Shown here: one piece after another, positions 1 through 44,569 of the stretch
How the letters are laid out: each line of letters begins with the position of its first letter
Numbering within the stretch: the stretch's first letter is position 1
Sequence record: MT331608
Direction: 5' to 3' (one strand)
Length of the DNA: 44,569 nucleotides
Source: Escherichia phage SECphi4
The notes under the pieces: model-generated
Databases searched by the model: none
Seen by the model: the letters and a program-made list of their open reading frames with translations, nothing else
What the model was told of the DNA's origin: nothing
Translations under genes and position numbers: made by a program

Positions 1-65
1 CCCGTCCTCGCCAGTGAGCACGACCATAGGCTGGACGTCCTGATCTGCGATGCCAAAATTAGCGG
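1..65. repeat. Terminal direct duplication, identical to 44505..44569 (circular permutation or assembly overlap)
   Basis: First 65 nt of the window recur exactly as the last 65 nt. Confidence 0.95.
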
Positions 66-438
66 CTTTGATCGTTTTACCGGGGGTAAGTGCGCCGCCT
101 GTTTTGACGGGCCAGCCTAAAAGGCTGTCGTATTGCGCTGCCGTTGTATCGATCTGAGTCTCGTCATGCACGGTCATGTAAGACTCGCCCAGCAGGGCGG
201 CATACGCCACCAGATCCACGATGTTATCTTCCTGGTGCTTACGGTGCTGGCGCACCAGCTTCAGGCAGATCAGGAAGGTCCAGGCTTCTTGCTCGGTAAG
301 GTCGCGCCCGGTAAGCGCGTTAAACACGGCAGCGATTTGTTTAGCGCTGCGTTCTTCTTTCGCGTTGTCATAGCCGTTTTCTTTCCCGCGCTGTTCCATA
401 GTGGTGGCGGCGTTTTTGCAGTATTCGTATGCTTTCAT
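1..438 (-). CDS. Hypothetical protein, 5' part (146 codons) of an ORF that continues across the window junction
   Basis: ATG at 436..438 with AAGGAA SD upstream; open to position 1 in a frame that continues exactly at 44504. Confidence 0.6.
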   Translation of the reverse strand, partial: MKAYEYCKNAATTMEQRGKENGYDNAKEERSAKQIAAVFNALTGRDLTEQEAWTFLICLKLVRQHRKHQEDNIVDLVAYAALLGESYMTVHDETQIDTTAAQYDSLLGWPVKTGGALTPGKTIKAANFGIADQDVQPMVVLTGEDG

Positions 439-479
439 GATGTGTTCCTTTCTAGAGGCCATATTGCCCCGACGCGTTA

Positions 480-509
480 ACTATAGTGCAACCAACCTAT
501 TGGTTGCAA
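480..509 (-). promoter_or_regulatory. Sigma70-like promoter (TTGCAA-N18-TATAGT) overlapping an inverted repeat TGCAACCAA/TTGGTTGCA
   Basis: -35 and -10 hexamers about 45 nt upstream of the ATG at 438; architecture recurs at 2384, 15227 and 25833. Confidence 0.45.
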
Positions 510-966
510 GTGAATTTTGCAACGTTTATTGCGTAAATTTTCGGAACCAGATCGCTGCACGCCCGACGAATTGCCGCGATGTTCTTCTCGCAATCTTCAA
601 TGATGACCAGTTCCGACACGTCCGCATAGCAGACCATTTTGAATACAGCGCACGCCTTAAACTCCGGCGGCGGGGTGTCGTCCAGCATGTGGCGCATAAA
701 CAACCGGCCTGTCGGGAATACTTCCAGTTGCTCGGCGGTAGTCTCCCAACATTCGCGCTGCAGGTTTGTCAGATACGCGATCTCGAAGCCTTGCTCTTTA
801 TACATGCTCAACAGCGGCAGCATATCCATGTTAAGGTCTTCGCGTACGTGCGATTTGTGCCACTTCGCCCAAAATGTTGATTTGGTTTTTATGCCGGGGA
901 CCAGTCGGCGCGCGCATCACTTGAACCATTAATAACACCATCCAGATCACAAATCAGTAGTTTCAT
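497..966 (-). pseudogene. HAD-superfamily 5'-nucleotidase-like gene split by a -1 frameshift (or sequencing indel)
   Basis: ATG at 964..966 encodes MKLLICDLDGVI (HAD motif I DxDG) and stops after 25 codons; the -1 frame is open from 916 to 497 and contains an LDD motif; frames overlap at a C4 run and GC repeat (892..916). Confidence 0.35.
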
Positions 967-1184
967 TTTAATTCCGCCATTAAATTTTCACGTACAATAC
1001 GGGACGAGAATGCGTCGCACACAAGATGGCAATGCGCCGTCATGACAAGCCAGCCAGTTAGGTCAAGGCCTAGCAATTGATGCGGTTGGCTTGCGCGCCT
1101 TACTTTATTTCCAGGGAAAACCTGGTAGCGTTTAATTATTTCATCCACGACGCGCGGACTGCGATCGACGACTAAGATATTCAT
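963..1184 (-). CDS. Hypothetical protein (73 aa)
   Basis: ATG at 1182..1184 preceded by GAAGGAG SD; overlaps the 3' end of the Dam-like gene. Confidence 0.45.
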   Translation of the reverse strand: MNILVVDRSPRVVDEIIKRYQVFPGNKVRRASQPHQLLGLDLTGWLVMTAHCHLVCDAFSSRIVRENLMAELK

Positions 1185-1650
1185 ATAATTCTCCTTCACT
1201 CATTATCTCGATTTGTGCGCTGCCGTTTGGCGGCACTTCTTCAAAGATTATCAATTGCTGACACTTGTTGTTACTCGGCCCGACCTTACCGGTGACGGCG
1301 TGTATAAACCGGATCCGCCAGTCCAGCAAAATGATCAGGTTGGCGGTTTGCCTTGCCAGTTTGGCCCACTTCGTGGTCGTATCTTGGTTGAGCAACATTA
1401 CCGTCTTACGCCCCTGCGATGCGCAAGTCACCCACGGCAGCGGGTCGGAATACGGCGGATTGCACCACTTCCACCCGTTTAACTCTGACCAGTCAGCATC
1501 AAGCGCGCTGTGCTCTTTCGTGAAATAGCGCGGTAGCAAATGGTTGTGGTCGCTCGCCGCCATGTCGTAGCGGAATTTAAACGCCTTGCGCAGCGGTTTA
1601 AATAAAGCTGGCGGCGTGCGCCAGCTATCTTTTTGCTCACTCTTCTGCAT
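1141..1650 (-). CDS. DNA N6-adenine methyltransferase (phage Dam family)
   Basis: WRTPPALF N-terminal motif and catalytic NPPY tetrapeptide in a 169-aa ORF. Confidence 0.85.
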   Translation of the reverse strand: MQKSEQKDSWRTPPALFKPLRKAFKFRYDMAASDHNHLLPRYFTKEHSALDADWSELNGWKWCNPPYSDPLPWVTCASQGRKTVMLLNQDTTTKWAKLARQTANLIILLDWRIRFIHAVTGKVGPSNNKCQQLIIFEEVPPNGSAQIEIMSEGELYEYLSRRSQSARRG

Positions 1651-2095
1651 GGTCGGTATCTATCGCATACAGGGCAATTTTCTTACCACTGTTTAGAACG
1701 CGTTGCAGGCGCTTTGCCCCCTCGACGCTAAGCGGTCGGCAATCGGAGTAGTAGCTGCCGTTTGCGCGCCACGCCATAAGCACCAGGTCTTTTCTGTCGA
1801 TCTTAGACTGGCGACCTTTGGGGCGCACGTACTCCTCGGCCCGTTTGCAATGCTCGCGCAGACCTTCGGCAGTGATGCGGTTTAGTGCAACGCTGGTTGT
1901 GTATCCGGTGCGCTGCATAATCCCCATCAATTTGAAAAGCAGTTCGAAACGCTCCTCTAGCTCCTTGCGGACCTTCTCTTCACCTTCATAGCTTGCAAGA
2001 TAGGTGTTAGCCAGCGCGGTAGCGCCTTCTGCTTTCTCGCGTGCTTCAAGACACTGCGCTACCCAGTACGCTTTTTCTTCTTGTAAAATTTTCAT
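1637..2095 (-). CDS. Hypothetical protein with C-terminal resolvase-like HTH
   Basis: 152-aa ORF with strong AAGGAG SD; C-terminal segment resembles Hin/resolvase HTH_7 pattern. Confidence 0.45.
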   Translation of the reverse strand: MKILQEEKAYWVAQCLEAREKAEGATALANTYLASYEGEEKVRKELEERFELLFKLMGIMQRTGYTTSVALNRITAEGLREHCKRAEEYVRPKGRQSKIDRKDLVLMAWRANGSYYSDCRPLSVEGAKRLQRVLNSGKKIALYAIDTDHAEE

Positions 2096-2337
2096 TAGTT
2101 AATCTCCTTCCTGCGAATTTCTTTGCGAGGTATAAATTTGCCGTCCATTTCAACCCAGCAAGTGCCATAGCGCCACTGGGTGTTACGACCTGTTAGCTCT
2201 GCGTAGACAATCCGGCATTCATATTTATCGAGGTTATACGTGCAGGAAATCGGCAGCAGGAGACAAAAGAATAAGAACAGCACCAAACACACCCAAAAAC
2301 GTAAATCACCGTCGTCGTCAAAAAAGAATCGTTTCAT
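2095..2337 (-). CDS. Small membrane protein
   Basis: 80-aa ORF with one hydrophobic helix (CLVLFLFFCLLLPI); GAGGA SD. Confidence 0.5.
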   Translation of the reverse strand: MKRFFFDDDGDLRFWVCLVLFLFFCLLLPISCTYNLDKYECRIVYAELTGRNTQWRYGTCWVEMDGKFIPRKEIRRKEIN

Positions 2338-2383
2338 TGTTAAATCCTCATATTAAAAAAGGGCGTTCCCTTCGGACACCCTC

Positions 2384-2412
2384 AATATAATGCAACCAAT
2401 CTAACTATGCAA
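2384..2412 (-). promoter_or_regulatory. Sigma70-like promoter (TTGCAT-N17-TATATT) with two direct ATTGGTTGCA copies
   Basis: Motif copies at 2391..2400 and 2408..2417 on the complementary strand, upstream of the gene starting at 2337. Confidence 0.45.
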
Positions 2413-2417
2413 CCAAT

Positions 2418-2741
2418 TTACGCATAAAAATTCGGGTCGCGCGCGACGTCTACCAGGTAAAGGTTGCTCATGCGGTTGCCGTAGTGCCCTGGTGTGCGCT
2501 GGCGGCACACAACGGCGAAGCCTGGGGGGATTGTATTGCCAGTCTCAATAATCCACGCCACGCGCGCCCCCGATAGAGTTTTGCCGTTGCATTCGATACG
2601 TGTGCCACCATCGGCAGTATTGATGTTGCCAATTTTGCAGCCGGTGGACTTCAGACGAATGACGCCGGTTTTGCTGTCGTAGGAAAAAAGCTGATTGGTC
2701 ATTGCCACTGAAAAGTCGATGGCGTCGAATGCAGTATTCAT
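2418..2741 (-). CDS. HNH-like protein with apparently degenerate catalytic residues
   Basis: 107-aa ORF resembling phage HNH_3 layout but with conserved His positions replaced; GAGGAAAA SD. Confidence 0.35.
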   Translation of the reverse strand: MNTAFDAIDFSVAMTNQLFSYDSKTGVIRLKSTGCKIGNINTADGGTRIECNGKTLSGARVAWIIETGNTIPPGFAVVCRQRTPGHYGNRMSNLYLVDVARDPNFYA

Positions 2742-3433
2742 TTTAAATTTTCCTCGTTAACCGCTATCGCGAAGCCGCACGGGGTGAGCGACCTGATTAA
2801 TTTGGTGTGGGCAGATTTGCCTCCGAGGCGACTATACTGCTTCGAGTACCCTTTTTCAACGAAAACAGGTTTCTTCTCTGGCATACGGAAGCCGTTGCCG
2901 GTCCATAAGCAGGTCAGCTTCGGATATGAATCGCGGGCGTTGATGTATTCCGGGAATAGCGGGTGTACGTCATCCTCCGGCAGATATCCGCCATACTCCC
3001 ACGGGTCAAACGAGTGGTCCGGCTTACGCCATTGAGTGGAGAGCACGCTGCGCGGATTCTCAATCATATATGGCACTTCAAAGAAATCACCCAGGTAAGC
3101 GGCGATCTTAGCGGTGCGCACCGCCTTAAGCTGGAAGGCAGGGTCGCGGGCGCGTTTGCGCGGGAAAGCGGGCGCGCCACTCACCGCCAGATCCGTACAC
3201 GGCGGGAATGCGTATATGATATCCGGCGTGCCGAAATCACCATTCATCGCGCGGTCCACGAAGTCCAGACCGATAAACTCATTACGATATCGAATGCCAC
3301 GACCATAGATCCGGTAGTCCAGGTACGACCCGTGATCGGCTCCGGAGTAGTTGAAGCAATAACACTTATGCCCCATCTCGGCAGCACGTTCAATCATCAA
3401 GCCGCTGCCGTCAAATAATGACCAGATAATCAT
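2738..3433 (-). CDS. DNA cytosine-C5 methyltransferase-like protein
   Basis: FDGSG (motif I-like), FPPC (motif IV-like, catalytic Cys) and ENP (motif VI-like) in a 231-aa ORF. Confidence 0.65.
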   Translation of the reverse strand: MIIWSLFDGSGLMIERAAEMGHKCYCFNYSGADHGSYLDYRIYGRGIRYRNEFIGLDFVDRAMNGDFGTPDIIYAFPPCTDLAVSGAPAFPRKRARDPAFQLKAVRTAKIAAYLGDFFEVPYMIENPRSVLSTQWRKPDHSFDPWEYGGYLPEDDVHPLFPEYINARDSYPKLTCLWTGNGFRMPEKKPVFVEKGYSKQYSRLGGKSAHTKLIRSLTPCGFAIAVNEENLK

Positions 3434-4854
3434 TTGCGCGCCTTTTTAGCTTTCATGTATTCCATTAAATCGTCCTGAATGTCTCGCTTACTGTCGCGAC
3501 GCTCCGCGACCAGTTCGTCCAGTGTGCCGCGCGCCTGGATAATGTAGACGAATACAGGACGAGGGTGTCCGGCTTGCATCTGGCGAACTGGCCCGATACG
3601 CTCCACGATCTGCGCAAAGTGCTCATAGTTCCAGGTGTCTGAGAAGATAGCAAGGTGGTGTCCGCCATCCTGCAAGTTAAGGCCGTGACCCGCCGATGCC
3701 GGGTGTGCGAACATGATGGGGATCTCGCCCCTGTTCCACGCTTCCATATCCTTATTGCCTTGCTTACCCTTACCCATCGCTACGCCGTGAGGGAATTTCT
3801 TCTTAAGACGTGCCAGATCATGCTTGTACTGGTATGCGACGAGCAACGGTGCTCCGTTCAACTCCTCCACGATACTTTCCAGCGCGTCCAGCTTAGCGTC
3901 GTGAATTTTAACCCATTCGTCGGTGCGCTCGCCGTCTTCGTCCACCTTATACACGGCCCCCGAAGCAAGCTGAAGGCACTTAATAGTCTTCGAAGCAGCG
4001 TTCGCCGCCTCCACCGTTCCGCTCTCCAGTTCGGCAAATAGCTCCGCTTCGAACTGGTCATAAATCTTGCGGGCTTTCTTCGGCAGGTCCACAACAACCG
4101 GCGTATAGATCGGCTTGTCACACCCGAAGTATTCAGCCGCGTCAACTGTTAGCGACACGTCGGACAGGCGTTGTTGGATTTCTTTCTCGGAGTTCTTAAG
4201 CGGGGCGTGCTGCATAGTGAAGCTGCCAGGCTTAACAGGCTTGCTAATAAACCAGCGATCAGTGAATGCCTTATAACTACTGCCGAGGCGTTCGCCCCCG
4301 TCGACAAACCACGTCTGGCCCCATAGGTCTTTCAGCCCGTTTGGTGCGGGGGTTCCTGTCAGGTTAATCCAGCGCTTGACGTGCTTATGTGCGATCGCAG
4401 CCAGCGCACGGGCGCGCTTACTCCCCTGCTTGCTTCGATAGCCTTTCAGCTTAGTCGATTCATCGGCAACCACGACCGTAAAGGGCCACTCGTCGCCGCA
4501 ATACTCGACGAGCCACTCAACCACATCATAGTTAACACAAACCACGTTAGCGTCGCTCTCAAGCGCAGCGATGCGGTCCTTCTCCGACCCGGTGCCGTCT
4601 ACTACCAGCAGGGCTGGGAAGCGCCATTTTTCCTGTTCCGGGGGCCATGTGCCAGATGCAACGCGCAGCGGGGCCAGCACCAGTACGCGGTCCTCCTGAT
4701 TGGACAGGATGCCGGTCTGGAACATTTTATTCAGCGCCCACATGGTCGCGCCAGTTTTACCCGACCCCATTGTCGCCCATATATTGCATCGCTTATGCTT
4801 GAGGATGAACGCGGTTATCAACTTCTGATATTCGCGACGTCGGAAACGTGCCAT
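3430..4854 (-). CDS. SNF2/DEAD-like helicase
   Basis: Walker A GSGKTG and DExx box VVADE; start set at the internal ATG (MARFRRREYQ) to avoid overlap with the upstream gene. Confidence 0.8.
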   Translation of the reverse strand: MARFRRREYQKLITAFILKHKRCNIWATMGSGKTGATMWALNKMFQTGILSNQEDRVLVLAPLRVASGTWPPEQEKWRFPALLVVDGTGSEKDRIAALESDANVVCVNYDVVEWLVEYCGDEWPFTVVVADESTKLKGYRSKQGSKRARALAAIAHKHVKRWINLTGTPAPNGLKDLWGQTWFVDGGERLGSSYKAFTDRWFISKPVKPGSFTMQHAPLKNSEKEIQQRLSDVSLTVDAAEYFGCDKPIYTPVVVDLPKKARKIYDQFEAELFAELESGTVEAANAASKTIKCLQLASGAVYKVDEDGERTDEWVKIHDAKLDALESIVEELNGAPLLVAYQYKHDLARLKKKFPHGVAMGKGKQGNKDMEAWNRGEIPIMFAHPASAGHGLNLQDGGHHLAIFSDTWNYEHFAQIVERIGPVRQMQAGHPRPVFVYIIQARGTLDELVAERRDSKRDIQDDLMEYMKAKKARK

Positions 4855-4858
4855 ATCT

Positions 4859-5077
4859 TTATTCCGCCTTTTTCCAGACTTCGGTTTCACTGTTCCAGTT
4901 CCTTTTTGTGGCGTCGTAGTTGGTGCTGTGCCCGATGTGTACACCCGTCGCCCGGAAGCTCTTAAATTTTTGCCAGCACACCGTCAACGGCAGCGGGTAA
5001 TTCATGCCAGCGATAAACCATACGCGATCGCCTGGTTTGCATTCGCCCAGTGTGGTGAGTCGGTAGTGTTCTTTCAT
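4859..5077 (-). CDS. Hypothetical protein
   Basis: ORF with GGGAGAC SD 8 nt before the ATG at 5075..5077. Confidence 0.45.
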   Translation of the reverse strand: MKEHYRLTTLGECKPGDRVWFIAGMNYPLPLTVCWQKFKSFRATGVHIGHSTNYDATKRNWNSETEVWKKAE

Positions 5078-5120
5078 CGTCATGTCTCCCAAAAATGGCG
5101 GGACAAGCCCGCCGTATTAA

Positions 5121-5294
5121 TTATTTTTGCGCTGCGCGGTAGCGGCGCTGCCGTTCACGCTCTTTCTTATTGCGACACGATTTGCACTCGGCACGATACC
5201 CATCGGGGCTGCGCGCAGTTTTGCCGGTGTATTTGTGGAACTGGGATAGCGGCTTGACGCAACCGCAATTACTGCAACGTTTTTCTTCAATCAT
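5121..5294 (-). CDS. Small zinc-ribbon protein
   Basis: 57-aa ORF with CxxC...CxxC cysteine pairs; GAGGA SD. Confidence 0.45.
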   Translation of the reverse strand: MIEEKRCSNCGCVKPLSQFHKYTGKTARSPDGYRAECKSCRNKKERERQRRYRAAQK

Positions 5295-5334
5295 TTCTAA
5301 AATCCTCGGTATAGCTAACCTGCTCACTATACTG

Positions 5335-5613
5335 TTAAGCGACCAATTCAGCAACCAATAAATCACAGTCAGCTATGTTGTCAATGACGCGAACGTCCGC
5401 ACCGCGGCGGGCCATCCGCTCATGTTCTCGCACCTGGTGCGGCTTCGGTTTGCCTCCGGGGCGCTTCACTTCGACGAAAACTATTCTGCCGTTGATGATG
5501 ATAATCAGATCGGGCGCACCTGCGCGCCCCTCCCAGGCCACTTTGCGGCAGAATCCGCCGACGGCTTTCACCAGTTTCATAAGGTGACTTTGGATCTTGC
5601 CTTCTGGTGTCAT
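5335..5613 (-). CDS. VRR-NUC domain nuclease
   Basis: PDLIIIINGRIVFVEVK PD-(D/E)XK core typical of VRR-NUC; translationally coupled (ATGA overlap) to the upstream gene. Confidence 0.8.
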   Translation of the reverse strand: MTPEGKIQSHLMKLVKAVGGFCRKVAWEGRAGAPDLIIIINGRIVFVEVKRPGGKPKPHQVREHERMARRGADVRVIDNIADCDLLVAELVA

Positions 5614-5801
5614 TTAGTTTGCAATTCCACGTTACGCAGACGAAGGTCCACCGGTATATCCGATCGCCCGGTTAGCGCCAGCGCCAGGTTTTCAGGCGTG
5701 ACAAGTGCCGTAATGGTCTTGCCACGTTCCAGTCTAATGACGATTCGAATCTCGTCGTTTTCCGCCGCGCCAGCGCGCATAATGCTCATTTCTGCTTTCA
5801 T
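5610..5801 (-). CDS. Hypothetical protein
   Basis: 63-aa ORF with AGGAAG SD; located between the polymerase and VRR-NUC genes. Confidence 0.45.
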   Translation of the reverse strand: MKAEMSIMRAGAAENDEIRIVIRLERGKTITALVTPENLALALTGRSDIPVDLRLRNVELQTK

Positions 5802-5805
5802 AATC

Positions 5806-8097
5806 TTACTTCCTGTATCTGTACATAATGTCGCCTTCGGCGGCAAGGGGGAAGCCTTTCGCCCAAATAGGCAGGTCGCACATCAGCGCGCAAAGCTCCT
5901 CGGTCGTGTAGTCGTCGGTGTCCGGCACTTCTGTGATCAATTCATCATGCACCGATAGAACGATTTCATAGCCCGCAGCTTCAACGCCAGGCATGGACCA
6001 TGCGAGAATATCGCGGCACAACGCCTGTACGATGTTCTCCGTCAGTTTGCCGCCGTAGGTGTACTGGAACCCCCACTGGCGCGTCGTATGATTCTCGCCC
6101 TGATATTTAATGCGTGTGCTGGTGCGCTTCTTGCCGGTGTCCTCGTCAATCTCTGTCGTGACAGACAGCGCGATGCCGGGGTAGCTCATGATGCGCCCCG
6201 ACGGCAACTCAATTTTCAACCACCACCCAGCGGCGTTCGGGTCGTCGCGCTCCTCGTCAAAGGTTGGGTCGTGCTTCGCCTTCGTACGGACAATCTTGAG
6301 CGCTTTTCTACCGTCCGGGCGAACGTTCGCGCCAGCCCAGTATGCTTTACCCGGATTGCGGATTGCACACAACACCGCGTCCTCAAGCTCGGCCCAAAAG
6401 GCTACCGTCTTCGGGTGAGCCTCACGCCACATACGTTTGATTGCGTCACAAGTAAGCCATACGTTTTTCGGCAGTATGTATGTTGGGCGCTCGTCCTTCT
6501 TGCCCGGCTTCGGCGGGCGCTTCGCTTCGTTAATGCGAGCGTACTCATAACCACGTTTCGCCGCCGCCCAAATGTGATCGGGGAATGTGCCCTTCATCAC
6601 GTCTGCCATAGTGTAAAGGTCAAGGCCCAGGTTTTTAGCGAACTGCAAAAACGCGGCAACGCCGCCACCATAGCCCAGTCCCAATTCGCACGCCTTACCA
6701 ATCTGGCGTAAGTCCTTGCGGTTGGCTTTAATGTAATCCGGGTCAAGGCCGAACATCTTACCGGCAGTCTCGCAATAGATATCGCGACCGGCCTTAAAGA
6801 CCATTAACGCTGTTTTCTCGCCAGCGATCCAGGCAAGGCCGCGCCCTTCCACGTTGGAGTAGTCAGCTACGACAAACTTCTTGCCCTTTGCAGGGATGAT
6901 GCACCCGCGAACGGTAGAGGCGGTCAGCTTCGATATGTCATACGCCCAGTGCGCTGTCCCACGTAACAGGGAGTTGATGCCGTTGGTGAGCATGTGCGAC
7001 CTGACCCAAAAAGCGACGTCGCTCTCGCCTTCGCGGCGCTTAATCTTCCCTTCGTTGTCGTCGCTGTACTCGCCACGCGCTAGGTTTTGAGGTTGGAAGC
7101 CTTTACCGGCCCAGCGTAGCGTGCGCTTTGCCCCACCATACTGAAGACAACCCCGGCGGCGACCATCGGCAGACAAGCCATTGACGAGCGGATTGTATTT
7201 AGTCGATGCCGTTGATGACGCCCCGAGGCGCATTTCGATAAGCGCTTTGCCCTCGTCCGGGAAGTCTGGGTCTTCCAGTAGGTCGTTTAGCGTGGATTTC
7301 TGCGCGTTGTGTATTGTGAATGCTGGCGCAATATCACGCAGGATTGGCAGGAAGTCATTGCCGGTCAGCTTACCGCCAAATCGCTCCCAGGCTTCTTCCT
7401 TCAATTCTTCCTTATGCGCCTGCACCGCTCTGATCGCGGCGTTAGCCAGGTCAACGTCCACATAGAAGCCGCGGTCGTTAATCAACTGGTCTATAAGCAG
7501 GATTTCATCTTCCTTCGGAGTATTGCCCCAGTCCGGTATGCGCCAGTAGACTTCACGCATTGCGATAATATCCAGCGCGGCATAGCGCAGAAATTTGGCC
7601 CACTCTTCTGGGTGAGTCTCGCGAGTGTAGCGGCGGATTTTGTAGGTCTTAGGGGTAGGCTTACAGAACCGTTTGATCAGCGCCTTGCCCGCCTTATCCT
7701 TCGCATGCTCCGCGTCAACGCCCAGCACCTGGCATTGCATATCGAGGCTTCCGGGCAGCGCGTGGCGAAAGGCCATAATCATGGTATCTTCGATCTGGCA
7801 CACTGGCAGGTCAATGCCCCACTTCTCGCGAATGACCAGGCGGTCAAACAGAAGGCCGTTAGCCATCACGATTTTTGCTTTCTTGCGGGATACCTGGCGG
7901 AGCGCCTTGCGCAGTTCACGCGGCATTGTGGGGGATTCAGTGCAATCCCATGTCTGCACGCGGCCCTCGTCGATGGCGTAGGTGCAAATCATAATCTCGG
8001 TTGATGGGTGTTCTGCGTAGGCGTAAGCGCCGACTTTCTTCAGGTCCACATCGCTAAACGTCTCGGTGTCGAGAAACAGGCGTTCGAAGTATTTCAT
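5806..8097 (-). CDS. DNA polymerase I (family A) with N-terminal 3'-5' exonuclease domain
   Basis: 763 aa; Exo I motif FLDTET at the N-terminus; polymerase motif C LSVHDE near the C-terminus. Confidence 0.9.
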   Translation of the reverse strand: MKYFERLFLDTETFSDVDLKKVGAYAYAEHPSTEIMICTYAIDEGRVQTWDCTESPTMPRELRKALRQVSRKKAKIVMANGLLFDRLVIREKWGIDLPVCQIEDTMIMAFRHALPGSLDMQCQVLGVDAEHAKDKAGKALIKRFCKPTPKTYKIRRYTRETHPEEWAKFLRYAALDIIAMREVYWRIPDWGNTPKEDEILLIDQLINDRGFYVDVDLANAAIRAVQAHKEELKEEAWERFGGKLTGNDFLPILRDIAPAFTIHNAQKSTLNDLLEDPDFPDEGKALIEMRLGASSTASTKYNPLVNGLSADGRRRGCLQYGGAKRTLRWAGKGFQPQNLARGEYSDDNEGKIKRREGESDVAFWVRSHMLTNGINSLLRGTAHWAYDISKLTASTVRGCIIPAKGKKFVVADYSNVEGRGLAWIAGEKTALMVFKAGRDIYCETAGKMFGLDPDYIKANRKDLRQIGKACELGLGYGGGVAAFLQFAKNLGLDLYTMADVMKGTFPDHIWAAAKRGYEYARINEAKRPPKPGKKDERPTYILPKNVWLTCDAIKRMWREAHPKTVAFWAELEDAVLCAIRNPGKAYWAGANVRPDGRKALKIVRTKAKHDPTFDEERDDPNAAGWWLKIELPSGRIMSYPGIALSVTTEIDEDTGKKRTSTRIKYQGENHTTRQWGFQYTYGGKLTENIVQALCRDILAWSMPGVEAAGYEIVLSVHDELITEVPDTDDYTTEELCALMCDLPIWAKGFPLAAEGDIMYRYRK

Positions 8098-8264
8098 TGC
8101 TTTATCCTCACTACGGCGTCAGCGCTGCCGATCAGGGAGAAGATGCCGTCTGACAGGGCAATCTCTTCGCCGTTGTTGCGAATCTCGGCAACTGTGAAAT
8201 ATTCCCCCAGTAGCTTAGACCATACTTTCATCCCGACTTTTACTTCGCTGGCTTTAATACGCAT
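8094..8264 (-). CDS. Small hypothetical protein
   Basis: 56-aa ORF whose stop overlaps the polymerase start (ATGA). Confidence 0.35.
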   Translation of the reverse strand: MRIKASEVKVGMKVWSKLLGEYFTVAEIRNNGEEIALSDGIFSLIGSADAVVRIKQ

Positions 8265-8276
8265 TTTTCATTGTCC

Positions 8277-8304
8277 TATTAAAAAGCCCGCATTAAGCGG
8301 GCTT
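8277..8304 (-). terminator. Rho-independent terminator downstream of the SSB gene
   Basis: 8-bp GC-rich stem AAGCCCGC/GCGGGCTT with 5-nt loop followed by a U run on the minus strand. Confidence 0.55.
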
Positions 8305-8322
8305 GAATAGTGGGCTTTGCCC

Positions 8323-9048
8323 TTAACGGCGGCGACGTTTACGAGGCTTTTCATCTTCGTCATCGTCTTCGTCATCGTCGCGGCGCTTGGATTTTTTGGA
8401 CTTGCGCGGTTTGTCGTCTTCGTCATCGTCATCACGACGTTTTGACTTCTTAGACTTGCGCGGTGCTTCGTCTTCGTCATCGTCGCCCAGGTCTTCGTCG
8501 GAACATGAAGACCCGCCACCTCCGAAGGCTTCGCCGTCTTCACGGAATCGCAGACCCAGCAAGCCAGCCCCGAGACCCTTGCCGTTGGTATTGTTCCATG
8601 CCCAAATATCAAGGGACACGTTGCAATAACAACCGGAGTAGATCTCCTGGCCTTCAATCTCGTCGCCGTCGATGGTCAGACCTTGTTCAGTCTGCTTCTC
8701 GCCGAGTGACGTTTGAATGATTGGCTGTTTGAACGATTTGGCGTTGATGTACAACATGCCTTCGAATTCTTCGGTTACTTCGTCGCGCTCGTCACCGTCG
8801 CGCACTGCGCATTCCTTAGAATCCTGGGCGTAGTGGCGGTCCATCCACTTATCGGCATTCTTCTCGGATTTCAGCTTGTCGGTGAGCACTGCGCGCGCTG
8901 CCGCTTCCACTTTGTCCACCTGCGGATCTTCTTTATCAAGAAGAATCACGGCGCGGTATGCCGGTTTTTGTCCATCCTGTTTCGGGGTATCACGTTCCCA
9001 GATTTTCAGGAAGCATACGCGCACTTTTTTCAGGTTGACTTTAGCCAT
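8323..9048 (-). CDS. Single-stranded DNA-binding protein (DUF2815 / T7 gp2.5-like) with mixed-charge repeat tail
   Basis: MAKVNLKKVRV N-terminus and glycine-rich core typical of DUF2815; C-terminal tandem PRKSKKSKRRDDD(D)EDD repeats. Confidence 0.7.
   Translation of the reverse strand: MAKVNLKKVRVCFLKIWERDTPKQDGQKPAYRAVILLDKEDPQVDKVEAAARAVLTDKLKSEKNADKWMDRHYAQDSKECAVRDGDERDEVTEEFEGMLYINAKSFKQPIIQTSLGEKQTEQGLTIDGDEIEGQEIYSGCYCNVSLDIWAWNNTNGKGLGAGLLGLRFREDGEAFGGGGSSCSDEDLGDDDEDEAPRKSKKSKRRDDDDEDDKPRKSKKSKRRDDDEDDDEDEKPRKRRRR
8326..8490. repeat. Imperfect tandem DNA repeat (about 57-bp unit) encoding the SSB C-terminal repeats
   Basis: Repeated ...gacttgcgcgg...cgtcttcgtcatcgtc... units visible in the sequence. 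Confidence 0.7.
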
Positions 9049-9138
9049 TTTCCAATTCCTCATTTTCACATTTATCGGGGTTATTGGAAGCCACCCCGTT
9101 CGGCTTGGTTGCTAATTTACTTGGTTGCGCCGGAGCGG

Positions 9139-9381
9139 TCAAGCATTTTCATTAAAAAGATTTCTGGTAACGTAGTTGGTCGCGTTCTCGATCCAGCTTA
9201 ACGGCGGTCGGTCGATGTTCTTCTCCACCAAGCCGACGGCAGCGTCGTTATAGCCGTCATCCAGCCAGCGGGTCGGATGTCGAATCATCCAGGCCACCAT
9301 TAATACGCACTGCACACAATGCAGGATAAAGCCCAGCGCGCCGATAACAAACATCAATAAGATTGCGAACACTTTATTCAT
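9139..9381 (-). CDS. Small membrane protein
   Basis: 80-aa ORF with hydrophobic N-terminal helices; GAGGA SD. Confidence 0.5.
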   Translation of the reverse strand: MNKVFAILLMFVIGALGFILHCVQCVLMVAWMIRHPTRWLDDGYNDAAVGLVEKNIDRPPLSWIENATNYVTRNLFNENA

Positions 9382-10792
9382 TGCTTAAGTCCTCGTCAGT
9401 AGCTTCAGACCACGCAGGGCGCGGGTCGTCGATTGGTGCTAATGCCGGTTTAGCCGGTGCGCGCGTGATTTTATCACACAGCTTCGCCCATACTTTCGGT
9501 TTCTCGTCCTTCAGTACCTTCTCGGCATCCGTAGGACTGAGCAATGTTTCTTTGTACATCACATCGCGCTTGATCCGGGCCTTCGTGAAGATTTCAATCA
9601 CTTCGCTCTCGTCCGCCCACTTGCGATTCCCTTCCTTACCGGCAACCATCTTGAGGCCCAGCGATTCGCCATCGCCTGCCATTACGGCCTTGAATACAGC
9701 GGACTCGATAGCCTTGATGTGCTGGCGCATTGCGTCAAGACCTTCATATGCCTTGCGCAGTTCCGCGGAGGTCATAGCGCCTGGTGCCGCTTCTTTCTTG
9801 CCACGCTTCGCACGTCGTGCCGCTTTGCGGGCTTTGCGGTCGTGATTGGCGCATTCTTCCTCTGTCGCAATACTCACGTCGTCGCCCAGGTCTTCGTCTG
9901 TTGCCGTTGGTGGGGTCATCGTGTCGATTGCGGCCTTAGCGCGGGCGCTACACTGATCCGCAAATCTGCACCACTGACACGCATCAACGCTCGGTCGGAA
10001 GTCGGCACTGGTGAGTCCCTTTTTGCCGCGGGCGTACGCTTCCCGGGCGGCGATAGCACGCTTGGACGCAAACTTCGCGAATATCTCCAGGGCTTCTACC
10101 GAAATATCCCACTCCGACGCCCCGCCGCAATACGGCTGGAAGATAACCAGGCGCACGGTCGTAATGTCGTACATGGTTTTCAGCTTGCGCAGCAGGCCCA
10201 GCGCATACAACATAAGCTGTTTGTTTTCTTTCGCCTCGACCTTATGCCGCCCCGTCTTCAGGTCGCCAACAATCAGCATGTACGTGCCGTCGGTCTTCTT
10301 CATGACCATGACCATATCTGCAGTTCCGAACGTCTTAACCCGGTTGCCGTCGATCTCGAAGCCAGAGTGTAGGACGCGGGTGAGATCGGCGCGCATCTCA
10401 AGCTGAACAAACTCCGCCACTTCGAGGAGCGGTCGCCAGTGGTCGATGTACGCGTCGCACTGTTTCACCATATCGTCATTGACCAGTACGCCGCCTTTCG
10501 GTGCTTTCGGGTGTGCCTTTACCGGCCCCTTACCTTCGTTCTCGACGTAGCACCCTTTGTACGTCTTCGCGGTTATCAGCTTCTCCCCGGCAATGATGCG
10601 GTTGAGCACGACTTCAGATACGGTGTGCATACTAGTACCGTTAATCGCCGCTTGCCCGGATTCGTTCGGGATACCTTGTTCTACCACCAGGGCGGCAGGG
10701 CAACCCATCCATTTTTTAGCACCGGATGGGCCGAGTAATGAATGCTCCGTGTTGCTACCGGATTGCGTTTTACGTTTTGGTTTAATCGCCAT
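9374..10792 (-). CDS. DUF2800-type PD-(D/E)XK (Cas4-like) nuclease
   Basis: N-terminal HSLLGPSGAKKWMGCP signature; 472 aa; adjacent to DUF2815 SSB and the polymerase. Confidence 0.7.
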   Translation of the reverse strand: MAIKPKRKTQSGSNTEHSLLGPSGAKKWMGCPAALVVEQGIPNESGQAAINGTSMHTVSEVVLNRIIAGEKLITAKTYKGCYVENEGKGPVKAHPKAPKGGVLVNDDMVKQCDAYIDHWRPLLEVAEFVQLEMRADLTRVLHSGFEIDGNRVKTFGTADMVMVMKKTDGTYMLIVGDLKTGRHKVEAKENKQLMLYALGLLRKLKTMYDITTVRLVIFQPYCGGASEWDISVEALEIFAKFASKRAIAAREAYARGKKGLTSADFRPSVDACQWCRFADQCSARAKAAIDTMTPPTATDEDLGDDVSIATEEECANHDRKARKAARRAKRGKKEAAPGAMTSAELRKAYEGLDAMRQHIKAIESAVFKAVMAGDGESLGLKMVAGKEGNRKWADESEVIEIFTKARIKRDVMYKETLLSPTDAEKVLKDEKPKVWAKLCDKITRAPAKPALAPIDDPRPAWSEATDEDLSNE

Positions 10793-10980
10793 TATTCCAC
10801 CCGTGTAAATTGAGCAATGTAATAATCGTGTTCAACATTGGCCTGCTTCGCGTCTGCGTTCATTGTAAAAGCCAGGGCGCAGGCTTTCCCCCAACAGCGA
10901 AGCCAGTTCTCATGCCTAGTTATTTCTGGTAGCTCGTCGCCAGTGATACGGCAACGAAATAAAACAAAGAATTCAGTCAT
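10792..10980 (-). CDS. Hypothetical protein
   Basis: 62-aa ORF with GGGAGA SD; overlaps neighbours by 1 nt. Confidence 0.4.
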   Translation of the reverse strand: MTEFFVLFRCRITGDELPEITRHENWLRCWGKACALAFTMNADAKQANVEHDYYIAQFTRVE

Positions 10981-11231
10981 TATTTTGTCTCCCAGCGGTC
11001 AATTGTTTTTGCTTCGGATGCAACGGCGAAGCGAACATATTCCAGATTGGAATCCGCCCAAATATAAAAGTAGGGGTTAGTAAAGGTGGTGCGCTTAATT
11101 TGCGCGGGGGTGTTACGGCGTTTATCTATTACGGCAACGCGTGACTGAAAGCTGCCGATGCGTTCGAATAGCCAATAATATGAGCGCTGGTCGCGGGAGT
11201 CCACCGCCTCGATTAGCGTGAAGCGTGCCAT
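10980..11231 (-). CDS. Hypothetical protein
   Basis: 83-aa ORF downstream of a terminator hairpin; GAGGACGAG SD. Confidence 0.45.
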   Translation of the reverse strand: MARFTLIEAVDSRDQRSYYWLFERIGSFQSRVAVIDKRRNTPAQIKRTTFTNPYFYIWADSNLEYVRFAVASEAKTIDRWETK

Positions 11232-11241
11232 TGTCTCGTCC

Positions 11242-11271
11242 TCTAAAAAGAGGCCCGCTAATCTGCGGGCC
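11242..11271 (-). terminator. Rho-independent terminator downstream of the acidic repeat protein gene
   Basis: Perfect 7-bp stem GGCCCGC/GCGGGCC with 6-nt loop followed by a U run on the minus strand. Confidence 0.6.
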
Positions 11272-11279
11272 GGAATATA

Positions 11280-11798
11280 TTAGTCTTCCAGTTCGAAATA
11301 GGTTTCGACGATTTCTTTTAACTCTGTGTGGAAGTCTTCGACGTCGTCGTCTTCCAGCTTGGCGATTGATTTGATCTCGAACGATTCCAGCAGGTCGTCG
11401 AATTCGTCGTTCGCGTCGTCGTCGTCACCACCAGCGATAATAGCGGCGTACTGTTTGATCTCGTCGCGCATCTCTGCCAGCGGGTCGGCATCTTTCTTGC
11501 CTTTGCCTTTCGCCGGAGCTTTTTTGGTTTTCGCCGGTTTTTCGTCTTCGGCTTCTTCATCGTCGTCATCTTCTACGACTTCTTTTTTGGCCTTACCTTT
11601 AGCCGGTGCTTTTTTGGTTTTCGCCGGTGCTTCGTCTTCGGTTTCATCGTCGTCATCTTCTACGACTTCTTTCTTAGCCTTAGACGGCTTCTTGTCTTCC
11701 TGCTTACCCACGGCAGCGCCAACGGTTTCATAATGCTTAGCGATGGTTTCCAGTGCTACTACGCCGCGAGTAATCAGGTTTACGATTTGTTCAAACAT
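11280..11798 (-). CDS. Mixed-charge tandem-repeat protein; first gene of the minus-strand arm
   Basis: ATG at 11796..11798 with GGAGA SD; 173 aa with two roughly 30-aa repeats KKEVVEDDDDE..PAKTKKAPAKGK and an acidic C-terminus. Confidence 0.6.
   Translation of the reverse strand: MFEQIVNLITRGVVALETIAKHYETVGAAVGKQEDKKPSKAKKEVVEDDDDETEDEAPAKTKKAPAKGKAKKEVVEDDDDEEAEDEKPAKTKKAPAKGKGKKDADPLAEMRDEIKQYAAIIAGGDDDDANDEFDDLLESFEIKSIAKLEDDDVEDFHTELKEIVETYFELED
11490..11690. repeat. Tandem 90-bp DNA repeat (2 copies) inside the acidic protein gene
   Basis: Near-identical gccgg(a/t)gcttttttggttttcgccgg...catcgtcgtcatcttctacgacttc units at about 11512 and 11602. Confidence 0.8.
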
Positions 11799-12138
11799 GG
11801 TATATCTCCGATTGGTTAAGTTTAGGTGTCGGCAGTTAACTTCGTCGGTGGCCTTAACATATTGCCAGGTTACGCGTTCTCCCGTTCGGGTAGTGGACCT
11901 GGTTATATAATCACGGTTGGGAATCCTGACACTTCGATCCGGCCCCTGCGTTGCCCCTCTCCAGTTTGCGTCCTGCATCCTGTCGACGAGGTGAATATTA
12001 GATTGGTTGCATGAGGGAGTCAACAACTAATTTAAAAAAAAGCGCCGAAGCAAAATGCGACGGCGCTAACCAATAAGAGACAATGAGACGGGAATTATTA
12101 TTACACGCGTGCGCGCCCGTTTCAATATTCCAGAGGAG

Positions 12139-12167
12139 TTGACACCCTGCGGTTTTAGGTGTAGTTT
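12139..12167 (+). promoter_or_regulatory. Candidate sigma70 promoter for the plus-strand arm (TTGACA-N17-TAGTTT)
   Basis: Perfect -35 hexamer with weak -10, about 35 nt upstream of the ATG at 12199. Confidence 0.3.
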
Positions 12168-12198
12168 CATTGGTCATTAACCAACCGGAGACAGAACA

Positions 12199-12528
12199 AT
12201 GAATATAAACGACGCAATCGAAATGTTAACTAAGACTGTTGGCAGTGAGACTAGCCGGTCCTGGGCCTATACCGATGCCGTGGGGGCTGTATTATTTGAA
12301 ATCGAACGTCTGCGACTTACCGAAAAAGAATTACGCGCGAAGCTGGAATTACTCAACGGTACGGCAGCCAGCAAGCTGCAAAAGCACAATGAGGAAATGG
12401 AAGAATATAAAAAACAGGTTATCCGTTTGCGCGCCGAGGGCAAATCCTGGGCGATGATTGCCGAGTTGACCGGAATTAATCAGAGCACAGTGCGCTCCTG
12501 GGTACGCAATAATAAAACTTCTAAGTAA
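12199..12528 (+). CDS. HTH DNA-binding protein (putative transcriptional regulator)
   Basis: 109 aa; C-terminal SWAMIAELTGINQSTVRSWV helix-turn-helix; GGAG SD. Confidence 0.55.
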   Translation: MNINDAIEMLTKTVGSETSRSWAYTDAVGAVLFEIERLRLTEKELRAKLELLNGTAASKLQKHNEEMEEYKKQVIRLRAEGKSWAMIAELTGINQSTVRSWVRNNKTSK

Positions 12529-12538
12529 GGCCGCGGCA

Positions 12539-14803
12539 ATGAGCTTAATTAAATTCGCTGTAACACGACCCGCTAAAAAAGGCGAAAAAGCCAGGGCGGA
12601 AAACTTCCAGATGACTACCGAAGAGTTTTTCGAATTTATCAATGATGCGAAAGAAATCTCCTCGGTGCATATCAACAAGACGGAAGATAAAGCCGAGTAT
12701 GCTCGCCGCAAGCGTAAGGCCGACGGCATCGTGGCGTATACCCGTGACGGCCTACGCCGCAAGACCAGTGCGGTGGACCGCTCGATCCTGTTCTTCGATA
12801 TCGACCGAACCAACACCCGCACCCTACGCCGCTGCCGTAAGGCGTTCATTGACGCGGGGCTGGAACACGTATTTCACACCACAACCGGCGACCGCCACCC
12901 GCTGAAAGGCGGCACGCGTTGCGCTCGATTCCTGGTACTCACTGACAAGCCTGTACCGGCTGAAGACCTGGGCCGCGTCCAGTATGCGCTATTACACCAA
13001 CTTGGTCTGTCAGATGTGGACTTCGACGATTGCACGAAAGACACAAACCGCCTGATGTACCTGCCACACCAGCAGTCTGTTATTAAGTGCCACTACGGCA
13101 AGCGCGCCCGTGTCCGTCGTCTGCTTCGCCTGGCTGACAAGCTGGGAGTTGAGAAGGAAGAAGTACGCCGCGAACTAACCCAGGGCGATGACGGCGTGGC
13201 GGACGGTATTCTGGATTGGTGCTTCCAGGCGGGATTCGAGGAGTTATCTTCCGGTCGCGGTTATGAAGTGCCGTGCCCGAACGAACATCTGCACAGCGGC
13301 GAAGGGTCGACGGCTATCATGGTCAAGGATGGCGAGATCCGTTTCAAGTGTATGCACACCGGCAACGAGTGTTGCTCGGAACTGAACAGACACCAGCACC
13401 TGGCGCTACGTCTTATTGGTATCCCGGACCACCTGAACGTCGAGCCACACAATATGTCCCGTAAGCAAATCGCCGCCACCCTTCCAGGTCTGGACGACGA
13501 AGAAGTCGAATCCTTATATGAACATATTGTTGATGCGGTCGGAGACGGCGACGAGTACGGCGTATGTACCGACGCTGACCTGGATAACGAACCGGTCGCA
13601 CTGTTCAGTAAGCACGACCCGATCATAGAAGGCCTGGTCAACTTCAAATCGACCTGGTATATGGCGGGTGAGTCGAATATCGGTAAGTCTTTCTACGTGC
13701 TGGGCCAGATGGGCGCGGTTGCCGCCGGTATTCCGTTTGGCGGTGCGAAGGTCGTACAGTCTCATTGCTTCTATTTCGACGCGGAAGGTGGCGAAGCCTC
13801 CAACCAGCGTAAAGAAGCATTGCAGATTAAATACGAGCACGACCTGGACAAGCTGCACATTATAGACCTGCAGTCACGCGGCTGGGATATCACCAGCAAA
13901 TCAGGCTTGCGCGAAGTTATCAGCTTTATCAACCGCACCGCTAACGGCGAACCGGTTGGCCTGGTGGCGTTCGACTCACTCAACCAGACTGTTGCGCTGC
14001 GGTCCGCCGATGCTAAACCGTTTGACGAGAACAACGCCAGCGATATGGGTGAAGTGGTCAAGGCGCTGAAGGCCATCGCGGAAAATACAGGTGGCAGTGC
14101 GGGCGTCATCCACCACCCGGCTAAAGGTGCAAACGGCAGCAGAACCCCACGCGGGTCCGGCGCGCTGCATGGTGCTGTCGATTCTGCGTTCTTCCTGGAA
14201 CAGCCGGACGACAACCAGCCCGGACAATTGAACCTGTATCATGAGAAGTCACGTAACGGCATCAAGCAAGCGCCGCGCGGCTTCGTCCTGCTCAAGTGCA
14301 AGGTGAAGGTGGATCTCCGCAAGTCAGAAGCGTTCGAGGCGCACCAGTCCAACAGCACCGGGCCAGACTTCGGCGATGTGGTTGCCGGATGGGACATCAA
14401 GCCGATTGCCTCCACGCCACGCGACGAGACTCTCTACCTCGTACCGGTTGCCCTGGCACCATTCGCTATTGAACAGGCGAAGGCGGCGGGCAAGGCCGCG
14501 GTTAAGGAAGAGAACACCGCCGGACCGCGCAACGAAAAAGAGAAAGTGCTTTATGCGGCACTGGAAAAACTGATGGAAGATAACCCGGACCATACTGGAT
14601 TCAGTAAATCGGCAATCGTCCGCCAGGCGGGACTCGCGAAAGGTGGAACTTCGACGAAGGCAATCGACGATATGGTGGCGCGCGGCGTGCTCGGTTTTTA
14701 TACAGACCCGCACACTGGGGCCATCTACGGGTCGTCGAATATCGTCATCAAAACGAACATACCCATCACGCTTTCGGCGACCGATGACGATTTAAAAGAT
14801 TAA
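12539..14803 (+). CDS. Primase-helicase (N-terminal primase-like domain, C-terminal RecA/DnaB-like ATPase)
   Basis: 754 aa; Walker A GESNIGKS in the C-terminal half. Confidence 0.7.
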   Translation: MSLIKFAVTRPAKKGEKARAENFQMTTEEFFEFINDAKEISSVHINKTEDKAEYARRKRKADGIVAYTRDGLRRKTSAVDRSILFFDIDRTNTRTLRRCRKAFIDAGLEHVFHTTTGDRHPLKGGTRCARFLVLTDKPVPAEDLGRVQYALLHQLGLSDVDFDDCTKDTNRLMYLPHQQSVIKCHYGKRARVRRLLRLADKLGVEKEEVRRELTQGDDGVADGILDWCFQAGFEELSSGRGYEVPCPNEHLHSGEGSTAIMVKDGEIRFKCMHTGNECCSELNRHQHLALRLIGIPDHLNVEPHNMSRKQIAATLPGLDDEEVESLYEHIVDAVGDGDEYGVCTDADLDNEPVALFSKHDPIIEGLVNFKSTWYMAGESNIGKSFYVLGQMGAVAAGIPFGGAKVVQSHCFYFDAEGGEASNQRKEALQIKYEHDLDKLHIIDLQSRGWDITSKSGLREVISFINRTANGEPVGLVAFDSLNQTVALRSADAKPFDENNASDMGEVVKALKAIAENTGGSAGVIHHPAKGANGSRTPRGSGALHGAVDSAFFLEQPDDNQPGQLNLYHEKSRNGIKQAPRGFVLLKCKVKVDLRKSEAFEAHQSNSTGPDFGDVVAGWDIKPIASTPRDETLYLVPVALAPFAIEQAKAAGKAAVKEENTAGPRNEKEKVLYAALEKLMEDNPDHTGFSKSAIVRQAGLAKGGTSTKAIDDMVARGVLGFYTDPHTGAIYGSSNIVIKTNIPITLSATDDDLKD

Positions 14804-14884
14804 ATTCTGCGCGCATTGGTTGCCGTTTTGAGTGTTTTTATCCGGTCGTATTGGTTGCCGTGTAGTGTAAATATAATGAATAGT

Positions 14885-15071
14885 TATGCAATAAAACTGC
14901 ATAAAGTAAGCGGGACAAAAAGCGGGACAAACAAGAGGCGGGACAAAGCGGGACAGCACCCCCGTCCCGCCCCGGATGACGCGGCCTGGATAGGAGCGGG
15001 ACAGGCGGGACAAACCCCAGTCTTTCAGACTAGACGGGGGTCAATGGCCCCCCTCGTCTGAGACTGAATAA
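14885..15071. repeat. Iteron element copy A: six or more GCGGGACA direct repeats plus a conserved imperfect palindrome
   Basis: Near-identical to 31562..31740, including a 55-bp identical block cccagtctttcagactagacgggggtcaatggcccccctcgtctgagactgaataa. Confidence 0.85.
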
Positions 15072-15226
15072 AATCCGGGGATTGCAAAATACACGGCAGC
15101 ATAATGCGAAGTGCGGTCGCGGATGAACTAGGCAACCAATGCGATTTGCATTATGCGAAGTGAAAAATGCAGTTTGCAGTTGCAGCAGATAGCGATCAAC
15201 TTTTTCATGCGCGTGATTAATATTGG

Positions 15227-15255
15227 TTGCATTCAACCCGGCGCCTTGCTATATT
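15227..15255 (+). promoter_or_regulatory. Sigma70-like promoter (TTGCAT-N17-TATATT) with ATTGGTTGCA copies at 15222 and 15253
   Basis: Same architecture as the minus-strand promoters; 21-bp block tatattggttgcacaccaaca is shared with the promoter at 25833. Confidence 0.5.
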
Positions 15256-15282
15256 GGTTGCACACCAACATGAGGGCGGAAC

Positions 15283-15462
15283 ATGAAAACCGAAATGGTT
15301 AATAAGCGCGAAATCAAGATCGGCGATACGGTAGTCCACAACGGGGAGCTTCGCACTGTGTGCAAGCGAGCGTTTAGCATCGATGAATTTATGGGCCTGC
15401 TACTTTGGGGCGACAGCTATCGTTTAGGGCATAAACTGGTTGAGAGGGTTACGGAACTATGA
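15283..15462 (+). CDS. Small hypothetical protein (59 aa)
   Basis: ATG with GAGGG SD; stop overlaps the next ATG; not in the ORF track because it is under 60 aa. Confidence 0.45.
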   Translation: MKTEMVNKREIKIGDTVVHNGELRTVCKRAFSIDEFMGLLLWGDSYRLGHKLVERVTEL

Positions 15463-15785
15463 AAGCGATTATCTGGAATTACGCAATGGCCATGGCAGCG
15501 GCACAAGAAGCGGCGGAGTTCGCCGGTGAAGGAGCGGAAGCGGTCGAAAGACTATCGGCAGCGTGGTCCGTTGTTCGCGTCACGCAGCAGGCCATCGCCT
15601 GTATGCTTGAGCGCCGCTTCGACACGATGGCTGAGATCCAGCCGCTGGCGAACGCAATCCAGGACTACGCGCTTGCATTTGCCCGTGAGCGCCTGGCGTA
15701 TCGCTTCGGGATCGGCGAGACGGCAGTGACAAACGTCGCCCGGATTAAAGCCCAGCGCGAACTATTCGCCCAGCTTGCGAAATAA
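15459..15785 (+). CDS. Hypothetical protein
   Basis: 108-aa ORF translationally coupled to neighbours. Confidence 0.5.
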   Translation: MKAIIWNYAMAMAAAQEAAEFAGEGAEAVERLSAAWSVVRVTQQAIACMLERRFDTMAEIQPLANAIQDYALAFARERLAYRFGIGETAVTNVARIKAQRELFAQLAK

Positions 15786-15794
15786 GGGGCCAAA

Positions 15795-16064
15795 ATGAGC
15801 CGCAGACGGGCGAAACTGCTTTCGTGGCATATTCCACTGCATTGCATACGAATATGGGCTAAGAATGCGACTGAGGGCGATTCTGTATTCTGGTGCTATC
15901 GCGACGACGTTAAGCCGTTGACGCAGACTCGCTACTTGCACCAGTTCGCAGCGCAACACGATTTCAGGGTGCGGACCTCCTTGCAACCAATGGGGATTCG
16001 TATTACATTACGCCGGAAGCCCGCCGTTGAGCGGGTAGGCAAACACTGGAGACTGAGCAAATGA
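15795..16064 (+). CDS. Hypothetical protein
   Basis: 89-aa ORF with AAGGGG SD. Confidence 0.45.
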   Translation: MSRRRAKLLSWHIPLHCIRIWAKNATEGDSVFWCYRDDVKPLTQTRYLHQFAAQHDFRVRTSLQPMGIRITLRRKPAVERVGKHWRLSK

Positions 16065-16213
16065 CACCAATGCAAATAGCACTAATGGCGGGATTCTCGC
16101 AGAAGTTTATTTCAGTAGACGCCTGCATAGATGACTACGAGTATAATGGCGTCGCTACGGTGTGCGATGGCGACACGAAGACTATCGAAGAGATCGAGGA
16201 GACTGAACTATGA
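16061..16213 (+). CDS. Small hypothetical protein (50 aa)
   Basis: ORF bridging two annotated ORFs with ATGA-type overlaps at both ends. Confidence 0.35.
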   Translation: MTPMQIALMAGFSQKFISVDACIDDYEYNGVATVCDGDTKTIEEIEETEL

Positions 16214-16770
16214 AATTACTATTCCGCCGCAAATCAGACGGGCGCATACTGAAGCCGATCCAGGTGCTGCCGAAATATGTGCGCATGTGCCATGAGCCGA
16301 GCGCCCGCGTATTCTGGTACAAGAAATCCGGCCTACATGAACATTTGCAGGTTGTGCATCACGACGTGCGGGTCGGGGATGTGCTGCGTGATAGCAACGA
16401 CGGCAAACTGTTCGTAGTCCAGCGCGTTAGTACTGTCAGCGTTATACTGCAAAGCCGCAATACACAGCGCGTCGTACCGCCCGAAGGCTTAATTAACTTC
16501 ACTCGCGTAGGTCGGAACTATTTGCTTAAGCAGTTCAAGCGCCCTGGCGGCGTGGCGAAAGATATTACCCGTACGGAGCACCCATATACCAAATATGATG
16601 CCTGTCAGGTTAACGCGCGCATGAATGCCGCCATGCGCGACCTGGTTGACAAGCAGTATGCTGTTCGCCAGGCTAACGACGACGCGAAGAGCTACGGCGT
16701 CGGGTTTATCCGTGTAGAACCAGACGGCAGCATGAAGGCCATCGACCCGCGCTCGGTGATTATGAAATGA
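16210..16770 (+). CDS. Hypothetical protein
   Basis: 186-aa ORF with no recognisable motif. Confidence 0.5.
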   Translation: MKLLFRRKSDGRILKPIQVLPKYVRMCHEPSARVFWYKKSGLHEHLQVVHHDVRVGDVLRDSNDGKLFVVQRVSTVSVILQSRNTQRVVPPEGLINFTRVGRNYLLKQFKRPGGVAKDITRTEHPYTKYDACQVNARMNAAMRDLVDKQYAVRQANDDAKSYGVGFIRVEPDGSMKAIDPRSVIMK

Positions 16771-16913
16771 GCGCGGCTATCCGTGATATGCTGATGCACA
16801 ACCGCTTTGAGATAGGCGGTCGGGTATTTCGCAATTACTTCGTGGCGCGAGCATGGGCGCGCCATATTGGCAAACCGGAAGGGGCAATTCGATGCTATAC
16901 GTCTTCGCGGTAG
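16767..16913 (+). CDS. Small hypothetical protein (48 aa)
   Basis: ATGA overlap with the upstream stop. Confidence 0.3.
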   Translation: MSAAIRDMLMHNRFEIGGRVFRNYFVARAWARHIGKPEGAIRCYTSSR

Positions 16914-16993
16914 TATGTGGCGGTAGTCTGGCGGCCCTGGTGTTGTTGGCGGCTGTTATTAGTCTGGTTAAATACCTATGGAGCAGATTATGA
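16892..16993 (+). CDS. Small membrane peptide (33 aa)
   Basis: GGAAGGGG SD; single hydrophobic helix. Confidence 0.3.
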   Translation: MLYVFAVVCGGSLAALVLLAAVISLVKYLWSRL

Positions 16994-17277
16994 TTCATGA
17001 TGTGATTTATTGGTTTGGTATGGCCAGCATGTTATGCCTGGTTACGGGAGTGCTGGGCGCAATATGGGTATTCCTGGTATGGCCCGCCGTGGAAGCTGCC
17101 AGCATTACCCGGATGACGTTCCAGATATACAAGCGCCGCGGGATCACGGAGCACCCGACCAGGTTACGCATGTGGTTGCTGTGGTATCGGGATATGATTG
17201 GGGGCCGGATGTTCGAGGCCGTCCGATCGGAAGGGTGGGAGTGGAAAGGCGTCGGCAAGTGGTCCATTTTCGATTAA
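16978..17277 (+). CDS. Membrane protein
   Basis: 99-aa ORF with two predicted TM helices; alternative ATG at 16990. Confidence 0.5.
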   Translation: MEQIMIHDVIYWFGMASMLCLVTGVLGAIWVFLVWPAVEAASITRMTFQIYKRRGITEHPTRLRMWLLWYRDMIGGRMFEAVRSEGWEWKGVGKWSIFD

Positions 17278-17294
17278 TTATGCAAGCGTGATAT

Positions 17295-17330
17295 AGTCCC
17301 AGTGAGCTAAAACTTACTGGGACTTTTTTA
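17295..17330 (+). terminator. Rho-independent terminator
   Basis: Perfect 9-bp stem AGTCCCAGT/ACTGGGACT with 12-nt loop followed by T6. Confidence 0.55.
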
Positions 17331-17620
17331 TGGATAAGCTAAACGAGTGGTTATTTGCCCTCGCATGTCTGGCAGGCGGCTTCGTAGGCGCACGCATTCA
17401 TGGCGAGGCTACGAAAGGGCCGCTAAACTTCGTTTTATATATCGTGGTCGGCTTCCTGTGTGCCATATTTGGCGCACCGGCTATTGCCGAGTGGGCTGGT
17501 TTGTCGGGGGAGCGCACTGTCGCCGGTTTGGGCTTCGTAACCGCAATCTTCTGGATGCCAATCGCCGACCGGATCAGGGAGACTATTGCGTCGTTCCGAC
17601 TTCCGGGGGGTGCAAAATGA
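17330..17620 (+). CDS. Holin-like membrane protein
   Basis: 96-aa ORF with multiple TM helices immediately upstream of the endolysin gene. Confidence 0.6.
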   Translation: MDKLNEWLFALACLAGGFVGARIHGEATKGPLNFVLYIVVGFLCAIFGAPAIAEWAGLSGERTVAGLGFVTAIFWMPIADRIRETIASFRLPGGAK

Positions 17621-17862
17621 TTATCTCCGTCCTGTTGTTTGTTATCATCGGGGCTTCGTCCCTGTTTAACGTGTATGCGCCGTCCGTCCAGGATGGCATT
17701 TTAGGCCGGGTGTTATATCTGCTAACGGCGATGATCTGCATTATCGGATTGTTGCAGACAGGAGACGTATCAGATACTACCTGGACCGCGTTAATCTGGC
17801 TGTTTGCATTGCGCACACTGCGTAATGCTGTTTTGAATGGGGTAAAACATGCGATTCAGTGA
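17617..17862 (+). CDS. Second small membrane protein of the lysis cassette (holin or antiholin-like)
   Basis: 81-aa ORF starting at an internal ATG, ATGA-coupled to the holin gene; two TM helices. Confidence 0.55.
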   Translation: MIISVLLFVIIGASSLFNVYAPSVQDGILGRVLYLLTAMICIIGLLQTGDVSDTTWTALIWLFALRTLRNAVLNGVKHAIQ

Positions 17863-18340
17863 TAACGGTCTACGATTTACGGCAGCATGGGAGGCTTTCA
17901 GCCCGGTGCCGTATTTCGCGACCAAGAAAGAGCAGGCCCGCGGCCTGTACACCTGGGGTTATGGGCATACCGGCACTAATCCGCCACGAAGCATTACCCG
18001 TGCGGAAGCGCTGGAACTGCTCAAGCGCGATGTGGCGTATGCAGAGGCCTGGGTGAACAAATACGCACATCCGAGCATTAACCAGGCGCAATTCGACGCG
18101 CTGGTTGACCTGGTAATCAATGCCGGTCCGGGTCCGATCGTACCAGATGACGTAGCGAATGATTTCGATGATGCGGTGCGACTGGGCGACTGGGCGAAGG
18201 TCCGTGCTACTCTGCCGCAGTTCCGCAAGCAGGGCGGGGAAGTGCTTAAGGGTTTGGTCCGTCGAGCAATCGGCAGGCAGGCGCTATTCGATGGTAAGCA
18301 GTGGGACGTTGCCGAGAAGATCGGACGTAACGCAGCATAA
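17849..18340 (+). CDS. Endolysin (T4-lysozyme-like, GH24 family)
   Basis: 163 aa with the catalytic Glu context and YGHTG / ITRAEA...LKRDV pattern typical of phage lysozymes. Confidence 0.8.
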   Translation: MRFSDNGLRFTAAWEAFSPVPYFATKKEQARGLYTWGYGHTGTNPPRSITRAEALELLKRDVAYAEAWVNKYAHPSINQAQFDALVDLVINAGPGPIVPDDVANDFDDAVRLGDWAKVRATLPQFRKQGGEVLKGLVRRAIGRQALFDGKQWDVAEKIGRNAA

Positions 18341-18356
18341 TACGGGGTAACACAGT

Positions 18357-18524
18357 ATGTTAAAAAGTATTCTTGATCATAACGCCGACGCGCTCGCCGC
18401 GCTGGCTAAAACCGAAGACCCTGGCGCACGCGCTATCATCGCCGACACTATCAGCCACGCTGGGGTCTTCGATGCGAAGCTGCCAAGCCCGCCACCGCCG
18501 GAAGAACCCGGCCCAGCAGCGTAA
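18357..18524 (+). CDS. Small hypothetical protein (55 aa)
   Basis: GGGG SD; proline-rich C-terminus; followed by a terminator. Confidence 0.4.
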   Translation: MLKSILDHNADALAALAKTEDPGARAIIADTISHAGVFDAKLPSPPPPEEPGPAA

Positions 18525-18532
18525 ACAATCAA

Positions 18533-18556
18533 GCCCGGATAATACCGGGCTTTTTA
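18533..18556 (+). terminator. Rho-independent terminator
   Basis: Stem GCCCGG/CCGGGC with 6-nt loop followed by TTTTTATT. Confidence 0.6.
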
Positions 18557-18619
18557 TTGCTTGACTCGCAACCAACATAGAGGCCATACTGCAACCAATC
18601 AACGAGAGGAGTAATCAAG

Positions 18620-18700
18620 ATGGCACGTAAAGATATTTGGGTATTAGCGATCTGGACCACCGCGGCTTTTATCGGCATGGTTATTTGCGAATTGATATAG
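18620..18700 (+). CDS. Small membrane peptide (26 aa)
   Basis: Strong GAGAGGAG SD 7 nt upstream of the ATG; hydrophobic sequence. Confidence 0.3.
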   Translation: MARKDIWVLAIWTTAAFIGMVICELI

Positions 18701-18712
18701 CCCGCCGCCATA

Positions 18713-18740
18713 TGGACCGTGGTATATTGTCCACGGTCCA
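18713..18740. promoter_or_regulatory. Perfect 10-bp inverted repeat (TGGACCGTGG-N8-CCACGGTCCA), operator-like
   Basis: Palindrome 22 nt upstream of the ATG at 18762; loop contains TATATT; no U run follows. Confidence 0.4.
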
Positions 18741-18761
18741 CTAATCAGGAATTAATTAAAT

Positions 18762-19904
18762 ATGCACCCGCAAACTAAAATTACCGATGAGCAATTGATC
18801 GCAGAAATTCAGGCAGGGACTACGGTTAAAGAGATTGCGAAGAAATACAGCATTGCACTTCGAAATGTCTATATGCGCAAAGCCCGCCTGTCGAAAAAGG
18901 GGATTGGTCATGGCAATGATGCCGTGATCCGTAAGCGCGTTGCCGATGGCTTTGGGGTTAAGCGCGTATCGGCCCTGGTGCGCGGTAATGGCGAAGAGGT
19001 CATGTCGTGGGTCATCACTGAGCAGGACAAGGAGCGCCAACTCGAAGCTATGCGCGCTGTTGTCGAGGGTATGAACAGCGAAATCACACCGGCAGCGCCA
19101 GTAAACGCCCCGCCAGTACCGATCCAGGCGCTAGACTTGCTCAACCTGTACACCGTGTCCGACTTCCACCTGGGCATGTTGGCCTGGGGCGAGGAGACTG
19201 GCGAGGATTGGGATATGGCGATTGCCGAAGACCTGTTCTACCGCTGGTTTGTCGAAGCCTTCGCACGCGCACCGGACGCAGGCACTGCCGTAATTAATAT
19301 CCTTGGTGATATGGCGCATTTTGATAGCCTTGATGCCGTCACACCGGCAAGTGGTCACGTACTGGACGCGGATACCCGCTACCAGAAGCTGGTCCGCTAC
19401 ATGATTCGCATGGTGCGCAACGTGGTGGAACTGGCGCTGCAAAAACACCACAAAGTCAAACTGCTAATCGTCCAGGGGAATCATGACGAGTCTGGCATGA
19501 TTTGGCTGGCTGAAATGTTCAATACGCTGTACGAGAACGAGCCGCGCGTCGATGTGGATACATCCCCGGACGTATACAAAATGGTGCAGCACGGCAAGAC
19601 AACGCTGTTCTTCCACCACGGGCACAAAGCGCGATTCGATGTTATCGAGCAGGTTATGATCGCTAAATTCAGACAGGCGTTCGGGTCGAGCGAATACAGC
19701 TACGCGCACGTAGGCCATTTGCACCACCAGAAGATTGTAGAATCCCGCAACATGATTGTTGAACAGCACCGGACGCTCGCAGCGAAAGACGCCTACGCCA
19801 GTCGTGGCGGTTGGATGAGCGGTCGCAGCGCAAACGTCATCACCTATAGCGCCAACTACGGCGAAGTAGCGCGCTTAACCATTAGCCCGGAAATGTTGAA
19901 GTAA
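18762..19904 (+). CDS. HTH domain fused to a calcineurin-like metallophosphoesterase
   Basis: 380 aa; N-terminal HTH; phosphoesterase motifs DFHLG, GDMAHFD, GNHDE, HHGH and GHLHH. Confidence 0.65.
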   Translation: MHPQTKITDEQLIAEIQAGTTVKEIAKKYSIALRNVYMRKARLSKKGIGHGNDAVIRKRVADGFGVKRVSALVRGNGEEVMSWVITEQDKERQLEAMRAVVEGMNSEITPAAPVNAPPVPIQALDLLNLYTVSDFHLGMLAWGEETGEDWDMAIAEDLFYRWFVEAFARAPDAGTAVINILGDMAHFDSLDAVTPASGHVLDADTRYQKLVRYMIRMVRNVVELALQKHHKVKLLIVQGNHDESGMIWLAEMFNTLYENEPRVDVDTSPDVYKMVQHGKTTLFFHHGHKARFDVIEQVMIAKFRQAFGSSEYSYAHVGHLHHQKIVESRNMIVEQHRTLAAKDAYASRGGWMSGRSANVITYSANYGEVARLTISPEMLK

Positions 19905-19917
19905 CGGCAACCCATAA

Positions 19918-19950
19918 GCCTCCCAGCCTGCCGATTTGGTGGGCTTTTTT
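19918..19950 (+). terminator. Probable rho-independent terminator
   Basis: Imperfect GC-rich hairpin followed by T6 just after the stop at 19904. Confidence 0.4.
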
Positions 19951-20034
19951 GTGCCTGTTATAATCCCCCTTAGATGGCAGGGCCGTCTCCTATGTTGCCG
20001 ATGGTCGGCGCATATGCACAAAAGGGCTTATATC

Positions 20035-20586
20035 ATGGCAGAAATTAAAGTTAAGGGCCGTCGCGCCAAACTGGACGGACGAGTAGCAGTTACCCCTCGC
20101 CGTAAACCAGGCGAGCAAACCGAACATACCAATCTCGGACCTGAGATCGAGTACGGCAAGCGCCGTAAAGGCGGCAAATGTGGGCGCCCTACTGACTACC
20201 GATCTGTTTACTGCGACCAGCTTCGTCGCTATTTTGCCGACGCCGACGCCTGGCAGGTCAATTACTCCGATAAAGGCGCTGCGCAGGTAATCCCTCGCAA
20301 CAAAATGCCAACCTTCGGCAGATTTGCCGCGGAAATCGGTGTGGGCGTCGCTTGCCTGTATCGCTGGGCGCGCGCACATGAGGAGTTCGCCGAGGCGATG
20401 GCGGACGCTATGGAATTGCAGAAAACTTTCCTGATGGAGGCTGGCGGCGTAACCATCGCGGCGGGCTTCGCTACGTTCCTGCTTAAAGCCAACCACGGCG
20501 TACGCGACGATATCCCACTGGATGACGACGAAGATGATAACGGCGACGTCGTTGTCGAACCTACCGGCAAAGGCCAGGGCGAATAA
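20035..20586 (+). CDS. Terminase small subunit
   Basis: 183 aa immediately upstream of TerL; HTH-like segment and acidic C-terminus; start set at the internal ATG (MAEIKVKG). Confidence 0.7.
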   Translation: MAEIKVKGRRAKLDGRVAVTPRRKPGEQTEHTNLGPEIEYGKRRKGGKCGRPTDYRSVYCDQLRRYFADADAWQVNYSDKGAAQVIPRNKMPTFGRFAAEIGVGVACLYRWARAHEEFAEAMADAMELQKTFLMEAGGVTIAAGFATFLLKANHGVRDDIPLDDDEDDNGDVVVEPTGKGQGE

Positions 20587-21971
20587 TGCGTAACTATGCG
20601 GCAGAACACCGCGCACTGGAACGCGCGATCGCAAAGCGCAACCGACCGCCACGCCCAACACGCGTTGCGCAGGCCGTCCGCCTTTACCAGCCTGATTGCT
20701 TGCCGCACCAGGTTGAACTACTGCGCGACACAAAGACTAAAATCCTCGGCCTGTGTTCCGGCTTCGGCGGCGGCAAGTCATGGGTTGCGGCGAGAAAGGT
20801 CATACAGCTTTTAACCCTGAACCCTGGTTATGACGGCATCGTGACCGAACCGACTATTCCACTCCTGGTTAAAATAATGTATCCGGAACTGGAGAAGGCA
20901 TTCGACGAGGCTGGATTCAGGTGGAAGTTCAATAAGCAGGACAAGATCTACAACGTGCTGGTGAAAGGCAAATGGACCCGCGTTATATGTGAATCAATGG
21001 AGAATTATACCCGCCTGATCGGGGTAAACGCCGCGTGGATTGTTGCCGATGAATTCGACACCACTAAGCAAGACGTCGCGCTGGCGGCATATCACAAATT
21101 GCTCGGTCGTCTGCGTGCGGGCTTTGTCCGCCAGTTCGTCATCGTGTCCACCCCGGAAGGCTACCGGGCGATGTACCAGATTTTCGAAGTGGAGAAGGAT
21201 AGCCAGAAACGTTTGATCCGGGCGAAGACTACCGATAACCACCACCTACCGGCAGACTTCATCGACACGCTGCGCCGCCAGTACCCGGCGAACCTGATTG
21301 ACGCGTACTTGAACGGCCTGTTTGTAAACCTTACGTCTGGCGCGGTTTACAAGATGTTCAATCGTGAGGAGAACGCCAGCACCGAAGAAGTGCAGCCGGA
21401 AGACACGCTGATTATCGGTATGGACTTTAACGTCACGAAGATGGCGGCGGTCGTGTACGTCAGACGGCAGCGCATCGCCGAAAACAAGGAGTTCCGCGAC
21501 GAGATCCACGCAGTGGATGAGTTTGTGGACCTGTTTGATACCCCGGCTATGATTGAGGCGATCGAGGAGCGATACCCAGATCATTGCGCTGCCGGTCGTG
21601 TTGTCGTGTACCCGGATAGCAGCGGCAAGTCTCGCAAGACTGTCAACGCATCATCGTCCGATATAGCGCAACTGGAAGACGCGGGCTTCGAGGTGGAGTA
21701 TGACAGTGTTAACCCACCTGTGAAAGACCGATTGATCGCGATGAATACGATGATGTGCAACTCGAAGGGCGTGCGCCAGTATTTTGTCAACCTGGATAAA
21801 TGCCCTACACTAGCGAAATGTCTGGAACAGCAGGTTTACGACCTGAAGAAAGGCGAGCCGGATAAAACCGCCGGGGCGGACCACATGAACGATGCCGCGG
21901 GCTATCCAATTGCGCACCTGTTCCCAGTGATTCGCCCAATCGCCGTTGTTCCAACTGTAGACTTCTACTAA
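20586..21971 (+). CDS. Terminase large subunit
   Basis: 461 aa with Walker A-like GFGGGKS; position upstream of the portal gene. Confidence 0.85.
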   Translation: MRNYAAEHRALERAIAKRNRPPRPTRVAQAVRLYQPDCLPHQVELLRDTKTKILGLCSGFGGGKSWVAARKVIQLLTLNPGYDGIVTEPTIPLLVKIMYPELEKAFDEAGFRWKFNKQDKIYNVLVKGKWTRVICESMENYTRLIGVNAAWIVADEFDTTKQDVALAAYHKLLGRLRAGFVRQFVIVSTPEGYRAMYQIFEVEKDSQKRLIRAKTTDNHHLPADFIDTLRRQYPANLIDAYLNGLFVNLTSGAVYKMFNREENASTEEVQPEDTLIIGMDFNVTKMAAVVYVRRQRIAENKEFRDEIHAVDEFVDLFDTPAMIEAIEERYPDHCAAGRVVVYPDSSGKSRKTVNASSSDIAQLEDAGFEVEYDSVNPPVKDRLIAMNTMMCNSKGVRQYFVNLDKCPTLAKCLEQQVYDLKKGEPDKTAGADHMNDAAGYPIAHLFPVIRPIAVVPTVDFY

Positions 21972-21981
21972 GGAAACGACC

Positions 21982-23502
21982 ATGACCGTTAACGTTGATA
22001 ACCAGCACCCACTTTATGCGCGCATCGCGCCAGAGTGGAAGATGATCCGCGATTGTGTAGCAGGGGAGCGCGCCGTGAAGGCGTGCGGCCCCTTGTACCT
22101 GCCTCATCCCGCCAGTGGCGACAATACTGACCCGAAAGCACGGGCGCGGTATAAGGCGTACAAGCAACGCGCTGTATTCCTGAACGCCACAGCCCGCACA
22201 CTTAACGCGCTGTTAGGCGTTGCCTTTGCGAAACCGGTAAGTCTGGACCTTTCCGGGGCAATGGCTGACCTGATTGACGACGTAGACGGCAGCGGTATGC
22301 CACTGCCGCAACTTCTGCGCGGTGCTATGTCGGAAGTGCTGCAATCAGGCCGCGCTGGCTTTATGGTGGACTACGACCGCCAGGCCCACTTTGACGAACT
22401 GGGTAACGTAGTGCCGCAGACAGCCGCTGAAATGGCGGCACACCGCCCGCTTATCCGCCTGTATACGGCAGAACAGATCATCAACTGGCGGCAGACCCAC
22501 GGCGTCGATACGCTAATTGTGCTGAAGGAAACGGACGAAATCAGCACCGAAGACCCGGACGACTTCGCAAACCACGAAGTAACAATCTGGACCGAGCTTC
22601 GCATGATTAATGGTGCGGCACATGCCCGCCGCTGGTTTTATAACGCTGACACGTCCGAGGTGAAAATGGACTTGCCGCGTGGATTTACCCGCACCGACCT
22701 TGTGCCGCTGGTGGATGCTGCCGGTAAAGCGCTGACACAGCTTCCGTTTTGCTGGTGTGGCGCGGTGGACAACAACGCGACACCGGACGCCGCACCGCTG
22801 GCGGATATTGCGTCCATCAACATTAAGCACTACAACGCCGAAGCTGACGTCGCCGAGATTGCGCACATCGTGGGCCAACCTACACTCATTGCGACTGGTC
22901 TGACCCAATCATGGGCGGACAAGAACCTGAAAGGAGGCATCGCGCTCGGGGCAACTAAGGGCGTTATCCTGGGCCAGAACATGGACGCCAAACTGCTTCA
23001 GGCGGAGGAGCGCAACTTGTCTGTTGCACTGTGTGAGCGCCGCGAATTGCAAATGGCTAAACTGGGCGCGGCCCTGGTTGAGAAGGGGACCGCACCTAAG
23101 ACGGCAACCGAGGCGGCCTATGATGCACAGACTGATAACAGTATCCTGTCACTGATTGCCGGTAACGTCGAGAAGGCTTTCAACCGTGCGCTGCAAATCG
23201 TCAAGCTGTTCACGGGCGACACCGCAGATCAACGCGTAACGCTGAATAAGTTCTACACCGAAATCACGGTTGACGCACAGCTTATGACCGCAATGATGGC
23301 GGGTGTGCAGACCGGTACGGTCCGTCTGGCGGACTTTATCAAGTGGATGATGGCCCAGGGCGTTATTGATGACTCGCAAACCGTCGAGCAGGTGGAAGAC
23401 GAACTGCGAAATCAGAATCCATTGCCTCAAATGTCCCCGGATGCGGTAGAATCGACCGAAGAAGCCCCGGACGAGGTAGCGGACAATGGCGAAGACAATT
23501 AA
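21982..23502 (+). CDS. Portal protein
   Basis: 506 aa directly after TerL with acidic C-terminus; assignment by synteny and size. Confidence 0.75.
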   Translation: MTVNVDNQHPLYARIAPEWKMIRDCVAGERAVKACGPLYLPHPASGDNTDPKARARYKAYKQRAVFLNATARTLNALLGVAFAKPVSLDLSGAMADLIDDVDGSGMPLPQLLRGAMSEVLQSGRAGFMVDYDRQAHFDELGNVVPQTAAEMAAHRPLIRLYTAEQIINWRQTHGVDTLIVLKETDEISTEDPDDFANHEVTIWTELRMINGAAHARRWFYNADTSEVKMDLPRGFTRTDLVPLVDAAGKALTQLPFCWCGAVDNNATPDAAPLADIASINIKHYNAEADVAEIAHIVGQPTLIATGLTQSWADKNLKGGIALGATKGVILGQNMDAKLLQAEERNLSVALCERRELQMAKLGAALVEKGTAPKTATEAAYDAQTDNSILSLIAGNVEKAFNRALQIVKLFTGDTADQRVTLNKFYTEITVDAQLMTAMMAGVQTGTVRLADFIKWMMAQGVIDDSQTVEQVEDELRNQNPLPQMSPDAVESTEEAPDEVADNGEDN

Positions 23503-24589
23503 TCAATATATGGCGGATCGAATGATTCGCCGTCACATCTTCACCCAGCGCCTGAGTAATGACCAGGCGCGGAGGGTGTTGGCTATGTGGGAGAAGTTCC
23601 GGCCCACGTTACTGGGTAAGCTGACCGAGTTGCTTGATGGTAAAAAGTCCATGAGCAACAAGGCGCTTACCACCCTGTTAACGCAACTCGACAAGACCGT
23701 CAAAACGGAACTGCGCACCGAGTTTAAGGTGCTGGCTGAAAGCCTTCAGGAGTTCGCCGACACCGAGGCCGATTATCTCGCCGACACATTAACGGCAGCG
23801 ATCCAGCCGGTGGTCGCCGTACCTACGGTCGAGGTGGTTGGCGTAGTGACCGGCGCGCAGATCGCAGCAACGGCAATGAAAAACCCGTTCCAGGGCAATA
23901 CCATGATGCAATGGCCCGACTCACTTTCTGAGTGGACCAGGACGCAGATCGGCAATCAGGTGCGCGCCGGATTCATCCAGGGCAAGCCAACGATGGAAAT
24001 TATCGCGGACGTGAGGCGCGCGCTAGGCGGTCGTAGTGCGCAAGCCATCTCAAGCGTTGTTAAGTCTGCAGTCAACCACTATGCGGCGACCGCCCGCGAA
24101 CTAATGGTAAAAGCAAATGACGATATTCTCGAAGGTCGCCAATGGTTATCTACATTGGACACGCATACTTCTCCCATGTGCCAGCTACGCGATCGCCTGT
24201 TTTATCCGGTTGATGTTACTCCCGACACCAAAGGAAAGCGCGGCGGGAAAGTGGTGGCTGGGTCACAATATGGCGCTGGACCGGGCAAGTTGCATTATTG
24301 CTGCCGGTCGACGGAGACGTGGAAAGTCAAGGGCATGGAAGATTGGCCCAGTGGTAAGCGTCCGGCACTGAAGGCTGACGCGGGTAGATTGCTGAGTGAG
24401 CAGGTAGACGCGCAGACTGATTTCTTCTCATGGGTGCAGCGCCAGCCGCGCCATATCCTGGAAGAATTATACGGAGTGCAACGCGCCGACCAGATTATGC
24501 GCGGCGTGAAAGTGCCGAAGATGTTCACCGATTCAGGTGAACTGATGACTATCGCACAGCTTAAAAACCGGGGGTTATGGCGTGATTAA
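23486..24589 (+). CDS. Head morphogenesis protein (Mu F / SPP1 gp7-like)
   Basis: 367 aa with WLSTLDTHTSPMC signature; follows the portal gene. Confidence 0.75.
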   Translation: MAKTINQYMADRMIRRHIFTQRLSNDQARRVLAMWEKFRPTLLGKLTELLDGKKSMSNKALTTLLTQLDKTVKTELRTEFKVLAESLQEFADTEADYLADTLTAAIQPVVAVPTVEVVGVVTGAQIAATAMKNPFQGNTMMQWPDSLSEWTRTQIGNQVRAGFIQGKPTMEIIADVRRALGGRSAQAISSVVKSAVNHYAATARELMVKANDDILEGRQWLSTLDTHTSPMCQLRDRLFYPVDVTPDTKGKRGGKVVAGSQYGAGPGKLHYCCRSTETWKVKGMEDWPSGKRPALKADAGRLLSEQVDAQTDFFSWVQRQPRHILEELYGVQRADQIMRGVKVPKMFTDSGELMTIAQLKNRGLWRD

Positions 24590-24911
24590 ATATGCAGCGA
24601 TTGGACTGGTTATCGGTCTGGCGGTAGGATTCTGGCTAGGTGACTCCTATCGCGCTGGCGTAGTGGCGGAGGCGGCGCAAGAAGCGCAAGCCAAAGCCCA
24701 ACGGCAGCAAACTAAAGTTGTGGAGCGCTCCGTGCAGGCCGAACAGGCCCGCGACGTGGAATACCGGACTATCACGAAAGAGGTTGTTAAATATGTTACG
24801 CGCCCTAACCGCCCTGATTGTAGTTTTGATGCTGAGCGCGTGCGGATCAAGCAACGCGCCGTTGATGCCGCTAACGGAGTCGGCACTGCGACCGCCGTGC
24901 AAGTTCGATAG
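24582..24911 (+). CDS. i-spanin (Rz-like)
   Basis: GTG start; N-terminal TM helix then charged coiled-coil region; contains an embedded lipoprotein ORF in another frame. Confidence 0.7.
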   Translation: MIKYAAIGLVIGLAVGFWLGDSYRAGVVAEAAQEAQAKAQRQQTKVVERSVQAEQARDVEYRTITKEVVKYVTRPNRPDCSFDAERVRIKQRAVDAANGVGTATAVQVR

Positions 24912-25023
24912 CCCGTCCGCGGACCCCGACGAGGATTTGATGATTGATGTGAAAAATATGGAATGCGGGGCGAAGCTAAGGGCGCAGGTGCTGGAGTTGC
25001 AGCAAATAATTAAGGGGCCGTAA
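24793..25023 (+). CDS. o-spanin (Rz1-like outer-membrane lipoprotein)
   Basis: Signal peptide with lipobox LSAC; proline-rich mature part; embedded in the +1 frame of the i-spanin gene; AAGAGG SD. Confidence 0.7.
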   Translation: MLRALTALIVVLMLSACGSSNAPLMPLTESALRPPCKFDSPSADPDEDLMIDVKNMECGAKLRAQVLELQQIIKGP

Positions 25024-25036
25024 TGGCCCCCTTTTC
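25014..25036. terminator. Bidirectional rho-independent terminator between convergent genes
   Basis: Stem GGGGCC/GGCCCC with 5-nt loop, flanked by an A/T-rich run upstream and TTTT downstream. Confidence 0.6.
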
Positions 25037-25037
25037 G

Positions 25038-25802
25038 TTAGCGCGGAATACCGCAAATCTCGTTGAGAGTTTTCACATCCAGCGCCACCGCCGTGGATTT
25101 TGGCTTGTCCGGGTAAGGGATGAATTGCTCAACTTCAGGCCATGCCTTAATCAGCTTCTTATCGGTATTGTGCATATCCAGCACACCGGTAACGGTCAAC
25201 TTGAATGCGTCATACTTCGCACGCAATTCGCGGCGGGCCTGGTCGTTACGGTCAAGGCGCTTACAGAAGTCATGATCCGCCGGGAAATCAGCACGGCAGC
25301 GTGGCTTATAGATCGGAAGCGATTTTCCGTCCTCGTCCACTTCACACACCGAAGCCAACATAACTTCCTCGAACCCCGGTACGATATCGCCGAGATCGGG
25401 AGATAGCTTATTCATGTATTTATACTCCCAGTATCCGCGATGTACTCGGTATTGGTGCCCATCGCCGCTCAATGACAAGGTGCGAACGTTACCGCCTGCG
25501 TTGATTTCGAAAGTGGCGTCGTAAACGCTGCCAATACCTTTGGGGCGGTCGGTGTTATAACTATACGTCGCCTTGTTGGTGTATACGCAGACGCCGTACA
25601 TCTGCGACGGGTCATCGTTGATTGCTTCGATGTGTGCGAATAGTTCGGCGAACGTATGAATGCCCCCCGGCATACAGTGCAACGTAATGTCATACGCCAG
25701 GTCGCGCGAGTCCGTCATGATTGATTTGGCTTCGGTAGCGATTTCGTGGTCGCGCAGAATGTTAGCCAGAATCTGGTTTTTAATGTCTTTGGTCAGTCTC
25801 AT
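25038..25802 (-). CDS. Opposite-strand hypothetical protein (254 aa) inserted in the head module
   Basis: ATG at 25800..25802 with GAGGA SD; own promoter upstream and terminator downstream; no recognisable motif. Confidence 0.6.
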   Translation of the reverse strand: MRLTKDIKNQILANILRDHEIATEAKSIMTDSRDLAYDITLHCMPGGIHTFAELFAHIEAINDDPSQMYGVCVYTNKATYSYNTDRPKGIGSVYDATFEINAGGNVRTLSLSGDGHQYRVHRGYWEYKYMNKLSPDLGDIVPGFEEVMLASVCEVDEDGKSLPIYKPRCRADFPADHDFCKRLDRNDQARRELRAKYDAFKLTVTGVLDMHNTDKKLIKAWPEVEQFIPYPDKPKSTAVALDVKTLNEICGIPR

Positions 25803-25832
25803 TTTTGTGTCCTCGTTGTTGGTGTGCAACCA

Positions 25833-35079: not shown

Positions 35080-35864
35080 ATAAACTATATCGCGAGGCGA
35101 CACGCTTCGACCCATCGGGCCGCGTTCGCCTGATTCACATTGACGCTCAGGACGTGGAACCAGGAGACGGCGCGATCGGCGCGGGCCATCACTATTTTCA
35201 TTACTGCTTTATCCCGCACACTGCGGAGGATATTGCTGCCGCTGGGGGTGACGAGGATAAGCTGAAGCCAAAATCCATCTTCTTCGGCGGGCAGGAGTTC
35301 GAATTCTGGCCCTTCGATCTGTCTGGCCTTAACTTCTCCACATCGACGGCAGCAGAACCGCAACTAACAATCGTCGATATTGGCGGCATAATAACCCGGC
35401 TGTCGCTGAACCACGACCAGCTACTTGGCGCGAAGGTTGAGATCATTGATACGTTCGCGAAGTTCCTGGACAACGGGACAGATCCAGACCCGACGCAGAA
35501 ACGAGTCCAGGAGTATTACATCGACTCGCAGGTCGGGCGCAATCCGGGCAAGCAAATCACCTTCGCACTATCCTCACCTGCGGATATGGAAGGGCAGGTC
35601 GTTCCACGTCGCCAAATCATGAACATGTGCGAATGGGCGCTCAACGGGAAGTACGCCAGCGGGGACGGTTGCACTTGGAACCTTGCGAAGCCAGGCATCA
35701 AGTATTACGACGAACGCGGAAACGAAGTCATCGCAATGAATATGGACAGATGCGGTGGCTGTTTGTCAGATTGTTATCTTCGTTTTGGTCAGGGGCTTGC
35801 CGACCCGAAAGCTGCGGTGCTGGACTTCGGTGGTTTTCCAGGGTCCAAATTGATTAAGGGGTAA
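35076..35864 (+). CDS. Minor tail protein (lambda gpL-like)
   Basis: 262 aa with the conserved cysteine cluster and C-terminal FGGF pattern seen in lambda L. Confidence 0.8.
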   Translation: MNKLYREATRFDPSGRVRLIHIDAQDVEPGDGAIGAGHHYFHYCFIPHTAEDIAAAGGDEDKLKPKSIFFGGQEFEFWPFDLSGLNFSTSTAAEPQLTIVDIGGIITRLSLNHDQLLGAKVEIIDTFAKFLDNGTDPDPTQKRVQEYYIDSQVGRNPGKQITFALSSPADMEGQVVPRRQIMNMCEWALNGKYASGDGCTWNLAKPGIKYYDERGNEVIAMNMDRCGGCLSDCYLRFGQGLADPKAAVLDFGGFPGSKLIKG

Positions 35865-35866
35865 CC

Positions 35867-36607
35867 ATGTTAACGAAAAAGGTTAAAAGCGATATCGCCG
35901 CGCACGTTGCGGCATGTCTGCCGGAAGAAGCCTGTGGGCTGGTCGTCATGGTGGGCCGCAAACAAGTATTTGTCCCGTGCATGAACGTATTCGAAGACCC
36001 GACCGGCGTGCGCTCACGCAAAGACGCGTTTACGATTAGTGATATGGCCTGGATGGATGCGGAGGATATGGGCGACGTCGTGCGCGTAGTCCACTCGCAT
36101 CCAGGCCAGCGAGAGCTTACCCCCTCACTGGGCGACGTTAACGGATGCAACGGCAGCGGCGTAGTCTGGACCATCACTAACGAATATGGCGACTTTATCG
36201 AGATCGACCCTGAAGACCCGCCGCTGGTGGGGCGTCGATTTGTTCTCGGAATTACGGATTGTTACGGCCTCGTCATGGACTGGCACAAAAAGCAGGGCGT
36301 AAACCTGCCAGACTTCCGCGTGCCGTATAACTGGTGGGAGACAGGCGAAAATCTGTATATGGATAATTGGTACGGCGCAGGCTTCAGGGAATGCGAGGAG
36401 AATACGCCGGGGGCAATGGTCATCATGCAGATTAGCGCTCCAGTGCCTAACCATGCCGGGATATTCCTTCCGGGCAACCAATTACTGCACCATATCTACG
36501 GCAGTCTGTCGAGCGTTATACCCTTCCGGTCAGGATTTTTCCGCGACAATGTGGTTAAATGGGTACGTCATAAAGACCTACCGGGGAATATCACAGAATG
36601 GCAATGA
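35867..36607 (+). CDS. Tail assembly protein (lambda gpK-like; MPN/JAB plus NlpC/P60 domains)
   Basis: HSHP...S..D JAMM-like motif followed by a Cys/His NlpC/P60-like region. Confidence 0.8.
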   Translation: MLTKKVKSDIAAHVAACLPEEACGLVVMVGRKQVFVPCMNVFEDPTGVRSRKDAFTISDMAWMDAEDMGDVVRVVHSHPGQRELTPSLGDVNGCNGSGVVWTITNEYGDFIEIDPEDPPLVGRRFVLGITDCYGLVMDWHKKQGVNLPDFRVPYNWWETGENLYMDNWYGAGFRECEENTPGAMVIMQISAPVPNHAGIFLPGNQLLHHIYGSLSSVIPFRSGFFRDNVVKWVRHKDLPGNITEWQ

Positions 36608-37215
36608 CAACGTTTAAATTGTACGGCGTCTTAGGGCGTCGTTTTGGTAAAGTGCATAAGCTGGACTGCTTCACACCGGGAGAAGGCATCACCGGCCTGT
36701 GTGTGAAGTTGCCAGGGTTACAAGACTTTTTAATGTCGGCCCACCTGGACAATATGATGTTCAAGGTGCGCAAAGGCAACCACACGATGACCGGTTATGA
36801 TGAGCTTGGCGAGTTCCACGGCAACCGCGTCGTTACCATCGCGCCGGTTATGACGGGGGCAAAAAGCGGACTGGGCCAATTGCTGGCGGGTGTCGCGATT
36901 GTAGTGGCGTCGTTCTATACTGGCGGACTTGCTACTGCCGCTTTCGGGGCTTCGGCTGCAACCGCTGCCGCTATCGGTACGGCTACATTTTCGTTCGGCA
37001 TGTCGCTTGCGCTGGGCGGTGCTATGCAATTGCTGTCCCCACAGCCGAAAGGATTGCAGACCCGGCAGGACGTGGATAACAAAGCGTCGTATGCGTTCGG
37101 CGGCCCTGTAAACACGACCGCACAAGGTACGGCACTTGGTGTATTATGGGGCGAGCGCGAGATCGGCGGCGCTATTATTTCAGCCGGAATCGTAACCGAG
37201 GACTTGAACGAATGA
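36598..37215 (+). CDS. Tail assembly protein (lambda gpI-like)
   Basis: 205 aa; glycine/alanine-rich hydrophobic C-terminal half; position between K-like and J-like genes. Confidence 0.7.
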   Translation: MAMTTFKLYGVLGRRFGKVHKLDCFTPGEGITGLCVKLPGLQDFLMSAHLDNMMFKVRKGNHTMTGYDELGEFHGNRVVTIAPVMTGAKSGLGQLLAGVAIVVASFYTGGLATAAFGASAATAAAIGTATFSFGMSLALGGAMQLLSPQPKGLQTRQDVDNKASYAFGGPVNTTAQGTALGVLWGEREIGGAIISAGIVTEDLNE

Positions 37216-40200
37216 CGATTGTATACGACGTCACAGGCCATAAAGGCGGCGGAGGCAAACAGCACACCCCACAGGAGACGCCTGATAGCCTGCATTCGCT
37301 GGCTAAAATCCGCATCTTGCTTGCGCTGGGTGAAGGGGAATTCGAAGGCATTACGAGCGCCAGCGAATTGCGGCAGCGTGTATACCTGGATGGAACACCT
37401 ATCCAGAACGCAGACCTGTCTGAAAACTTCCCCGGAGCGCGCGTGGAGTTCCGCCCCGGCACACAGCACCAGGATGTGATCCACGGATTTTCAGCGGTGG
37501 AAAGTGAGCAATCCGTCGGTGTAAAACTGGAAAACGGTACGCCGTGGGTGCGCCAGATTAACGACACCAGTCTTGACGCCGTGCGCGTTCGCATCGGCAT
37601 TCCTGCCCTGTACACTAGCGAAGATAATGGCGACCTGGTGGGCGGGCGCATCGACTATAAGATCGTTGTGTATACAGATAACGCCGACCCGCGTGAGTTT
37701 ACCTTCGCTGCCGTTGGTAAAACAATGTCGCTATACGAGCGCGATCACCGCATCGAGCTACCGCCGAACGTTAACACCGGCTGGCGCGTGGAGGTGCACC
37801 GCATAACGGCAGACTCCACATCGGCAAAAGTGGTTAACGATATCCAGGTGCAATCTATTACTGAGATTATCGACGCCCGTCTTCGCTACCCGCTAACCGC
37901 GCTGTTGTTCGTGGAGTTCGACGCTAAAGCGTTCCAGAACATCCCGCGCGTGTCCATTAAGTGCAAAGGCCGCAAAGTTCTAATACCGAACAACTACGAC
38001 CCGATTAATCATACTTATTCTGGCGACTGGGACGGAACGTTTAAACGCGCATGGTCGGACAACCCTGCGTGGCACTGGTACGATATTTGTATTACTGAGC
38101 GCTTCGGCCTCGGTCGCCGGATCAAACCGCAAATGCTGAACCGGTACGCGCTCTACCAGATCGCGCAGCGCTGCGATCAGTTGGTCAGCGACGGCAACGG
38201 CGGACGGGAAATCCGATTTAAGAATGATATGTACATCCAGTCGCAGACAGACGCCTGGACCGTGCTTAAGGATTTAGCTGCCATCTTCGCCGGGATGACC
38301 TGGTGGGGAAACCAAATGTTGAATATCGTCAGTGACCAACCGGTCGCAGCAGTGTCGCACACTATCACCAACGCCTCGGTTATTGATGGTCGATTCGACT
38401 ACGCATCTGGCAGCCAGAAAACGCGGTACTCCACTTTCGCGGTAGCATACGGCAACCCGAAAAACCACTATGATGACGCTATCGCAACGGGCCAGCGCGT
38501 CGAACTGGTGCGCCGCCATAAGATTAACCGTCTTGATATAACGGCGATCGGCTGTACGCGCGAATCTGAAGCGCAACGCCGCGGACACTGGGCGCTAATC
38601 TCCAACCAGTTGGACCAGCAGGTCAGCTTCAAGGTTGGCATGGAGGGGCTATTCTTTATTCCTGGTAGCGTAGTCGCGATCGCGGATACTAATATTTCTG
38701 GCGGATTCGAGACTCGCGGCGGTCGCCTGTTGTCAGACCCTGGCACGCGTACCGTGCTTAACACAGACAGCGAAATCACATTCCGCCCTGGTGATAAGTT
38801 CCTGGTGCGCACCGATAGCGGAAATGTGGAGACTCGCGAGATCGCCAGCGTCAACGGCAACAAGGTCACGCTAAAAACCGCACTGGATGCCGACCCGATT
38901 CCAGACCAACCGTTTTGCGTTGATGGCGACGATATCCAGTTGCAAAAATTCCGCATCACCGATCTGGAGTATGACGACTCTACGAGCACTTTCTCGGTGC
39001 GCGGGATTGAATACAACGATAGCAAATATGATGCCGTTGATAATGGCGCACGACTAGACCCAGGCATCTTTACGCAAGTGCCAGACGGGGTAATGAAGGG
39101 GCCGGAATCCGTTACCATCACCCCGTCGCAGATTTCATCGCAAGGACAGCTAATCACCAACGTGGATATTGTTTTCCCGCCGGTGAAAGATGCCGTGGTG
39201 TATGAAATCCAGTGGAGGCGTACAAGCCTGCAGAATATGGCGGTCCAGTGGGGTAACGACTGGGTGAATATCCCGCGCACGGCGTCGAATGGCGCGCACA
39301 TCCCTAACGTGTTCTCCGGAAACTACCAGGCGCGCGTCCGTGCGATCGGTATGGGCGAGATTTCATCCCCGTGGGTGTCGTCCGCCATCACGCCGGTCGA
39401 AGGTCGCCTCGGGGGACTTAACGCGCCTATCATCACCAACGCGATTTCTGGCCTTCACCAGATCTTGTGGAAGTGGAATCACAACAACGCCGCGACGGAT
39501 ATTTCTTACACCGAGCTTGAAGTCCGCAAGACGGGCGAAACGGAATGGAAGTTCTTAACAAACGTCCCGTATCCTGGCGCGGAGTACGCGCAAACGTCGC
39601 TGGAGTTCGGAATTTACCAGCAGTTGCGCGCCCGTGTAGCGGATAAAATCGGCAACCTGTCGGACTGGTCGGCCCCGTTTGAAGGGCAGGTGAGTGACAA
39701 AGTTGACGAGTACATGAAGGGGCTTGATGACGAGTTCTTGACTTCCGAGGATGGTAAACGCTTCCAGGAAGCAATCGACACTGTCCCGCAGGGTATTTAC
39801 GAGGCGATGCTCACCGACGCGCAGCAATTGTTCAACGCCCGCGCCGAGTACAAAGGGATTTATGCGGAAATAAAGGTGGCGTATAACGTGGCGGCAGACG
39901 CCCACAAGGCAGTCGCGCAACTGGAAACGTTGATCGGCACGCGCCTCGATGATGCGGAAGCGGCGATCCACACGTTGCAGACAGCGCAAAGCACACAGGA
40001 ACAAGCATTCGCCCAGTACCAGCAAACTGTTGCCGCTAAGTTTTCGGAACAGGAAGCCGCCATCCAGCAGGTACAAACGGCAACGGCGGACGTAGCGGGC
40101 GCGCTGGCGGAGTACAAGACCCAAGTCGCGGCGCAGTTCGGGCAGCAGTCCGCCGCTATCGAGCAGAAGATGACATCTTCGTTCAACCATGCGGGTGGTA

Positions 40201-40631
40201 GCGCCACATACAGCCTTAAGGCTGGCGTGACGTATAACGGGACTTACTACGACGCGGGTATGCAGCTTTCTGTTGTGACGGAAGGCGACGCGGTTAAATC
40301 CAGCATCGCGTTCAAAGCGGACCAGTTCTACATAATGCACCCATCTAACGGGTCGCTTTCGTCCGCGTTTATCGTAGACGGAGGCGCGGTGTATATTGAC
40401 ACGGCACGCATCAAAGACGCGACTATCAACTTCGCGCAGATCACGGACACGTTGCAATCGAATAACTATGACGGCGACACGCGTGGTTGGCGCTTAGGGA
40501 AAGATGGGACGTTTATCAACCTGGGAACCGGTAACGGTGGCGGGATGAAACAGACGAACACGCAAATCAGCGTGAAAGATGGGAACGGCGTTCTGCGCGT
40601 GCAGATTGGCGAAATTACGGGCAGTTGGTAA
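37212..40631 (+). CDS. Central tail fibre / host specificity protein (lambda gpJ-like)
   Basis: 1139 aa; N-terminus GGGKQHTPQETPDSLHSLAKIRILLALGEGEFEGI parallels the lambda J N-terminus; GAGGA SD. Confidence 0.85.
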   Translation: MTIVYDVTGHKGGGGKQHTPQETPDSLHSLAKIRILLALGEGEFEGITSASELRQRVYLDGTPIQNADLSENFPGARVEFRPGTQHQDVIHGFSAVESEQSVGVKLENGTPWVRQINDTSLDAVRVRIGIPALYTSEDNGDLVGGRIDYKIVVYTDNADPREFTFAAVGKTMSLYERDHRIELPPNVNTGWRVEVHRITADSTSAKVVNDIQVQSITEIIDARLRYPLTALLFVEFDAKAFQNIPRVSIKCKGRKVLIPNNYDPINHTYSGDWDGTFKRAWSDNPAWHWYDICITERFGLGRRIKPQMLNRYALYQIAQRCDQLVSDGNGGREIRFKNDMYIQSQTDAWTVLKDLAAIFAGMTWWGNQMLNIVSDQPVAAVSHTITNASVIDGRFDYASGSQKTRYSTFAVAYGNPKNHYDDAIATGQRVELVRRHKINRLDITAIGCTRESEAQRRGHWALISNQLDQQVSFKVGMEGLFFIPGSVVAIADTNISGGFETRGGRLLSDPGTRTVLNTDSEITFRPGDKFLVRTDSGNVETREIASVNGNKVTLKTALDADPIPDQPFCVDGDDIQLQKFRITDLEYDDSTSTFSVRGIEYNDSKYDAVDNGARLDPGIFTQVPDGVMKGPESVTITPSQISSQGQLITNVDIVFPPVKDAVVYEIQWRRTSLQNMAVQWGNDWVNIPRTASNGAHIPNVFSGNYQARVRAIGMGEISSPWVSSAITPVEGRLGGLNAPIITNAISGLHQILWKWNHNNAATDISYTELEVRKTGETEWKFLTNVPYPGAEYAQTSLEFGIYQQLRARVADKIGNLSDWSAPFEGQVSDKVDEYMKGLDDEFLTSEDGKRFQEAIDTVPQGIYEAMLTDAQQLFNARAEYKGIYAEIKVAYNVAADAHKAVAQLETLIGTRLDDAEAAIHTLQTAQSTQEQAFAQYQQTVAAKFSEQEAAIQQVQTATADVAGALAEYKTQVAAQFGQQSAAIEQKMTSSFNHAGGSATYSLKAGVTYNGTYYDAGMQLSVVTEGDAVKSSIAFKADQFYIMHPSNGSLSSAFIVDGGAVYIDTARIKDATINFAQITDTLQSNNYDGDTRGWRLGKDGTFINLGTGNGGGMKQTNTQISVKDGNGVLRVQIGEITGSW

Positions 40632-40636
40632 CCTAC

Positions 40637-40658
40637 GGGGCTTTGGCCCCTTTCTTTT
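40637..40658 (+). terminator. Rho-independent terminator after the J-like gene
   Basis: Stem GGGGC/GCCCC with short loop followed by TTTCTTTT. Confidence 0.55.
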
Positions 40659-40669
40659 GGAGGTAATGT

Positions 40670-40972
40670 ATGGCTTTCGGAGTCGAAACATGGGACGAAC
40701 AAGGGCGACCAAACAACTACGGAATCAAACCGGTGTCGGTTGTCGGAATTATTAAACTGGCACAAGGTCAAACATCGGGGGCGTGGGCGTTCGATATTCC
40801 GTCAGGGATGAAAGTAGGTTTTGCGGTTACGCTGGACGTTGGCGGCACTACGGTCGGTAGGGCGATCCGTGCCAGCGGGAACACGATAACAGTGTCCGCG
40901 GCAAACAGCGCCGGTATTGGAAACTACCCGGCGTCAGAATGTGAAGTAGTAGTTTTTGTGGAGAAAGCGTAA
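40670..40972 (+). CDS. Hypothetical tail-associated protein
   Basis: 100-aa ORF with SD, between the J-like and fibre genes. Confidence 0.45.
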   Translation: MAFGVETWDEQGRPNNYGIKPVSVVGIIKLAQGQTSGAWAFDIPSGMKVGFAVTLDVGGTTVGRAIRASGNTITVSAANSAGIGNYPASECEVVVFVEKA

Positions 40973-40974
40973 AA

Positions 40975-41646
40975 ATGGCAAACTTCGGCGCGTTAATCGA
41001 TAACAACAACGGCAACCCATTCGTCACGCCAAACTCAACGCCGTTCGTCCTCTACGCTAAGGTGTCGGCAAATTCAGTGGACGCCGGTGCTGATTATAAA
41101 ACAGCAAGCGGGGGCGTGGATATCCCCTCGAACTATCCGGCAATGGTTTTCATGCGGTCAAACAACCGTTGCGTCCTGGCGGCGTCACGATCAGGTAATC
41201 GGATTATATTTAGCGGAAGCATTCAGGGGCAGAATAACCCACATTTTACCGTCACGGCGTACATATTCGCGCGGTTCCCGCAACCGCTGCCAAAATGGGG
41301 CTTTGCTATTTGGGACGCCAGCGGGACTTGCATACTAACCAACGAAAGCAAGGTGCTCACCGATCTAGTAACTGTCGGCAGCTTCGGTAATAGCGGAGGG
41401 ATTAACATAGACCAGACGCTGCCTGGTAAGTACGCGGTATCACCTATGTTAATGGGCGCTACTCTGATCCAGATCTTTGTACAGGGGCAGCCACAGATTA
41501 TCCAGATCTCGGCGGGGGCAGGGGCTTACGACAACGGAAGCGGCACTCGTATTAACGCAGTCGCTACGCAGGCTGGGTCTGGTAGCATCGCCGGGTATCA
41601 AAACACCGGCGTTGCGCTGACCGCAATTAACGTTGATGGGATATGA
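40975..41646 (+). CDS. Hypothetical tail-associated protein
   Basis: 223-aa Gly/Ser/Asn-rich ORF. Confidence 0.45.
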   Translation: MANFGALIDNNNGNPFVTPNSTPFVLYAKVSANSVDAGADYKTASGGVDIPSNYPAMVFMRSNNRCVLAASRSGNRIIFSGSIQGQNNPHFTVTAYIFARFPQPLPKWGFAIWDASGTCILTNESKVLTDLVTVGSFGNSGGINIDQTLPGKYAVSPMLMGATLIQIFVQGQPQIIQISAGAGAYDNGSGTRINAVATQAGSGSIAGYQNTGVALTAINVDGI

Positions 41647-41670
41647 AAAAGCCCCTTTCGGGGCTTATTT
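41646..41670. terminator. Bidirectional rho-independent terminator between convergent genes
   Basis: Stem AGCCCC/GGGGCT with TTTC loop flanked by an A run and a T run. Confidence 0.6.
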
Positions 41671-41886
41671 GCAGGTTGTGCTTTTGAAGTGGTCAACCGA
41701 CACATACTGGAAGTTGAATGGGTATCCCGCCCGTAACATTTTATGACCGTTAACGTCTGCAACCCCAAACACCGGGACCGAGTATTCCATGCCGCTATTA
41801 ATATATGTCGCGTCGCAGATTTTAGACGGCATATTGGCGCAACCGGACAAAAAAAAAGCCGCACAAATCATAATTAAAGTTTTCAT
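41665..41886 (-). CDS. Small lipoprotein (73 aa), candidate superinfection-exclusion protein
   Basis: Signal peptide MKTLIMICAAFFLSGC with lipobox LSGC; opposite strand to the flanking tail genes. Confidence 0.6.
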   Translation of the reverse strand: MKTLIMICAAFFLSGCANMPSKICDATYINSGMEYSVPVFGVADVNGHKMLRAGYPFNFQYVSVDHFKSTTCK

Positions 41887-41916
41887 GGTATCATCTCTTA
41901 TATTTGGTTGAGTTTT

Positions 41917-41945
41917 AGTATCGCACTGCTTAACCATTAATGCAA
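41917..41945 (-). promoter_or_regulatory. Candidate promoter (TTGCAT-N17-GATACT) with an ATTGGTTGCA copy
   Basis: Motif at 41941..41950 on the complementary strand, upstream of the lipoprotein gene. Confidence 0.35.
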
Positions 41946-41966
41946 CCAATTTATGAGGATTTAGCA

Positions 41967-43784
41967 ATGGCGGCGGGAACATTATCCGTAACGAATAACA
42001 GCAAGACAGTTGTAGGGGTTGGCACGACGTTCACCGCGTTTAAAGCTGGCGACTTCTTAACTCTGGTGGTGGGGCAAGTGCCTTACACTGTTGCGATCGC
42101 GTCCGTAGAAAGCGACACCGCGCTTACGCTGGTGCTGCCGTTCGACGGCCCAACGGCAGCAGGCCTTGCGTGGGATGGCGTTAAGCGCGATACCATGTCG
42201 CTGGCAACGATGGGCGTAACAGTACAGGCACAGAAAGCGTTGCGCTTGATGCTCGCGGACGAAAACAACTGGCGTGCGATATTCGGAGACGAAGAAGAAA
42301 TCACGGTAACGCTGCCGAACGGGCAAGTAATGCAGGGTATGTCGTGGGGCTATCTGTCGCAATTGATGAAGGAAATAGACCCCGTTGAGATGCGCAACCT
42401 GCAACAAAAAACCCGCGAGTCTGAGTTAGCCACGTGGCATTATCGGCAGGAGGTCGAAGGCTTTAAGAACGACACCAATTCCATCAAGGACCAGACAAAC
42501 CAGATTAAGGAGGATACGCAGGCTATCCACGACGCCACCAATGCCATCAAGGACCAGACAAACCAGATTAAGGCTGACACCGGCGTTATTCGCGACGAGG
42601 CCAATGCCGCGAATGCTGAAGCGCAAGCCGCCAGCACTGCCGCGCAGGGATTTCGCGATCAGGCCGAAGAATTGGTGCAAAGCATAAACCCCGACAATCT
42701 GCTAACCAAATCCGGCAACCTGGCGGGCCTGGCTGACCGCGCCGCTTCATGGCTTAATATTCGCCCGATTGGACCTACTCCGCTCGCTGGCGATCCTGTT
42801 GACGATTATGACGCCACCACGAAGCGTTGGGTGCAGAATACGCTAAACTCTGGCGTAATCGGACAAAGCTGGGGTGTTAAGAACGTAAATGTTAGCACCC
42901 CAGAGCCAGGCGTTAACGTCAGTGGCGGAATGTTGGTGTCTGAATACTCCAACCCGGAACGCAGTCTTTTTGCTCGCCTATACTCGAACACTGTATGGGG
43001 TTATCCTGGAGCGGCTATTATTGAGGCGGAAGGTAGTAACAAGCACACATACCAGTTTTTTGAAGACGGCACTGTTGATTTCAGGAAATCCGGTAATTCA
43101 AACCGAGTCAGCATGCACACATCCACCTCAAGTTGGTATAACGTCACAACGGCGTCACGCACCGACTTGACATCAGGTGGGGTTGACAGAATTCTGGAAG
43201 CAGAGGCGTCGGATATTTTAGTACTGGGGTACACTATTGGTGCGTCACGTCCTGACGGCTACCCAACAAAAGTAGGCTTTCATCAATATATTTGGCCTAC
43301 GGAATCATACAACTTCGCTTCAGCGGTAATCTCAATTGGTGCGGACAATGGTTGGTGTAAATTCCTTTTTGGTGTGGACGGGGTGATCTGGGGGTCTACA
43401 GATCAAGGTGATTTTTCCTACACCCGTAACGGTGTGTCCGACTCGCGTGTTAAGCACGGCATAGAGCCAACAACCGTTGATAAGGCGTGGAGTAACTTGA
43501 CATCCCTACAGTTTGTAACGTTTGTTTATAATAACGATGAGCAGGAGCGCCAGCGACGTGGCATTATCGCGCAGCAAGCAGAGACTGTAGATAAGCTATA
43601 TGTAAAAACAAGGGTTTATCCTGGTAAAAATACAGGGGACTCTATGGTTGAACAGAAGGAACTGGATACTATGCCATTGCTTCTTGACACCATGCATGTT
43701 GTGCAAACGCTGATGCTGAAGATCGAGGCGATGGAAGCAGAGATTGCCACCCTTAGAGAAGAAGTGGCGGAGTTGAAGAAATAA
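41967..43784 (+). CDS. Side tail fibre with coiled-coil repeats and probable C-terminal intramolecular chaperone domain
   Basis: 605 aa; tandem 21-aa repeats (T-N-x-I-K-D-Q-T-N-Q-I-K); C-terminal SDSRVK...GIIAQ motifs resemble the S74-type chaperone domain. Confidence 0.7.
   Translation: MAAGTLSVTNNSKTVVGVGTTFTAFKAGDFLTLVVGQVPYTVAIASVESDTALTLVLPFDGPTAAGLAWDGVKRDTMSLATMGVTVQAQKALRLMLADENNWRAIFGDEEEITVTLPNGQVMQGMSWGYLSQLMKEIDPVEMRNLQQKTRESELATWHYRQEVEGFKNDTNSIKDQTNQIKEDTQAIHDATNAIKDQTNQIKADTGVIRDEANAANAEAQAASTAAQGFRDQAEELVQSINPDNLLTKSGNLAGLADRAASWLNIRPIGPTPLAGDPVDDYDATTKRWVQNTLNSGVIGQSWGVKNVNVSTPEPGVNVSGGMLVSEYSNPERSLFARLYSNTVWGYPGAAIIEAEGSNKHTYQFFEDGTVDFRKSGNSNRVSMHTSTSSWYNVTTASRTDLTSGGVDRILEAEASDILVLGYTIGASRPDGYPTKVGFHQYIWPTESYNFASAVISIGADNGWCKFLFGVDGVIWGSTDQGDFSYTRNGVSDSRVKHGIEPTTVDKAWSNLTSLQFVTFVYNNDEQERQRRGIIAQQAETVDKLYVKTRVYPGKNTGDSMVEQKELDTMPLLLDTMHVVQTLMLKIEAMEAEIATLREEVAELKK
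42471..42590. repeat. Tandem 63-bp repeat inside the fibre gene
   Basis: Repeated aat(t/g)ccatcaaggaccagacaaaccagattaagg at about 42477 and 42540. Confidence 0.8.
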
Positions 43785-43787
43785 ACT

Positions 43788-43816
43788 AAAAAGGGGCCAT
43801 GCGGCCCTTTTTTTTT
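43788..43816. terminator. Bidirectional rho-independent terminator where the two arms converge
   Basis: Stem GGGCC/GGCCC with ATGC loop flanked by A5 and T9. Confidence 0.7.
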
Positions 43817-44390
43817 AGTTTGAGTTTTCCCAATCCATTTTGCGCCTCACCAGCGGGCTTTCGAAGTATTCCTTACCTTCCACTTCCACTAAAGGCCAAT
43901 CGTTCACGATCACGTATGGCTCTGCTATATCCTCAATCACACCGTGCGCGCTATGCTGCCCAAACGACACACCAACCAGAATAACACCGGCAACTCGACG
44001 GGAAAGATACTCGCGAGCGCAACGGGCCTCAACCAGCCCGCGACGGATGCCGCTGGTAGCTTTGACCTCATAGGTCCAGACGGCATCAATCATGTGTTCC
44101 CGGAAGTCTGGGCCGGATTTAACCTTGCGCTTACCGACCATGATAATATCGCCGCGGTCGATAGTGTTAGCGCTAAACAGGCCGGTACGCATTAGCAAAC
44201 CTTGCGGAATACAGCTACGCCCGCCCGCCTGCCCTTCGAGGTACATGCCCGCAAACATCTCACCCAGCACACCGACCAGACGGCTTTGCTTGCAAGCGTC
44301 GGACTTGTATCGCCACTGGTCAAACTCGATGCTCGCGATCATCGCCGCCAGGTGGAATTGTTTACCAGATATTTCATATTCGCCGTACAT
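43815..44390 (-). CDS. Hypothetical protein with PD-(D/E)XK-like motif
   Basis: 191 aa; GPDF...IDAVWTYEVK resembles a restriction-endonuclease-fold core; last gene of the minus-strand arm. Confidence 0.5.
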   Translation of the reverse strand: MYGEYEISGKQFHLAAMIASIEFDQWRYKSDACKQSRLVGVLGEMFAGMYLEGQAGGRSCIPQGLLMRTGLFSANTIDRGDIIMVGKRKVKSGPDFREHMIDAVWTYEVKATSGIRRGLVEARCAREYLSRRVAGVILVGVSFGQHSAHGVIEDIAEPYVIVNDWPLVEVEGKEYFESPLVRRKMDWENSN

Positions 44391-44432
44391 TGTGTGGCCC
44401 CTATTGATGCGGGCCGAAGCCCGCGATTAGAA

Positions 44433-44569
44433 TTATTTAAGTGCGCCAGTCACCAGTGTTTTTTCCATGTTACGGAAATCTTCCTGCGTCATGAGGATTT
44501 TAGACCCGTCCTCGCCAGTGAGCACGACCATAGGCTGGACGTCCTGATCTGCGATGCCAAAATTAGCGG
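44433..44569 (-). CDS. 3' part of the junction-spanning ORF (about 169 aa in total); unknown function
   Basis: Frame continuous with 1..438 through the duplicated 65 bp; stop TAA at 44433..44435. Confidence 0.6.
   Translation of the reverse strand, partial: ANFGIADQDVQPMVVLTGEDGSKILMTQEDFRNMEKTLVTGALK
44505..44569. repeat. Second copy of the 65-bp terminal duplication
   Basis: Exact match to 1..65. Confidence 0.95.

Follow-up and report, generated by a model that had tools for sequence, protein, structure and literature searches.

A candidate accessory operon of eight small genes upstream of the lysis cassette in Dhillonvirus coliphages

Introduction

Phages of the genus Dhillonvirus are among the most commonly isolated phages of Escherichia coli, and both the BASEL and the SECphi collection include them, as does phage-engineering work. 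Eight small open reading frames packed just upstream of the holin genes of one such phage raise the question of whether these are real genes expressed together, and whether their products act on the host or serve the phage's own programme. The window analysed here, i.e., the 44,569-nucleotide sequence of phage SECphi4 (record MT331608), is a Dhillonvirus (HK578-like) E. coli phage genome whose nearest relative is phage SM_S22. The eight ORFs (O1 to O8) correspond to CDS0057-0064 of SM_S22, every one of which is labelled hypothetical, and the cluster genes already carry the label "hypothetical protein" in >150 public genomes. The original prediction, made from the letters of the window, had described a run of tightly packed, mostly translationally coupled ORFs and, from their position, had proposed a role in host takeover, anti-defence, or exclusion.

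Results

Gene content and operon structure

The cluster spans positions 15283-17277 and is composed of the following predicted features:

15221..15261, + strand: candidate promoter, with two direct ATTGGTTGC motifs, a -35 element TTGCAT (15227-15232), a 17-nt spacer, and a -10 element TATATT (15250-15255)
15283..15462, + strand: O1, 59 aa, soluble; facultative cassette in "slot 1"
15459..15785, + strand: O2, 108 aa, predicted helical; genus-core, with conserved ends and a multi-allelic middle
15795..16064, + strand: O3, 89 aa, pI 11.3; genus-core basic alpha/beta protein
16061..16213, + strand: O4, 50 aa, very acidic (pI 4.1); facultative, variable cassette
16210..16770, + strand: O5, 186 aa; two-module mosaic protein
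16767..16913, + strand: O6, 48 aa, pI 11.2; highly conserved small protein
16892..16993, + strand: O7, 33 aa, single-pass membrane mini-protein (hydropathy 2.59); facultative insertion
16978..17277, + strand: O8, 99 aa, with an N-terminal transmembrane helix (hydropathy 2.32) and a basic C-terminal domain
17295..17330, + strand: intrinsic terminator, with a 12-bp stem, a 6-nt loop, and a six-T run leading into the holin ATG at 17330

The predicted packing was borne out: all eight ORFs share a strand, and six of the seven junctions between them are overlaps. Four of these overlaps are 4-nt ATGA sequences (O1/O2, O3/O4, O4/O5, and O5/O6), the O6/O7 and O7/O8 overlaps extend over 22 and 16 nt, respectively, and the sole gap (9 nt) separates O2 from O3. 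ORFs of ≥33 aa that begin with ATG account for 99.5% of the 1,995 bases, compared to a mean of 50% and a maximum of 88% across 2,000 first-order Markov simulations. When all six frames were scored with a codon-usage model built from the phage's own long genes, the annotated frame came out best for each of the eight ORFs. No paralogy was found among them. Signatures of purifying selection on O3, O4, O6, and O8 (dN/dS about 0.09-0.28) further argue against these four being untranslated. Based on this tiling and frame preference, this purifying selection, and the annotated counterparts in >150 genomes, we consider that the eight ORFs are real conserved genes, predicted to form a single operon.

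It seems improbable that the smallest ORFs, chiefly O7 and perhaps O1 and O4, are instead untranslated or incidental frames made by indels. O7 is the strongest case for such a scenario, as it originated as an insertion of ~96 nt, matches no PHROG, overlaps both neighbours, and has changed too little for selection to be tested (pS 0.09 and pN 0.03, i.e., thin evidence for selection), while O1 has just three close orthologues in our sample. Cluster proteins are also absent from the list reported in a Dhillonvirus proteomics study (EE09), in which only four phage proteins were detected in infected cells; a literature search for transcriptomes, proteomes, or functional studies covering the cluster genes otherwise gave nothing informative. 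Yet the own-frame preference extends to all eight ORFs, and O7, which encodes a clean transmembrane helix, has taken over a good Shine-Dalgarno sequence with its start codon. O1 is conserved at the protein level in several phage families, with identities of 36-71%, and O4 has a dN/dS of 0.28.

Signals consistent with a single transcription unit were identified on both sides of the cluster. The iteron array and motif-type promoter that the cluster had been said to follow were both located upstream, the array comprising six copies of GCGGGACA at 14910-15012 (a second array lies at 31578-31680). Downstream of the candidate promoter, a leader of ~20 nt precedes a Shine-Dalgarno sequence (GAGGG, 15273-15277). 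Across the 22 related Dhillonvirus loci used throughout for presence/absence, identity, promoter, and terminator comparisons, promoter hexamers and spacing were kept in 22 of 22, while spacer letters vary. This promoter is missed by a strict sigma-70 scan because its -35 element matches the consensus at just three of six positions. It carries the TATTGGTTGC motif, which is 6-fold over-represented in the window (18 copies vs. 3 expected), and the same promoter architecture is found before the anti-Tmn/Dam operon, the helicase operon, and nmad5, the last with a nearly identical leader. At the other end, the terminator recovered by a terminator scan has a predicted RNA folding energy of -24.8 kcal/mol (z = -5.6), is kept in 22/22 loci, including one (L021) with a compensatory C:G insertion, and is annotated in the record of phage WF5505. 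The 3' arm of its hairpin (17295-17324) includes the holin Shine-Dalgarno sequence, GGGA. The predicted operon structure thus relies on the conserved promoter hexamers and spacing, the gene overlaps, and a conserved terminator with one compensatory change.

A conserved backbone with exchangeable parts

Identity profiles across the 22 loci revealed flanks that are 93-98% identical while the cluster itself varies. O2 and O5 are mosaic and multi-allelic, and O1, O4, and O7 behave as present-or-absent cassettes. Natural isolates also include larger losses: phage Pubbukkers lacks O8, and phage Teewinot lacks most of O5-O8, including O6 and O8. O5-O8 are hence dispensable in natural isolates.

Four genes make up the core. 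O2 was found in 156 phage records, exclusively Dhillonvirus, and combines conserved ends (N-terminal MKAIIWNY, C-terminal RERLAYRFGIGETAVTNVARIKAQRELFAQLAK) with a multi-allelic interior, its mean pairwise identity being 0.44 for residues 16-62 vs. 0.85 for residues 63-108. Each of the 156 Dhillonvirus records also contains O3, and 151 contain O6, which is likewise restricted to the genus and reaches ≥90% identity in 145 of them; the dN/dS of O6 (0.09-0.12) equals that of holin and primase. Matches to O8 came from 152 Dhillonvirus records and from about 326 others, mostly Salmonella phages, although a word-seeded search had missed its Jerseyvirus relatives and produced a shallow alignment. Its predicted topology is N-out/C-in, and between relatives its transmembrane segment is less conserved (identity 0.68) than its C-domain (0.92), with dN/dS 0.11. 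The true O8 start is probably the ATG at 16990 (Shine-Dalgarno GGAG, 95 aa) rather than the one at 16978.

O1 occurs in 3/22 Dhillonvirus loci, and elsewhere slot 1 holds unrelated small ORFs or the promoter leads directly into O2, the alternative cassettes being bounded by a repeated GAGGACTGAACAATG junction. O1 homologues were identified in 423 phage records, including Drexlerviridae (T1-like), RB43-like, Felixounavirus (FelixO1-like), and Vibrio phages, and in every case their neighbours are small early ORFs. O4 yielded a tblastn match in 13/22 loci, with lengths ranging from 30 to 84 aa. O7 corresponds to the insertion noted above, located in the 5' end of O8, and is full-length in 7/22 loci; its Shine-Dalgarno sequence (GAAGGGG, 8 nt upstream) and ATG serve as the O8 start in phages without it. 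The SM_S22 and GeorgBuechner annotations both include O7.

Taken together, these patterns would correspond to two layers: a conserved backbone, formed by the O2 ends, O3, O6, and the O8 C-domain, and an exchangeable layer including the O1 slot, O4, the O2 interior, most of O5, and the O7 insertion. Exchangeable parts may be swapped among phages via recombination at conserved gene junctions.

Modular organization and diversity of O5

O5 is by far the most diverse of the genes compared by clustering at 90% identity, with 426 clusters vs. 20 for O3 and 39 for O8. An AlphaFold model combined with a fold search predicted a beta-rich N-terminal domain (residues 1-102) with an SH3/Tudor-like barrel, in which the five strands of an SH3-like barrel are present, followed by a disordered linker (107-124), a long helix (131-162), and a conserved C-terminal hairpin, YGVGFIRVEPDGSMKAIDPRSV. 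Among the structural relatives are the PcrA/UvrD C-terminal domain and the CarD/Mfd RID, i.e., RNA-polymerase-interacting Tudor/SH3-like domains, to which O5 is just 9-13% identical in sequence. Since ribosomal L14e/L19, KOW, PsaE, and NdhS score equally, this likeness is to the general SH3-like fold. In sequence searches, no Pfam family, CarD/TRCF RID included, was matched at E ≤0.1, the sole match of a PDB profile search was to an unrelated protein (E = 0.65), and the 23 matches of an O5 profile against 1.84 billion representatives were all from its own phage group or fragments, without any informative fusion. A search of the model against BFVD likewise recovered its own family only.

A scan for positive selection in O5 and O2 detected no region with dN/dS >0.57. 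In O5, synonymous divergence is equally raised (pS about 0.5, dN/dS 0.3-0.5). Judged from these substitution patterns, the variability of O5 seems to stem from old alleles that recombination has reshuffled while constraint was relaxed, and not from demonstrable positive selection.

Functional annotation of the cluster

That the ORFs carry no recognisable motif held up against curated collections, as Pfam, NCBIfam, and PADLOC recognised no family in O1-O8. PADLOC returned zero families among the eight ORFs at E ≤1, and no known anti-defence, defence, exclusion, or takeover family was matched in Pfam, NCBIfam, PADLOC, PHROGs, or PDB profiles. O1, O4, O6, and O8 belong to PHROGs annotated as of unknown function (phrog_3623, phrog_15977, phrog_13628, and phrog_2531, respectively), while O7 has no PHROG match and only sub-threshold Pfam signals. 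Neither Pfam nor PDB profiles matched O1 or O8, and running Pfam on six diverse O1 homologues and on four O8 homologues gave sub-threshold noise only. PDB profile searches were also negative for O2 and O3. For O2, the best Pfam match was HTH_Tnp_4 (E = 0.035-0.075, ~13 bits for the window's O2 vs. a cut-off of 27), with a weak, sub-threshold HTH-like C-terminal segment in 9/13 alleles, and hhalign gave a probability of 0.5% for a relationship to the phage's own HTH protein.

Three of the ORFs had been expected to encode small membrane proteins, a count that Kyte-Doolittle hydropathy lowers to two: the 19-residue maximum reaches 2.59 in O7 and 2.32 in O8, and is ≤1.14 in the remaining six. Structure prediction and fold searching, proposed as a route to function, were applied to O5 and O3 and provided folds of a generic kind. 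The O3 model is a small basic alpha/beta domain likened by the fold search to small RNA/ssDNA-binding domains, with generic matches that include R3H, Smr, and IF3-C-like domains among the candidates. Across Pfam, NCBIfam, PADLOC, PHROGs, PDB profiles, and these two AlphaFold models with their fold searches, generic folds were thus the only outcome, and no function was assigned.

Comparison with characterised loci

Two small Dhillonvirus genes with established immune interactions provide the closest comparison. Anti-Tmn, a protein of 152-154 aa in SM_S22 and relatives, blocks a host immune system (Yamashita et al. 2025, PMC11846954), and Ksap1, a 74-aa protein encoded between methyltransferase and phosphatase genes, triggers Avs2 (KpAvs2) (Bechon et al. 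2024, PMC11564622). In the window, the anti-Tmn homologue lies at 1637-2095 on the minus strand (78% identical to the published sequence), and the candidate Ksap1 equivalent, by position, is the minus-strand ORF at 963-1199, which adjoins Dam (1141-1650). Neither is found within the cluster: blastp of the window's anti-Tmn homologue against the eight ORFs gave no match below E = 2, a search with the SM_S22 sequence as published had none at E ≤10, and the positional equivalent of Ksap1 shows no similarity to any of the eight. This locus (about 963-2095, minus strand) is in the other genome arm. It resembles the cluster in belonging to the same genus, in its small family-less genes within a non-structural operon with a ATTGGTTGC-type promoter, and in its allelic variation between otherwise near-identical phages. 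It differs in location and sequence, and in that its function is established experimentally whereas the cluster is known from sequence.

The nin-like or early small-ORF regions of lambdoid, T1-like, and Jersey-like phages are mosaic via recombination at conserved gene boundaries. Like these regions, the cluster is made of packed, overlapping small genes, many of them dispensable, with cassette exchange at junctions (GAGGACTGAACAATG in the cluster), and individual genes are shared: O1 also occurs in the Drexlerviridae early small-ORF region, and O8 in the Jerseyvirus region that contains NinH. Unlike them, its content is Dhillonvirus-specific except for O1 and O8, and includes no characterised nin or early function.

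A standalone SH3 protein (DUF7244) has also been described beside the Drexlerviridae lysis cassette (Eremina et al. 2026, PMC13164509), and the likeness is that of a small beta-rich protein whose gene directly precedes the holin/endolysin module of a small coliphage. O1 was considered as a T1-type DUF7244 protein and rejected, as neither O1, five of its diverse homologues, O5, nor the other ORFs matched DUF7244 or a Pfam SH3 family at E ≤1. Unlike DUF7244, Drexlerviridae O1 homologues are located in the early small-ORF region, away from the lysis genes.

Discussion

We favour, with a probability of roughly 0.55, the interpretation that this region is an accessory operon of non-structural and non-replicative proteins, probably expressed early, whose variable members act on components of the host or of competitors. 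The more specific role in host takeover, anti-defence, or exclusion put forward by the original prediction is plausible: the separate motif-promoter operon, the mosaic cassettes, the natural deletions, and the sharing of O1 lend it indirect support. Against it, or neutral, are the lack of any known family, the location of anti-Tmn and Ksap1 in the other genome arm, and the fact that O5 shows no dN/dS >1. Conserved phage functions are also a better fit than an arms race for O2, O3, and O6, which are genus-core, with O3 and O6 evolving as slowly as holin and primase.

Under this accessory-operon model of a virulent phage, host RNA polymerase would start at the conserved sigma-70-type promoter, with its ATTGGTTGC-extended -35 element, and transcribe the eight coupled genes before stopping, at least partly, at the hairpin in 17295-17330 that precedes the holin gene. 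The cluster would probably be co-regulated with the other motif-promoter units (anti-Tmn/Dam operon, helicase, and nmad5). O5 may act through its SH3/Tudor-like binding module, O7 and O8 at the inner membrane, and O1 as a generic small effector common to many virulent phages, while the invariant, basic O3 and O6 would more likely have a part in expressing the phage's own genes. As a long shot, the multi-allelic O5 could act as a decoy for host defence or inhibit it in an allele-specific way. Both the expression timing and the individual molecular functions are inferred here.

Other readings place the cluster in the service of the phage's own development. The more serious of these, which we regard as possible although clearly less probable than the accessory-operon model, is a developmental control operon in which O2, O3, and O6 regulate the phage's own programme, through the motif promoters or terminator read-through. 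The near-universal presence of these three genes in Dhillonvirus is consistent with such a role, as are the strongly basic character and low dN/dS (0.09-0.19, like holin and primase) of O3 and O6, the resemblance of the O3 model to small RNA/ssDNA-binding domains, and the weak HTH-like segment of most O2 alleles. Meanwhile, this HTH signal is far below threshold in both Pfam and hhalign, the O3 fold matches are generic, the phage already has a clear HTH/sigma-region-4-like regulator (12199-12528), and Teewinot is viable without O6. In Jerseyvirus Ent1 a terminator also abuts the holin start, although the inspected Jerseyvirus loci carry an O8 homologue as their only cluster gene and O2, O3, and O6 are confined to Dhillonvirus. 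The arrangement of the lysis genes also bears on this question. The lysis cassette at 17330-18340 (holin, holin, and endolysin) lacks a recognisable promoter and is flanked by terminators on both sides, and since no promoter-like site or motif was found on the + strand from the cluster promoter to 18561, these genes apparently rely on read-through of the 17295-17324 terminator. The cluster might then be a leader operon and timer of the lysis cassette, with an encoded factor controlling read-through or unmasking the holin ribosome-binding site and thereby setting when lysis occurs, a scenario we consider a long shot. The best candidate for such a factor could be O3, which is invariant, arginine-rich, and basic, with a predicted fold weakly like nucleic-acid-binding domains.

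A direct contribution of O7 and O8 to lysis, as antiholin-like or lysis-timing factors, appears similarly unlikely. Each has a single transmembrane helix, both adjoin two holin genes in all Dhillonvirus loci, and the O8 family co-occurs in Jerseyvirus with the same type of holin/holin/endolysin cassette. But a strong terminator lies between O8 and the holin, and in the two non-Dhillonvirus contexts inspected, both Jerseyvirus genomes, the O8 homologue is downstream of the lysis cassette, ~1 kb beyond the endolysin and past another terminator, among NinH-like genes, so that the linkage of O8 to holin is not conserved. Neither O7 nor O8 has a holin or lysis match in PHROGs or Pfam, whereas their neighbour at 17330-17620 matches holin phrog_2359 at E = 1e-31. 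Finally, plaque-forming isolates exist without O8 (Pubbukkers and Teewinot) or without O7 (15/22 relatives).

The cluster is a piece of well-sampled phage dark matter, and its analysis reveals no new mechanism. Its interest comes from the precedent set in the same genus, where two small genes that had no known family turned out to inhibit an immune system (anti-Tmn) and to trigger one (Ksap1). The present analysis maps a second accessory operon, with O2, O3, O6, and O8 as its core and O1, O4, the O5 interior, and O7 as its swappable parts. Along with the predicted operon start and stop and the natural deletion isolates, this map guides the choice of the first genes to delete or swap.

An accessory operon between the replication and lysis genes

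All eight tightly packed ORFs of the original prediction were found between the replication and lysis genes:

15283-15462, +, O1, 59 aa
15459-15785, +, O2, 108 aa
15795-16064, +, O3, 89 aa
16061-16213, +, O4, 50 aa
16210-16770, +, O5, 186 aa
16767-16913, +, O6, 48 aa
16892-16993, +, O7, 33 aa
16978-17277, +, O8, 99 aa

Six of their seven junctions overlap, and the remaining one is a 9-nt gap. Of the cluster's 1,995 bases, 99.5% lie within ATG-started ORFs of at least 33 aa, compared to a mean of 50% and a maximum of 88% in 2,000 Markov simulations, and each of O1-O8 scored best of six frames in its own frame when assessed with a codon-usage model built from the long genes of the phage. A transmembrane-grade hydrophobic segment was detected only in O7 and O8 (hydrophobicity maxima of 2.59 and 2.32; all remaining cluster ORFs ≤1.14), i.e., in two rather than the three small membrane proteins initially proposed. 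By megablast, the region matched 157 phage records, nearly all from Escherichia/Shigella phages of the genus Dhillonvirus (HK578-like siphoviruses), with SM_S22 as top match (92% identity across 82% of the query). O1-O8 correspond one-to-one to SM_S22 CDS0057-0064, all labelled "hypothetical protein" and flanked by the replicative helicase-primase and by two holins and an endolysin.

The following signals were identified around the cluster and elsewhere in the window:

2392-2418 (-), 5351-5360 (-), 12001-12010 (+), 14814-14858 (+), 15221-15261 (+), 25826-25849 (-), 41942-41951 (-), ATTGGTTGC motif sites
14910-15012, GCGGGACA iteron array 1, six copies
15018-15066, imperfect GC-rich inverted repeat CAGTCTTTCAGACTAGACGGGGG...CCCCCCTCGTCTGAGACTG, between iterons and cluster promoter
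15227-15232 (TTGCAT), 17-nt spacer, 15250-15255 (TATATT), +, candidate cluster promoter, from two ATTGGTTGC motifs
17295-17330, +, cluster terminator, 12-bp hairpin and six T (-24.8 kcal/mol, z = -5.6)
31578-31680, GCGGGACA iteron array 2, five plus-strand copies, within the tail-gene region

An iteron array and a motif-type promoter had been anticipated ahead of the cluster, and both the iterons and an over-represented TATTGGTTGC motif (18 copies vs. 3 expected) are indeed present. The hexamers and spacing of the candidate promoter are kept in all loci compared, with a variable spacer sequence, and the same arrangement lies upstream of the anti-Tmn/Dam operon, the helicase operon, and nmad5, whose leader (TATATTGGTTGCACACCAACA.GAGG) is nearly identical to that of the cluster. 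A strict sigma-70 scan did not call the cluster promoter because its -35 fits only 3/6 positions. Before several non-structural units, ATTGGTTGC takes the form of an extended -35 (TTGCAT/TTGCAA/TTGCTG) followed after 17-18 nt by TATATT/TATAGT, and a sigma-region-4/HTH_23-like protein (12199-12528) is a candidate motif-binding factor. Iteron array 1 has a counterpart in Sodalis phage SO-1, where the repeats are annotated as 'region B' and described as resembling a 'region A'. The adjacent inverted repeat is kept in relatives with a variable loop sequence, and was ruled out as a classical terminator since no T run follows it. The cluster terminator itself is kept in 22/22 loci, with one compensatory C:G insertion, and its end directly meets the holin ATG. 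The cluster is a genuine accessory operon with a candidate promoter and a terminator of its own.

The lysis cassette downstream comprises:

17295-17324 and 18531-18552, hairpin terminators on either side
17330-17620, holin
17617-17862, second holin
17849-18340, endolysin
18357-18524, 55-aa ORF after the endolysin

Neither a promoter of its own (17295-18552) nor a spanin beside the lysis genes could be recognised. The holin Shine-Dalgarno sequence (GGGA) sits within the 3' arm of the upstream terminator, and a terminator also abuts the holin start in Jerseyvirus Ent1. The 55-aa ORF is as in most relatives; SM_S22 and GeorgBuechner have a 135-137 aa ORF there, which may be the same gene as the 137-aa 'CDS40' detected by proteomics in EE09.

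Conserved core and exchangeable cassettes

Across the 22 Dhillonvirus loci sampled, the cluster is a mosaic between conserved flanks, the primase C-terminus and holin being 93-98% identical as protein in all loci except one divergent locus. O3, O6, and O8 are conserved (dN/dS of 0.17, 0.12, and 0.23), O4 has a dN/dS of 0.28, and in a second calculation O6 evolved at a rate similar to the holin and primase (0.09 vs. 0.09 and 0.07). In O2, only the ends are conserved; the stretch between them is multi-allelic (pairwise identity 0.44 vs. 0.85). O5 is only 41-56% identical in most relatives, and forms 426 clusters at 90% identity in a 5.8-billion-protein collection (20 for O3, 39 for O8). Since its synonymous divergence is also raised (pS ~0.5 vs. 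0.31 in the flanks) and a segment-wise scan for positive selection found dN/dS nowhere above about 0.5, this variability looks like old alleles shuffled through recombination, rather than demonstrable positive selection.

Gene content varies as well, with O1 present in 3/22 loci, O4 in 13/22, and full-length O7 in 7/22. The genes missing from phages Teewinot (most of O5-O8) and Pubbukkers (O8) are therefore dispensable for plaque formation. In the phage database searched, O2 and O3 (156 records each) and O6 (151) are exclusive to Dhillonvirus. O8 extends beyond the genus: besides 152 Dhillonvirus records, ~326 others, mainly from Salmonella phages, carry it (~33-37% identity), and in two inspected Jerseyvirus genomes it lies downstream of the lysis genes, amid NinH-like ORFs. 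O1 has 423 records, among them those of T1-like, RB43-like, FelixO1-like, and Vibrio phages. Two variant arrangements were also observed: JLBYU60 (L020, 1950-2381) encodes O3 with a fused 54-aa C-terminal extension (143 aa total), and one metagenomic Dhillonvirus contig (L029, 1018-1362) a 114-aa O5 N-domain paralogue directly upstream of O5.

In most relatives, O2 comes straight after the conserved promoter and ribosome-binding site; O1 is inserted between them in the window and in three further loci, and unrelated small ORFs occupy this position in other phages. These inserts all terminate in the same GAGGACTGAACAATG-type junction, a likely recombination point. O7 is a ~96-nt insertion in the O8 5' end: in phages without O7, O8 (MLHDVIYW...) starts from the same Shine-Dalgarno sequence and ATG that O7 uses in the window, where O8 probably uses a new start, ATG 16990, preceded by GGAG.

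Potential functions

Pfam, NCBIfam, and PADLOC matched none of O1-O8, PDB profile searches were negative, and the seven ORFs assigned to PHROGs all fell in families of unknown function. In the O5 model (pLDDT 77 overall, ~90 for the N-domain), a beta-rich N-domain that contains an SH3/Tudor-like barrel is joined by a disordered linker to a long helix, which is followed by a conserved hairpin at the C-terminus. In a fold search of BFVD, the only matches were members of the O5 family, and scanning all 1.84 billion representatives with HMMER gave 23 matches, all in the same phage group; the N- and C-terminal modules are also found apart from each other. O3 is modelled (pLDDT 81) as a small, basic domain of alpha/beta fold, whose structural neighbours are generic (BTB, RlmI N-domain, R3H, Smr, Alba, IF3-C), and an HTH-like segment in O2 scored far under threshold. 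Among the papers searched, none assigns a function to cluster genes, and proteomics of the Dhillonvirus EE09, in which only four phage proteins were detected in infected cells, does not list their products.

Two known Dhillonvirus immune-interaction genes, the anti-defence protein anti-Tmn and Ksap1, have a homologue and a putative equivalent, respectively, elsewhere in the window, and neither resembles any of O1-O8:

963-1199, -, putative Ksap1 equivalent, 73-78 aa ORF between Dam (1141-1650) and the next downstream ORF
1637-2095, -, anti-Tmn homologue, 152 aa, 78% identical to the experimentally characterised SM_S22 protein

The SM_S22 anti-Tmn is CDS0035 (PMC11846954), mis-annotated in GenBank as 'DNA ligase'. 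Because published data show close anti-Tmn homologues to differ in the Tmn variants that they block, activity of the window allele should not be assumed. Ksap1 is a 74-aa trigger of KpAvs2, encoded between methyltransferase and phosphatase genes (PMC11564622), and the correspondence of 963-1199 is putative, judged by position.

Many genome annotations already list the cluster genes as hypothetical proteins, and nothing in the cluster is unusual for accessory regions of virulent phages. It consists of a conserved core and exchangeable cassettes; a host-interaction role of the variable and membrane members and a regulatory role of the invariant basic proteins are both plausible.

Follow-up and report, generated by a model that had tools for sequence, protein, structure and literature searches.

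A helix-turn-helix metallophosphoesterase of Dhillonviruses and T1-like coliphages as a candidate stand-alone DNase

Among the metallophosphoesterases (MPEs) of phages, the A1 protein of phage T5 is both necessary and sufficient for degradation of the host DNA, and was likened by its authors to nucleases of double-strand break repair and to the proofreading subunits of polymerases (bioRxiv 10.64898/2026.04.02.716235). A second phage MPE, gp48 of the Cluster A mycobacteriophage A10ZJ24, has phosphodiesterase activity, is toxic, is expressed early, and disrupts the host genomic DNA; it is needed in M. tuberculosis but not in M. smegmatis (PMC12287305). Both differ in some respects from the protein analyzed here, an MPE that carries a helix-turn-helix (HTH) at its N-terminus. 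A1 is a pre-early protein of 555 aa that is restricted to the Demerecviridae and acts beside a separate DNA-binding protein, A2, while no HTH fusion has been reported for gp48, which resembles our protein as a phage MPE.

The window analyzed here is the whole stretch of 44,569 nucleotides from Escherichia phage SECphi4 (MT331608). It belongs to a Dhillonvirus, an HK578-like lytic coliphage, and the 5-kb stretch around the MPE gene is 93-94% identical to that of many such phages. The original prediction, made from this sequence, had placed the gene for a protein of 380 aa between the lysis genes and TerS. The open reading frame was confirmed at 18762..19904 (+), with an ATG start, and its location was borne out by the matches of the neighboring genes to PHROG families, with which the annotated relatives agree: a holin (17330-17620) and an endolysin (17849-18340) lie on one side, and TerS (20035-20586) and TerL (20586-21971) on the other. 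A terminator scan detected an intrinsic terminator on either side of the gene. The first, at 18531..18552 (+), consists of AAGCCCGG-loop-CCGGGCTT followed by a T-run; it marks the end of the lysis operon and is kept in all Dhillonvirus upstream regions that were aligned. The second, at 19925..19945 (+), marks the end of the MPE transcription unit upstream of terS. The homolog of phage T1, gp16, is likewise flanked on both sides by annotated terminators.

The protein is a member of PHROG 704, a family labelled "DNA repair exonuclease", to which it showed a full-length HMM match (E=1.7e-160; residues 5-380 against positions 2-390 of the 390 in the profile). The closest protein among those listed was that of Escherichia phage PEC14, at 99.7% identity. 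Homologs were found in 2061 phage records, in 1677 of which they cover at least 80% of the query, and an exhaustive HMMER search returned 4644 representatives of 50%-identity clusters at E<=0.001. Identity to the window protein is at least 95% for homologs from Dhillonviruses, about 75% for those from Kagunavirus and Jerseyvirus, and about 45% for those from the Drexlerviridae, including T1 gp16 (ST16, 40822-41955), whose annotation and position are the same as those of the Tunavirus match. Further homologs are encoded by Webervirus and by phages of Vibrio, Campylobacter, Ruegeria, and Flavobacterium, and those of the last 4 hosts were also assigned to PHROG 704. Matches in assemblies labelled as bacterial lay on contigs of 42-45 kb, which are phage genomes.

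T1 gp16 and the other members of PHROG 704 share the architecture of the window protein (HTH, beta-hairpin/helix, MPE) and show no substantive difference from it. The gene is an ordinary, already catalogued core gene of T1-like and HK578-like coliphages. Near-identical copies are present in well over a hundred sequenced Dhillonviruses, the family occurs in more than 2000 phage genomes, and among the Drexlerviridae the MPE gene is a persistent one, with 508 of 522 phages carrying it (PMC13164509). The functional label of PHROG 704 is a bioinformatic annotation, of which the term "exonuclease" is plausible; a full-text literature search found no biochemical or genetic study of any member of the family.

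A complete set of MPE motifs had been claimed for this protein, and all of them were present: SDFHLG, GDMAHFD, GNHDE, HHGH, and GHLHH. These correspond to motifs I-V of the calcineurin-like metallophosphoesterase superfamily (DxH, GD, GNH[D/E], H, and GHxH), and the beta-sandwich MPE fold typical of this superfamily was found as well. Matches to the Pfam models Metallophos and Metallophos_2 scored just under the gathering scores, suggesting that PHROG 704 is a divergent branch of the MPEs. In a family alignment of 71 sequences at 32-81% identity, residues D134, H136, G182, D183, N240, H241, H286, G318, and H321 were invariant, and H319, H186, D188, D242, H285, and H288 were conserved in at least 90% of the members. 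T194 was invariant too; it lies inside a family-specific loop, TPxSGHxLDxD (residues 194-204). An incomplete active site, which the original prediction had named as a finding that would speak against it, was not seen, as the metal-ligand motifs are invariant across these 71 diverse members.

An AlphaFold2 model built on the same alignment (pLDDT 91.2, pTM 0.79) divides the protein into 3 parts. The N-terminal part is a tri-helical HTH (residues 9-45; 18786..18896 (+)), with helices at residues 9-17, 22-28, and 33-45. It is followed by a long beta-hairpin (residues 64-88) and a helix (residues 90-107), encoded at 18951..19082 (+), where the core conserved across the family begins; in distant relatives, the matched region mostly begins at query residues 55-80. 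In a phmmer search against the PDB, matches of repeat proteins to residues 67-100 were dismissed as spurious. The MPE domain, recognized by motifs I-V and the loop TPxSGHxLDxD, spans residues 121-380 (19122..19901 (+)), and runs from approximately residue 121 to the C-terminus in the model, which showed no extra C-terminal domain.

The HTH had likewise been proposed from the sequence, and is supported by the modelled helices together with Pfam and structure matches at the level of the family. For the window protein itself, the match to Pfam GerE was weak and below threshold (E=0.03), and the family profile matched the GerE structure 1fse at E=0.02. Across the family, HTH models of several types were matched, namely LysR, sigma-70 region 4, Fis, GerE, and transposase-type models, including HTH_1 in 15 members, Sigma70_r4_2 in 12, HTH_8 in 11, and GerE in 7. 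This variety suggests that an HTH has been retained while its type was exchanged. The Campylobacter phage homolog has no HTH and begins at the beta-hairpin/helix core.

The MPE superfamily includes nucleases, cyclic-nucleotide phosphodiesterases, and protein phosphatases, and the structural neighbors of the model were used to place the protein among them. The highest values were obtained for the 3'-5' proofreading exonuclease PolD DP1 (16.0), SbcD (15.0), and Mre11 (15.0), followed by LpxH (13.7), MJ0936 (13.5), Rv0805/Icc (12.1), and PP5/PP1 (about 9). A Foldseek search had been put forward as one means to distinguish an Mre11-like from a CpdA/Icc-like protein. It did so in part: Mre11 and DP1 came out on top, but their E-values of about 1e-8 are in the same range as that of Rv0805 and do not separate it. 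From the neighbor values and the Foldseek order, the protein leans towards the DNA-nuclease branch, by a modest margin. A search of BFVD returned only uncharacterized viral homologs. As the original prediction had rightly stated, sequence alone cannot settle the substrate.

The presence of SbcD and Mre11 among the top structural neighbors raises the question of whether the protein is a bona fide Mre11/SbcD ortholog, which would work with a Rad50/SbcC ATPase of the phage or the host in end resection linked to packaging. Its motifs I (SDFHLG) and II (GDxxH) resemble those of Mre11/SbcD, which we regard as a lead rather than a test. The best MPE match of the family profile in the PDB was indeed the Mre11/SbcD of T. 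maritima, yet this match was weak (E=0.18), and hhalign comparisons of the profile to single sequences gave only motif-sized matches for E. coli SbcD (probability 2.4%), E. coli CpdA (4.1%), and lambda NinI (0.8%), and so do not tell these 3 apart. T4 gp47 and E. coli SbcD belong to PHROG 100 and are found in neither PHROG 704 nor PHROG 284, and the window protein had no match to PHROG 100 at E<=0.01. Mre11, SbcD, and T4 gp47 carry a C-terminal capping or DNA-binding domain, which is absent from the window protein; this has an N-terminal HTH instead. No gene for Rad50/SbcC was found in the fully annotated Dhillonvirus Bas85, the HK1 locus, or T1. Membership of the Mre11/SbcD family is contradicted by these results, and we consider orthology distinctly improbable.

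A role as a second-messenger phosphodiesterase was also weighed. Such an enzyme would act against host defense by degrading cAMP/cGMP, cyclic oligonucleotides, or similar signals like those of CBASS, Pycsar, and type III CRISPR systems. The protein was not found to be closer to the class III cNMP phosphodiesterases CpdA and Rv0805 than to other MPE branches. The CpdA/Icc/Rv0805 enzymes have no HTH, rank below the nuclease MPEs structurally, and gave no family-model match to the window protein, whereas a DNA-binding HTH is conserved in PHROG 704. The gene is moreover part of the persistent core, not a variable accessory gene. PADLOC returned no match for the window protein, T1 gp16, or the Campylobacter homolog, and the only NCBIfam match was that of the Campylobacter protein to DS9_1 (E=0.048), far under the cut-off. 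We therefore hold this reading to be very unlikely.

Still less probable, to the point of being scarcely credible, is a lambda NinI-like protein phosphatase acting on Ser/Thr or Tyr. Such enzymes belong to the same superfamily as PHROG 704, and a few GenBank records call homologs "serine/threonine protein phosphatase". However, neither the signature motifs nor the nearest structural neighbors of the window protein were those of PPP-type phosphatases, and the grouping with phage protein phosphatases that the original prediction had allowed for was not found in this lambda NinI-like comparison. As for the cyclic-nucleotide reading and for that of a pure regulator (below), the evidence against a phosphatase is specific. 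A role as a polymerase subunit was rejected as implausible: identity to archaeal PolD DP1 and the eukaryotic polymerase B-subunits is only 13%, and no PolD large subunit is present here. No DNA polymerase is annotated in T1, and that of Dhillonviruses is of family A.

T5 A1 maps to PHROG 1745 only, and the window protein did not match the A1 profile. Homology to A1 was rejected, as an hhalign comparison to an alignment of 26 A1 sequences covered nothing but the HTH region at the N-terminus, with a probability of 25%. Since the profile comparison gave no specific relationship between PHROG 704 and A1 beyond the superfamily, T5 A1 is kept as an analogy only. Among the relatives of A1, P0344, P0345, P0347, P0370, and P0382 have N-terminal HTHs according to Pfam (PF13384, PF02796/PF13560, and PF13936), suggesting that the combination of HTH and MPE arose in a second, unrelated family of phage MPEs.

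The original prediction had linked the protein to packaging, on account of the adjacent terS. This adjacency was found only in Dhillonviruses, however. In T1-like phages, the MPE gene lies upstream of the lysis cassette, such that T1 gp16 is beside the lysis genes and far from terS, and the Jerseyvirus homolog is located among tail genes. The gene follows the primase-helicase gene in Jedunavirus, precedes genes for a dNMP kinase and a lysozyme in Alteromonas phage P24, adjoins a DNA methylase gene in Ruegeria phage DSS3-P1, and adjoins genes for a ligase and a Holliday-junction resolvase in Campylobacter phages. No partner gene was conserved across the lineages examined. Given this variable context, a role in packaging is unsupported. 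The theme that recurs is a position at the end of the DNA-metabolism module, or at its border with the lysis genes.

The Campylobacter context bears on another possibility, that of a nucleic-acid end-healing phosphoesterase (a 3'-phosphatase or 2',3'-cyclic phosphodiesterase) that cooperates with further repair enzymes of the phage. In bacterial Pnkp, for instance, end healing during RNA repair is carried out by the MPE domain. In addition to the ligase and resolvase genes next to the Campylobacter homolog, the gene directly downstream in some Drexlerviridae is annotated as a polynucleotide kinase (PMC13164509). This argument is weakened because the "polynucleotide kinase" of these phages is a HAD 3'-phosphatase, and we regard end healing as unlikely. 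The T1 protein with this annotation (ST64; L080 4948-5478) contains a HAD-type PNKP 3'-phosphatase domain (PF25109, E=7e-17) and no kinase domain according to Pfam. Its namesake in Bas85 (L081 25303-25773) has a weak match to a HAD phosphatase (Acid_phosphat_B, E=1.7e-4), which is below threshold.

Upstream of the gene, a perfect 10-bp inverted repeat had been reported at a distance of 22 nt. The repeat, at 18713..18740, is real: TGGACCGTGG (18713-18722) and CCACGGTCCA (18731-18740) enclose an 8-nt loop, TATATTGT, and the ATG follows after a gap of 21 nt, starting 22 nt past the last base of the repeat. Across the whole window, perfect 10-bp repeats with loops of 3-12 nt are unremarkable (2 against 0.63 expected), yet when the 80-nt region directly before the gene was shuffled 300 times, no shuffle matched it. 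Folding of the repeat as RNA would yield -20.9 kcal/mol (z=-2.4). Since no T-run follows, the repeat was not taken for an intrinsic terminator. The second perfect 10-bp inverted repeat of the window, TGCTGCCGTT with a 9-nt loop, lies at 42133-42161.

The conservation of the repeat was traced in 8 aligned Dhillonvirus upstream regions and in 21 loci that comprise 16 unique variants. Of these variants, 10 have kept 8 or more matching pairs, 2 (L009 and L023) show a weaker, different pairing, and 4 (L016, L018, L019, and L007) have lost the repeat; it is absent from Over9000 (L008) as well. The right-arm base opposite an invariant T takes all 4 values among the variants, without compensation. In other lineages, inverted repeats that differ from this one and are significant precede the gene at a short distance (L056, L050, L058, L077, L046, and L071); in the first 4 loci, they sit about 20 nt upstream of the ATG; shuffles matched the repeat of L056 in 2 of 300 cases and that of L046 in 1 of 300. 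One such repeat, TAAATAAGA-CTCT-TCTTATTTA, overlaps a TTAAAT -10-like element, and another reads ATTTATCCGAT-N12-ATCAGATAAAT.

The protein could primarily be a transcription regulator, for example a late-gene switch or one that controls its own gene by way of the palindrome; the MPE would then serve as a sensor or as an accessory module. The HTH is of the GerE, sigma-70 region 4, or LysR type, the gene often lies at the junction of the DNA-metabolism module with the lysis or packaging module, and significant repeats are found just upstream in the window and in 2 other lineages. Nonetheless, the half-site is not enriched across the genome (5 matches against 11 expected), the Dhillonviruses without the repeat encode an MPE protein that is 97-98% identical, and a significant repeat upstream is lacking in most other lineages, T1, Jerseyvirus, and Jedunavirus among them. 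For these 3 reasons, an operator for the protein's own HTH was rejected as a general mechanism. In addition, the Campylobacter homolog has no HTH to bind with, and terS has a perfect extended -10 element of its own. As the catalytic residues are invariant family-wide, which points to an enzyme, we disfavor a regulator and consider it quite unlikely.

Another clue to the repeat is the sequence between it and the lysis terminator. A promoter scan detected a sigma-70-like promoter, P1, at 18561..18590 (+) (TTGACT, 18 nt, CATACT; 9/12 matches), followed by the micro-ORF that it would drive, at 18620..18700 (+) with a strong Shine-Dalgarno sequence, which encodes a hydrophobic peptide of 26 aa, MARKDIWVLAIWTTAAFIGMVICELI. 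The peptide had no PHROG match, but the differences in relatives are mostly synonymous, suggesting a real gene. P1 is part of an insertion that some Dhillonviruses lack, and the whole unit of P1 and micro-ORF (18561-18700) is missing from some of them. The repeat is present exactly where P1, with or without the micro-ORF, or another ORF separates the lysis terminator from the gene, and absent where this terminator directly abuts the MPE gene. As only about 5 lineages are independent, this co-occurrence is suggestive rather than established. The repeat is no conserved control element of the MPE gene. We read it as a hairpin that is restricted to some lineages and belongs with the upstream insertion, and that perhaps acts on read-through RNA from P1. 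Small membrane proteins are encoded directly upstream of the MPE gene in Jerseyvirus LPSE1 (gp46; L082 3747-3926) and in Kagunavirus-like loci (L024-L065), similar to the micro-ORF of the window. Small accessory genes may be inserted preferentially at this site.

The MPE gene itself appears to have a proximal promoter. An extended -10-like element, TGGTATATT (consensus TGnTATAAT), is located at 18720..18728 (+), partly in the left arm and partly in the loop of the repeat. The surrounding CCGTG[G/A]TATATTG is invariant in the 8 aligned Dhillonvirus upstream sequences, and each of the 16 unique variants contains TATATT. A two-hexamer promoter scan did not flag TGGTATATT, so that its function as a promoter is read from the motif; transcription would start inside the right arm of the repeat. 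A Shine-Dalgarno-like AGGAA lies at 18747..18751 (+), 10 nt before the ATG, and AATCAGGAA is kept in most of the upstream sequences that were aligned. The only perfect extended -10 consensus of the window, TGTTATAAT, lies at 19956-19964, between the MPE terminator and terS; it is likely the sigma-70 promoter of the packaging/head operon and has no obvious -35 element.

Taking these results together, our main reading, at a probability of roughly 55%, is that the protein is a stand-alone, HTH-tethered binuclear-metal DNase of PHROG 704, which is autonomously transcribed and independent of Rad50/SbcC. The binuclear-metal phosphodiesterase would most probably act on DNA, as a Mn2+/Mg2+-dependent exo- or endonuclease. 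The N-terminal HTH would hold the enzyme on DNA, and no Rad50/SbcC ATPase partner would be needed. The gene would form its own transcription unit between the 2 terminators, probably read from the conserved extended -10 promoter TGGTATATT by the host sigma-70 polymerase. With its own putative promoter, the timing of the MPE would be uncoupled from that of the flanking lysis and packaging operons. In lytic siphoviruses of the T1-like, HK578-like, Jersey-like, and many other groups, PHROG 704 would then be part of the core of DNA metabolism. The most likely role of such a DNase would be degradation of the host chromosome, for which T5 A1 and mycobacteriophage gp48 provide the analogy, or the trimming and removal of intermediates of phage replication and recombination.

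A more specific proposal, which we put forward tentatively and consider doubtful, is that PHROG 704 comprises HTH-guided, Rad50-independent host-chromosome DNases of T1-like, Dhillon-, and Jersey-type siphoviruses, as functional analogs of T5 A1. A host-DNA-degradation function of T1 was mapped by classical genetics and is not known to have been assigned to a sequenced gene, and the PHROG 704 proteins might correspond to it. Of the non-structural genes of T1-like phages, the MPE gene is one of the most persistent, and it is labelled as a "DNA repair exonuclease". If its product is indeed a destroyer of the host chromosome, or an Mre11-like nuclease that works without Rad50, a core step of infection would be explained. 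T1-like phages are common laboratory contaminants, candidates for therapy, and standard test phages for defense systems, some of which sense the products of phage-induced chromosome breakdown.

Follow-up and report, generated by a model that had tools for sequence, protein, structure and literature searches.

A predicted spanin gene pair in the head module of SECphi4

The stretch of Escherichia phage SECphi4 DNA analysed here (MT331608; 44,569 nucleotides, hereafter referred to as the window) constitutes a Dhillonvirus genome. Two overlapping reading frames are flanked by the head morphogenesis gene on one side and by an opposite-strand gene on the other (Table 1); a preliminary description of the DNA had assigned them to an Rz/Rz1-type spanin pair lying in the head module about 6 kb from the holin-endolysin cassette. 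Both assignments held. The two proteins match Rz-like spanin families of the PHROG collection, the i-spanin is identical to curated entries, and the gap separating the endolysin stop from the i-spanin GTG amounts to 6242 nucleotides.

Table 1. Features of the spanin locus and of the lysis cassette of SECphi4 (positions refer to the window)
Feature	Position	Strand	Description	Evidence
Holin gene	17330..17620	+		phrog_2359, 1.3e-31
Second holin gene	17617..17862	+		phrog_2508, 1.2e-26
Endolysin gene	17849..18340	+		PF00959, 6.3e-21
Head morphogenesis gene	23486..24589	+	5′ neighbour of the i-spanin gene	phrog_241, 1.4e-116
Shine-Dalgarno-like GGGGG	24570..24574	+	7 nt 5′ of the i-spanin GTG	sequence
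i-spanin gene (Rz-like)	24582..24911	+	GTG start, 109 aa	ORF list, phrog_2536, catalogue identity
N-terminal transmembrane helix of the i-spanin	24585..24641	+	residues ~2-20	hydropathy
Shine-Dalgarno AAGAGG	24778..24783	+	9 nt 5′ of the o-spanin ATG	sequence
o-spanin gene (Rz1-like)	24793..25023	+	ATG start, 76 aa, +1 frame of the i-spanin gene	ORF list, PHROG
Lipobox L-S-A-C	24832..24843	+	Cys17 predicted to be lipidated, Gly at +2	
GC-rich hairpin GGGGCC-GTAAT-GGCCCC	25014..25030	both	between the convergent o-spanin and Nmad5 stops; candidate bidirectional intrinsic terminator	
Nmad5-domain gene	25038..25847	-	3′ neighbour, convergent	PF18757, 1e-56

The head morphogenesis gene, ending in TAA, and the i-spanin gene, starting with GTG, overlap by 8 nucleotides, and the GGGGG motif preceding the GTG is likewise given for the i-spanins of HK578 and JL1 (Kongari Table S1, PMC6139136). 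The i-spanin matches the PHROG profile phrog_2536, an Rz-like spanin family, at 4.5e-37. Its N-terminus, IKYAAIGLVIGLAVGFWLG, is hydrophobic, with a Kyte-Doolittle maximum over 17 residues of 2.09 at residue 1, and this single N-terminal helix is followed by a C-terminal part of 87 amino acids, 31% of which are charged and one of which is a cysteine. The previously described transmembrane helix was therefore confirmed by hydropathy, but the coiled coil that had been ascribed to the same protein was not, since Pepcoil reports none for the JL1 and EK99P-1 proteins, which are identical to the i-spanin, or for the HK578 protein, which is 95% identical (Kongari Table S3, PMC6139136). A single-sequence AlphaFold model of low confidence (pLDDT 58.6, pTM 0.18) contains two helices, one spanning residues 5-72 and the other residues 84-97, interrupted at residues 73-83, and about the fold it says nothing beyond a mostly helical protein.

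Overlapped architecture and start site of the o-spanin gene

The o-spanin ATG at position 24793 lies inside the i-spanin gene (24582..24911). The second gene stops at 25023, the first at 24911; 119 nucleotides are thus common to both genes and 112 nucleotides extend past the i-spanin stop. The o-spanin gene had been termed embedded, or nested, in the i-spanin gene; given this extension the architecture is overlapped and not of the embedded lambda type.

The o-spanin signal is MLRALTALIVVLMLSAC. At its N-terminus, MLRALTALIVVLM-LSAC-GSS, the protein combines a basic residue, a hydrophobic core and a lipobox followed by Gly at position +2, and the lipobox cysteine together with Gly rather than Asp at +2 is that of a predicted outer-membrane lipoprotein. 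Whereas the LSAC lipobox and the +1 frame are as described before, the label proline-rich applies only to the first half of the mature protein; as a whole, the mature part comprises 60 amino acids with 7 prolines (11.7%) and 3 cysteines. The profile searches returned two Rz-like spanin families, phrog_5672 (4e-26) and phrog_1267 (7.1e-12).

The annotation of several relatives suggests a different product. BMA1, StarDew and YD-2008.s carry a coding sequence of 159 nucleotides equivalent to 24865..25023, such that the second gene would encode a protein of 52 amino acids from an internal ATG, and this protein would have no signal peptide, would be no lipoprotein, and the pair would be no true two-component spanin. 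The short form scores equally well against phrog_5672, a profile of only 47 positions that covers residues 32-76 of the o-spanin. However, AAGAGG is located 9 nucleotides upstream of the ATG at 24793, and no ribosome-binding site precedes position 24865. Moreover, the first 24 codons of the longer frame constitute a textbook lipoprotein signal and are open, with the ATG and the lipobox cysteine, in 19 of 19 relatives, and in homologues with 30-46% identity the lipobox cysteine is kept though the signal sequences have diverged. The longer profile phrog_1267 aligns to residues 4-74, and both the curated catalogue and the record of phage KarlBarth have 76 amino acids. Truncated o-spanin starts are, according to Kongari et al. 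(PMC6139136), a frequent gene-calling error. We therefore regard a 52-amino-acid product as exceedingly improbable, and the start at 24865, although used by many records, was dropped in favour of 24793 on the basis of the ribosome-binding site, the conservation in all 19 relatives and the kept cysteine.

Conservation of both reading frames

In all 19 relatives, which share 81-98% nucleotide identity with the locus, both spanin frames are intact and have the same start codons and the lipobox cysteine. Before the overlap, variable sites among these relatives numbered 45, 23 and 11 at the third, first and second codon positions of the i-spanin gene, respectively, and past the i-spanin stop they numbered 23, 13 and 6 at the corresponding positions of the o-spanin gene. 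Within the overlap the distribution is mixed (16/17/6), as double coding predicts. Since the codon-position bias switches frame at the i-spanin stop and is mixed in the overlap, both frames are under selection at the protein level.

The same holds at larger distances for specific residues. Cys17, Cys36 and Cys58 of the o-spanin and its DEDL..DV motif are invariant among homologues down to 30-46% identity, where the alignment partners for Cys17 were the homologues of KarlBarth, K1G, SeF1, a further relative (L018) and an uncultivated viral contig (L022), and Cys80 of the i-spanin is invariant among the same divergent homologues. Alongside DEDL..DV, a second motif, KY..P.R..C.F, is conserved in the spanin homologues. 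Cys80 of the i-spanin as well as Cys36 and Cys58 of its partner lie in the predicted periplasmic parts; all three are invariant in six divergent homologues and may form homotypic intermolecular disulfides. Homotypic, disulfide-linked dimers are discussed as a general rule for spanins by Kongari et al. (PMC6139136), and the invariant cysteines of both proteins fit this rule.

Assignment to the overlapped spanins of Dhillonvirus

Among phage records, 157 matched the region; the top matches share 93-95% identity with it over 1.9 kb, and for the spanin locus alone identity reaches up to 99.4%. Among Dhillonvirus phages, EK99P-1, EP23, HK578, JL1 and SSL-2009a were placed with both components in the overlapped "Jersey" family by Kongari 2018 (PMC6139136), whose tables give an i-spanin gene of 330 nucleotides and an overlap of 119 nucleotides in the +1 frame, as well as an o-spanin of 76 amino acids with a mature part of 60 amino acids (Tables S2-S4). 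In SECphi4 we find an internal start, an extension past the i-spanin stop and the same 119-nucleotide overlap, and the i-spanin is identical in sequence to the JL1 and EK99P-1 entries (Kongari 2018 Table S1, PMC6139136). Compared to the five phages nothing material differs, apart from a few o-spanin substitutions relative to some of them, and the genome slot 3′ of the head morphogenesis gene is common to all. In line with this, KarlBarth, a phage of the BASEL collection, is annotated with an i-spanin and an o-spanin gene, the latter with the same 231 nucleotides; the annotation of this collection drew on the spanin database.

We therefore consider it highly probable that the pair is the two-component spanin of Dhillonvirus, that is, of HK578/JL1-like coliphages, in the overlapped arrangement and with a mechanism modelled on that of lambda. 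The function is predicted from sequence homology, from the signals of membrane topology and from the neighbouring genes. In the literature on "Jersey"-type spanins we found annotations and genome announcements only, and no knockout, lipidation assay or complementation. The pair, its overlapped architecture and its distance from the lysis genes are each already catalogued, annotated or remarked upon.

Neither of the two proteins matched the Pfam Rz or Rz1 families, or any other Pfam family, at E ≤ 0.1, and for this reason we claim no membership in the lambda Rz/Rz1 family. In terms of inferred mechanism and topology the two systems are alike, each combining a type II inner-membrane protein with a lipoprotein encoded in the +1 frame and having periplasmic cysteines. 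However, there is no detectable sequence similarity, and lambda Rz1 is wholly embedded in Rz, whereas the SECphi4 genes are overlapped. The SECphi4 i-spanin is shorter than Rz, with a short periplasmic domain and no predicted coiled coil, while the o-spanin is longer and less proline-rich than Rz1. Moreover, the lambda pair adjoins S and R, and the SECphi4 pair does not adjoin its lysis genes.

In phage P2, the LysB/LysC pair is located within the lysis gene cluster. It is the prototype of the overlapped two-component architecture and belongs to another family of the Kongari catalogue (PMC6139136). A precedent for spanin genes located away from holin and endolysin is provided by PseT.3/PseT.2 of T4, though these genes are separated and non-overlapping and belong to another spanin family, and the T4 holin and endolysin genes lie apart as well.

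A close likeness outside Dhillonvirus was found in the Guernseyvirinae (K1G, SeF1, Jersey and Schulenberg). Shared with this group are the PHROG families, the overlapped architecture, the slot flanked by the head morphogenesis gene and the scaffold gene, the cysteines and the DEDL..DV and KY..P.R..C.F motifs. Identity is only 38-46%, however, and the i-spanin of the Guernseyvirinae is longer (128 amino acids); in addition, they have a gene for a Hoc-like decoration protein between the head morphogenesis gene and the spanin genes, and no opposite-strand Nmad5 gene follows.

Lysis cassette and search for a second spanin

The typical, though non-defining, linkage of spanin genes with holin and endolysin genes is absent from SECphi4. 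The gap of 6242 nucleotides between the endolysin stop and the i-spanin start contains an exonuclease-like gene, the genes for both terminase subunits, the portal gene, the head morphogenesis gene and some small reading frames. The holin-endolysin cassette itself is flanked by hairpins at 17295..17324 and 18531..18552.

A separate spanin gene next to the endolysin gene would have contradicted the preliminary description. Neither inspection of the reading frames nor a six-frame scan of the window for lipoprotein signals revealed one. The sole reading frame between the endolysin gene and the next hairpin, 18357..18524, encodes 55 amino acids with neither a membrane helix nor a lipobox and matches only phrog_11068, a family of unknown function; it was rejected as a second spanin. 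The six-frame scan (44.6 kb) returned just two reading frames with a lipoprotein signal, namely the o-spanin gene and 41886..41665 on the minus strand. The latter, considered as another o-spanin or as a unimolecular spanin, is the Cor superinfection-exclusion protein (phrog_1119, 4.9e-28). A unimolecular spanin of the T1 gp11 type was likewise rejected, as the C-terminus of the o-spanin is polar and the other lipoprotein is Cor.

Predicted transcription units

On either strand the terminator pattern is recognised in the hairpin at 25014..25030, which agrees with the earlier statement that the pair ends at a bidirectional terminator, although the element remains a candidate. It folds with -14.9 kcal/mol (plus strand) and -16.8 kcal/mol (minus strand), and compared to shuffled sequences the z-scores are modest (-1.9 and -2.5, respectively). 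All 19 relatives retain essentially the same stem, two of them (L008 and L014) with single-base changes, and it persists even in front of unlike downstream sequence.

A pattern scan revealed no promoter-like site directly 5′ of the spanin genes. Given this result, the overlap of the i-spanin GTG with the preceding stop codon and the hairpins that bracket the holin-endolysin cassette, the late head-gene message is the probable template for the spanins, with translation coupled to that of the head morphogenesis gene. They are probably not read from the holin-endolysin message, which would form a unit of its own. The hairpins likewise suggest separate transcription units for the spanin genes and for the holin and endolysin genes.

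Spanins act only once the peptidoglycan has been removed, and the timing of their own expression is not critical. Since their action is gated by wall removal and not by the time of synthesis, expression off the holin-endolysin message should be tolerable.

Distribution and age of the head-module position

The position of the pair is not peculiar to SECphi4. Its arrangement is the same in every Dhillonvirus locus examined, and in BMA1 and L018, the relatives with DNA reaching back to the lysis cassette, the layout from the holin and endolysin genes to the spanin genes is identical. In the Kagunavirus K1G, the order is holin-holin-endolysin, terminase, portal, head morphogenesis, Hoc-like, Rz/Rz1, scaffold and major head protein, with 7.6 kb between endolysin and spanin genes, and in the Jerseyvirus SeF1 the spanin genes occupy the same slot of the head module. 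In the published gene list of the Dhillonvirus P78, numbers 31-33 are the holins and the endolysin, and the spanin, number 40, follows the endolysin at a distance of seven genes; the separation of the spanin genes from the lysis genes has been remarked in print for phage Schulenberg. By tblastn, members of the i-spanin family were recovered from 659 phage records, for the most part of Salmonella and Escherichia siphoviruses.

More distant homologues are present in uncultivated viral contigs, with about 38% identity to the i-spanin and 31-35% identity to the o-spanin. In one of these contigs, L022, the spanin homologues (phrog_2536, 8.1e-43; phrog_5672, 1.4e-19) directly follow holin-holin-endolysin and lie away from the head genes. 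This order ties the family to lysis, and the canonical cassette in distant homologues renders a relocation plausible, but an old one. The data thus suggest that the spanin genes were relocated to the head module in an ancestor shared by Dhillonvirus and Guernseyvirinae and not in SECphi4.

The preliminary description had attributed the split lysis cassette to modular reshuffling, in the sense that modules of this phage were shuffled recently and the spanins thereby gained a timing control of their own. The contiguous cassette of the distant homologues is compatible with such a move, and the hairpins around the holin-endolysin cassette, together with the one after the spanin genes, make separate transcripts plausible. 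However, none of the Dhillonvirus loci examined deviates from the arrangement, the DNA matching 157 phage records, and it is common to the Guernseyvirinae and therefore ancient: K1G has the same order, SeF1 the same slot, and the separation was noted for Schulenberg. No promoter-like site is present immediately 5′ of the spanin genes, and as spanins act only after removal of the peptidoglycan, a timing of their own is not critical; scattered lysis genes are also found in T4. A recent shuffle is therefore unlikely, and reshuffling cannot serve as a trait of this phage. As the position is common to Dhillonvirus, Kagunavirus and Jerseyvirus, the split is rather an old trait of the lineage.

The conservation of the slot across these three genera, as well as the predicted translational coupling to the head morphogenesis gene, could also mean that the pair assists head assembly or packaging at the membrane and has no lysis function. 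This reading is at odds with contig L022, where the homologues directly follow holin-holin-endolysin away from the head genes, and with the topology of the two proteins, since an inner-membrane anchor combined with an outer-membrane lipoprotein is the defining topology of spanins. In addition, the window contains no other spanin despite a full holin-endolysin set and a Gram-negative host. A role in head assembly or packaging in place of lysis is thus extremely unlikely, and we retain the spanin assignment.

Proposed mechanism and implications

The mechanism that we propose for the pair is taken from the lambda Rz/Rz1 paradigm. The N-terminal helix of the i-spanin would tether the protein to the inner membrane, and a largely helical domain of some 85 amino acids would extend into the periplasm. 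The o-spanin, translated from the internal start in the +1 frame, would be exported, lipidated at Cys17 and, because the +2 residue is Gly and not Asp, sorted to the outer membrane. Binding of the two periplasmic domains would then result in a bridge threaded through the peptidoglycan. Upon release of the endolysin by the holins and degradation of the wall, the freed complexes would fuse or disrupt the outer membrane and thereby complete lysis.

One might further speculate that the conserved slot in the head operon, with its translational coupling to the head morphogenesis gene, has been selected and is no accident, with spanin dosage tied to virion production and the holin-endolysin cassette gated on its own by the strong hairpin that abuts the holin start codon. 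Although we deem this very unlikely, outer-membrane competence and the triggering of lysis would, if it were true, be regulated independently in a large clade of siphoviruses.

The practical value of the analysis lies in annotation, namely in the correction of the o-spanin start. Many Dhillonvirus records, including some RefSeq entries, begin the o-spanin gene at the internal ATG, whereby the signal peptide and the lipobox are lost, and phrog_5672 with its 47 positions mirrors this truncated form. With respect to the evolution of these phages, the locus offers a clean example that spanin genes can stay stably in a structural operon over long evolutionary time.

Annotation of the o-Spanin and Neighboring Genes

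In many Dhillonvirus GenBank and RefSeq records, the o-spanin is given as a protein of 52 aa that starts at an internal ATG, and as a result of this choice of start codon both the signal peptide and the lipobox are lost. The phrog_5672 profile, comprising 47 positions, mirrors this shortened form; the full-length protein of 76 aa is present in the record of the relative KarlBarth and in the curated spanin catalogue of Kongari et al. 2018 (PMC6139136). Moreover, over its 3′ portion the spanin locus shows 97.5% identity to MG065648.1 (named Campylobacter phage A144), the match beginning at base 1 of that record. A Campylobacter host designation is surprising for a sequence that resembles Dhillonvirus.

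Features discussed in the text (SECphi4 coordinates unless stated otherwise)
Feature	Position	Strand
o-Spanin, 52-aa call (also at related loci L001, L002, and L004)	24865..25023	+
Hairpin following the spanin genes	25014..25030	
Nmad5 gene	25038..25847	-
Cor-family lipoprotein gene	41665..41886	-
Pre-holin hairpin with T-run, up to the holin ATG	17295..17330	+
55-aa ORF	18357..18524	+
Hairpin following the 55-aa ORF	18531..18552	
L022 lysis cassette	6721..8457 (L022)	

The head module, encoded on the plus strand, contains a single minus-strand gene, whose product is a nucleotide modification associated domain 5 (Nmad5) protein (PF18757, 1e-56) and which is not found in the corresponding slot of K1G or SeF1. 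Since the sequence immediately 3′ of the hairpin following the spanin genes differs in three related loci (L007, L009, and L016), the comparison suggests that this slot is a variable insertion hotspot. Likewise on the strand opposite to its surroundings, amid the tail genes, lies the gene for a 73-aa lipoprotein (beginning MKTLIMICAAFFLSGC) that hits phrog_1119 (4.9e-28), a profile of Cor superinfection-exclusion proteins.

Organization of the Lysis Cassette

In the uncultivated viral contig IMGVR_UViG_3300011551_000013 (L022), two holin genes and an endolysin gene (phrog_181) are followed by an overlapped spanin pair, which shares its PHROG families with the SECphi4 pair and is about 38% and 31% identical to it. 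Such a gene order represents the canonical contiguous cassette for this family of spanins.

Directly 3′ of the SECphi4 endolysin we observed a small ORF matching a family of unknown function (phrog_11068, 6.7e-39), whose product has a proline-rich C-terminus and no membrane signal. The label 'major tail protein' for its equivalent in the BMA1 record looks like an annotation error.

We further observed a strong 12-bp hairpin ahead of the holin (-24.1 kcal/mol, z -6.6), the T-run of which extends directly to the holin ATG at 17330, thus leaving no free Shine-Dalgarno sequence; the sole purine-rich stretch is a GGGA in the 3′ arm. The structure could be a terminator requiring antitermination, or it could sequester the ribosome-binding site and thereby gate holin synthesis.

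Follow-up and report, generated by a model that had tools for sequence, protein, structure and literature searches.

A Cor-family lipoprotein gene and its probable FhuA receptor-specificity cassette in the virulent phage SECphi4

Introduction

Cor lipoproteins have been known since the 1980s–90s. Wietzorrek et al. (2006), the BASEL paper (2021) and a 2026 analysis have reportedly described the cassette of three genes that includes cor, together with its link to FhuA. The family members studied experimentally, under the name 'lysogenic conversion', come from phi80, HK022, N15 and the mEp phages, all of which depend on FhuA (PMC13164509); their Cor proteins are 40–45% identical to the SECphi4 protein analysed here. 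A preprint that cites Uc-Mass 2004 (10.64898/2026.03.26.714494) reports functional inactivation of FhuA by Cor proteins, and there exclusion together with impairment of FhuA transport is reported for lambdoid Cor only.

Two other receptor-directed phage lipoproteins offer points of comparison. Llp of phage T5 carries a Cys11–Cys58 disulphide and is made in the lytic cycle from a gene that adjoins the receptor-binding gene (PMC9586334). Lipoproteins of the Rtp45 type are periplasmic and bar the receptor-binding protein (RBP) from the phage's own receptor, targeting LptDE by physical loop displacement, not by allostery (PMC12685063).

Here we analysed a minus-strand gene of Escherichia phage SECphi4 (record MT331608), using the whole 44,569-nucleotide stretch, hereafter the window. 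The genome is that of a Dhillonvirus, about 92% identical to those of YD-2008.s, B2 and SECphi18. On comparative grounds we judge it very probable that the gene product is a Cor-family superinfection-exclusion lipoprotein of a virulent Dhillonvirus and that it acts on FhuA. As a member of the long-known Cor family the gene is ordinary, with nothing new in its identity, and it carries little weight as a discovery, since both the Cor gene and the cassette have already been described.

A conserved lipoprotein gene between tail genes

The cor reading frame runs on the minus strand from an ATG at 41886 to a TAA at 41665–41667 (Table 1), and its product begins MKTLIMICAAFFLSGC|ANMP. An alternative ATG at 41982 would extend the protein to 105 aa; relatives are annotated with the 72/73-aa form. 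Both neighbours are plus-strand tail genes, that of the 223-aa protein upstream and the fibre gene downstream. An earlier note, made from the sequence without database searches, had described a 73-aa minus-strand lipoprotein with an LSGC lipobox in this setting, and the open reading frame and lipobox bear that description out.

Table 1. Positions of cor, its control elements and the neighbouring tail genes in the window
Feature	Coordinates	Strand	Basis
Last 54 codons of the J-like tail-tip gene	40467..40631	plus	co-variation with the cassette
100-aa protein, accessory cassette component	40670..40972	plus	phrog_557, E 9.9e-32
223-aa protein, candidate FhuA-binding protein	40975..41646	plus	phrog_425, E 9e-67
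GC-rich hairpin between the convergent 223-aa gene and cor	41649..41666	both	scan, RNA fold
cor gene, 73-aa prolipoprotein plus stop codon	41665..41886	minus	ORF, family models, dN/dS
Mature Cor domain, 57 residues past the lipidated Cys	41668..41838	minus	AF2 model, fold match
Signal peptide with lipobox L-S-G-C	41839..41886	minus	sequence
Putative cor promoter, TTGCAT-N17-GATACT with TG at −15/−14	41917..41945	minus	sequence, conservation
Genome-wide motif GCAACCAAT, one copy	41942..41950	plus	motif count, context
Lateral tail fibre gene, outside the cassette	41967..43784	plus	PF13884, E 1.4e-10; phrog_1980

The signal sequence comprises a basic n-region (K2), a hydrophobic core and the lipobox L13-S14-G15-C16, whose L-x-G-C pattern is invariant among the Cor proteins of T1, phi80 and Dhillonvirus. 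Cys16 is the predicted lipidated residue (MKTLIMICAAFFLSG-C16), giving a mature form of 58 residues. Under the Lol rule the residue at +2 governs outer-membrane sorting, and the Ala found at this position in Cor predicts that the protein is sorted to the outer membrane.

We also weighed whether the frame could be a non-functional remnant or a chance frame in the spacer between tail genes. Such a reading would accommodate its shortness, its modest ribosome-binding site (GAGA, 8 nt upstream of the start) and a promoter that is weak by consensus. We rejected it as extremely improbable, given a dN/dS of 0.07–0.16 (dS 0.5–0.7) against three relatives, retention of the full-length frame in 243 phage records from several phage families, scores that pass curated thresholds and a confident fold prediction.

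Sequence relationship to the Cor family

Against NF047972, the NCBIfam equivalog-level model for 'phage exclusion lipoprotein Cor', which was built on FhuA-excluding lambdoid Cor proteins and has a cut-off of 31 bits, the SECphi4 protein scored 61.8 bits over residues 1–72 of 73. The phrog_1119 family ('Cor superinfection exclusion protein') matched residues 1–73 with an E value of 4.9e-28, and Pfam returned no family for Cor or for the 100-aa and 223-aa proteins encoded beside it. By tblastn, identity was 53% to T1 cor, 45% to HK022 cor and 40% to phi80 cor. The T1 protein (orf30, AAP49969), likewise from a virulent phage, keeps this identity over its full length and has the same lipobox, cysteine pair and AGYPF motif. 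Across a six-sequence alignment that includes T1 and phi80, C24, C72, A53-G54-Y55-P56-F57 (AGYPF), V62-S63 and F67 are invariant. Many close relatives and many Dhillonvirus records label the gene a superinfection exclusion protein, and homology predicts an exclusion function for Dhillonvirus Cor. The proposal in the earlier note that this is a superinfection-exclusion lipoprotein of the T5 Llp or T1 Cor kind thus gains support from NF047972, from the identity to T1, from the shared motifs, and from the fold and cassette described below.

A small outer-membrane lipoprotein with its own transcription unit, as many morons are, might instead belong to the lysis system as an o-spanin, or be a host-fitness moron of the Bor/Lom type. 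We consider this highly improbable: the full-length matches are to the two Cor models, Pfam matched the protein neither to Bor nor to any other family, and the gene occupies the slot that in LptD-using Dhillonviruses holds the LptD exclusion lipoprotein type, which has experimental support. The o-spanin assignment in particular was discarded on genomic context, as the gene is flanked by tail genes, does not lie beside lysis genes and has no overlapping or adjacent i-spanin or membrane-anchored ORF.

Predicted fold and comparison with T5 Llp

We modelled Cor with AF2 on an alignment that is shallow because a word-index homologue search yielded just seven sequences, all close relatives. The model shows a small beta-sheet fold with a pLDDT of ~92 over residues 21–70. 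Its top Foldseek match among 350,542 PDB chains was T5 Llp bound to FhuA (8a60_B; probability 1.00, rmsd 2.8 Å over 51 columns, 24% identity), a weak match by absolute measures (Foldseek E 0.057, TM 0.49/0.56), and the top BFVD matches were T5-like 'receptor-blocking protein' and lipoprotein entries. At the sequence level, a single-sequence search of Cor against PDB sequences gave no meaningful match, and none to Llp at E up to 10; a profile of the seven Cor sequences placed Llp first at E 0.0016, mostly through the signal peptide and ~25 mature residues.

Cor and Llp are similar in size and their cysteines are similarly placed, at mature Cys9/Cys57 in Cor and Cys11/Cys58 in Llp; a Cys24–Cys72 disulphide probably ties together both ends of mature Cor. 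The two proteins are nonetheless only ~24% identical over the structural alignment and differ in their partners, that of Llp being pb5, which belongs to a different family and is encoded at another genome position, whereas the neighbours of Cor are phrog_557 and phrog_425 proteins. A single superfamily for Cor and Llp is proposed in a preprint (10.64898/2026.03.26.714494), a relationship that sequence does not establish.

Cor is part of a swapped cassette linked to FhuA use

Downstream of the J gene (37146–40631), SECphi4 carries the 100-aa gene, the 223-aa gene and cor, an order found alike in T1 and phi80. The 100-aa protein is a homologue of N15 gp22, phi80 gp22 and T1 orf32, and the 223-aa protein of N15 gp23, phi80 gp23 and T1 orf31; both are without a signal peptide or transmembrane segment (maximum 19-residue hydropathy 0.89 and 1.21). 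T1 shares the whole arrangement of J, terminator, ~100-aa gene, ~225-aa gene, hairpin and opposite-strand cor. It differs in its backbone, which is of Drexlerviridae and not Dhillonvirus, and in the recombination genes that follow cor where SECphi4 has the lateral fibre, and its counterparts of the 100-aa and 223-aa proteins are only 47–49% identical. Like SECphi4, phi80 has the gp22/gp23 homologues upstream of cor and a tail fibre gene downstream, but its cor lies on the same strand as J and is expressed from the prophage, whereas SECphi4 cor is inverted. The literature on the genus Dhillonvirus held no sign of lysogeny, so SECphi4 Cor would act in lytic growth, like T5 Llp.

What is swapped as one unit comprises the 100-aa and 223-aa genes, the segment of cor for the mature protein and the segment of J for its final 54 residues. 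This J tip is 93–96% identical among cor-carrying Dhillonviruses. It is 61% identical to that of T1, where the preceding 300 aa are 30% identical, and 27–29% identical to those of the LptD-type phages Oekolampad and HK578, where the preceding 300 aa are 94–95% identical. DNA homology to the LptD-type phages and to EP23 ends at 40467; homology to Oekolampad returns at 41836. In LptD-using Oekolampad and HK578 the whole cassette is replaced by an Rtp44/Rtp45-like RBP and lipoprotein, and this lipoprotein (Rtp45, or bas18_0026 in Oekolampad) has the same slot, promoter region and start as Dhillonvirus cor, with a signal peptide that is nearly the same. The two arrangements differ in strand, the partner RBP of the Rtp45 type being encoded on the same, minus strand and the partners of cor on the plus strand. 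The J tip is a probable docking site for one or more cassette-encoded proteins, and these comparisons make this tip and the 100-aa and 223-aa proteins the candidate cognate receptor-binding components.

The earlier note had named either the adjacent fibre or the two proteins encoded just upstream of cor as the likely receptor-binding components. The co-swapping with cor favours the two proteins and speaks against the fibre, which varies independently of the cassette: Dhillonviruses share a conserved fibre N terminus irrespective of cassette type, and the distal part of the fibre changes independently of cor. The fibre ends in a Peptidase_S74 chaperone domain, which is typical of glycan-binding lateral fibres.

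Several lines of evidence from relatives bear on the receptor. The cor cassette locus has been named a receptor-specificity locus (PMC8594841; bioRxiv 10.64898/2026.04.02.716166), and among BASEL phages the three-gene cor cassette is found in FhuA users only (PMC13164509). A literature search for the SECphi4 receptor found only a table entry in which no receptor is named. Phage bob, reported to be FhuA-dependent (PMC10373560), has a 223-aa protein 97% identical and a Cor 89% identical to those of SECphi4. Three further relatives with this cassette, JLBYU37, JLBYU60 and Teewinot, were tested and are FhuA-dependent (PMC10373560); JLBYU37, whose Cor is 81% identical to that of SECphi4, was shown to require FhuA (PMC10373560). 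From these relationships we infer FhuA as the target of SECphi4 Cor.

We consider it unlikely that this Cor-fold lipoprotein blocks another outer-membrane protein, for example a different TonB-dependent transporter such as BtuB, or that its exclusion of phages works otherwise than by periplasmic allostery of the Llp kind, perhaps via other outer-membrane proteins. The possibility arises because Markadamsvirinae that use BtuB, and one Tempevirinae phage, encode Cor-like lipoproteins (PMC13164509). The Cor fold alone cannot fix the target, because BtuB-using phages carry such lipoproteins too; in addition, the mechanism of Cor is stated to be unsettled (preprint 10.64898/2026.03.26.714494), and the structural match of Cor to Llp is moderate. 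However, the Cor-like genes of Markadamsvirinae are found without both partner genes and that of the Tempevirinae phage without the outer membrane protein gene; all three cassette genes together, as in SECphi4, were found with FhuA only (PMC13164509). The near-identical cassettes of bob and JLBYU37 and the score above the cut-off of NF047972, with its origin in FhuA-excluding proteins, likewise argue for FhuA.

Terminator and control region

For cor, the hairpin between the convergent genes is clearly an intrinsic terminator; for the plus-strand operon it is a weaker one. On the minus strand (41666..41649) the scan called AAGCCCC-GAAA-GGGGCTT followed by TTTCAT, which begins at the cor stop codon; the hairpin folds at −14.5 kcal/mol (z = −2.9), and a terminator is annotated at the corresponding place in T1. 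Read on the plus strand, this hairpin comes after the stop codon of the 223-aa gene and has a weak T-tail, ATTTGCAG, and the scan made no plus-strand call at 41649..41666. The bidirectional terminator of the earlier note is therefore half supported: its minus-strand half rests on a scan call, and its plus-strand half falls short because the T-tail is weak and was left uncalled.

Upstream, cor and the fibre gene have a common 80-bp control region, in which the earlier note had placed a motif-containing cor promoter. An extended −10 promoter for cor at 41917–41945 is plausible from the sequence: the string given in Table 1 occurs once in the window, and its TTG, its TGn and its AATACT/GATACT hexamer are kept in four relatives. 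The consensus scan did not report it because its −35 matches the consensus at 3/6 positions. A minus-strand promoter that the scan did call (41894..41867) lies across the start codon of cor and is unable to drive the gene.

The window contains 16 exact copies of the motif, GCAACCAAT, where 0.58 would be expected, and the copy in the control region overlaps the cor −35 and is invariant at that position in 6/6 Dhillonvirus loci compared. A literature search for the string returned unrelated primer sequences only. The place of this copy on the plus strand, directly 3' of a −10-like ATTAAT (41936–41941) and 16 nt ahead of the fibre start, makes it no less likely to be part of the fibre control region than of that of cor. 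The promoter part of the earlier claim thus stands as plausible, whereas the motif fits the fibre gene as well as or better than cor.

Discussion

We propose a mobile receptor-specificity cassette of two halves: cor would provide exclusion, and the J tip with the 100-aa and 223-aa proteins would be the adsorption apparatus for the same receptor. After infection cor would be transcribed alone and presumably early, on the strand opposite the late tail operon, with transcription probably starting at the extended −10 host-type promoter and stopping at the hairpin after the stop codon. The 57-residue mature domain, with its probable Cys24–Cys72 disulphide, would bind the periplasmic face of the ferrichrome transporter FhuA and, by analogy with the T5 Llp structure, would lock it through an allosteric block so that its surface loops refuse phage. 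The infected cell, and later its debris, would no longer adsorb SECphi4 or other FhuA-dependent phages.

The cor cassette would let FhuA be predicted as the terminal receptor of SECphi4 from sequence alone. For retargeting by engineering, it singles out the J tip and the 223-aa protein rather than the lateral fibre.

More tentatively, and with odds that we put well short of even, the 80-bp control region of Dhillonviruses, together with the first 5–17 codons of the lipoprotein gene, could form a fixed 'socket' for swapped exclusion domains, with GCAACCAAT as a regulator site. Unrelated mature domains may be recombined into such a socket with their cognate receptor-binding genes and a matching 54-residue J tip: Cor for FhuA, an Rtp45-like protein for LptD and, in EP23, perhaps a third, unannotated lipoprotein. 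Whichever cassette is present, GCAACCAAT might serve a phage regulator that switches expression from the lipoprotein to the fibre. The right-hand recombination junction may lie inside the signal-peptide coding sequence; SECphi4 Cor and Oekolampad bas18_0026 have MKTLIMICA..LSGCA in common, and their mature parts are unrelated.

A Cor lipoprotein encoded in a known cassette

An earlier note on this DNA had read a 73-aa lipoprotein (lipobox LSGC) on the minus strand between plus-strand tail genes, and the ORF list and the sequence bear this out. The cor frame runs from an ATG at 41886 to a TAA at 41665-41667 and encodes MKTLIMICAAFFLSGCANMPSKICDATYINSGMEYSVPVFGVADVNGHKMLRAGYPFNFQYVSVDHFKSTTCK, whose N-terminus, judged by its residues, is a classic lipoprotein signal peptide in which Lys2 and a hydrophobic core precede the lipobox L-S-G-C16, with Ala at +2. 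The 58-residue mature form carries two more cysteines, at mature positions 9 and 57. The protein is matched full-length by phrog_1119, 'Cor superinfection exclusion protein' (E 4.9e-28), and scores 61.8 bits against the NCBIfam equivalog NF047972, 'phage exclusion lipoprotein Cor' (curated cut-off, 31 bits); a Pfam search returned no model for it. Set beside this membership of the Cor family, a lipoprotein with another function is very unlikely.

A tblastn search of 50,697 phage records found Cor homologues in 244, with identities to the window's protein of 53% in T1, 45% in HK022 and the mEp phages and 40% in phi80; ES18 was also matched. The lipobox, Cys24, Cys72, A-G-Y-P-F (53-57), V62-S63 and F67 are invariant in the alignment from Dhillonvirus to T1 and phi80. 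Against three relatives, cor shows dS of 0.48-0.69 and dN of 0.04-0.11, and the dN/dS of 0.07-0.16 indicates purifying selection and thus no chance ORF; a non-functional frame is very unlikely. Neither cor nor the cassette around it (the J tip, that is, the last 54 residues of J, a 100-aa protein, a 223-aa protein and Cor) is new: the cassette is well described, and in several Dhillonvirus records the equivalent ORF is annotated as 'Cor superinfection exclusion protein' or 'super-infection exclusion protein'. Identity to the Dhillonvirus genomes YD-2008.s, B2, SECphi18 and SSL-2009a and to about 150 other records is about 92-93% across the tail region and the surrounding 24.5 kb; the phage collection searched offers no record closer to the window than about 93% identity.

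Genes neighbouring cor and copies of the repeated motif
Feature	Position	Strand	Description	Source
J-like tail-tip gene	37146-40631	+	1161 aa, upstream of cor	ORF list
100-aa gene	40670-40972	+	upstream of cor	ORF list
223-aa gene	40975-41646	+	upstream of cor	ORF list
Fibre gene	41967-43784	+	605 aa, downstream of cor	ORF list
GCAACCAAT copies	499, 2392, 2409, 5351, 12002, 14815, 14850, 15132, 15222, 15253, 15983, 18591, 25826, 25840, 36474, 41942			

The J start in this mechanical ORF list lies 22 codons 5' of the start used by relatives; J of Shigella phage EP23 opens with MTIIYDVTG, corresponding to window position 37212, which is probably the real start. Just past the fibre gene, a conserved 191-aa gene of unknown function (43815-44390, minus strand; phrog_10558, E 7e-119) occupies the same place in every Dhillonvirus locus looked at, and a bidirectional-looking terminator (43788-43813) separates the two.

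Predicted fold of Cor

An AlphaFold2 model of Cor, made from an input alignment of 7 sequences, contains four beta-strands and a confident mature domain (pLDDT about 92 over residues 21-70). Among 350,542 PDB chains, its top Foldseek match was 8a60 chain B, the FhuA-blocking T5 lipoprotein Llp crystallised with FhuA (prob 1.00, rmsd 2.8 A over 51 columns, 24% identity, TM 0.49/0.56, E 0.057). A profile from the 7-sequence alignment ranked Llp first against all PDB sequences (E 0.0016); a single-sequence Cor query against PDB sequences found nothing. A viral structure library returned a Dhillonvirus orthologue first, then T5-like 'receptor-blocking protein' and lipoprotein entries. The invariant Cys9 and Cys57 of mature Cor are placed like Cys11 and Cys58 of Llp, which tie the Llp termini by a disulphide (PMC9586334), and two recent papers conclude that T1-type and lambdoid Cor have a fold in common with Llp (PMC13164509; bioRxiv 10.64898/2026.03.26.714494). 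Cor family matches, the Llp-like predicted fold and linkage to the cassette together support the earlier reading of this gene as a receptor-blocking exclusion lipoprotein of the T5 Llp or T1 Cor kind.

Boundaries of the cassette

Three phages were compared with the window at the DNA level: EP23 and two LptD-using Dhillonviruses, Oekolampad and HK578. Homology to all three ends at 40467, 54 codons before the end of J, and restarts at 41836 (Oekolampad) or 41873 (HK578 and EP23), within the stretch of the lipoprotein gene that encodes the signal peptide; because of these measured boundaries, we take the moving unit to consist of the mature Cor domain, both small genes (100 aa and 223 aa) and the J tip. 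Among cor-carrying Dhillonviruses, this tip is conserved at 93-96% identity. Between the window and T1 it is 61% identical and the preceding 300 residues of J only 30%, whereas between the window and Oekolampad and HK578 the tip is only 27-29% identical and the preceding 300 residues 94-95%. Cor and the LptD-type exclusion lipoprotein of Oekolampad have MKTLIMICA..LSGCA in common and are unrelated thereafter.

Between the boundaries, Oekolampad and HK578 carry a Rtp44-like RBP and a Rtp45-like lipoprotein, both on the minus strand. Cryo-EM has shown that the Oekolampad RBP binds LptDE and that Rtp45, the homologous lipoprotein of phage Rtp, also does so, pushing aside the extracellular loop EL4 and keeping the RBP from binding (PMC12685063). 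In EP23 (JN984867.1), J and the fibre gene likewise flank this slot, which there holds an unannotated 80-aa ORF (7063-7305, minus strand; MKTLIKNLIIPAACLLMTAC...), a probable lipoprotein whose start region is as in cor and whose mature part is unrelated; EP23 J is longer than the window's and, from its length of 1272 aa, has a C-terminal extension. Two points here are mildly new: the exact recombination boundaries, within the signal peptide and near the J end, and a single control region and signal peptide common to unrelated exclusion lipoproteins.

Linkage of the cassette to FhuA

A three-gene cor cassette is present in T1, HK022, N15, ES18 and phi80, all FhuA-dependent (PMC13164509, in a passage citing Wietzorrek 2006), and in the BASEL collection the full cassette occurs only in Drexlerviridae and Dhillonvirus phages that use FhuA (PMC13164509). 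Alleles of the receptor-specificity locus agree with receptor specificity without exception (PMC8594841), a match confirmed by genome-wide screens and AlphaFold3 models in a 2026 preprint (bioRxiv 10.64898/2026.04.02.716166). The T1 order is J, terminator, 101-aa gene, 229-aa gene, terminator and then cor on the opposite strand; in phi80, J is followed by gp22 (100 aa), gp23 (224 aa), cor on the same strand and the tail fibre. N15 gp22 and gp23 were among the tblastn matches to the cassette proteins.

In cor-carrying Dhillonviruses, the 223-aa protein exists as two deeply diverged alleles, about 97% or about 52-54% identical to the window's, across which Cor stays 81-92% and the J tip 93-96% identical. 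The window's allele is found at 90% identity or more in 32 records, and other cor-carrying Dhillonviruses lie near 52%; outside Dhillonvirus, the closest among the matches listed are Pseudomonas phage Motto (59%) and N15 gp23 (55%). Phage bob gives one continuous match over J, both small genes and cor (223-aa protein 97% identical, Cor 89%), and JLBYU37 carries the second allele (54%; Cor 81%, J tip 93%). bob is reported to be FhuA-dependent, and a FhuA requirement has been shown experimentally for JLBYU37, JLBYU60 and Teewinot (PMC10373560); both alleles thus go with phages reported to use FhuA.

The earlier note had offered the adjacent fibre or the proteins at 40670..41646 as the likely receptor-binding components. 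The fibre gene is conserved at its 5' end in every Dhillonvirus irrespective of cassette, and its distal part differs even from that of YD-2008.s, whose cassette is the same. The Peptidase_S74 chaperone domain at the end of the fibre fits the BASEL assignment of this gene as a glycan-binding lateral fibre (PMC8594841). Since the fibre varies independently of the cassette and the 100-aa and 223-aa proteins move with cor, the latter, with the J tip, are the candidate cognate receptor-binding proteins. The 100-aa protein is in phrog_557 and the 223-aa protein in phrog_425, the families of their T1 and phi80 counterparts; both lack a signal peptide and any hydrophobic segment.

Within the 223-aa protein, residues 107-127 show a weak match to the N-terminal end of phrog_557, the 100-aa family, and so hint at a domain common to both. 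In the phage collection, 349 records, 111 of them from Klebsiella phages, have a homologue of the 223-aa protein, and Cor is detectable only in its 244, two from Klebsiella phages; either Cor there is too diverged to detect, or these phages use the adsorption half of the cassette without Cor.

Transcription signals and proposed mechanism

cor is its own opposite-strand transcription unit with a good terminator: a hairpin (AAGCCCC-GAAA-GGGGCTT; -14.5 kcal/mol, z = -2.9) followed by a T-run begins at its stop codon and is called on the minus strand by the terminator scan. The proposed bidirectional activity is supported for that strand only; on the plus strand, the T-tail is weak and the scan gave no call. 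Directly after the J stop, before the 100-aa gene, lies a terminator-like plus-strand hairpin with a T-run (GGGGC-TTTG-GCCCC, 40637-40650), matching in place an annotated terminator of T1, so that the cassette genes may be less strongly expressed than J. The putative cor promoter (TTGCAT-N17-GATACT with a TG extension, 41917-41945, minus strand), described earlier as motif-containing, is conserved in relatives, but its -35 agrees with consensus at only 3/6 positions, a consensus promoter scan did not report it, and the motif copy lies on the plus strand.

Transcription of cor would start at this host-type extended -10 promoter and would not depend on the late tail operon. Ala at +2 directs lipoproteins to the outer membrane; Cor would arrive at its inner leaflet, bind FhuA from the periplasmic side and, once bound, stop this phage and other FhuA phages adsorbing to debris and to cells already infected. 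Lambdoid Cor proteins are reported to inactivate FhuA functions (bioRxiv 10.64898/2026.03.26.714494), and a Cor that has another target or excludes phages in another way appears unlikely here. We consider it highly probable that outer-membrane Cor binds FhuA from the periplasm and prevents adsorption.

The motif GCAACCAAT has 16 exact copies in the window (0.58 expected), on both strands, with many in or near intergenic regions. Copies are often paired, 14-35 bp apart, and five lie within 14815-15261; at about 487-507, one copy and a second half-site form the palindrome GCAACCAAT-agg-TTGGTTGC. No relevant literature turned up in a search for the string. Several copies come right after a -10-like hexamer (TATAAT, CATACT, ATTAAT). 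The plus-strand copy at 41942-41950 abuts such an ATTAAT, 16 nt 5' of the fibre start, and overlaps the cor -35; at this intergenic position the motif is invariant in all six Dhillonvirus loci fetched. The motif may serve many of the phage's transcription units, either as a regulator site or as a promoter element.

Follow-up and report, generated by a model that had tools for sequence, protein, structure and literature searches.

A probable lateral tail fibre gene of Escherichia phage SECphi4, with a heptad-repeat stalk, an exchangeable tip and a predicted self-cleaving C-terminal chaperone

The L-shaped lateral tail fibre protein pb1 of the siphovirus T5 (1396 aa; PDB 4UW7/4UW8) ends in an intramolecular chaperone which is cut off at a serine residue, with a lysine located five residues downstream, whereby the glycan-binding tip is unmasked (PMC4690869). 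Lys1269 activates Ser1264, the Thr1263-Ser1264 bond is cut in the folded trimer only, and uncleaved pb1 fails to compete for adsorption (PMC4690869). The same Ser-Lys dyad operates in MyRF, which requires trimerization via its C-terminal helix (PMC8326128). The cargo of such chaperones comprises a sialidase beta-propeller and triple beta-helix in the endosialidase K1F endoNF (3GW6), a neck appendage in GA-1 gp12 (3GUD), and a eukaryotic transcription factor in the case of MyRF ICA (7DC3). [quoted passage not shown] Its pre-cleavage region sets O-antigen specificity, and exchange of the stretch that directly precedes the cleavage site changes the host specificity of DT57C and DT571/2 (PMC4728585).

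Within the genus Dhillonvirus, lateral fibres have been proposed to be O-antigen binders, and the BASEL study assigned the determinant of the terminal receptor to the locus that follows J, and the lateral fibre that binds O-antigen to the gene studied here (PMC8594841). The 2025 BASEL paper (PMC11990801) defined the distal domain of the T-shaped fibres of Tequintavirus, Seuratvirus, Wifcevirus and Kuravirus phages as "T5-like RBD2" with attached chaperone, and noted that such RBD domains often move horizontally. Fibre architecture, mosaic evolution and chaperone mechanism are already described, the architecture for Dhillonvirus in that same paper (PMC11990801). SECphi4 is a siphophage of the genus Dhillonvirus (Hör et al.). 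It is grown on rough K-12.

The window analyzed here is the whole stretch of 44,569 nt from SECphi4 (sequence record MT331608). With a probability of roughly 90%, the gene at 41967-43784 codes for a lateral tail fibre composed of an anchor, a heptad-repeat helical stalk, an exchangeable tip and a self-cleaving C-terminal chaperone. The gene and its neighbours are as follows:
37146-40631, upstream of the fibre gene: lambda-J-like central fibre, 1161 aa (NF049904, E 7e-109).
41967..43784, plus strand: probable lateral (side) tail fibre gene, precursor of 605 aa and 66.2 kDa (open reading frame, phrog_1980, homologue starts).
43788..43813, no strand assigned: bidirectional terminator, a GC-rich hairpin flanked on either strand by T-runs, separating the fibre gene from a convergent 191-aa ORF.

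Including upstream codons, the open frame extends over 41940..43784 on the plus strand. ATG 41967 is preceded by GAGGA at a distance of 7 nt, and an equivalent start codon, giving a protein beginning with MAAGTLSV, is found in nine of ten annotated Dhillonvirus homologues, so that the gene coordinates proposed in the earlier note are right. ATG 41940 was rejected as start because it lacks a ribosome-binding site, because the homologues begin with MAAGTL, and because the database protein comprises 605 aa. The latter, deposited as "hypothetical protein", is 100% identical to the product predicted here. In the PHROG profile search the product matched phrog_1980, "tail fiber protein" (E 6e-124), while the NCBIfam profile search retrieved no model for the fibre; the homologues of the BASEL phages GeorgBuechner, Oekolampad and PaulFeyerabend are named "lateral tail fiber protein".

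Bases 20000-41900 of the window align from end to end with many Dhillonvirus genomes, at 93% identity. Comparison with ten relatives revealed the same gene order in all of them, namely J, two small ORFs, cor, and the fibre gene. The two small ORFs match phrog_557 and phrog_425, and the exclusion lipoprotein Cor, encoded on the minus strand, was identified by the equivalog model NF047972 (61.8 bits, cut-off 31). Beyond the terminator, the convergent conserved 191-aa ORF corresponds to phrog_10558. The homologues of phages B2, JL1, EK99P-1 and ZCEC10 are annotated as "putative tail tip protein", which would make the product a tail-tip or central receptor-binding protein instead of a side fibre. 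However, the lambda-J-like central fibre is encoded just upstream, followed by a receptor-binding locus of its own and by cor; Hör et al. name the J homologue as the central tail fibre of SECphi4; the BASEL papers assign the gene to the lateral fibre; and anchor, coiled coil, T5-like tip and chaperone together constitute a lateral-fibre architecture. We therefore regard a tail-tip protein as extremely improbable. The position after J, the receptor-binding locus and cor, as well as the retained N-terminal anchor, place the product among the lateral fibres of Dhillonvirus, such as Gp29 of RuthEpting (Bas85) and the fibres of Oekolampad, GeorgBuechner and PaulFeyerabend (PMC8594841, PMC11990801), with which it shares genus, locus, an N-terminal region of 150 aa with at least 90% identity, and the plan of anchor, long coiled coil, tip and C-terminal chaperone.

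The proximal half of the protein comprises the following features:
41967..42371, plus strand: putative virion-attachment domain, aa 1-135, conserved across Dhillonvirus.
42381..42683, plus strand: heptad-repeat stalk, predicted continuous alpha-helix, aa 139-239 (AF2, heptad register).
42469..42594, plus strand: two adjoining 63-nt direct repeats of three heptads each, 51/63 identical.

When compared in blocks of 30 aa, aa 1-150 show at least 90% amino acid identity to Dhillonvirus fibres; at the nucleotide level, the N-terminal region is 83-88% identical to Dhillonvirus genomes. A sequence search of solved structures indicated that aa 1-73 resemble the "Distal tail protein gp20" (PDB 23gd_B, E 8.9e-6). 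By analogy to the BASEL phages (PMC8594841), aa 1-135 probably attach the fibre to the virion.

The AF2 monomer model shows one uninterrupted helix from aa 139 to 239, with pLDDT values of up to 92. Within it, aa 167-229 form nine in-register heptads, in which position 4 is Thr or Ala and position 7 is Ile, Ala or Phe. The stalk is presumed to be a trimeric coiled coil with a length of about 15 nm. The earlier note had described near-identical 63-bp repeats encoding T-N-x-I-K-D-Q-T-N-Q-I-K units. A repeat search found exactly two copies, at 42469-42531 and 42532-42594, with 81% identity and a longest exact run of 30 nt, a match far above chance. The existence of two copies thus holds, as do the encoded units, TNSIKDQTNQIK (aa 170-181) and TNAIKDQTNQIK (aa 191-202). 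Near-identity, however, is confined to the first two thirds: in all, 51 of 63 positions agree, with 40 of the first 42 and 11 of the last 21. Tandem Repeats Finder (minimum score 30) did not report an array; there are only two copies, and their last third has diverged. The true repeat length is one heptad of 7 aa, and the "21-aa repeat" thus represents a three-heptad block, recently duplicated or homogenized.

Stalk length was assessed in 55 homologues as the distance between the conserved anchors EMRxLQQ and NLLTKxGNL. It amounts to 117 aa in 41 of them, 110 aa in nine, 96 aa in three, and 33 aa in one; SECphi4 alone has 103 aa, two heptads below the modal value. All differences are multiples of 7. 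The repeat count thus does vary across isolates, as the earlier note had suspected, but in steps of one heptad (21 nt) and not of 21 aa. In the DNA alignment, SECphi4 lacks 42 nt which are present in YD-2008.s and HK1, the gap lying before an ATCAAG-type heptad start, and HH3 lacks 63 nt relative to the same two phages at a different site. Coiled coils tolerate in-register indels. Stalk evolution may have proceeded by gain or loss of heptad units in register; slippage or recombination may be the source of these length changes, and the data fit either. Predicted helix, register and 7-aa length steps together characterize the region as a heptad-repeat helical stalk of the kind found in lateral fibres.

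In the block-wise identity profile, aa 151-180 are variable and aa 181-270 moderately conserved. In contrast to the other Dhillonvirus fibres, SECphi4 carries at aa 147-165 a divergent patch, KTRESELATWHYRQ, common only to three metagenomic homologues. A frameshift was rejected as its cause, since the aligned DNA is of equal length and differs by substitutions only; judging from the alignment, the divergence is best read as a small mosaic patch. In the distal part of the protein, the following features are located:
42696..42866, plus strand: conserved linker NLLTKSGNLAGLAD...RPIGPTPLAGDPVDDYDATTKRWV, aa 244-300, where the variable tip joins.
42867..43436, plus strand: predicted beta-rich distal receptor-binding domain, aa 301-490, mosaic and variable (AF2, identity profile).

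Nucleotide matches to other Dhillonvirus genomes end at about nt 707-872 of the query. The linker aligns to residues 483-595 of DT57C LtfA, the best sequence match among solved structures (E 3e-31), with which the SECphi4 protein shares the chaperone domain and the junction NL..LADRAA.WLN.RPIG.TPLAGDPV.DYDA.TKRWV. The block aa 271-300 (RPIG..PLAGDP..TKRWV), which also resembles DT57C LtfA, is most similar, with 70-76% identity, to the HH3 (Dhillonvirus), Tequintavirus PH204 and P0066 fibres.

Downstream of this block the nearest relative changes. According to the identity profile, aa 301-600 are closest to the fibre of Kuravirus O18-011 (BCG45084.1), and tblastn gave 73.7% amino acid identity over aa 301-597, making it the closest tip-plus-chaperone cassette. 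O18-011 belongs to another genus (Kuravirus, Gordonclarkvirinae) and the N-terminal 300 aa of its fibre are unrelated to those of SECphi4, which suggests that the cassette was transferred horizontally. Fibres of Tequintavirus, Seuratvirus (VogelGryff), Wifcevirus (ManiWeber) and other Kuravirus phages share 50-59% identity over aa 301-597; in the tblastn search, values were 57% for ManiWeber_Bas99, 55-59% for Tequintavirus fibres and 50% for other Kuravirus-related fibres. By sequence homology, tip and chaperone thus belong to the T5-like RBD2 class. Compared with other Dhillonvirus fibres, the tip allele of SECphi4 differs: full-length identity reaches 67% at best, and the tips of other Dhillonvirus fibres show 16-60% identity to it. 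The cassette of tip and chaperone would be exchanged at the conserved NLLTKSGNLAGL / PLAGDP...TKRWV junction. The literature retrieved for O18-011 consisted of genome papers, and no receptor is assigned on this basis. The proposal of the earlier note that the region upstream of the predicted cleavage site is the likely host-range determinant is borne out insofar as this region is variable and horizontally exchanged, in agreement with the specificity region mapped by experiment in DT57C LtfA (PMC4728585).

In the AF2 model, the tip consists of strands at aa 317-485 with pLDDT values mostly of 72-85; at aa 371-390 and 401-420 they drop to about 50-57. Modelling of aa 305-605 alone gave a worse tip, with pLDDT <50 over much of it, and the fold searches were run without this model. 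Fold searches, intended also for comparison with the bullet-shaped domain of T5 pb1, yielded no meaningful match to aa 301-490 with the monomer models, from which an intertwined trimer cannot be judged. This lack of a fold assignment would leave room for an enzymatic domain, i.e., a tailspike-like glycan depolymerase or deacetylase instead of a pure binding tip, the more so as the earliest described carriers of the chaperone domain are enzymes (endosialidases, K5 lyase). Against this, Pfam, NCBIfam and PHROG searches revealed no enzymatic domain in aa 301-490, the tip with its approximately 190 aa is too small for a beta-helix depolymerase, and its 50-59% identity to the corresponding parts of Wifcevirus, Kuravirus and Tequintavirus fibres connects it to "T5-like RBD2", a non-enzymatic class in the BASEL scheme. 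An enzymatic tip is thus very improbable, and we consider aa 301-490 as a receptor-binding domain.

The C-terminal part of the protein contains the following elements:
43437..43781, plus strand: intramolecular chaperone / Peptidase_S74 domain, aa 491-605, 13.2 kDa (profile, sequence, fold).
43437..43454, plus strand: S491-D-S-R-V-K496, predicted catalytic Ser-Lys dyad, with invariant S491 and K496.
43560..43574, plus strand: GIIAQ motif, aa 532-536, with G532 invariant and I534 and A535 at least 90% conserved.
43668..43778, plus strand: C-terminal helix, aa 568-604 (AF2, pLDDT about 90).

The motifs SDSRVKHG (aa 491-498; 43437-43460) and GIIAQ, pointed out previously as resembling a chaperone domain, are present, and the suggested search for an S74-type profile was positive: Pfam PF13884 (Peptidase_S74) matches aa 491-541 (E 1.3e-10; 41.9 bits, gathering score 22), with Ser491 at profile position 1. 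In an alignment of 62 homologues, Met1, Ser491, Lys496 and Gly532 are the only invariant columns. The S-x4-K spacing at the N-terminal border of the domain equals that of T5 Ser1264/Lys1269; in DT57C LtfA, which moreover differs in length and in being part of a branched fibre, the corresponding motif is SGIEYK instead of SDSRVK. T5 pb1 has another shaft, its likeness to the SECphi4 fibre being mediated by the S74 family and the BASEL "T5-like RBD" class.

A search of solved structures with the single sequence recovered only DT57C LtfA and the N-terminal match. A domain profile built from eight Dhillonvirus C-termini, in contrast, matched the autocleaving chaperones of DT57C LtfA (1.9e-39) and MyRF ICA (7dc3, 3.6e-10) as well as 8jov (6e-10), and furthermore 6f45 (1e-8) and the GA-1-type gp12 (3gud, 9e-5). 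T5 pb1 was found neither by sequence among solved structures nor among the listed PDB fold matches, and the endosialidase chaperone 3gw6 appeared in fold searches only. Identities to endoNF, gp12 and MyRF ICA, which carry different cargo, are 11-20%. The AF2 model of the domain (pLDDT 86-90) ends in helix 568-604 and has the fold of solved IMC domains including the long C-terminal helix; in BFVD it matched S74 tail fibres from T1-like and T5-like phages. The last 20 residues of the helix follow a canonical a/d register with I/I/V at a and M/L/L at d. As known from the MyRF and T5 structures, the helix is presumed to act as the trimerizing coiled coil of the chaperone. In profile, dyad and fold, aa 491-605 pass all computable tests for an S74 chaperone; the repeats and motifs observed earlier, and the chaperone interpretation, hold on all in silico checks. 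When transposed from T5, the predicted cut is between Val490 and Ser491 and would convert the 66.2-kDa precursor to products of 53.0 and 13.2 kDa.

It is conceivable that the S74-like domain is not removed and permanently caps the C-terminus of the mature fibre, or that it is cut only partially. The "sensor" residues which gate cleavage in T5 and K1F, an Arg from a neighbouring chain and an Asp, could not be located from the monomer models, i.e., no counterparts of T5 Arg1250 and Asp1239 (PMC4690869) could be mapped, and in the relative EK99P-1 the dyad Lys is replaced by Glu (SDERIEED), implying that non-canonical versions occur in the genus. Nevertheless, Ser491 and Lys496 are intact in SECphi4 and invariant in the 62 homologues, the domain matches domains with proven autocleavage in profile as well as in fold, and retention is probably deleterious, as the uncleaved form of T5 masks the binding site. 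A permanent or partially cut cap is therefore quite unlikely, and autocleavage remains the preferred reading.

From homologues with solved structures, we infer the following scheme of assembly and function. Three 66-kDa precursors would associate, with nucleation by the chaperone (aa 491-605), whose last helix would form a trimeric coiled coil, and the beta-rich tip (aa 301-490) would fold on the chaperone as template. After correct folding of the trimer, Ser491, activated by Lys496, would cut the Val490-Ser491 bond in each chain; departure of the 13-kDa chaperone would expose the receptor-binding tip of the 53-kDa mature subunit. The genus-conserved aa 1-135 would anchor the mature fibre to the tail tip, with the helical stalk of about 100 residues (aa 139-239) holding the tip out. 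By analogy to the fibres of T5 and DT57C and to the BASEL work on Dhillonvirus, the tip might bind a surface glycan reversibly, most likely O-antigen, and so help the phage to cross this layer, before the central fibre (J and the receptor-binding locus downstream of it) makes contact with an outer-membrane protein. On rough K-12 hosts the fibre would be expected to be dispensable. One could go further and regard the heptad array as a length-tuning device which changes rather often within phage populations by recombination between the near-identical 42-nt cores, so that the unusual nine-heptad stalk, along with a tip allele whose nearest characterized relative is the O18-011 fibre (74%), would fit a glycan layer of a particular thickness and type that no Dhillonvirus has so far been assigned; we consider this extension unlikely.

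SECphi4 is widely used in anti-phage-defence research, yet its fibre has been deposited unnamed. The analysis provides a name for the gene, domain borders, a predicted maturation site at Val490|Ser491, and expected band sizes of 66, 53 and 13 kDa, and identifies the junction at aa 244-300 as a possible place for tip swaps in host-range engineering.

Features within the lateral tail fibre gene (window 41967-43784, + strand):
41967-42185, fibre aa 1-73, resembling residues 1-73 of PDB 23gd_B (E 8.9e-6)
42405-42461, fibre aa 147-165, divergent 19-aa patch KTRESELATWHYRQEVEGF, where the genus consensus is QAAASEAAAQGFRNEAEGF
42428-42445 and 43552-43569, direct repeat of 18 nt, AGCCACGTGGCATTATCG / AGCGACGTGGCATTATCG, with a single mismatch

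The PDB entry matched by the extreme N-terminus of the fibre carries the name “Distal tail protein gp20”, and the same end of the protein also resembles phrog_9922, “minor tail protein” (199-aa profile); these two likenesses suggest an attachment module that occurs both in side fibres and, in other phages, in a small tail-tip protein. The patch at aa 147-165 differs from the genus consensus by dense substitutions only, the length being the same. A frameshift as its origin was rejected, since none is present and the length is unchanged. Among the 120 best homologues, the patch occurs in only three metagenomic proteins (P0047, P0054, P0101). One copy of the 18-nt repeat lies in this patch and the other where RRGIIAQ of the chaperone domain is encoded, the two being read in different reading frames. 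The repeat may be due to chance; by a rough estimate, about 1e-3 pairs of 18 nt with one mismatch are expected in 1.8 kb.

In the fibre of the relative EK99P-1 (L007, 2501-4162; TSDERIEEDI), the position of the catalytic Lys of the C-terminal chaperone domain is occupied by Glu, and its chaperone may therefore fail to self-cleave. The fibre of 011D5 (L008, 2501-4141) ends in an unrelated domain in which no S74 motif was found. Of the database homologues, several lack PF13884 (P0064, P0069, P0079, P0099), and P0101 and P0115 carry PF25670 in its place.

Features flanking the fibre gene (window coordinates):
40670-40972, + strand, small ORF, phrog_557 “outer membrane protein”, lying between the central fibre gene J and cor
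40975-41646, + strand, small ORF between J and cor, phrog_425 “membrane associated protein”
41665-41886, - strand, exclusion lipoprotein Cor (NCBIfam NF047972 equivalog, 61.8 bits; phrog_1119)
43788-43813, 3' of the fibre gene, GC-rich hairpin flanked by an A-run and a T-run
43815-44390, - strand, convergent 191-aa ORF, phrog_10558, function unassigned

The putative terminator formed by the hairpin can serve the fibre gene as well as the convergent ORF, which is kept at the same position in most Dhillonvirus relatives examined. Directly 5' of the fibre gene, cor is oriented divergently to it. The mechanical cor ORF (41665-41982, - strand) has 32 extra codons upstream, with which it would reach into the beginning of the fibre gene; according to profile matches and the relatives' annotations, the predicted Cor start is Met33 of this ORF (MKTLIMICAAFFLSGC, with lipobox).

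The locus that contains the phrog_557 and phrog_425 ORFs is the one named the bona fide receptor-binding locus by BASEL. This two-ORF allele is also present in YD-2008.s, B2 and ZCEC11. In JL1, HK1, EK99P-1, 011D5 and WFI the locus contains just one gene, which encodes 321 aa and lies on the other strand, and PTXU06 shows yet another organisation. Phages of these different groups probably do not share the same terminal receptor.

Follow-up and report, generated by a model that had tools for sequence, protein, structure and literature searches.

What does the last gene of the leftward arm of a Dhillonvirus genome encode, and does its product act alone or together with its co-oriented neighbour? 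The question is raised by a 191-amino-acid open reading frame in Escherichia phage SECphi4 (Dhillonvirus), the source of the window, that is, of the whole stretch of 44,569 nucleotides that was analysed. The protein is 100% identical to an entry named 'hypothetical protein [Escherichia phage SECphi4]', and its reading frame carries a sequence that includes KSGPDFREHMIDAVWTYEVKATSG. A preliminary description of this DNA had seen in it an unassigned protein resembling the restriction-endonuclease fold, and had suggested that it forms a two-gene accessory module with the adjacent reading frame. The features of the locus on which the argument turns are the following.

43815-44390, minus strand: coding sequence of the putative stand-alone protein with a predicted PD-(D/E)XK fold (191 amino acids, PHROG 10558, ATG start)
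43788-43813, both strands: bidirectional intrinsic terminator from a terminator scan, stem of 11 bp, T-run on the plus strand
44433-44569, minus strand: 3' part of the DUF6378 gene (169 amino acids), in which 44505-44569 duplicates 1-65
66-438, minus strand: 5' part of the DUF6378 gene, with its start ATG at 438-436 and AAGGA before it
44409-44424, minus strand: GC-rich hairpin, on the mRNA strand GCGGGC-UUCG-GCCCGC, within the 42 nt that separate the nuclease gene from the DUF6378 gene, with a predicted folding energy of about -14 kcal/mol

Organisation of the locus

The gene for the 191-residue protein is preceded by a Shine-Dalgarno-like AGGGG placed 7 nt before the ATG, and its stop codon abuts the terminator at 43788-43813, which marks the end of the leftward operon and is common to the convergent tail-fibre gene at 41940-43784 on the plus strand. 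The first 65 bp of the window recur at its end (1-65 = 44505-44569), and such a repeat indicates an assembly that was closed into a circle and kept a short redundancy. Once this redundancy is removed, the junction-spanning reading frame of 169 amino acids reads from 438 to 66 and then from 44569 to 44433 on the minus strand, in the same orientation as the 191-residue gene and 42 nt upstream of it, so that the existence and co-orientation of this frame, as described earlier, are borne out. Directly upstream of it lies the HAD-like gene (about 497-966, minus strand), which is frameshifted in SECphi4; the pair thus does sit between the terminator of the fibre gene and the HAD-like locus. The hairpin at 44409-44424 has an identical stem in phage PaulFeyerabend and also in lineages L004 and L005, relatives with a nuclease of only 56% identity.

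On a larger scale, the leftward replication and DNA-modification arm of Dhillonvirus-like phages ends with the nuclease gene. The members of this operon include a DUF2800 exonuclease, SSB, DNA polymerase, VRR-NUC and helicase, together with Dcm-like and Dam methyltransferases, the HAD phosphatase, DUF6378 and the nuclease. The arm of PaulFeyerabend runs in the order DUF2800 nuclease, SSB, DNA polymerase, four small hypothetical reading frames and helicase, followed by a Dcm-like methyltransferase, HNH, Dam, phosphatase, DUF6378 and nuclease; one of the four small frames is probably the VRR-NUC orthologue. In the inspected Dhillonvirus-like loci the nuclease always has the DUF6378 gene on one side and the fibre gene on the other, and in more distant relatives it lies within, or at the end of, an equivalent gene block, with the following contexts.

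Klebsiella phages: primase, Dcm, Dam and small genes, then the nuclease, then a holin
Lineages L013 and L016: primase, Dam and small genes, then the nuclease, then lysis genes
Lineage L008: N6_N4 methyltransferase, HAD, DUF6378 and HTH, then the nuclease, then a convergent tail gene
Lineage L009: helicase, MT-A70 and HAD, then the nuclease, then a holin
Lineage L011: helicase, primase, RusA and one small gene, then the nuclease, then further genes on the same strand

A DNA methyltransferase is found upstream in the gene block of the nuclease in most contexts that have enough flank, and it is never adjacent to it. Small Xre-type HTH genes overlap the nuclease homologue in only two lineages (L007 and L008). 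Other nucleases also occur beside the family, namely VRR-NUC in SECphi4 and L016 and RusA two genes upstream in L011.

Selection and distribution

Comparison with the PaulFeyerabend orthologue reveals 66 synonymous and eight non-synonymous differences (dN/dS 0.02), and the 191-residue frame is a real gene under strong purifying selection and no chance frame. The protein matches PHROG 10558 from end to end (E = 7e-119), a group that bears the label 'unknown function'. The listing of open reading frames, the ribosome-binding site, the low dN/dS and the PHROG match together confirm that the frame at 43815-44390 exists with the sequence that had been quoted for it.

About 150 Dhillonvirus genomes, among them PaulFeyerabend/Bas15, YD-2008.s and Sodalis phage SO-1, match the region at 88-92% DNA identity, and identity over 43700-44569 is for the most part 80-95%. 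At the protein level (tblastn), the nuclease is present at 95-99% amino-acid identity in 144 phage records and at 60% identity or more in 157, and for the major capsid protein, too, 157 records reach at least 90% identity. It follows from these equal counts that the nuclease belongs to the Dhillonvirus core genes and matches the capsid in conservation, and the earlier label 'accessory' is accordingly doubtful. Homologues with an identity of about 30% are present in about 43 further records, mainly from Klebsiella and Enterobacter phages of 47-49 kb, and a distant capsid homologue likewise occurs in a record group of similar size, mostly from Klebsiella phages. Since the distant Klebsiella carriers share the capsid homologue too, the nuclease family has probably descended vertically within one siphovirus clade, and for the same reason the association of nuclease and methyltransferase genes may be no more than synteny inherited within that clade.

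The family is tiny. A HMMER profile search among 1.84 billion proteins recovered 14 representatives (at 50% identity), word-index searches recovered six clusters, and a broader profile gave 11 matches. One of the 14, the 4001-residue P0017, is a repetitive adhesin-like protein that is absent with the broader profile and was set aside as a false positive. Neither the HMMER profile nor the word-index searches returned homologues carrying names or Pfam domains. Every member with a readable context lies on a siphovirus-like phage contig. The nuclease belongs to a small, phage-restricted family that is annotated in no curated database, and no paper on the SECphi4 gene or on PHROG 10558 was found in the literature.

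Predicted fold and active site

The structure of the protein was modelled with AlphaFold2 from an alignment of 16 sequences that reaches down to 23% identity, giving a mean pLDDT of 91.8 and a pTM of 0.87, with all five models at 89.9 or above. This model supersedes an earlier one built from five sequences (pLDDT 75), in which the region 69-101 was unreliable. The N-terminal part is predicted to consist of a strand (4-8), two helices (10-26 and 34-54) and a further strand (59-61), the middle of a long hairpin (strands 82-92 and 97-112), a helix (122-130) and two strands (135-143 and 147-156), and the C-terminus of a small hairpin and a helix. The resulting core of alpha-beta-beta-beta-alpha-beta elements is restriction-endonuclease-like, and the best structural match is I-Ssp6803I (PDB 2OST), a PD-(D/E)XK homing endonuclease, at 9% identity. 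Restriction and homing enzymes are among the best structural neighbours of the model, and several other top neighbours are RNA nucleases (influenza PA-N, DXO/Rai1 and tRNA-splicing endonuclease). A structural search of BFVD returned only uncharacterised phage proteins and a T4-type endonuclease IV, the latter at a non-significant E = 0.11. Taken together, the confident model, its structural neighbours and an invariant E108-x-K110 element indicate that the protein has a PD-(D/E)XK (restriction-endonuclease) fold, as the preliminary description had proposed.

Twelve positions are invariant among the 16 sequences (E22, R37, G40, E44, G64, R68, D81, E108, K110, Y128, I161 and W165), and the candidates for the active site are encoded as follows.

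44259-44261, minus strand: codon of Glu44 ('GVLGEM', helix 34-54), candidate active-site helix glutamate, invariant in 16 and in 19 sequences
44148-44150, minus strand: codon gat of Asp81 ('RGD', directly before beta2), likely the 'D' of PD-(D/E)XK, invariant
44061-44069, minus strand: codons gag-gtc-aaa of Glu108-Val109-Lys110 ('YEVK'), putative (D/E)XK element on beta3, with E108 and K110 invariant

The core motif had originally been read as GPDF...IDAVWTYEVK. Its last part stands, for 'YEVK' contains the invariant E108-x-K110, but its acidic residues do not: D95 of 'GPDF' is replaced in homologues (D/D/Q/Y/Y/N/G/H or deleted) and falls in the loop 93-96, which caps the beta2-beta3 hairpin in the model, and D102 of 'IDAV' varies as well (D/L/K/R/N). 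The conserved aspartate is instead D81 of 'RGD', the likely acidic partner of E108-x-K110. The spacing from D81 to E108 varies between 13 and 27 residues in the family, with all the length variation at the hairpin tip, and the antiparallel register of strands 82-92 and 97-112 would place residue 81 opposite residue 108, in the canonical arrangement of the PD aspartate and the (D/E)XK acid. E44, which lies in 'GxLGE' on the helix before beta1, is likely the helix glutamate of the active site. The clustering of E44, D81, E108 and K110 is inferred from the secondary structure and the hairpin register.

The family thus presents the D...(D/E)XK signature on a beta2-beta3 hairpin together with a helix glutamate. 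With regard to the fold, the family is conserved and its motif is arranged as the signature, while an alignment of the motif to any specific PD-(D/E)XK family gave no significant match.

Relation to known nuclease families

With the PD-(D/E)XK superfamily (Pfam clan CL0236) the protein shares the predicted core fold, the aspartate before beta2, the Glu-x-Lys on beta3 and the helix glutamate. Beyond this core it carries an N-terminal strand and helix (residues 4-26, with the invariant E22) and a C-terminal beta-hairpin and helix (167-190), and the length of its beta2-beta3 hairpin is variable. Unlike the known families of the superfamily, it matches no Pfam or NCBIfam model and no PDB sequence. 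Pfam returned no family for it and only scattered matches (E > 0.01) for other family members, NCBIfam returned no match, and sequence (phmmer) and profile (hmmsearch) searches of the PDB gave chance matches only. PADLOC produced a single hit, to TmtA (E = 0.034), for one of 16 family members, which was not reproduced in the 15 others.

SECphi4 encodes two further nucleases of the same superfamily in the same leftward operon, VRR-NUC (5335-5613, minus strand) and DUF2800/PDDEXK_1 (9374-10792, minus strand), both confirmed by Pfam. Despite the shared superfamily and operon, their profile similarity to the 191-residue family is undetectable: hhalign gave a probability of 0.35% against the former, with no Pfam VRR-NUC (PF08774) match, and of 0.58% against the latter, again with no Pfam match. 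The earlier observation that the protein does not resemble these nucleases therefore holds, with both hhalign probabilities below 1%, and by profile comparison it represents a PD-(D/E)XK lineage independent of these two, the third in the SECphi4 genome. It is a new, previously unannotated small family within a well-known superfamily.

Several known phage proteins were also considered as possible identities. Anti-Tmn (ORF35) is absent from phage SM_A8, which nevertheless carries the 191-residue gene (PMC11846954), and this identity was rejected. The published description of Ksap1 (PMC11564622) has it as a small protein confined to Dhillonvirus, and judged by that description it too was rejected, as the 191-residue family also has homologues outside Dhillonvirus. 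The table of SECphi4, SECphi6 and SECphi18 escapers of Stokar-Avihail et al. (10.1101/2022.08.27.505566) does not list the 191-residue protein.

The proposed partnership with the DUF6378 neighbour

The 169-residue neighbour belongs to DUF6378 by Pfam (E = 9e-10) and to PHROG 9871 (E = 3e-105), and is often mis-annotated as 'phosphofructokinase'. The proposal of a two-gene accessory module holds that the nuclease works with, or is controlled by, this protein; a toxin with its antidote, or a nuclease with its specificity subunit, are the forms that such a module could take. In its favour, SECphi4 and all its close Dhillonvirus relatives carry the two genes in the same orientation with 42 nt between them, the pairing extends to relatives at 56% identity (L004-L006), and L008 has a DUF6378 gene two genes upstream of the nuclease. 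Against it, the co-oriented flank is devoid of a DUF6378 gene in L002, L003, L007, L009/L010 and L011, and in L013 and L016 the DUF6378 gene lies about 1.7 kb away on the other strand, past the lysis genes. The neighbour is, moreover, conserved only in its N-terminal DUF6378 domain of roughly 90 residues, its C-terminal half being unrelated between L004, L005, L008 and SECphi4, and it evolves faster within the genus (73-94% identity against 95-99% for the nuclease). The conserved hairpin at 44409-44424 also stands between the two genes. Finally, 324 phage records contain a match to DUF6378, and some of them, from Vibrio, Xanthomonas and Stenotrophomonas phages, fall outside the 200 records matching the nuclease. 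With adjacency confined to Dhillonvirus-like loci, and approached in L008, and with DUF6378 widespread where the nuclease is not, the module finds no support, and we regard such a partnership as very unlikely. The DUF6378 protein is a syntenic neighbour and not an obligate or dedicated partner of the nuclease.

Proposed function and alternatives

With moderate confidence, the protein can be regarded as a stand-alone enzyme of the PD-(D/E)XK superfamily, from a phage-restricted family, that cuts nucleic acid and needs no DUF6378 partner. Considering its predicted fold and conserved residues, it is most likely a Mg2+-dependent endonuclease, produced from the last gene of a replication and DNA-methylation operon. 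In such an enzyme, D81 and E108, possibly with E44, would bind Mg2+ and K110 would position the attacking water, and the protein would cleave nucleic acid, most likely DNA, by hydrolysis of its phosphodiester bonds. As the last gene of the leftward replication and DNA-modification operon, it is probably made with the replication proteins and may act on DNA during replication, presumably on its own. The best guess for its role is the cutting of non-phage or otherwise unwanted DNA, in the breakdown of host or competitor DNA or in a restriction-like activity. A role of this kind fits an operon rich in methyltransferases, the presence of restriction and homing enzymes among the best structural neighbours and the HTH overlap in L007 and L008. 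Escherichia coli itself has Dam and Dcm, however, and marks of these types would not obviously tell host from phage DNA.

A more specific version of this idea would make the nuclease the cleaving component of an 'offensive', phage-borne and dispersed restriction function that spares the phage's own methylated genome. The gene shares its operon with Dam and Dcm-like methyltransferases (elsewhere N4/N6 or MT-A70), and the targets lacking the methylation pattern of the phage would be the host chromosome, plasmids and co-infecting phages. If true, this would explain why the gene is conserved like the capsid and why a controller-like Xre-type HTH gene overlaps it in two distant lineages, but we consider it quite unlikely. 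Type II and modification-dependent enzymes were compared in this respect (NhoI, DpnI, MspI, the N-domain of Eco15I, HinP1I and ThaI). In contrast to these, the SECphi4 nuclease is not adjacent to a methyltransferase, three genes plus the HAD-like gene lying between it and the Dam gene, and it has no separate DNA-recognition domain.

Other readings keep the fold and change the substrate or the activity. A structure-specific endonuclease of the Hjc or T7 endonuclease I type, which would debranch replicated phage DNA before packaging, agrees with the Hjc-like size and fold of the protein and with its status as a core gene, and archaeal Hjc (PDB 1GEF and 2WCW) is one of the closest known systems. 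There is, however, no significant profile match: hhalign against Pfu and Afu Hjc (PF01870), with the comparison sequence checked against PDB 1GEF, gave a probability of 0.1% and E = 0.62, and the pairing of D81, E108 and K110 with Hjc D33, E46 and K48 appears in a forced, statistically insignificant alignment. Phages of the family, SECphi4 included, already encode VRR-NUC or RusA, and because these resolvases coexist with the nuclease, a resolvase role becomes less likely; we hold it to be plausible but unlikely. An RNA-directed nuclease, acting in host or phage mRNA or tRNA processing like PA-N, DXO/Rai1 or the tRNA-splicing endonucleases, could be proposed from the several RNA nucleases among the top structural neighbours. 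Yet these are fold-level matches at 6-13% identity, and the genomic neighbourhood is one of DNA replication and DNA methylation. The tRNA-splicing endonucleases are not known to use the D...(D/E)XK metal site, whose residues, in contrast, are invariant in the 191-residue family, and little credence can be given to an RNA substrate.

Many proteins with the PD-(D/E)XK fold are non-catalytic, and the same could be imagined here for a catalytically inert binder of DNA or protein, such as a regulator or a decoy against host defence. Inactivated members of the superfamily usually lose the acidic/lysine signature, and the invariance of E44, D81, E108 and K110 down to 23% identity stands against this view and renders an inert protein decidedly unlikely. 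A mobile homing endonuclease like I-Ssp6803I, finally, is extremely improbable in spite of being suggested by the best structural match. I-Ssp6803I (PDB 2OST) is intron-borne and mobile, whereas the 191-residue gene is a fixed core gene, found at the same locus in every capsid-carrying Dhillonvirus record (157 against 157), as a free-standing frame outside any other gene, intron or intein, under strong purifying selection and with the mentioned 9% identity; its fixed, universal location effectively refutes homing.

Implications for Dhillonvirus biology

With the 191-residue family, a superfamily that is already very large and well understood gains a further small member, and a new mechanism is not indicated. 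Its interest lies rather with the phages that carry it. Much phage-defence research makes use of Dhillonviruses (SECphi4, SECphi6 and SECphi18, and Bas14-18 of the BASEL collection), whose genes mostly bear the label 'hypothetical'. The fold assignment, together with D81, E108 and K110 as residues to mutate, should help annotation and provide a direct experimental handle on a universally conserved gene of these phages. It would also matter for the interpretation of defence systems that have phage nucleases or DNA damage as their trigger; Retron-Eco7, for example, is triggered by a protein of Dhillonvirus 'phage98' (PMC12640716).

The nuclease gene and its upstream neighbour

The DUF6378 gene lies upstream of, and co-oriented with, the gene for the PD-(D/E)XK-fold nuclease, and it was compared with its counterparts at three loci of related phages (L004, L005 and L008), all of which, like L001 and L007, carry the nuclease gene or a homologue.

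66-438 + 44433-44569, minus strand: DUF6378 gene of SECphi4
L004 5287-5958: DUF6378 gene
L005 5465-5962: DUF6378 gene
L008 4355-4789: DUF6378 gene
44409-44424, minus strand: GC hairpin (GCGGGC-UUCG-GCCCGC) within the 42-nt spacer that separates the DUF6378 and nuclease genes, with equivalents in L001, L004 and L005

Among related phages the DUF6378 proteins have an N-terminal region of ~90 residues in common; their C-terminal halves are wholly dissimilar, and their lengths vary as well (144-223 aa). The spacer hairpin has a folding energy of about -14 kcal/mol, and its stem is unchanged even in relatives with no more than 56% identity in the nuclease; AUUUU follows the L004 hairpin. Possible roles for the hairpin are attenuation, mRNA processing and mRNA stabilisation.

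Small Xre-type HTH genes overlap nuclease homologues by a few bases in two distant lineages, an arrangement that resembles the layout of restriction-modification controller proteins.

L007 3713-3913: small Xre-type HTH gene, downstream of the nuclease homologue
L008 4789-5001: small Xre-type HTH gene, upstream of the nuclease homologue

Other genes and the ends of the sequence

Positions 1-65 of the window are identical to 44505-44569. This identity arises where the circularly closed assembly overlaps itself, and its reading as a biological terminal repeat was rejected; open reading frames that cross the junction, such as the DUF6378 gene, are to be read minus one copy of the 65 bases.

Two further genes deserve comment.

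About 497-966, minus strand: HAD-like phosphatase gene, with an apparent frameshift near 900-905
2738-3433, minus strand: 231-aa protein, a Dcm-like C5-cytosine methyltransferase by the annotation of the BASEL relatives

Codons 1-21 of the HAD-like gene (MKLLICDLDGVINGSSDARAD, with the DxDG motif) stand in one frame and the other 135 in another; the counterpart in the close relative PaulFeyerabend is a single intact frame of 156 aa. Judged from sequence, the SECphi4 gene looks frameshifted: it is a pseudogene, or else the split frame is an error in the sequencing. The 231-aa protein contains an 'FPPC' motif, matches nothing in Pfam at E <= 0.01, and is predicted to be a divergent methyltransferase.

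Database records and stray fragments

DUF6378 proteins are frequently mislabelled in GenBank as 'phosphofructokinase'. The record labelled Campylobacter phage A144 (MG065648.1) holds a Dhillonvirus nuclease (98% amino-acid identity), and that labelled Acinetobacter phage NJ01 (OQ221563.1) a Dhillonvirus DUF6378 protein (81.5% identity); both are probably coliphage contaminants or carry mistaken host names.

An unannotated fragment in the lambdoid Enterobacteria phage mEp021 (MH706966.1, 54408-54518) corresponds only to the C-terminal 37 residues of the nuclease, at 84% identity, and P0011, a 68-aa match from the family profile search, covers only nuclease positions 149-191. Such C-terminal fragments may be leftovers that moved with exchanged tail-fibre modules.

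Follow-up and report, generated by a model that had tools for sequence, protein, structure and literature searches.

The window, meaning the whole stretch of 44,569 nucleotides recorded for Escherichia phage SECphi4 (MT331608), begins and ends with the same 65 bases. Direct comparison of prefix with suffix shows that bases 1-65 equal 44505-44569 exactly and that this is the sole prefix/suffix identity (k=65) in the 44,569 bases. An exact match of this length would arise by chance, by my own arithmetic, with a probability near 4^-65 = 7e-40 per position pair. A repeat census of the window likewise returned the terminal 65-mer (family D5, 100% identity) as the longest exact repeat, the runner-up being the 34-nt core of an unrelated dispersed element. 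Removal of one copy leaves a unique genome length of 44,504 bp, and the point at which base 44504 meets base 1 is called the join below.

A minus-strand frame reads straight through the join. It opens with an ATG at 438, reaches base 1 after 146 whole codons, resumes at 44504..44436 and stops at a TAA (44435..44433), yielding a protein of 169 aa (Table 1). The N-terminal part of this protein carries a DUF6378 domain (PF19905, E=8e-10), and the protein matches phrog_9871 over its full length (E=2e-105); its last ~60 C-terminal residues are without a family match, and comparison with PDB sequences produced only a chance-level match. Residues 1-169 align end to end with Over9000 gp30, EE09_6 and bov25_1D gp27 at 87-90% identity, and the residues on either side of the join, PMVVLTGEDG and SKILMT, are identical in all three orthologues. 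The sequence-only reading of this stretch had reported both the end identity and an ORF continuing across the join, and it was correct on each count: the match is exact, the frame encodes 169 aa and the orthologues align from end to end. The labels attached to this protein family disagree, related PHROGs being tagged as a putative "phosphofructokinase" whereas the SECphi18 orthologue is described as a putative "nucleotide modification associated protein".

The surroundings of this gene resemble a transcription unit. The promoter-like site ahead of it overlaps a palindromic pair of an over-represented word, TGCAACCAA, at 487-508, and would act as the promoter of the junction gene. The 191-aa gene that follows has no Pfam match, and the hairpin beyond it lies where the unit converges with the tail-fibre gene at 41940-43784. 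The join would thus fall within a single two-gene minus-strand unit extending from the promoter-like site to the terminator.

Table 1. Features at the join and elsewhere in the window, with positions in window coordinates.
Feature	Position	Strand	Remarks
First 65-mer copy	1..65		Genuine single-copy genome sequence; junction-gene codons 125-146
Second 65-mer copy	44505..44569		Most likely redundant, a representation artefact; relatives carry a single copy
Junction gene, 5' part (codons 1-146)	1..438	-	DUF6378-domain protein, 169 aa in full
Junction gene, 3' part (codons 147-169 and TAA stop)	44433..44504	-	
Promoter-like site TTGCAA-18-TATAGT (sigma-70-like)	480..509 (509->480)	-	Directly upstream of junction gene; consensus match
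191-aa gene downstream of junction gene	43815..44390 (44390->43815)	-	Orthologue of Over9000 gp29
Strong bidirectional intrinsic-terminator-like hairpin closing the two-gene unit	43788..43813		Consensus match
Small terminase subunit, TerS	20014..20586	+	190 aa when started at the ATG that relatives use
Large terminase subunit, TerL	20586..21971	+	Terminase_6N and Terminase_6C
Portal protein	21982..23502	+	DUF4055
Head and tail genes, tail fibres	after portal, up to 43784		
Leftward replication/DNA-metabolism gene block	~12 kb down to join	leftward	

Two further observations concern the sequence upstream of the junction gene. The 9-mer TGCAACCAA occurs 12 times in the window against 0.39 expected, a count reached in 0/100 shuffles, and its copies are mostly intergenic and often paired. 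They lie at 487-508, 2391-2416, 12003, 15223-15262, 15982, 18590, 25825-25847 and 41941, with the palindrome at 487-508 and tandem pairs at 2391/2408, 15223/15254 and 25825/25839. The word overlaps the -35-like TTGCAA at 509-504 and probably serves the phage as a promoter or operator element. The neighbouring HAD-phosphatase or polynucleotide-kinase-phosphatase-like gene (966->497, minus strand), an orthologue of the 156-aa Over9000 gp31, has a 1-bp deletion at 904/905. The window reads GCCGA-CTG there and three relatives read GCCGAYCTG; the missing base is not part of a homopolymer, and its loss puts the gene out of frame beyond about residue 21. It may reflect a real pseudogene or a change of start, or else an error in the consensus.

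Judged by its sequence, the window is the complete 44,504-bp genome of a virulent siphophage that infects E. coli and belongs to the genus Dhillonvirus (SO-1/HK578-like). A megablast search with window positions 1-25000 returned 182 phage records, the best of which align over 95-97% of the query with 91-92% identity; nearly all are Escherichia phages of Dhillonvirus, among them AV129, Over9000, TheodorHerzl, mckay and SSL-2009a. By ICTV convention the genus threshold is 70% nucleotide identity, and the values found here lie well above it and are accompanied by colinearity of the whole genome. The unique length agrees with the range of 43-46 kb given for Dhillonvirus genomes (PMC8594841), and the gene order is that of Over9000, with the characteristic succession of terS, terL, portal, head, tail and fibre genes and then the leftward replication genes. 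Scans of the whole window found no tRNA and no Rfam family at gathering thresholds. Identity to the relatives below about 95% suggests a distinct species-level lineage. Two records in the same identity range (~90-92% to the window) carry unexpected hosts: OQ221563.1 (Acinetobacter phage NJ01) is attributed to Acinetobacter baumannii and MG065648.1 (Campylobacter phage A144) to Campylobacter jejuni. These are likely cases of host misattribution or of contaminating coliphages.

The window also holds repeats away from its ends. A dispersed direct repeat of ~195 bp lies at 14877-15071 and 31545-31739, with an inverted partial copy at 31502-31535; both full copies are intergenic, one after the primase/helicase gene and the other before the tape-measure gene. 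Each element contains six iteron-like GCGGGACA words, of which the window has 14 in total against 1.9 expected, 12 of the 14 being in or beside the two elements. After the iterons comes a block of ~60 nt whose sequence is the same in both copies and does not differ between the window phage and Over9000. On folding, the block forms a long hairpin with an energy of -28.4 kcal/mol (z = -4.5). Because this block is more conserved than the surrounding genome it is clearly constrained; possible roles for it are those of an origin, a regulator array or a structured RNA. In-frame tandem repeats of 54 and 90 nt (families D1, D3 and D8) occur at 8344-8496 and 11486-11665, inside the minus-strand ORFs 8323-9069 and 11280-12026. 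They are rich in GTC/TTC/ATC triplets, which on the minus strand encode mainly Asp/Glu, and alternate with stretches rich in Lys/Ala/Pro, which suggests that the two ORFs encode low-complexity charged repeat proteins in the replication module. Finally, the lateral tail-fibre gene at 41940-43784 contains a 63-nt (21-codon) tandem duplication with 81% identity at 42469-42594, in the region most divergent from the relatives.

Whether the join is a natural adjacency can be read from related genomes. A synthetic junction query of 1,663 bp was made of the tail of the unique sequence followed by its head; it aligned as a single interior piece, at 23983-25568 of SSL-2009a and 23513-25132 of SO-1 among others, in 141 of 155 phage records. 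Three complete relatives of 44.2-44.7 kb (Over9000, EE09 and bov25_1D) were then aligned to the window over their whole genomes, and each proved to be a colinear circular permutation of it. In Over9000, positions 24115-24891 correspond to window 43724-44504 and positions 24892-27006 to window 1-2095, so that the Over9000 boundary 24891/24892 aligns to window 44504/1 with zero bases missing. The same holds outside the phage records: two IMG/VR contigs and one SPAdes metagenome contig (the latter found by a 30-mer match), ~84-93% identical to the window, span the join in one block and have their own ends elsewhere. An exact 85-mer made of the left flank, the 65-mer and the right flank had no match in metagenome contigs, and neither IMG/VR nor the metagenome collection yielded the window itself. 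Among the fetched relatives and environmental contigs, no record or contig ends at the window join. The records of Over9000 and TheodorHerzl begin at window 19959; an apparent start of both at window base 1 was rejected as an artefact of joining alignment pieces across a circular permutation.

These alignments bear out the sequence-only reading that the window stands for a genome with about 44,504 unique bp that is either circularised or circularly permuted, for the relatives are colinear and permuted and nothing is missing at the join. They agree equally with its view that the circle was opened arbitrarily, within a gene, the join falling at codon 146/147 of a conserved DUF6378 gene and other records having been opened elsewhere. 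Contiguity across the join does not in itself tell packaging modes apart, since genomes with direct terminal repeats (DTR) or cos ends also assemble as circles. The packaging argument therefore rests on the terminase and on the literature, contiguity being shared by all three modes.

The terminase genes place the phage close to relatives for which read-based calls exist. TerL matches only Terminase_6N and Terminase_6C, plus a DEAD match below the cut-off, with no lambda-GpA-type match listed, and TerS shows weak matches to GP3_package and Sf6_terminase (P22 gp3 and Sf6 TerS) that fall below the Pfam curated cut-offs. TerL had no match at E<=0.01 among PDB sequences. The two proteins are nearly the same as those of phage Opt212 (98.9% identity for TerL; 187/190 residues, or 98%, between TerS and Opt212 gp02), and the sequence preceding terS hardly differs from that of Opt212 either. 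All assemblies of Opt212 and its four sister phages circularised, suggesting terminally redundant chromosomes, and PhageTerm predicted headful packaging from the Opt212 reads, for which reason the records were opened at terS (PMC9022532). Other reports on the genus point mostly the same way: four of five bovine Dhillonviruses were described as "circular permutated" (PMC8407724), UDS3lw as headful with a preferred pac site (PMC13348001) and BF9 as headful and permuted (PMC10059673). None of the papers on Opt212, UDS3lw and BF9 gives a position for pac. Beyond the genus, the closest TerLs (~40% identity) belong to Jersey/K1G-like siphophages, and Sciku, a phage of that subfamily, was called headful (PMC6753286). 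The terminase of the window phage is thus related, through Opt212, to those of phages called headful, with calls that are computational rather than biochemical. By analogy with these relatives, headful packaging is strongly favoured for the window phage and cos packaging disfavoured. The earlier suggestion that the true packaging ends lie elsewhere gains indirect support from the same analogy, near-identical terminases going together with read-based headful or permuted calls. Its wider statement that TerS and TerL are compatible with headful or cos packaging can be narrowed: the headful half is backed by the terminase type and the relatives' calls, and the cos half is not, its one claim in the genus mapping to window ~2388 with a 10-mer that the window lacks.

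Formally, a genome with a short DTR looks just like this, with the same bases directly repeated at either end, and one Dhillonvirus, bov25_1D, had its termini scored as "fixed" by PhageTerm (PMC8407724). The 65 bases might then be a genuine terminal repeat, with fixed T7-style ends at the window ends and duplication of the repeat during concatemer processing. A repeat of this kind is looked for outside transcription units or at their boundary; the 65-mer is wholly coding and lies inside a putative one. Ends at this place would cut a conserved gene and separate a promoter-like site from its terminator, so that the infecting DNA would carry the gene in two parts, and this speaks against a real terminal repeat. 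The GenBank record of bov25_1D, moreover, opens before terS, at window 19959, and not at the join; no other fetched record ends at the join either, the terminase is nearly that of headful-called Opt212, and 65 bp is shorter than well-characterised exact DTRs. I consider a true terminal repeat very unlikely. Repeats can also bound gaps: repeat-bounded contigs are a common assembly outcome, and the window holds other, real dispersed repeats, so the two 65-bp copies could both be real and enclose further sequence that was never assembled. Against this, 44,504 bp falls within the 43.6-45.5 kb of complete relatives, all segments of Over9000 are accounted for in order with the join contiguous to the base, the gene across the join is seamless and full length, and relatives have one copy of the 65-mer region. 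The Over9000 alignment and the full-length junction gene have effectively refuted an incomplete contig already, and its probability is negligible.

Another possibility is that the overlap is artefactual and that packaging nevertheless starts from a cos site whose cohesive ends are fixed somewhere else in the genome, for example near window 2388. For EE09, which shares the terminase genes of the window and matches it at ~91% identity, PhageTerm returned a 5' cos call with ATCTTAAGGG (PMC10673088). The ends of the EE09 record map to window 2388/2389 and not to the window ends. This is a conserved intergenic spot between ORF 2095-2337 and an HNH endonuclease gene (2418-2741), directly after a terminator-like hairpin and before a doubled ATGCAACCAAT word. 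The EE09 10-mer, however, is absent from the window, where its sole one-mismatch match, at 35048, is not above chance, and the spot homologous to the EE09 end reads ACCCTCAATAT in the window versus ACCCTTAAGAT in EE09. Neither a lambda GpA-type or HK97-type cos terminase nor a conserved cos sequence was found, and several independent read-based analyses of relatives gave headful or permuted. Since the site lies ~17.6 kb from the terminase genes and next to the HNH gene, the EE09 call could reflect a hot-spot for nicking or cleavage, or an artefact of the library or of PhageTerm, instead of cos. Cos packaging from such a place seems improbable, and neither the EE09 nor the bov25_1D report supports ends at the window join. 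Taken together, the conflicting calls in the genus (headful, "fixed" and 5' cos), despite near-identical terminases, could mean that packaging is not plain headful, either through a site-specific end or nick at ~2388 or with the 65-mer as an ultra-short DTR inside a gene. I hold this to be unlikely to about the same degree as cos, and of its two versions the in-gene DTR is much less likely. Were either true, the window ends or the EE09-type site would carry biology and not book-keeping.

Thus, the reading I prefer, at a probability of roughly 0.93, is that the 65-base duplication is an assembly or linearisation overlap of a complete, terminally redundant and most likely headful-packaged Dhillonvirus genome. 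The identity is confined to the contig ends, and removing one copy restores the contiguity seen in independent genomes; a join inside a conserved gene and a single putative transcription unit is not where physical DNA ends are expected. In such a phage packaging by TerS and TerL would begin on the replication concatemer in the style of P22 and Sf6, and the pac site for this presumably lies within terS or close to it. Headful measurement would then set the cuts, and the ends would be spread around the map instead of being fixed. Because the virion DNAs would be terminally redundant and circularly permuted, the reads would assemble into a closed circle, which would then have been cut arbitrarily, within the DUF6378 gene, to give a linear record. 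The overlap of 65 bases would have been produced by an assembler and left on, and the copy at 44505-44569 would not be a separate biological element. A k of 65 is not known as a default of common assemblers; naming the assembler from k=65 was rejected as unsupported.

For the record itself the consequences are practical. The window can be certified as a complete genome, and trimming 65 bases avoids counting them twice. Joining the split gene rescues an ORF that linear gene callers would miss or truncate at both ends, and the sequence can be given a new origin upstream of terS (~19959), as in curated relatives. Headful packaging and circularising assemblies have already been reported for Dhillonvirus, so that there is nothing new here for packaging biology. 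A discrepancy of a similar kind exists for bov25_1D, announced at 44,747 nt (PMC8407724) and deposited as MT884015.2 at 44,670 nt, exactly 77 fewer. The difference resembles a terminal overlap left by SPAdes at k=77 and removed at a later date, an artefact akin to that in the window.

Four known systems offer comparisons. The T7 direct terminal repeat is 160 bp long; a T7-type genome with a short DTR resembles the window in that its linear form begins and ends with exactly the same bases, but the repeat in the window is coding, sits within a gene and a putative operon, measures 65 bp and accompanies a terminase like that of headful-called relatives. The pac headful type of P22 and Sf6 is nearer, with a TerL of Terminase_6N/6C type and weak TerS similarity in common and with relatives that are permuted or headful; P22 differs in that the nearest TerLs outside the genus are Jersey/K1G-like (~40%) and not those of P22, and the TerS matches are sub-threshold. 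Other Dhillonvirus genomes (Opt212, Over9000, AV129) are alike in gene order and agree at ~91-92% identity over 95-97% of the first 25 kb, whereas the tail-fibre region is divergent and the window has the 1-bp frameshift in its HAD-phosphatase-like gene; curated records of the genus open at terS, and the window record opens inside a gene with its overlap retained. Finally, the terminal k-mer overlap of circular contigs is the signature that viral-genome completeness tools score as "DTR = complete genome". Like the window, such contigs show an identity of tens of bases at their ends only and, once trimmed, close into a seamless circle.
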